From Candidatus Aenigmatarchaeota archaeon (GTDB lineage: Archaea > Aenigmatarchaeota > Aenigmatarchaeia > JACPZZ01): a stretch of 12,668 nt of DNA. The DNA is taken from assembly GCA_043801595.1 (NCBI GenBank), contig JAZDLW010000008.1, positions 1 through 12,668 of the forward strand. The letters are read 5' to 3'. The notes beneath the pieces were generated by a model, which saw only the letters and a list, made by a program, of their open reading frames with translations, ran no database searches and was not told the DNA's origin. Positions 1-12,668 of this stretch are shown one piece after another. The translations under genes and the position numbers were made by a program. Positions within the stretch are counted from its first letter, which is position 1. Every line of letters starts with the position of its first letter.

Positions 1-421
1 AATAAATATCGTTTGCTATATAGCTGCCGTTCTTCTTGAACCACACAGAAAAGGTCAGCTCGTTGGTCGGGTTTAAACTTGCGCTGCTTGCAACAGCAAC
101 GTAGTCGTTGGTGCCGTCAAACAGCAGCGCGTTCCCAAACCTTCCCTGCGTCAATCCGGATGTCGCGTTTCCGGTTAAATTCATATTCGTCAGCGTACCC
201 ATGTTTCCGTATCCCGAAGAATCGTTTGTCGCTGCCGAGCCGTTCGACTGTTCGAAACGCCAATAGCCTACCAAACCAGATGTGTTCATTGTGAACGTGC
301 CGTTCGAAACGATTAGGACAGGCGGGACGGCTGAAGCATGGGAAGATAATAATACCAGGAAAACCAGACTGAACACCCAAAGGCTTGTCATGCGGGTTGT
401 TGCGTTTATGGAAAGCGTCAT
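1..421 (-). CDS. Secreted/surface LamG-like jellyroll (ConA-like lectin) domain protein; N-terminal part only, runs off the window
   Basis: Not in the ORF track; translated by hand. ATG at 421 overlaps the TGA of the upstream HTH gene (ATGA). Open to position 1: MTLSINATTRMTSLWVFSLVFLVLLSSHASA-VPPVLIVSNGTFTMNTSGLVGYWRFEQSNGSAATNDSSGYGNMGTL...GRFGNALLFDGTNDYVAVASSASLNPTNELTFSVWFK. Signal peptide ends in A-S-A; GLVGYWxF, DSSGxGNxG and ALxFDGxNDYV are typical LamG motifs. Confidence 0.9.
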   Translation of the reverse strand, partial: MTLSINATTRMTSLWVFSLVFLVLLSSHASAVPPVLIVSNGTFTMNTSGLVGYWRFEQSNGSAATNDSSGYGNMGTLTNMNLTGNATSGLTQGRFGNALLFDGTNDYVAVASSASLNPTNELTFSVWFKKNGSYIANDIY

Positions 422-621
422 TGTTTCGCCCTCTGGTTCAGGAAGAACATCTTTGCCTTGCCTATTGACCGATAGCTGACTGTCTTCGCAGCCTCCATAA
501 CCGCGAGATACTTGGAAACAGTCGTGCGATGCATCTTCGTCTTTTCAGCGAGTTCTTCAATCGTGAACGATCCTTCGGCCAAAGCTTCGAGTAAGGAATA
601 CTGAGCTAGCTTGGTTTCCAT
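418..621 (-). CDS. Small winged helix-turn-helix transcriptional regulator (67 aa)
   Basis: METKLAQYSLLEALAEGSFTIEELAEKTKMHRTTVSKYLAVMEAAKTVSYRSIGKAKMFF shows an HTH pattern (TIEELA...HRTTVSKYL) plus a beta-wing (IGKAKMF). ATG at 621 is preferred over the TTG at 627. Confidence 0.85.
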   Translation of the reverse strand: METKLAQYSLLEALAEGSFTIEELAEKTKMHRTTVSKYLAVMEAAKTVSYRSIGKAKMFFLNQRAKQ

Positions 622-663
622 AGCCAATTACCAACGTTTTTAGGGTTTTTTTAAAGGTCATAT

Positions 664-705
664 AACGTTCAATGGAGTTGAACGTTGATGATGAGCATCA
701 ATGTT
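664..705. promoter_or_regulatory. Overlapping inverted repeats upstream of the wHTH gene; candidate operator
   Basis: AACGTTCAA-N5-TTGAACGTT (664-686, perfect) overlaps AACGTTGATG-N5-CATCAATGTT (681-705, 9/10). TATA-like elements lie at 648-655 (TTTAAAAA on -) and 733-740 (TATATAAA). Confidence 0.5.
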
Positions 706-1045
706 AGTTATCAATAGTATCTAATGATGTCGTATATAAAGTTTGGAAAGAGAGCAACGCGTTTCTTTTTGCGAAAAAGAAACGGACTGGGCTTCGTTTA
801 CGGAATTAGTAGGCAAATCGTTGCGATTGGAACATTTAGATGGTCAAAGGAACGTTATCACGATTTTGCGGGAAATTTTTGCTAAAAATCCAAGGATTTT
901 TAATTATTTCAAAGTGATAAAATTTTAAAATTGAGCAAATCCGGGTTTGTTTTGCAGTGGTTTTACGAATTTTTTCTCAAAGGAAAGAACTTCTTCGTAA
1001 TTTCCGTGAAATTTTATTCATTTAGGAGTGATGAAAAATGTTAAA

Positions 1046-2041
1046 TCAGCACGTCACAGACGTCTCAGCAGCGTTTGACGACGTCGCAATTCTGATAGTG
1101 TGCCTGCCTGCGATCGCCGGATAGAAAACAACTAATTTGGATCTGCTGGGCTGGATATCTAGGTCGCCTACTGCGCGGTTGTATATTTTAACGTCGTCTA
1201 TCAAGCCTTTGGCTTCTCTGTCAACGTTGTTGTCCTTGCCTATTTCTAAGTTTGAGCCTGGAAACAGCACAATAGAACCTGTTTTTGAAGGCATTGTGTT
1301 GTCACGTTTGCCGTCAAGGTAAAGCGTAACACCATCCGTTGCACTTTTCACAGCTGTAAGATGATGCCAGCCAGCTCCGCGGAGGTCTATAGAAAAGGTA
1401 GGACCTGCGGTTAGAGTTCCATCACCAAATAAGGCGCTCAACGCAGTACCGCTGCCCTGCCACACCCATCCTCTCGTTGAGTCGTGGCCATGACTAATCG
1501 GATCATAAAATGAGTTGATCTGAATTGCATCCAAATTTATCCACATCATAACTACGAAGTTGTTTACCATCTGCAAACTGGTCGGATTGCCGACGCTCAC
1601 ATAATCATTGTCACCGTCAAATTTCAATGCATTTTTCGACAATCCTGCAGTCTGAACAGGACAATCTGGGCATGACGGCATAAGATTGCCGTTGTTACCA
1701 TTGCCGGAGCTGTCTGCTGCCGTCGCACCAGAAGCTTCGTCGAATTTCCAATATCCAACTAAACCAGAACTCATGTCGCCGAAAAACGGCGTTCCCAAAA
1801 CACTGTTGCCGTCGACCTGCGCAACCAAAATATCCTGCGTCGTTATCGCAGTATCGCCGTTGTTCAGGATGTAAACCCTGATGTCGCCGTTCGAACAGTA
1901 CGCCCCGCCCGGCATTATTGTTATCGCTTTTTTCGTGGATGATGAAATGAAACCGCTGAACCAGACATAAGAGGCGCCGACCAAACCAACAGAAATTAAC
2001 AGCAGCATTATCAGCGAAATCACAGGCGTTATGGCTTTCAT
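1046..2041 (-). CDS. Archaeal type IV pilin-like protein (class III signal peptide) with an internal LamG domain
   Basis: N-terminus MKA/ITPVISLIMLLLISVGLVGASYVW fits a class III prepilin signal plus hydrophobic helix. Residues ~92-291 are LamG (GLVGYWKFDE, DSSGNGNNG, ALKFDGDNDYV, WHHLTAV, LYLDG, GLIDDVKIYNRA). Confidence 0.88.
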   Translation of the reverse strand: MKAITPVISLIMLLLISVGLVGASYVWFSGFISSSTKKAITIMPGGAYCSNGDIRVYILNNGDTAITTQDILVAQVDGNSVLGTPFFGDMSSGLVGYWKFDEASGATAADSSGNGNNGNLMPSCPDCPVQTAGLSKNALKFDGDNDYVSVGNPTSLQMVNNFVVMMWINLDAIQINSFYDPISHGHDSTRGWVWQGSGTALSALFGDGTLTAGPTFSIDLRGAGWHHLTAVKSATDGVTLYLDGKRDNTMPSKTGSIVLFPGSNLEIGKDNNVDREAKGLIDDVKIYNRAVGDLDIQPSRSKLVVFYPAIAGRHTIRIATSSNAAETSVTC

Positions 2042-2075
2042 AAATTAATATTGTAGTCGTTTGTTAAAAATCGCG

Positions 2076-2089
2076 AAAATAGAAAGAAA
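2076..2089 (-). terminator. U-rich tract downstream of the tRNA; likely archaeal terminator
   Basis: The minus strand reads TTTCTTTCTATTTT immediately after discriminator A73. Confidence 0.5.
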
Positions 2090-2125
2090 TAGCGGGGGCT
2101 GGATTTGAACCAGCGGCCTCCGGGT

Positions 2126-2269
2126 CTCCCCTTATCTTCCAAATCCTAAAATGAGTTTCACAGAGTGAAACCTATCTAAGTTTTTGGAGATACAAGTCCT
2201 TTTTTCTATGTAGGAAACTTTGGTTTCCTACACGCGAAAATCCTTTGATTTTCGCTGAAAAGGACTTGT
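2126..2269 (-). other. tRNA intron 2 (144 nt) at canonical position 37/38
   Basis: Lies between ...CUCAUA and ACCCGG... (junction ambiguous by up to 2 nt). The 3' bulge is AG|A, preceded by GGGG opposite C32-U33-C34-A35 (relaxed BHB). Highly base-paired. Confidence 0.88.
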
Positions 2270-2298
2270 TATGAGCCCGACGAGCACTCCAGGCTGCT

Positions 2299-2328
2299 TT
2301 AGGGAACTTGAAGAATGTCTTCAGGTTA
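2299..2328 (-). other. tRNA intron 1 (30 nt) at non-canonical position 10/11
   Basis: UAACCUGAAGACAUUCUUCAAGUUCCCUAA must be removed to restore the D-stem GAGC/GCUC. It contains the hairpin AACCUGAAGA-CAU-UCUUCAAGUU, and its CCCU pairs with exon G4-G7. Confidence 0.85.
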
Positions 2329-2389
2329 CTACCCCGCTATGGAGTTAAGCTGTCGTTTTGCTTTCCTTGAAATATTGTCTGTATCTATG

Positions 2390-2397
2390 AATTTAAA
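2390..2397 (-). promoter_or_regulatory. Candidate TATA box for the tRNA-iMet gene
   Basis: TTTAAATT on the - strand. Usual archaeal spacing puts the TSS near 2366, giving a leader of about 28 nt. Confidence 0.4.
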
Positions 2398-2454
2398 GGT
2401 TAAAAGTATGCCAGATTCATTTTATCTTAAGCAAATCAATTGGTTTTGGTTAAA

Positions 2455-3135
2455 ATGTTGACTTTGGGTATTGATGAAGCGGGCCGTGGAGCTGTACTAG
2501 GTTCCTTGGTAATCTGCGGCGCTGTTTTCGAAGAGAGCGATTTGCCGAGTTTGAAACTGATCAACGTTAAAGATTCCAAGTTGTTATCGCCTTTGCAGCG
2601 AAGGACATTGAAACCGCAGATCGAGAAGATCGCAAAGATGGTCATGATAGAGAAACTCGAAGCTCATGAAATAGACGAAAAGCGCGCGGCTGGGACGAAC
2701 TTAAACATGCTCGAGACCTTGAAGTTCGTAAGCATAATCAATGCAGTTTTCAAGAAGATGGATATAGGAAAGGTTGTAATCGACGTTCCGGATACAAACC
2801 TGAAAAAATACAACCGCATGCTTTCCGGCCTGATCAAGCGCGATGATCTTAAAATCGTCGGCGAACACCACGCAGACCTCAATCACGTGGAGTGTTCCGC
2901 AGCTTCGGTCATCGCAAAAGTGACGCGCGATGCGGAAATAGAGGAATTAAAAAAGGATTATGGCGATTTTGGCGCAGGCTATCCGTCAGATCCGAAATGT
3001 ATCAACTGGCTCAAGGAAAGGTTAAAGGCGGATGGATCGCTTCCGAAGATTGTCAGGCATTCATGGGAGACTGTGGCGAAATTGAACAAAAAGAAATCGC
3101 AGACAACTTTCAGTAAATTTACGGGTGTCAGGTAA
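2455..3135 (+). CDS. rnhB: Ribonuclease HII
   Basis: GIDEAGRG, VKDSKLL, HHAD, SAASVIAKVTRD and GAGYPSDP motifs. C-terminal PCNA-interacting PIP box QTTFSKF. ATG at 2455 (MLTLGIDE) is preferred over the TTG at 2440. Confidence 0.96.
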   Translation: MLTLGIDEAGRGAVLGSLVICGAVFEESDLPSLKLINVKDSKLLSPLQRRTLKPQIEKIAKMVMIEKLEAHEIDEKRAAGTNLNMLETLKFVSIINAVFKKMDIGKVVIDVPDTNLKKYNRMLSGLIKRDDLKIVGEHHADLNHVECSAASVIAKVTRDAEIEELKKDYGDFGAGYPSDPKCINWLKERLKADGSLPKIVRHSWETVAKLNKKKSQTTFSKFTGVR

Positions 3136-3986
3136 TGGTTAACATAGTCGGAAAAATCGCGGGATTTTTTGGCTTGATGCGTCTTTTCAACTGCATTATT
3201 GCAGCGGTCACGATTCCAGTCATAGTATTTGCTCTCACGGGTGTAACGGGAGTGGCAAGCGCAGATGTTTTTATCGGAACAATCGTCGTCTTCATGGTTT
3301 GCGGCGCCGGCAATGCGCTTAACGACTATTTCGATGTAAGGGCGGATAGGGTAAACAAGCCGAACCGCCCGATTCCGTCGCGCACCATAAGCAGGAACGA
3401 AGCACTGGTTTTCGCAGCGGTTTTATTCCTGTCTGCGGTTTTTCTCTCAACAATCGTTTCGAAATCAGGGTTCGCATTTGTCGTAATCTTATCCTCAGCA
3501 TTGTTGGTAATATACGATGCGTACTCCAAGAAAGCTGGAGTCGTAGGAAATGTCACTGTATCCTTTCTTGTGGCAATGGTCGTTGTATCGGGCGGCATAA
3601 TCGCCGGTTCGATAATGCTTTCATTGTACGTTGCGTTGCCTGTGTTCCTGATAAATCTTTCGCGCGAGCTTGTGAAGTCGGTCGAGGATATGAAAGGCGA
3701 TTCAAAACTTGCTAAAAACACGTTCCCGTTAAAGCACGGTATTGAAAAAACCTCAAGGTTCGCATCAGGATTCGCAGCAGCAGGTTCCATATTCCTGCTT
3801 AATCTTTACGCTCACTTCGGAATGATTTTTCTTGTTTTGCTCCTTCCCGCATTGTGGAAATTTTCAAGCGCCATGTTAATGCGTGATAAAGTGACGCTTG
3901 CAAAGGCTTCGAAAATTTCCAAAGACCTGAAAATGGGAAGCGTGCTGGTATTGGTTGCGTTAATTGTAGCAAGCCTGCTGAAATAA
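3135..3986 (+). CDS. UbiA-family prenyltransferase, probable digeranylgeranylglyceryl phosphate (DGGGP) synthase
   Basis: Multi-pass membrane protein with GNALNDYFDVRADRVNKPNRPIPS, YxxYSKK...GN and RELVKSVEDMKGD motifs. TAATG overlap with rnhB. A GGGPS gene is nearby. Confidence 0.88.
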   Translation: MVNIVGKIAGFFGLMRLFNCIIAAVTIPVIVFALTGVTGVASADVFIGTIVVFMVCGAGNALNDYFDVRADRVNKPNRPIPSRTISRNEALVFAAVLFLSAVFLSTIVSKSGFAFVVILSSALLVIYDAYSKKAGVVGNVTVSFLVAMVVVSGGIIAGSIMLSLYVALPVFLINLSRELVKSVEDMKGDSKLAKNTFPLKHGIEKTSRFASGFAAAGSIFLLNLYAHFGMIFLVLLLPALWKFSSAMLMRDKVTLAKASKISKDLKMGSVLVLVALIVASLLK

Positions 3987-3991
3987 AATTT

Positions 3992-4258
3992 CTATCTGCG
4001 GTATATGTTGTCATGATGGCCGAAATCCTCCAGAATAACTGTTTTATTTTGTTCATCGATAGAATATACGAGCACAAAATGTTTGTCTATGTGGACTCTC
4101 CTTAAGCCACTCATAATATTGCTGAGTGGCTTAAACCTGTACGGGTTTTCCAGAATTTCTTCCAATTTTCTGGAAATTATACCTAGCTGCTTTGGGTTCT
4201 TCTTCGCCAGCTTTTTGAACAGTTCGTCGATTTTAGGCCTGTTGCTGACAATATACAT
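3992..4258 (-). CDS. Type II TA toxin, RelE/ParE (YafQ-like) mRNA interferase
   Basis: 88 aa, basic; ILENPYRFKPL...LRRVHIDKHFVLVYSI...DFGHHDNIY matches the archaeal RelE/YafQ-like pattern. Confidence 0.85.
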   Translation of the reverse strand: MYIVSNRPKIDELFKKLAKKNPKQLGIISRKLEEILENPYRFKPLSNIMSGLRRVHIDKHFVLVYSIDEQNKTVILEDFGHHDNIYRR

Positions 4259-4259
4259 T

Positions 4260-4502
4260 TTATTCTAGCCCGTATCTTTTGCGAAAATCTTCAACGCTTC
4301 CTATCTTAACCGCTTTTTGTTTTTGGATCTTGCGCAGCTTTTTAATGTAATCCGGCCTTACGTCCTCGTCCATTACAAATTCCTCGAATTTATCGACGAC
4401 TTTTTCTATGGCTTGTGATTTATCCTTCAGGTCGTATTCCGCCTTTACCAGATTCAAAACCCTGTTTGTCCTTTCTTTTATGTCCACTATCGCTTTTACC
4501 AT
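4260..4502 (-). CDS. Antitoxin, DUF2683-like (ribbon-helix-helix type N-terminus)
   Basis: MVKAIVDIKERTNRVLNLVKAEYDLKDKSQAIE...VRPDYIKKL...SVEDFRKRYG. Ends 1 nt upstream of the toxin ATG. Confidence 0.8.
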   Translation of the reverse strand: MVKAIVDIKERTNRVLNLVKAEYDLKDKSQAIEKVVDKFEEFVMDEDVRPDYIKKLRKIQKQKAVKIGSVEDFRKRYGLE

Positions 4503-4543
4503 GTTAATATCACATTAATATGGTGTTAATACACATTATTAAA
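4502..4543. promoter_or_regulatory. Promoter/operator of TA module 1
   Basis: TTAATA at 4504, 4515 and 4526 (11-bp period); near-direct repeat TGTTAATA(T)CACATTA; TATA-like TTTAATAA on - at 4536-4543. Confidence 0.55.
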
Positions 4544-4613
4544 GTTAATGGCGGCTGTTTTTTTCATTGATGATCGGTTGCTGGTCTATTAAAAAATCAA
4601 GTCTTCGTTCCGG

Positions 4614-5378
4614 TTAGACCTTTTCCTTTCCGGCTTTTTTGACAGCGGCGACCATTGATTTCATTTTATTTTCGGCATCGCCAGCCTCCAATGCTGTTCC
4701 GACATGTATTCCGTCCGCGCCCGCTTTTATTACCGAGTATGCCTGTTCGGCAGTACGAACGCCGCCAGCATAGAAATAAGGGATTGTTAAAACGCTTTTC
4801 ACAGCGGCTATTAACTCTAACGGTGCGTGTTCCGGAGCTCCGGAACCGGAATCGGTGATGACGAGTCTCGAACCCATGTACTCTGCGGCAATCGCAGTTG
4901 CAGCCGCTAAATCCGGTCGTTTGCGCGGAACCAGGTTCGCATTGCTTATCCAACCTACAGTCATTCCGGGTTCGAGAATAATGTAGCCGGTTGGAATTGA
5001 TTCCAAACCCGCTTTCTTCGCCTCAACCCCGCCCATGATCTGGACTGTCGAATTCCAGTACGTATCCCTCGAATTTACCAGTGTCATGAAATAAACAGCG
5101 TCGGCGTATTTGCTGTACGTGAAAACGTTCCCCGGAAACAGGACTATCGGTATCGAAGAATTTTCTTTTAACGTCTTTACCAGTTCATCCAGCGACTGGC
5201 CTTGTGCGCCTATTGATCCGCCGACAAGAAGGATGTCAACGCCAGTTTCATCAGCAGCTTTTGCAATTTTGTCGGGCTTGTCGATTATTCCTTTTGCAGG
5301 ATCCAGCAAGCTCAGTAACAGGCCGCCTTCCTTTTCTATCTTGTCATTTATGTAATTTTCAACTTTGCCCGGCTTCAT
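4614..5378 (-). CDS. Geranylgeranylglyceryl phosphate (GGGP) synthase, PcrB/GGGPS family
   Basis: LLDP, LVGGS, LFPG, ADAVYFMTLVNSRD, TGYIILEPG, SGSGA, GGVR and GADGIHVGT follow the group II GGGPS TIM-barrel motif order. Confidence 0.92.
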   Translation of the reverse strand: MKPGKVENYINDKIEKEGGLLLSLLDPAKGIIDKPDKIAKAADETGVDILLVGGSIGAQGQSLDELVKTLKENSSIPIVLFPGNVFTYSKYADAVYFMTLVNSRDTYWNSTVQIMGGVEAKKAGLESIPTGYIILEPGMTVGWISNANLVPRKRPDLAAATAIAAEYMGSRLVITDSGSGAPEHAPLELIAAVKSVLTIPYFYAGGVRTAEQAYSVIKAGADGIHVGTALEAGDAENKMKSMVAAVKKAGKEKV

Positions 5379-5465
5379 GTCGTCACTTTCTTATTAGATG
5401 ATAATCCCTAAGTATTAAAAAGCACTGCTGGGAAATGCTCTTTGATAATTTTCTTTGAAAAGCTC

Positions 5466-5723
5466 TCAAATCATATTTTTATAAATATTCTTTCTGTGCC
5501 CTATCAGCGTAACTTGAATCTTTCCGGTGCTTTGATCTATATCCGCTATTACCCTGTAATCGCCTACCCTTAGTTTATAGTCTTTTCTCCCTTCAAGCCT
5601 CTCAAAGTAATGAAACGGGGTTGCCTTCGTGGATAATATTTTCTTAAATACCCTTTCCCTTACGACTTTCTCAAGACTGTTCAGAAAATCTATTGCAGTC
5701 GGGTCAAACACGACTTCGTACAT
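5466..5723 (-). CDS. relE: Type II TA toxin, RelE/ParE family
   Basis: MYEVVF...YKLRVGDYRVIADID...IGHRKNIY is a classic RelE signature. Confidence 0.9.
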   Translation of the reverse strand: MYEVVFDPTAIDFLNSLEKVVRERVFKKILSTKATPFHYFERLEGRKDYKLRVGDYRVIADIDQSTGKIQVTLIGHRKNIYKNMI

Positions 5724-5963
5724 CTAAAAGCCCAGTCTCTTTTTTGCTTCCGCTTCCGTCAAAAAGTTGCCTTTTTTCATCCTTTCCCTTGCCTTCTCAA
5801 TAGCATTTACAGTTTCCTCACTGAGTTCAGGCTGCTTTTTCACATTCTTGGCTATGAAAATAACCTTCTGTATCACTTCTTCGTAACTCTCGTTACCATA
5901 CTCCTTAAACCTGTCAAGTTCTTGTTTTGTACTTTTATGTATCTTTATTGTTGTAGCTTCCAT
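5724..5963 (-). CDS. Putative antitoxin (RHH-like N-terminus) of the second RelE
   Basis: MEATTIKIHKSTKQELDRFK...ESYEEVI...ELSEETVNAIEKARERMKKGNFLTEAEAKKRLG. The stop abuts the toxin ATG (TAGATG). Alternative start at 5969. Confidence 0.8.
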   Translation of the reverse strand: MEATTIKIHKSTKQELDRFKEYGNESYEEVIQKVIFIAKNVKKQPELSEETVNAIEKARERMKKGNFLTEAEAKKRLGF

Positions 5964-5983
5964 ATGCATCGCCTACTTCATAT

Positions 5984-6013
5984 AGTATACTTAGGTATAT
6001 ATAAGTATACCTA
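5984..6013. promoter_or_regulatory. Palindromic operator/promoter of TA module 2
   Basis: GTATAY at 5985, 5995 and 6005 (10-bp period). Inverted repeats GTATACTTA..TAAGTATAC (5985-6010) and TAGGTATA..TATACCTA (5992-6013) surround a TATATA core. Confidence 0.6.
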
Positions 6014-6160
6014 TTTTACGTTTAGAATACAAAACCCAAACCCTCTCTTCTAAGGGGTATTTTCCTCCGATTCATCAAATCTCTTGATTTTTCTGCTAAT
6101 ATAAATCTCCAAGAAAGATCTGATTAATAAATTACGAAAAATATGTATTTCTGAGATACA

Positions 6161-6403
6161 ATGCTGAAAGATGAGCAAAAGGCTGTATTAATCGCATTGG
6201 TAATTGGCGTAATCGCTGGAATCCTGTCGAAATACGCCAGTTCGTCGCTTGGGATTGTTTTAGGCCTGGCGTTTGCGTATGCGCTGAACTCTTCGTATCA
6301 GAGGTTGTTCAAGGACAAGAAAGCCGGCTGGTCAACGGGAAACCTGATCATACCTTATATTTTTGCCTGGGTCATAACGTGGATATTCATTTTCAATGTG
6401 TGA
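6161..6403 (+). CDS. Small 3-TM membrane protein, probably archaeal EMC6-like (DUF5379-like)
   Basis: 80 aa with three hydrophobic segments. GVIAGILS in TM1 and C-terminal W..GN..IPYIFAWVITWIFIFN resemble archaeal EMC6-like proteins as I recall them; not database-verified. Confidence 0.65.
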   Translation: MLKDEQKAVLIALVIGVIAGILSKYASSSLGIVLGLAFAYALNSSYQRLFKDKKAGWSTGNLIIPYIFAWVITWIFIFNV

Positions 6404-6407
6404 TAAC

Positions 6408-7718
6408 ATGGTCAGGGTTTACGTCTCGGATGTCAGACCGTCGCTCGACGGTAATGTTGTAAGCATCTACGGTTGGATAGAGTCTATTCGCGATCTTGGA
6501 AGCTTGAAGTTCGTCGTTCTTCGCGACATGACCGGAACTGTCCAGCTTGTTGTAAAGAAGGGCGTAGTGAGTGAAAGCGTTGCGAATGTTGTTGGCGGGC
6601 TGTCGCGCGAATACGCTGTAAAAGTCCGTGGGACTGTAAAGAAAAATGACAAAGCTCCGGGCGGCCGCGAAATCGTTCCGCAGGAAATAATTGTCGTCGA
6701 AAAATCCGATTCGACTTTTCCTACGGATATGACAGACAAAACCAAATCGCACCTGGATACCCGTCTTGACTGGCGCTCTTTGGATCTTAGAAACGTGAAA
6801 AACGCAGCAGTATTCCGTTTGCAGTCAAAGATAGTTAATGCGATGCATGATTATTTCGACAGCAACGGTTTCGTGCATGTGTTCACGCCTTCAATCATGG
6901 GCAATGCGACAGAAAGCGGTTCCGAAGTTTTTCCTGTGGTTTATTTCAACAAGCAGGCGTTTTTGCGTCAGGATCCGCAGCTTCATCGCCAGCTGACAAT
7001 AGCCGGCGGTCTCGATAAAATATATGAAATAGGTCCGAGTTGGCGCGCGGAATTGAGCCACACGCAAAGGCATCTGTGCGAACACCGTACATGCGCGGCG
7101 GAAATCGCGTTCATCGAAAATGAGTACGATATCATAAAAATGGAAGAGTCGATGATCGTGCACGTTTTTAATAAATTGAAAACCGAAGCTGCCGAAGAGT
7201 TAAAAACGCTCGGCGTCGAGATAAATATCCCGCAAATGCCGTTCCCTATCATCGAATTTCCGGAATTGTACGGAATACTTGAGTCGCTTGGAAAAAAATT
7301 AAAGGCTGGCGAGGACATGGATACCGAGGCTGAAAAACTCTTGTCGCAGTACGTAATGGACAAATACAAATCGGAATTCTATTTTGTAAACAAGTTCCCG
7401 TTTGCGTTAAAGCCATTTTACGTGATGCGCGACGGAGAAACGGAATTCGCGAGAAGCGTGGATCTTTATTACAAGGGCGTCGAAATGTCGTCGGGCGGGC
7501 AGCGAGAAAACCGTTACGATAATTTGATGCAAAATATTGCTGTGAAGAAGCTAGATCCGTCTTCGTTGGAATGGTTCACGAAGTTCTTTAAATTCGCGAT
7601 TCCTCCGCACGGTGGTTTCTCAATAGGGATAGAGAGATTAACAAAACAGATTGCCGGTTTGGAAAACGTCCGTGAAGCTGTTTTGTTCCCGCGCGATCCG
7701 GAAAGGCTCGTTCCGTGA
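6408..7718 (+). CDS. aspS: Aspartyl-tRNA synthetase, archaeal type, probably non-discriminating (Asp/Asn)
   Basis: OB-fold (GWIESIRDLG, LRDMTG.VQ), LDTRLDWRSLDLR, motif 2 WRAE...RHL.E, EMSSGGQRE, motif 3 PPHGGFSIGIERL, FPRDP. ATG at 6408 is preferred over 6396. Confidence 0.95.
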   Translation: MVRVYVSDVRPSLDGNVVSIYGWIESIRDLGSLKFVVLRDMTGTVQLVVKKGVVSESVANVVGGLSREYAVKVRGTVKKNDKAPGGREIVPQEIIVVEKSDSTFPTDMTDKTKSHLDTRLDWRSLDLRNVKNAAVFRLQSKIVNAMHDYFDSNGFVHVFTPSIMGNATESGSEVFPVVYFNKQAFLRQDPQLHRQLTIAGGLDKIYEIGPSWRAELSHTQRHLCEHRTCAAEIAFIENEYDIIKMEESMIVHVFNKLKTEAAEELKTLGVEINIPQMPFPIIEFPELYGILESLGKKLKAGEDMDTEAEKLLSQYVMDKYKSEFYFVNKFPFALKPFYVMRDGETEFARSVDLYYKGVEMSSGGQRENRYDNLMQNIAVKKLDPSSLEWFTKFFKFAIPPHGGFSIGIERLTKQIAGLENVREAVLFPRDPERLVP

Positions 7719-8504
7719 TTATGAGAAATGTTCTACGTAATTTTTGAAGCCTTTCTTGCCGTCAGGTTCGATTTCATCCGCTGCCTTGCCGAATCTTCTT
7801 TTTAGCGCGGAATAATGCGGGTGGTTTGTAATGTCGTTGAATGCCTCAAAGTGCGGCATTGTTACAAACACGTTGCCTTTTGTATTGCATACTCCTGCAA
7901 TGCCGTCAACCGAACCATTGGGATTTTCTGGGAATTTTGTCGCAATATCGCCTTGTTCGTCAACGTACCGTATCGCTATCTGGCCGTTTCTGTGTAGTCT
8001 TTGACGTACTGTATCATTCGCAACAACGAATTTTCCTTCTCCGTGCCGCACAGGCAGATAGATATCCTCCATTCCTCTCGTGAATACGCACTGCGAATCT
8101 TTATTCGCCTTCAGCCGCACCCAACCGTTGTAGAAAAATCCGGAGTCGTTGTATGTGAGCGTTACATCGCGTTTGCCGTTTTCGTTAAGGACGCCCGCCT
8201 TCAAAAGTATCTGGAAGCCGTTGCAAGTTCCGTAAGTCATGGTATCGCGCTCGAAAAATTCCTGCAGCTCGTTCCATACTTTTTTTAGTCGTTGTGACGT
8301 CGCTACGCCTGCGCCAAGGTCATCACCATCAGCAAAACCTCCGCACAACGCGAGTATCTTGTAATCCTTCAGGTTCAAATCATTGTCCAGCAACTCGTAA
8401 AGCGATGCTATTCTCGTATTCGCCCCTGCCACGCGCAGCGAATAATCTATCTCTTTTTCCGTGTTTAGTCCGTTTCCCGTGATGATCAAGCTGTTCGGTC
8501 GCAT
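7719..8504 (-). CDS. purQ: FGAM synthase glutaminase subunit PurQ (long form, 261 aa)
   Basis: GNGLN, GGFADGDDLGAG, GTCNGFQ (catalytic Cys), HGEGKF, NPNGS, MPHFE (His-x-Glu). ATG at 8504 overlaps the purL TGA (TGATG). Confidence 0.93.
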   Translation of the reverse strand: MRPNSLIITGNGLNTEKEIDYSLRVAGANTRIASLYELLDNDLNLKDYKILALCGGFADGDDLGAGVATSQRLKKVWNELQEFFERDTMTYGTCNGFQILLKAGVLNENGKRDVTLTYNDSGFFYNGWVRLKANKDSQCVFTRGMEDIYLPVRHGEGKFVVANDTVRQRLHRNGQIAIRYVDEQGDIATKFPENPNGSVDGIAGVCNTKGNVFVTMPHFEAFNDITNHPHYSALKRRFGKAADEIEPDGKKGFKNYVEHFS

Positions 8505-11500
8505 CAGTTCCACCCGAATGTTTTCTGCCATGAGTCCTTTAGCTTATACACATTGCCTGATAGCGCATCCTTGTTGTTGAATCCGCGTACGCGGAAACTG
8601 TCATCTTTCGCAACATAACCTATTGCCGCATACGACGTTCCGTTCATCGCAGCTTCAAATTCAGTTCTCTTTGTCGGATCGACTGTAACAACGAACCTGC
8701 TCGCCGATTCTGAGAACAGCGCCTTGTATTCTTTGTCAACACCTTTTCTCGGCAGCGCCGAGAGATCAAGTTCCATTCCGTACCCGCCCGCGAACGCGGT
8801 TTCCGCAAGCGCAACAGCCAGCCCGCCCTGCGACACGTCGTGTATTGATGCAGCCAATCCTTTTTTCGTTGCCTCGCTCAATGATTTGTACAATTTTTTC
8901 GCAGTCATCGCGTCGACAACCGGTACGCTGTCGCCGATCGCGTTGTGCATTGCGTAGAATTCGGAACCGCCCATCTCGTCTTTGGTAATGCCGAGAACGT
9001 ATACAATATCGCCCGGCGCTTTGGCTTCCATTGAAACGTAATTCCTAACATCATTCATCTTTGCCATTGCTGACATTGTTAACGTTGGTAACCCTGATAC
9101 GGTTTTCCTTGACCCGTTCTTGTCAGTGTATGTCGTATCTATGGTCATGCTGTCTTTTCCGGAAACACACGGCGCTTCGTACACTGTGCAATAGTCTTTA
9201 AGCGCAATGTTCGCACGCACAAGCTGCGCCATTTTTTGTTTATCCTTTAATGGCGACGGCCAGCAAAAATTATCGTTGAATACGATGCGGTCCATATCGC
9301 CTCCGACAGCAATGACGCCTCTTATCGCTTCGTCAATTGCATTGGCAGCCATGTGGTACGTGTCGATTTGTCCATACAGCGGGTTAATTCCGTGCGATAA
9401 TATTATGCCTTCGCGCGAATCAAGGAACGGCCTTATTACCGCAGCATCTGCCGGGCCGTCGTTTTTCGCTCCTACGAACGGCTTTCCGACGCTGCCGCCT
9501 TGAACCTCGTGGTCGAATTTACGCACAAGTTTCTCCTTGCTTGCAATATTCGGTCTCGCTAATATTCTAGTCAATTCCATAGTAAGGTCGCAGTTATCGC
9601 CTATCAAAGGATCGTCATTATGGATTATCCTGTTCCATTCTGCGTCAAGTTCCATTCTCGGAACGCCTTCGTGCAGGAATTCCATGTCAAGATGTGCGAT
9701 AACCTTGTCGCCGTGTTTTACATGGAATTTTCCGCTGTCAGTGAACTTGCCTACAACAATCGATTCGACCCTGTATTTCTTTGAAAGTTCGATGAATTCT
9801 TCGAGTTTTTCCGGCTTTACGGCAACGCTCATTCTTTCCTGCGATTCCGATATCAAAATTTCCCACGGCTGCATTCCTTGGTATTTCAGCGGAACTTTGT
9901 CGAGGTATATTTCACATCCTCCTGAAAGTTGCGCCATCTCGCCCAGCGACGATGACAAGCCGCCTGCGCCGTTGTCGGTTATCGCCTCGTACAAACCGCG
10001 GTTGCGCGCCTCTATCAGGAAATCGTACGCTCTTTTCTGGACAATGGGGTCGCCTATTTGCACAGCAGACGACGGCGACGCTTCGTGAAGCCCAGCAGAA
10101 GAAAATGTTGCGCCGTGTATGCCGTCTTTTCCAACCCGCCCGCCGACCATTATTGCAAGGTAGCCTGGCTCAACAATCTTTTCATGCGTTGCGCGTCCGT
10201 TTATTTCAGCAGGCATCATTCCTACCGAACCGCAGAACACAAGTGGTTTTCCGAAAAAGCTGTCGTGGAAAAATACCGAGCCGTTTACAGTAGGGATGCC
10301 GGTTTTGTTTCCTGCGTGCTCGATTCCCTTGAAAACGCCTTTTCGTATGCGGTTTGGGTGCAATATTGTAGATGGAATATAACCGTCGTAATTCGGATCG
10401 CCGAAACATAACACATCTGTGGAAGCGATTATTTCCGCCCCCATCCCTGCGCCGATTATGTCGCGGTGGCAGCCGTTTACTCCGGTAATTGCTCCGCCGT
10501 ACGGATCTTTTGCGCTAGGGCTGTTGTGCGTTTCAATCTTAAGCAGCATGTTGTACATGCCATTGAACTTTACGATTCCCGCATTGTCCTTGAAAACAGA
10601 AACGAGAACGTTTTTCCACTTTTCATTTTGCGATATTTCCTCAGTCGAGCCTTTTATGTAGGTTTTGAACAGGCTGTCTATGACAAACGATTCTCCTGTT
10701 TCTTTGTCTGTGTATCTTACCAGTGCATTGAATATTTTGTGTTTGCAATGCTCGCTCCACGTTTGTGCGATCGCCTCCAACTCGACATCAGTTGGTTTGC
10801 TTGACAATTCCAATGATGCCCGCTCCGCGACAAAGTCGGCTCTCCTGTATTCGTTGGAAATTTTATGCATTTCTTCGAGATTCAGTGAGAGCACACGCTT
10901 CTCACTTATTGTCATCAGTTGTTTGTCATCTACATCCAGGTCGATATAATCAACATTGATTTCATTGCTAGTCGTTACCCGTGGCACCTTACGTAGAAGT
11001 TTTTTGCCTCCCCATCCCCGGTAATTGTAAACATTCGCATCCTCGATAAGGGTGTTGGCCATTATTGTGGTCGCGGCTGTTTTCATATCTTTCGTAGTTG
11101 CGCCGGTAACGAAGAATTGTCTTGATGTGTAAGCCCTTTCGTCTTCGCCCAGTTCTCTGTCCAGAATTATGCCTGCGATTTCTTTGGCTGTGCGGCCTTC
11201 CGGATCGGAGACGCCGGGCTTTCTCGATATTTCCACCATCAGGCCCGCGTGCTCCTTTAAACTGATGCGTAACGTGTCCAGTAAACGGTGCATAAAACCA
11301 TTTTTTCCGTGCTCGCCAAGGTCTATTTGTTTGTCAACCAAGGAAAATTCTGTGACAGGATCCGTCAACTCTTCCTGCAGTTTTTTTATCTCTTCTTCGG
11401 AAATCGAAGCATCGAACGTGATCTTGCGCACGCTTCGGACTTTTTTTACATTTATTCCCGCGTCTTTCAGGTCGCGTTCTAGGGATTTGCCAGCTGCGTC

Positions 11501-11560
11501 CAAGAACTCGGGGTTTGTTGCAATCTGCAACGTTCGCGGTCTTTTTCTGGTAGAAACCAT
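8504..11560 (-). CDS. purL: FGAM synthase subunit PurL with fused N-terminal PurS-like region (~1018 aa)
   Basis: QTWSEHCKHKIF, DNAG, KIETHNSPS, DGIHGATFSS, DNGAGGL, SESQERM, DHEVQG, DNFCWP, SGKDS, HDVSQGGL, FSES. N-terminal LTDPVTE and PGVSDPEG segments. ATG at 11560 avoids overlap with the divergent gene. Confidence 0.95.
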   Translation of the reverse strand: MVSTRKRPRTLQIATNPEFLDAAGKSLERDLKDAGINVKKVRSVRKITFDASISEEEIKKLQEELTDPVTEFSLVDKQIDLGEHGKNGFMHRLLDTLRISLKEHAGLMVEISRKPGVSDPEGRTAKEIAGIILDRELGEDERAYTSRQFFVTGATTKDMKTAATTIMANTLIEDANVYNYRGWGGKKLLRKVPRVTTSNEINVDYIDLDVDDKQLMTISEKRVLSLNLEEMHKISNEYRRADFVAERASLELSSKPTDVELEAIAQTWSEHCKHKIFNALVRYTDKETGESFVIDSLFKTYIKGSTEEISQNEKWKNVLVSVFKDNAGIVKFNGMYNMLLKIETHNSPSAKDPYGGAITGVNGCHRDIIGAGMGAEIIASTDVLCFGDPNYDGYIPSTILHPNRIRKGVFKGIEHAGNKTGIPTVNGSVFFHDSFFGKPLVFCGSVGMMPAEINGRATHEKIVEPGYLAIMVGGRVGKDGIHGATFSSAGLHEASPSSAVQIGDPIVQKRAYDFLIEARNRGLYEAITDNGAGGLSSSLGEMAQLSGGCEIYLDKVPLKYQGMQPWEILISESQERMSVAVKPEKLEEFIELSKKYRVESIVVGKFTDSGKFHVKHGDKVIAHLDMEFLHEGVPRMELDAEWNRIIHNDDPLIGDNCDLTMELTRILARPNIASKEKLVRKFDHEVQGGSVGKPFVGAKNDGPADAAVIRPFLDSREGIILSHGINPLYGQIDTYHMAANAIDEAIRGVIAVGGDMDRIVFNDNFCWPSPLKDKQKMAQLVRANIALKDYCTVYEAPCVSGKDSMTIDTTYTDKNGSRKTVSGLPTLTMSAMAKMNDVRNYVSMEAKAPGDIVYVLGITKDEMGGSEFYAMHNAIGDSVPVVDAMTAKKLYKSLSEATKKGLAASIHDVSQGGLAVALAETAFAGGYGMELDLSALPRKGVDKEYKALFSESASRFVVTVDPTKRTEFEAAMNGTSYAAIGYVAKDDSFRVRGFNNKDALSGNVYKLKDSWQKTFGWN

Positions 11561-11611
11561 GGAAGAACACTTAGAATACTCTGGTAAATTATTTAAGCTC
11601 GGATTAATCCG

Positions 11612-12523
11612 GTGCGTATTAAACTTTATCCGCCGAACTATTATGCGATAAGCTTGCCGTTGTTGTTGGATGGGGCTGACTGGATTTACGATCCGGATGC
11701 GCACGATACGCCGATGCGTGTAGCGTGCCTCATGTCAGGAACCGGAACTAATGTGGTAAAAGTAATAGAACACCAGTACAAAACATATCGCGAAACAAGG
11801 CCTGACAGGCTTCCTTATGAAGTCGCAGTGATTTTTACCGATAATAAGAATAGCAGCGCTCGGCGGATCGCGGAAAAATTCGATGTCGCGTATGAATGCG
11901 AAGACATCAATGATTTTTACAGGAACATGGGTCATTCCAACAAACGCGACCTTTCCAAGAGGCCGGTCTATTTCGAACGCGTTGTCAAAAAGCTGGAGCA
12001 GTATAAGCCGGAACTTTACGTGCTCGGCGGCTTTATGAGCGTTGTGACAGAACCCCTGTTGTCAATGTGTCACGGTGTTAACGTCCATCCTGCTGATCTG
12101 GCTATAACTGAGAACAACAGGAGAAAATATACGGGTAGTAATGCGGTGTTGGACCAGATACTTGCCGGAGAAAAAACATTGCGCTCAAGCACGCACATTG
12201 TCAGGGAAAAGTTTGATTGGGGAGAGATTTTAATGGTGTCGGAAGGTGTATCCGTCGATATCGAGCGCGCTGCTGAGGAACTGGAAGCGAGAGGGTCGTT
12301 GAACGTCAGTTTCAATGCGATCACACTCGATTATCTCAGAAAACCGCAGCATCGCGAAACTGCGAAAAAAATAGCGGCCCGTCACCGTGACTGGTTGAAA
12401 ATAGACGGTGATTGGATTGTACTTCCCGAAACAGTTGATCGCATATCGCGCGGAATGGTGATCCTCGGAGAAAAAGGCGCGTACTTTAACTGCGTTCCGA
12501 TGCCGAACGGTTACAGGCTTTGA
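11612..12523 (+). CDS. purN: Formyltransferase, PurN-like (GAR transformylase); start codon uncertain
   Basis: MRVACLMSGTGTN phosphate loop, LGGFM, NVHPADL (catalytic Asn/His), STHIV...FDWG (catalytic Asp); lies inside a pur cluster. The true start may be a downstream TTG (~11654-11666). Confidence 0.8.
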   Translation: MRIKLYPPNYYAISLPLLLDGADWIYDPDAHDTPMRVACLMSGTGTNVVKVIEHQYKTYRETRPDRLPYEVAVIFTDNKNSSARRIAEKFDVAYECEDINDFYRNMGHSNKRDLSKRPVYFERVVKKLEQYKPELYVLGGFMSVVTEPLLSMCHGVNVHPADLAITENNRRKYTGSNAVLDQILAGEKTLRSSTHIVREKFDWGEILMVSEGVSVDIERAAEELEARGSLNVSFNAITLDYLRKPQHRETAKKIAARHRDWLKIDGDWIVLPETVDRISRGMVILGEKGAYFNCVPMPNGYRL

Positions 12524-12532
12524 ATTAAAGCA

Positions 12533-12540
12533 TTTATAAT
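12533..12540 (+). promoter_or_regulatory. TATA box upstream of purB
   Basis: TTTATAAT ends 28 nt before the ATG at 12569, consistent with a near-leaderless transcript. Confidence 0.55.
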
Positions 12541-12568
12541 TAAGAGTCGTCGTTAATTCAGTGATCTG

Positions 12569-12668
12569 ATGGCGGTGTACGCTCAAGATTTTTCGCAGAC
12601 GCTTACGCCGCTCACTGCGATTTCTCCAGTTGACGGGCGTTATTGGAACCGTGACAGCAGGCTCGCTA
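12569..12668 (+). CDS. purB: Adenylosuccinate lyase, N-terminal fragment (runs off the window)
   Basis: Hand translation MAVYAQDFSQTLTPLTAISPVDGRYWNRDSRLA. LTAISPVDGRY matches the N-terminal signature of E. coli-type PurB. Confidence 0.85.
   Translation, partial: MAVYAQDFSQTLTPLTAISPVDGRYWNRDSRLA

What the first reader, a model, noticed from the sequence alone, without database searches (positions are those of the whole stretch)
2278..2355. 5' leader is antisense to the tRNA D-arm: possible built-in chaperone or switch for splicing
Seen: the upstream sequence 5'-CGAC AGC uua ACUCCA-3' (2355-2340 on -, positions -17 to -2) pairs with exon 2 5'-UGGAGU GCU c GUCG-3' (2291-2278). That is 13 Watson-Crick pairs with two bulges, continuing the helix that presents the 10/11 splice motif. 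The candidate TATA at 2390-2397 would place this leader inside the primary transcript. Inference: the leader sequesters the D-arm and top of the anticodon stem, stabilises the non-cloverleaf splicing fold, and enforces an order of intron 1, refolding, intron 2, then 5' trimming. It recalls the complementary leaders of split tRNAs but acts in cis, and could gate initiator tRNA supply.
Basis: partly seen in the sequence, partly recalled or inferred. Interest (0 to 1): 0.85.

Follow-up and report, generated by a model that had tools for sequence, protein, structure and literature searches.

The report
tRNA leader props up splice site
In a group of tiny archaea, the start-codon tRNA gene has an intron so near its front end that the throw-away leader in front of the tRNA appears to pair with the tRNA body to hold the splice site in shape, which would force splicing before end-trimming, the reverse of the order seen in the archaeal study read here.

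Summary
The 13 pairs are real. The gene is the only initiator tRNA found in this genome, with introns at 10/11 and 37/38. The proximal half of the helix (leader against the D-loop, G18-G19-A20) is conserved: at least 7 contiguous pairs in 23 of 27 genes with a 10/11 intron versus 10 of 117 intronless kin, and 14 of 19 versus 1 of 10 in a held-out metagenome set. The leader's pairing register moves with intron position (10/11, 7/8, 4/5), and the TATA box lies further upstream. Best reading: a cis scaffold that lengthens the 2-bp outer helix of a relaxed bulge-helix-bulge site against the acceptor stem, so intron 1 must go before RNase P trimming. The distal half (CGAC-AGC) occurs only here and in one sister genome (p about 0.07). 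An enforced intron 1-then-2 order and a supply switch are unsupported. In this gene's finished precursor the acceptor stem still wins in folding models. The scan earlier reported the related 4/5 intron with a spare acceptor strand on other DNA. No paper found describes the D-loop leader; no RNA data.

The parts
2390..2397 (-). Candidate TATA box (TTTAAATT), starting 59 nt before A1
   Evidence: Sequence; same motif and spacing in sister genome G002; intronless kin carry it at -27..-36 in 57 of 117 genes, 10/11 genes in 1 of 27. Not mapped experimentally.
2349..2355 (-). Distal leader segment (-17..-11), antisense to positions 22-29; lineage-specific
   Evidence: 7 pairs; similar pairing only in G002; 221 of 3000 shuffles as good
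2340..2345 (-). Proximal leader segment (-7..-2), antisense to D-loop U17a-U21; the conserved element
2329..2338 (-). Exon 1 of tRNA-iMet(CAU), positions 1-10; G4-G7 form the central helix with the intron end
   Evidence: A1:U72; G5:C to A5:U double change in three sister genomes
2299..2328 (-). Intron 1 at 10/11, 30 nt hairpin; 2304-2301 is the partner strand of the central helix; relaxed motif (3-nt 3' bulge, 4-nt 5' bulge)
   Evidence: Junction unambiguous from intronless kin
2270..2298 (-). Exon 2, positions 11-37 (D-arm, anticodon CAU); 2291-2278 is the leader's target
2126..2269 (-). Intron 2 at 37/38 (144 nt; junction can slide by 2 nt), multi-hairpin, built partly from a dispersed genus-wide repeat; central helix 3 of 4 pairs
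2090..2125 (-). Exon 3, positions 38-73; CCA not encoded; followed by a T-rich trailer

Best explanation
The leader is a selected cis folding scaffold for a 5'-proximal intron. To be cut, G4-G7 must pair with the intron end instead of with the 3' acceptor strand, and the exon-side outer helix is only 2 bp (G2-C13, C3-G12). Leader nucleotides -3 to about -10 continue that helix by pairing with the D-loop (17-24), which also keeps G18/G19 out of the mature elbow. The splice-competent fold forms on the nascent RNA and is cheaper to reach in the finished precursor; the single L3-loop EndA cuts, ligation lets the cloverleaf displace the leader, and only then can RNase P trim it. Shown: sequence, co-occurrence, register, TATA shift, model energies, presence of EndA and RNase P genes. 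Inferred: transcription start, actual fold, cleavage, order of events.
For: At least 7 contiguous leader pairs spanning G18-G19-A20: 23 of 27 10/11 genes vs 10 of 117 intronless class genes; at least 6 pairs, class sample only: 18 of 20 vs 26 of 117. Median duplex -12.2 vs -4.6 kcal/mol. Held-out set: 14 of 19 vs 1 of 10. In each of 6 families with both states besides this gene's own, intron-bearing genes pair more strongly on average. Register follows intron position: partner of G18 at -3..-7 in 34 of 46 10/11 genes (mode -5, the straight continuation of the outer helix); -1:10 triple pair in 10 of 13 7/8 genes vs 3 of 137 intronless; -3:6 triple in 10 of 11 4/5 genes vs 18 of 137. Leader changes are mostly C-to-U or A-to-G that keep pairing, with one A:U to U:A double change at 17a. 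Cost of the splice fold in full precursors: median 1.8 kcal/mol with the real leader, 6.4 without, 5.2 shuffled; lower in 24 and 20 of 25 genes folded. In this gene's nascent RNA the leader helices have probability 0.52-0.99. Same genome, tRNA-Ser 8/9 intron: its central helix forms in the minimum-energy fold only with the leader.
Against: In this gene's finished precursor the leader helix and the central helix have probability 0.01; the leader's benefit is 2.8 vs 4.8 kcal/mol with shuffles at 3.7 +/- 1.3 and 4.7 vs 5.0 vs 4.7 in a second setup. On nascent RNA the central helix forms about as well without the leader. Two genomes of the genus keep the leader motif without the intron. 3 of 27 and 2 of 19 10/11 genes miss the 6-pair test. 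The tRNA side hardly varies, so true covariation is one case. Kin are not independent, so p-values overstate. No transcript data.
Confidence: 0.74

Rival explanations
1. The leader mainly shields the precursor from RNase P by masking G18/G19 (no elbow, no trimming); help to EndA is secondary.
For: The least variable pairs are 17a-20a (41 and 39 of 42 at the two positions not forced by the test). RNase P RNA-like locus and Rpp29 are present. Elbow recognition by RNase P is recalled, not from a call.
Against: In 4/5 genes the leader pairs with 6-8 and mostly not with G18/G19 (1 of 9); register follows splice geometry, not the elbow.
Confidence: 0.12
2. A by-product of how the intron arrived (an insertion or duplication that carried a reverse-complement piece), now neutral.
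For: Spare copies of the first 7 nt sit where the ancestral 5' end would be in many intron-bearing genes, so these leaders did arise by insertion; the motif persists in G001 and G005 without the intron.
Against: Pairing is kept through G-U changes across 8 families while the flanking leader and the introns (17-39 nt) are diverged; three different registers fit three intron positions.
Confidence: 0.08
3. A regulated switch that gates initiator tRNA supply and orders intron 1 before intron 2.
For: Two mutually exclusive folds a few kcal/mol apart; in this gene the distal helix would block the anticodon stem on nascent RNA; sole initiator gene found. Ordered removal with 37/38 last is described for C. 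merolae (PMC3728597, passages).
Against: Positions 26-29 are not conservedly paired; many 10/11 genes have no second intron; no conserved sensor sequence or structure beyond the complement.
Confidence: 0.05
4. Chance complementarity.
For: 223 of 3000 random genome 25-mers pair as strongly with exon 2; 26 of 117 intronless leaders reach 6 pairs when G-U is allowed.
Against: Enrichment, replication and register tracking. Still the likeliest status of the distal CGAC-AGC half (about even odds).
Confidence: 0.01

Closest known systems
Non-canonical BHB introns of archaeal tRNA genes, extreme case 3/4 in Thermoproteales (Yoshihisa 2014, PMC4090602, section read, citing Sugahara 2008, not read)
   Same: Cis intron in a relaxed BHB motif outside the anticodon loop, with a second intron at 37/38; needs a non-cloverleaf fold. 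A 3/4 intron must by geometry use leader bases too (my inference).
   Different: 10/11, 7/8 and 4/5 are not in the review's text list (its figure could not be seen); no leader helix to the D-loop is described in what was read.
Complementary leader/trailer of split tRNAs (Nanoarchaeum equitans, Caldivirga, Desulfurococcales) and permuted tRNAs (Thermofilum pendens iMet, C. merolae) (passages)
   Same: Discarded flanking RNA supplies pairing that builds the EndA substrate.
   Different: There the flanks pair with each other, stand in for the intron and are removed by EndA; here the true 5' leader pairs with exon sequence, one transcript, normal gene order, and RNase P would remove it afterwards.
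tRNA maturation order in Methanopyrus kandleri (Su 2013, PMC3695527, passages)
   Same: Multi-intron archaeal precursors with an observable order.
   Different: There ends are trimmed before introns are removed; this design needs the opposite order for intron 1.
L3-loop alpha4 EndA of DPANN archaea (Kaneta 2018, PMC5829648, passages)
   Same: One EndA gene found, with a 6-residue insert before the catalytic His relative to M. jannaschii that aligns without gaps to N. equitans.
   Different: Oligomer state and activity untested; genome 86% complete.

Membership tests
Archaeal initiator tRNA | A1:U72, purine11:pyrimidine24, CAU anticodon, three G-C pairs 29-31:39-41 (features recalled) | tested here: met
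   Read after removing both introns; exons match intronless kin
BHB intron, strict hBHBh' | 4-bp central helix | tested here: met
   G4-G7 with intron -3..-6, 4 of 4 in the shifted register, 3 of 4 in the strict one; A5:U double change in kin
BHB intron, strict hBHBh' | Two 3-nt bulges holding the cut sites | tested here: not met
   3' bulge 3 nt, 5' bulge 4 nt; a relaxed motif
BHB intron, relaxed (hBH / HBh') | [quoted passage not shown] | tested here: met
   Intron helix 3 bp plus hairpin; exon helix 2 bp, extended by the leader
BHB intron, relaxed (hBH / HBh') | Cleavage by EndA and ligation in the cell | not testable with these tools
   EndA gene present; no RNA could be examined
Split tRNA | Halves on separate transcripts joined in trans | tested here: not met
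   All three exons collinear within 249 nt
Permuted tRNA | 3' half upstream of 5' half | tested here: not met
   Normal order
Regulatory leader / riboswitch | Conserved sensor structure and condition-dependent output | tested here: inconclusive
   No Rfam match; nothing conserved beyond the complement; output not testable

The most novel reading that the evidence does not exclude
Leader-dependent tRNA introns are a distinct design in DPANN archaea: leader, first exon and intron form one cassette that is gained together downstream of the old promoter, the leader is an obligatory part of the splicing substrate (outer helix at 10/11 and 7/8, central helix at 4/5, often with a spare acceptor strand), and it masks the elbow so that RNase P cannot cut until splicing is done, making splice-before-trim a built-in checkpoint on the cell's only initiator tRNA.
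Probability: 0.35. Interest if true: 0.8.

Novelty: new variant of a known kind. Interest (0 to 1): 0.63.

Why it matters
It gives a rule for how introns can be tolerated in and next to the acceptor stem: the leader must co-evolve with them. It predicts a reversed processing order, directly testable in vitro with short RNAs, EndA and RNase P. It also explains missing initiator tRNAs in DPANN annotations (ARAGORN and Rfam both miss this gene), and it bears on how introns are gained and lost, since intron and leader must arrive together and two genomes show the leader left behind.

Tried and rejected
ARAGORN and Rfam found nothing in the window. The sigma-70 promoter and terminator scan found 0 sites and does not cover archaeal promoters. 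No RNA holder was listed, so no reads were laid. Unconstrained folding of the full precursor does not show the leader helix. The distal-pair column used a wrong index and was redone. A search for tRNA-Ser with a 5'-proximal insert hit 2 of 198 genomes, one of them this genome, too few to test other isotypes. The viral scan gave 4 loci, none a new gene. Rows dropped before counting: two bacterial non-tRNA hits, one unclear gene (L198), one doubtful 6/7 call (L178), one 12/13 call (L113), one intronless gene with short upstream; L110/L227 was set by hand to 10/11; two genes were skipped, 72 of 124 loci were not tRNA-like, 9 sequences repeated earlier ones, one lay at a contig end. Nested-intron reading of intron 2 and use of the spare acceptor copy as the real exon 1 were considered by eye and found no fitting splice motif. 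No species tree was built; sister pairs rest on upstream similarity.

Full report
What is there. The minus strand between rnhB and a LamG/pilin-like gene holds a tRNA gene that ARAGORN and Rfam miss: exon 1 2338-2329, a 30-nt intron at 10/11, exon 2 2298-2270, a 144-nt intron at 37/38, exon 3 2125-2090. The spliced product has the initiator hallmarks (recalled): A1:U72, A11:U24, CAU, three G-C pairs. It is the only such gene found in the 86%-complete genome. Many archaeal hits are labelled Ca. Aenigmatarchaeota by their submitters, and an earlier scan note says the same of this genome; no marker tree was built here. The genome has one EndA gene with an insert like the L3 loop that Kaneta 2018 link to disrupted tRNA genes, an RNase P RNA-like locus below the Rfam cut-off and Rpp29.

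The observation. The 13 pairs and both bulges are as written. The duplex is -17.0 kcal/mol; 21 of 3000 shuffled leaders, 1 of 117 leaders of intronless kin and 223 of 3000 random genome 25-mers do as well. With the proximal 7 nt fixed, 221 of 3000 shuffles of the rest match it (3 of 117 when swapped for real leaders), so the distal half is borderline.

Homologues. A D-arm pattern matched 178 of 371 class genomes; 150 of 182 matches were listed and those were fetched. An intron-biased scan of species genomes added more. After removing duplicates there were 117 intronless class genes, 10 other intronless genes, and 27, 8 and 9 genes with introns at 10/11, 7/8 and 4/5. Genes with introns inside the D-loop or another D-arm sequence are outside this sample. 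A leader helix of at least 7 contiguous pairs over G18-G19-A20 occurs in 23 of 27 10/11 genes and 10 of 117 intronless ones; at 6 pairs, within the class sample, 18 of 20 versus 26 of 117. The 10/11 genes fall in 8 families; in the 6 families other than this one that hold both states, the intron-bearing mean is always stronger. By eye, the five 10/11 misses carry a 5-bp helix, a shifted or more distant complement, or a spare acceptor strand. Pairing is high at 17-21 and 24 and at background at 25-29 (pairs at 18-20 are forced by the test, and position 21 is labelled 20b there). So the conserved element is anti-D-loop; the reach into the anticodon stem is seen only here and in G002, both of which have a short proximal helix, so it may compensate.

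Geometry. At 10/11 the central helix takes exon bases 4-7 or 5-8 away from the acceptor stem; a G5:C to A5:U double change supports it. The outer helix is only G2-C13 and C3-G12; continued straight, it puts leader base -5 opposite G18, which is the observed mode (16 of 46; 34 of 46 at -3..-7). 7/8 genes pair from -1:10 (10 of 13 versus 3 of 137 intronless) and 4/5 genes from -3:6 (10 of 11 versus 18 of 137); at 4/5, leader bases -2 and -1 are half of the central helix itself. A chance or neutral element would not shift register this way. The TATA-like motif lies at -27..-36 in 57 of 117 intronless genes but 1 of 27 10/11 genes, and at -39..-68 in 19 of 27 versus 40 of 117: intron-bearing genes have longer leaders. 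Here it starts at -59.

A second device. A spare copy of bases 1-7 lies upstream in 11 of 11 4/5 genes, 8 of 46 10/11, 2 of 13 7/8 and 2 of 134 intronless genes, mostly at the ancestral distance from the TATA motif. I saw this, which showed that the scan had already reported it for a 4/5 intron on other DNA (e1-7259837, e1-7655326). This gene has no spare strand; the genome's tRNA-Ser gene with an 8/9 intron has one, and its splice helix forms in the minimum-energy fold only with the leader.

Folding models. Across 25 10/11 precursors the cost of forcing the central helix is a median 1.8 kcal/mol with the real leader, 6.4 without and 5.2 with shuffled leaders (5 shuffles each); 7/8 and 4/5 genes trend the same way. 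Against this, the gene in hand gains little: 2.8 versus 4.8 (shuffles 3.7 +/- 1.3, 40 shuffles) or 4.7 versus 5.0 versus 4.7. On nascent RNA both halves of its leader helix form (0.52-0.99) until the 3' acceptor strand appears, then fall to 0.01; the central helix forms on nascent RNA with or without the leader. The leader's job is therefore more likely to supply the exon-side helix and delay cloverleaf folding than to create the central helix.

Losses. G001 and G005 lack the intron but keep the motif; by upstream similarity each is closest to an intron-bearing genome (G004; G006), which suggests two precise losses with a relic leader. It also shows that the motif alone does not prove current function.

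Literature. Seven searches returned no paper describing a 5' leader paired to the D-loop to support a cis intron. Seen: PMC4090602 passages and one section; bioRxiv 10.64898/2026.10.13.758758 abstract, passages and section 2.1, which puts few Asgard insertions in the acceptor stem and never uses the word leader; passages of PMC12397907, PMC3239211, PMC4033280, PMC3695527, PMC5829648, PMC3218864, PMC3728597. Figures were not visible and no supplements were opened; Sugahara 2008 and Marck and Grosjean 2003 were not read and may show leader pairing for 3/4 introns or list these positions. Novelty is therefore a new variant of known BHB splicing with complementary flanks.

Verdict. Observation confirmed; chaperone reading supported for the proximal half (0.74), ordering of the two introns and a supply switch not supported. 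Interest 0.63: a clear, replicated, testable rule about pre-tRNA design, tempered by no RNA evidence, a weak model effect in this very gene, and the scan's earlier report of the sister device.

Noticed in passing
   Followed up: partly
G000:C10:2180-2325 (L273): tRNA-Ser(CGA) with introns at 8/9 and, by eye, 30/31, and a spare acceptor strand in its leader; ARAGORN mislabels it Met. A second Ser(CGA) gene lies on C3.
   Followed up: partly
L272 1500-1630 (G152): tRNA gene with an upstream copy of its first 8 nt about 38 nt before the gene but no evident 5' intron; possible relic. L024 and L203 show the same for iMet.
   Followed up: no
G000:C13 near 8181-8317, minus strand: tRNA that by eye reads anticodon UAU (Ile) with an intron; ARAGORN calls it Ser. 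Several other ARAGORN labels in this genome look wrong because of non-canonical introns.
   Followed up: no
L299: One iMet gene with an intron at 9/10 and a spare acceptor strand; L113 may have one at 12/13 or 13/14 without leader pairing.
   Followed up: no
L082, L161 (family f18) and L110, L228 (family f33): 10/11 introns with similar hairpin sequence in two families; possible transfer of the cassette.
   Followed up: no
window 1046-2041 and 2-421, minus strand: Pilin-like N-terminus fused to a LamG domain just downstream of the tRNA, and a second similar LamG gene start; the first is syntenic in some of the genus.
   Followed up: no
window 3992-4502 and 5466-5969, minus strand: Two small gene pairs that look like RelE-type toxin-antitoxin modules (by eye; not scanned).
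   Followed up: no
window 7719-12523: purQ-, purL- and purN-like genes, unusual biosynthetic content for a small DPANN genome (purN; the others by eye).
   Followed up: no

What the first reader, a model, noticed from the sequence alone, without database searches (positions are those of the whole stretch)
2299..2328. Intron at position 10/11 of the initiator tRNA whose splice motif borrows the acceptor stem
Seen: exon 1 is only 10 nt. The splice motif forms as G2-C13 and C3-G12, then a 3-nt bulge AA|A, then a 4-bp helix of G4G5G6G7 with intron CCCU, then a 4-nt bulge UAG|U, then the intron hairpin. Cutting before the last nt of each bulge gives exactly the required mature sequence. This fold is mutually exclusive with the acceptor stem and D-stem. 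Established: archaeal EndA cuts BHB motifs, and relaxed motifs at non-canonical sites need broad-specificity endonucleases ((alpha-beta)2 or epsilon2 types). Inference: 10/11 is not a position I recall among the common non-canonical sites, and splicing would have to precede cloverleaf folding.
Basis: partly seen in the sequence, partly recalled or inferred. Interest (0 to 1): 0.85.

Follow-up and report, generated by a model that had tools for sequence, protein, structure and literature searches.

The report
Leader-assisted intron in initiator tRNA
The only gene found for the start-codon tRNA of a tiny uncultured archaeon is interrupted after its tenth base by a real 30-base intron that recurs in many related microbes, and the RNA just in front of these genes nearly always folds back onto the tRNA, probably to hold the cutting site open until the intron is removed.

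Summary
Confirmed. The minus-strand tRNA-iMet (2338-2090), the only copy found in this DPANN (Aenigmatarchaeota-like) assembly, has a 30-nt intron at 10/11 and a 144-nt intron at 37/38. Only a cut after nt 10 matches intronless relatives. The position is not unique: 19 of 371 genomes of the class (8 families) and other DPANN records have it. 64 of 69 distinct insertions form a 4-bp central helix plus an intron stem (shuffles 0.6%), in two slipped registers, with compensatory changes. It pairs with the D-loop in 26 of 29 insertion-bearing genes against 4 of 97 genes without the insertion, and in 33 of 36 in a second set. It probably props up the weak outer helix before the acceptor stem forms. 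The genome's only EndA looks like an alpha4 type with the L3 loop, not (alpha-beta)2 or epsilon2, and lacks the usual catalytic lysine. No RNA data. I found neither 10/11 nor the leader helper in the papers I could read, but key catalogues were out of reach. This scan had already noted antisense leaders at 4/5 and 8/9, and the lysine-less EndA, on other DNA.

The parts
2390..2397 (-). TATA-like element about 52-59 nt upstream of tRNA nt 1; would give a 5' leader of roughly 30 nt
   Evidence: Seen in the sequence; also present in congener G002. Promoter role and start site are inferred from recalled archaeal promoter geometry, not tested.
2340..2351 (-). Antisense leader: -7 to -2 (2345-2340) pairs with D-loop 17a-21; -13 to -11 (2351-2349) can pair with 22-24
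   Evidence: Folds; duplex -10.2 kcal/mol; association across relatives
2329..2338 (-). Exon 1, tRNA nt 1-10; nt 4-7 (2335-2332) are the 5' strand of the central helix, nt 2-3 of the outer helix
   Evidence: identical to the start of intronless relatives
2299..2328 (-). Intron A at 10/11, 30 nt: hairpin 2327-2305, central-helix strand 2304-2301, last two nt in the 3-nt bulge
   Evidence: homologous introns in G002, G003, G004, G006
2270..2298 (-). Exon 2, nt 11-37; D-loop target of the leader at 2291-2286; anticodon CAT at 2273-2271
2126..2269 (-). Intron B at the canonical 37/38 site, 144 nt, several hairpins; only 3 of 4 central pairs; part of it is a repeat found elsewhere in the genus
2090..2125 (-). 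Exon 3, nt 38-73; A1-U72 pair of an initiator tRNA; CCA not encoded
   Evidence: the A1:U72 initiator feature is as described in the tRNAscan-SE 2.0 passage for eukaryotes and recalled for archaea

Best explanation
A working initiator tRNA gene with an enzyme-spliced (BHB-type) intron at 10/11, helped by its own 5' leader. (1) Shown in sequence: with a 10-nt exon 1 the splice motif has to be built from the acceptor stem's 5' strand. Five exon nt (4-8) lie between the outer helix and the cut, and only four fit the central helix, so the motif is always relaxed. Either nt 4-7 pair and the 5' bulge has 4 nt (this gene), or nt 5-8 pair and the spare nt opens the 3' site (most relatives). (2) Shown comparatively: the tRNA gives only a 2-bp outer helix, and the leader extends it by pairing with the D-loop. 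(3) Inferred: this fold forms while the RNA is being made, before the 3' acceptor strand appears some 200 nt later. (4) Inferred: the single-unit EndA (probably an alpha4 tetramer with L3 loop) cuts both bulges and RtcB joins the exons. (5) Inferred: the acceptor stem and D-stem then displace the leader and RNase P removes it, so splicing at 10/11 comes before 5'-end maturation.
For: Unique junction and sole copy. 27 of 28 distinct insertions in the first set and 37 of 41 new ones in the metagenome set have 4 of 4 central pairs plus an intron stem of 3 bp or more; null 0.56%. The search patterns did not constrain the intron sequence. Compensatory changes: position 5 G-C to A-U (register A 2+1 sequences, register B 1), position 7 G-C to A-U (3), position 8 U-G or U-A. 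Leader:D-arm duplex at or below -10 kcal/mol in 26 of 29 against 4 of 97, shuffled leaders 6.4%; 33 of 36 in the second set. Genes with other introns only: 2 of 55; leader against nt 38-51: 2 of 22. Five genera hold both states, and in each the intron-bearing gene has the paired leader and the intronless one does not. In 25 full-length genes the median probability of the central helix is 0.00004 without and 0.35 with the leader. EndA, RtcB and an RNase P RNA-like match are present.
Against: No RNA evidence of expression or splicing. In this gene the leader duplex is among the weakest (-10.2), and 3 of 38 other tRNA genes of the same genome reach -10 too. It does not rescue the motif in the full-length RNA (0.01 or less) and changes little in the shortest transcript (0.83 against 0.80); it helps only at intermediate lengths (0.83-0.85 against 0.44; 0.03-0.14 against 0.01). 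Two intronless congeners keep a paired leader. Relatives are not independent, so the counts overstate. The EndA has Ala at the catalytic Lys position, so its activity is unproven. The RNase P match is below the Rfam cut-off. The start site, and so whether the leader is transcribed, is inferred.
Confidence: 0.75

Rival explanations
1. The intron is real and spliced, but the leader pairing does not aid splicing. It came first, or is a trace of the insertion event, and only made this site open to intron gain.
For: Intronless G001 and G005 have paired leaders. The nascent motif folds without the leader in many genes (median 0.60). The leader is weak in this gene.
Against: G000 is the deepest branch of its genus and has the intron, and intronless G005 is sister to intron-bearing G002 (support 100), which points to loss with the leader left behind. 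Pairing is kept with unrelated leader and intron sequences across 8 families. A D-loop change U17a to A is matched in the leader in one gene that passes the cut-off.
Confidence: 0.12
2. The leader is mainly a checkpoint: it blocks D-arm folding and RNase P cleavage until the intron is out, and it is not needed to form the splice motif.
For: The leader covers the D-loop and the D-stem 3' strand. RNase P recognises the folded T and D elbow (recalled). It fits the weak energetic effect in this gene.
Against: The leader helix lies next to the outer helix in a narrow register, and it raises the central-helix probability strongly in many full-length genes. An unspliced RNA could not form a normal D-arm anyway.
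Confidence: 0.08
3. A pseudogene or assembly artefact; the working initiator tRNA lies in the unassembled part of the genome.
For: The assembly is 86% complete; no RNA has been seen.
Against: Exons are identical to intact genes of relatives. The locus is next to aspS in 7 of 8 relatives checked (same contig). 64 distinct insertions keep the motif, with compensatory changes. Independent DNA contigs carry it.
Confidence: 0.03
4. The cut is not at 10/11 but one or two nt away (7/8 to 9/10 or 11/12).
For: Neighbouring cuts still score as tRNA-Met (110.8-115.8). Two pattern hits (L085, L315) are better read as 7/8 introns.
Against: Every other cut leaves at least one mismatch to the intronless junction and scores lower. 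The central helix sits at intron nt L-5 to L-2 in 64 of 69 cases when 10/11 is assumed.
Confidence: 0.02

Closest known systems
Non-canonical BHB introns of archaeal tRNA genes (hBH and HBh' motifs; Thermoproteales, ARMAN-2, Asgard), as reviewed in PMC4090602 and described in PMC3239211 and bioRxiv 10.64898/2026.10.13.758758
   Same: Short intron; 4-bp exon-intron central helix at intron L-5 to L-2; intron stem; cut before the last nt of each bulge; several introns per gene; EndA and RtcB in the genome.
   Different: 10/11 is not among the positions named in the passages read (20/21 to 59/60 'etc.', and 3/4). The helix is borrowed from the acceptor stem, exists as two slipped registers, and its outer helix is extended by the 5' leader.
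Split and permuted tRNAs (Nanoarchaeum equitans, Caldivirga, Thermofilum pendens iMet, Cyanidioschyzon merolae; PMC3218864, PMC3978253, PMC4033280)
   Same: Sequences outside the mature tRNA pair up to present a BHB motif.
   Different: There, leader and trailer pair with each other and form the intron-side helix that is cut away. Here the gene is collinear and cis-spliced, and the true 5' leader pairs with exon sequence (D-loop) on the exon side.
alpha4-type EndA with L3 loop in DPANN (Kaneta et al. 2018, PMC5829648); M. jannaschii EndA (PDB 1A79); N. equitans alpha subunit (PDB 3IEY chain A)
   Same: Single 201-aa unit; best match 1A79; the loop between catalytic Tyr and His aligns without gaps to 3IEY_A and is 6 residues longer than in 1A79; C-terminal assembly strand retained.
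   Different: Ala at the column of ARMAN-2 K282. None of 56 single-unit enzymes of the class has Lys there, and all 56 have an invariant Lys in the L3 loop.

Membership tests
Archaeal tRNA-iMet | CAT anticodon, A1-U72, cloverleaf after splicing, identity with iMet of relatives | tested here: met
   (ARAGORN 117.9). The isotype-specific model of tRNAscan-SE was not available.
BHB-type tRNA intron | Removal restores the conserved mature sequence at one position | tested here: met
   1 of 15 slid cuts matches
BHB-type tRNA intron | 4-bp central helix with at least one flanking helix | tested here: met
   64 of 69 distinct insertions
Strict hBHBh' (3-4-3) motif | Two 3-nt bulges | tested here: not met
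   The 5' bulge has 4 nt here; in register B the 3' site is a 1x3 loop
Relaxed hBH motif | Strict 3' bulge with outer helix, enlarged 5' bulge or loop | tested here: met
   relaxed motifs with 1-4 nt bulges per PMC3239211 passage
BHB-type tRNA intron | Excised by EndA and ligated in vivo | not testable with these tools
   No RNA holder listed; only DNA contigs laid
(alpha-beta)2 or epsilon2 EndA system | Separate beta subunit gene or three-unit protein | tested here: not met
   One single-unit hit in G000 and in 6 of 6 congeners; unfiltered HMM searches of all G000 frames found no second homologue, next E = 1.1. The assembly is 86% complete and a very diverged beta could be missed.
alpha4 EndA with L3 loop | Single unit with catalytic and assembly elements plus L3 insert | tested here: met
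   by sequence alignment only; tetramer formation not tested
alpha4 EndA with L3 loop | Catalytic Tyr-His-Lys triad | tested here: not met
   Tyr131 and His147 present, Ala178 at the Lys column
Split or permuted tRNA | Halves on separate loci or in swapped order | tested here: not met
   Three exons in order within 249 nt

The most novel reading that the evidence does not exclude
DPANN archaea have a distinct, unreported tRNA maturation route. Introns close to the tRNA 5' end persist only where the 5' leader has co-evolved into a cis-acting chaperone (antisense to the D-loop, or a decoy copy of the 5' end) that keeps the precursor out of the cloverleaf. This forces splicing before RNase P cleavage on the tRNA needed to start every protein, and the cutting is done by a homotetrameric EndA whose catalytic lysine has moved into the L3 loop.
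Probability: 0.5. Interest if true: 0.8.

Novelty: new variant of a known kind. Interest (0 to 1): 0.62.

Why it matters
It shows how a tRNA can tolerate an intron where the splice signal and the acceptor stem compete for the same bases, and it gives tRNA 5' leaders, usually treated as disposable, a structural job with a fixed order of processing. The 64 natural variants, with intronless relatives as controls, make this directly testable with short RNAs and one small enzyme. It also challenges the rule that alpha4 enzymes need strict motifs and a triad lysine. Practically, ARAGORN and Rfam miss this gene, so some 'missing' tRNAs in DPANN genomes may be of this kind.

Tried and rejected
Expression: no RNA holder listed; only DNA contigs could be laid, and uncovered parts say nothing. 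ARAGORN at a lowered threshold gave mostly noise. The sigma-70 promoter and terminator scan found nothing and does not fit archaea. A 17-nt match of intron A on contig C24 lies inside a 338-codon reading frame with no tRNA context and is taken as chance, not intron transposition. Register B for this gene (nt 5-8) leaves a U-C mismatch and has probability 0.02 or less. Pattern hits not counted as 10/11 motifs: L085 and L315 (7/8 reading fits better), L323 and L283 (an upstream copy of the tRNA 5' end misleads the pattern), L281 (3 of 4 pairs). G274 (L155) was dropped from the leader count because another insertion broke the script's pattern; L271 has no upstream DNA. Published catalogues could not be checked: the tRNAscan-SE 2.0 supplement gave no text, PMC3239211 has none here, Supplementary Data 4 of PMC11291895 lay beyond the part held, bioRxiv supplements are closed, figures are not held, and the paper search cannot match a slash. 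No structure or complex was predicted for EndA. No phylum-wide genome count was obtained.

Full report
1. The observation. The feature lies on the minus strand between the RNase HII gene (2440-3135) and a 331-codon ORF. ARAGORN and Rfam find no tRNA in the window. By inspection there are three exons (2338-2329, 2298-2270, 2125-2090) and two insertions, 30 nt after nt 10 and 144 nt after nt 37. Removing both gives a 75-nt tRNA-Met(CAT), ARAGORN score 117.9; with the first insertion left in, ARAGORN finds nothing. Of 15 slid excisions only the cut after nt 10 matches the junction seen in intronless relatives such as G008, G023 and G040. Exon 1, exon 2 and exon 3 motifs each occur once in the 814-kb assembly, and the spliced junction not at all. 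The assembly is 86% complete.

2. The organism. Small genome, archaeal genes; the intron sequences of its congeners recur in records titled Candidatus Aenigmatarchaeota, so I infer that lineage. The genome has many other non-canonical tRNA introns, so its endonuclease must be tolerant.

3. The position recurs. 19 of 371 genomes of the class match a strict pattern for an insertion of 12-42 nt at 10/11, in 13 of 170 genera and 8 families. In a search that captured both states, 17 of 118 iMet 5' ends had it (115 of 371 genomes gave a match, the rest were not recovered by this pattern). A scan of the species-level genome collection gave 27 records, titled Aenigmatarchaeota, Woesearchaeota, Pacearchaeota, Parvarchaeota, Nanoarchaeia, Nanoarchaeota or unnamed archaea. 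A metagenome scan gave 55 more loci, 41 of them new distinct sequences. In the genus, G000, G002, G003, G004 and G006 have homologous 30-nt introns; G001 and G005 lack it precisely.

4. The motif is under selection and comes in two registers. The patterns left the insertion free, yet 27 of 28 distinct insertions of the first set and 37 of 41 of the second pair intron nt L-5 to L-2 fully with exon 1 and close an intron stem of 3 bp or more from nt 2. Shuffled introns do so in 0.56%. Register A (exon nt 4-7; 7 + 18 sequences, this gene included) has a strict 3' bulge and a 4-nt 5' bulge. Register B (nt 5-8; 20 + 19) has a normal 3-nt 5' bulge and an opened 3' site. No sequence satisfies both. 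The reason follows from the tRNA: G2-C13 and C3-G12 fix the outer helix and leave one spare exon nt. Position 7 covaries in register B (3 A-U against 17 G-C).

5. The leader. The fold pairs -7 to -2 with the D-loop. I scored the 16 nt before each gene against nt 14-25. At or below -10 kcal/mol: 26 of 29 insertion-bearing genes (one of the 29, L085, is not a 10/11 intron) against 4 of 97 genes without it; medians -14.1 and -3.7; shuffled leaders 6.4%. With a 45-nt window, 27 of 29 against 8 of 96; the main exception, G184, has an 11-nt perfect complement further upstream. In the second set 33 of 36 scorable motif-forming genes pass, 35 of 36 with 45 nt. The pairing is specific: 2 of 55 genes with only other introns pass, and 2 of 22 leaders pair as well with nt 38-51. 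Five genera hold both states and agree (g55, g60, g82, g120, g130; -12 to -22 against 0 to -5). Two do not: in g1 the intronless G001 and G005 keep the leader, and in g89 one intronless gene scores -13.6. One (g129) could not be scored. A tree of AspRS, EndA and RtcB puts G000 outside the other six congeners (support 100) and G005 next to G002 (100), so the intronless pair most simply lost the intron; the other nodes are weak (38-63), and the locus looks mosaic. Relatives are not independent and no tree-corrected test was run.

6. Folding order. In 25 full-length genes the median probability of the central helix is 0.00004 without and 0.35 with the leader; in the nascent 5' part it is 0.60 and 0.87. 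For this gene the picture is weaker: 0.83-0.85 with and 0.44 without the leader when only the 3' acceptor strand is missing, 0.03-0.14 and 0.01 at the end of intron B, 0.01 or less at full length. Three of 38 other tRNA genes of G000 also reach -10 (one was scored on the wrong segment). So here the motif is a kinetic, co-transcriptional fold, and the case for the leader rests on the comparison, not on this gene alone. These are equilibrium calculations without protein.

7. The enzyme. One EndA gene, 201 aa, best match M. jannaschii alpha4 (1A79). It has a 6-residue insert between the catalytic Tyr and His that aligns without gaps to the N. equitans alpha subunit, and it keeps the C-terminal assembly strand. 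G000 and its six congeners each show one single-unit hit; other genomes with the intron have an extra three-unit-sized gene. Unfiltered profile searches found no second homologue in G000. Counting from the alignment to ARMAN-2 (Y236, H251, R275, K282 per PMC12397907), G000 has Y131, H147, R171 and A178. None of 56 single-unit enzymes has Lys at that column (53 Ala, 2 Ser, 1 Thr), and all 56 have Lys142 in the loop (these were the best-scoring loci, not all hits). That the loop lysine takes over is a hypothesis. RtcB is present, and an RNase P RNA-like match below the cut-off.

8. Literature. Ten searches gave no paper naming a 10/11 intron or a 5' leader paired with the D-loop to build a splice motif. 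What I saw: passages of PMC4090602 (positions 20/21 to 59/60 'etc.' and 3/4; its Figure 2A was not visible), PMC3218864, 10.1101/614032, PMC12397907, PMC3978253, PMC4033280, PMC3239211, PMC11291895, 10.64898/2026.05.13.725050, PMC6379350, PMC3293823; passages, one section and a supplement search of PMC5829648; abstract, two thirds of the results and passages of 10.64898/2026.10.13.758758, which finds many missed D-arm insertions in Asgard and does not contain the word leader. Marck and Grosjean 2003 and Sugahara 2007-2009 I did not read. Supplements and figures that I could not see may well list 10/11, so I put the novelty of the position at about even odds and that of the leader helper higher.

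9. Earlier notes of this scan. I recorded the leader pairing before seeing that other agents had reported antisense leaders for introns at 4/5 and 8/9 in other genomes, and the lysine change before seeing four notes on it. They are unchecked AI notes and not independent support. What this report adds is the 10/11 site, its two registers, and a controlled, repeated comparison with intronless genes.

10. Verdict. A real, lineage-wide relaxed-BHB intron (about 0.95). Leader assistance is likely (about 0.75) but not shown by experiment. New variant of a known kind; interest 0.62.

Noticed in passing
G000:C10:2180-2322: A second tRNA-Ser(CGA) gene with a 22-nt intron at 8/9 (strict motif), a second insertion near 30/31, and an exact copy of its first 8 nt 23 nt upstream. 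The copy pairs with the 3' acceptor strand and lifts the central-helix probability from 0.01 to 0.99: a decoy leader, a second way to solve the same problem.
   Followed up: partly
L001:1195-1800 (G000:C13): The only EndA has Ala at the catalytic Lys column; 0 of 56 single-unit enzymes of the class have Lys there, and 56 of 56 have an invariant Lys in the L3 loop.
   Followed up: partly
L085 and L315: iMet genes whose insertion fits best at 7/8, with exon nt 2-5 fully paired to the intron end (read by eye).
   Followed up: no
window 2126-2269: The canonical intron has only 3 of 4 central pairs, varies widely in length among congeners, and carries a hairpin module that recurs many times in congener genomes and in other tRNA introns of G000.
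   Followed up: partly
L135, L136, L055, L283, L323: Spare copies of the iMet 5' end upstream of the gene (L135, L136, L283, L323). L135, L136 and L055 carry an insertion near nt 65; in L055 the leader can also pair with the 3' trailer.
   Followed up: no
L002, L004, L006, L011, L017, L019, L047, L155: iMet genes of the class carry introns at many other places (D-loop, anticodon stem, variable loop, T-loop), up to five per gene.
   Followed up: no
window 2339-2400 against L016: G000 and G002 share a near-identical intron and about 60 nt of upstream DNA although their AspRS is only 76% identical and they are not sisters; the locus looks mosaic across the genus.
   Followed up: no
G184, G250, G251, G252, G274, G275, G277: These genomes hold both a single-unit EndA and a second, mostly about 400-aa, EndA gene.
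   Followed up: no
L239, L240: The rtcB matches of G005 and G004 contain in-frame stops (1 TAA; 3 TGA), perhaps an mRNA intron or a frameshift.
   Followed up: no
L046, L056, L068, L077, L083, L084: Several iMet genes have C instead of U at position 33 (L056, L068, L077, L083, L084; L046 has the usual U), and in L056 and L068 the 3' half was not found within the region read, so they may be split or carry a very long intron.
   Followed up: no
window 2440-5378 and 7719-12523: Ordinary neighbours: RNase HII, both archaeal lipid prenyltransferases, AspRS; two small RelE-like toxin-antitoxin-type pairs and purine-synthesis-like ORFs (read by eye, not tested).
   Followed up: no
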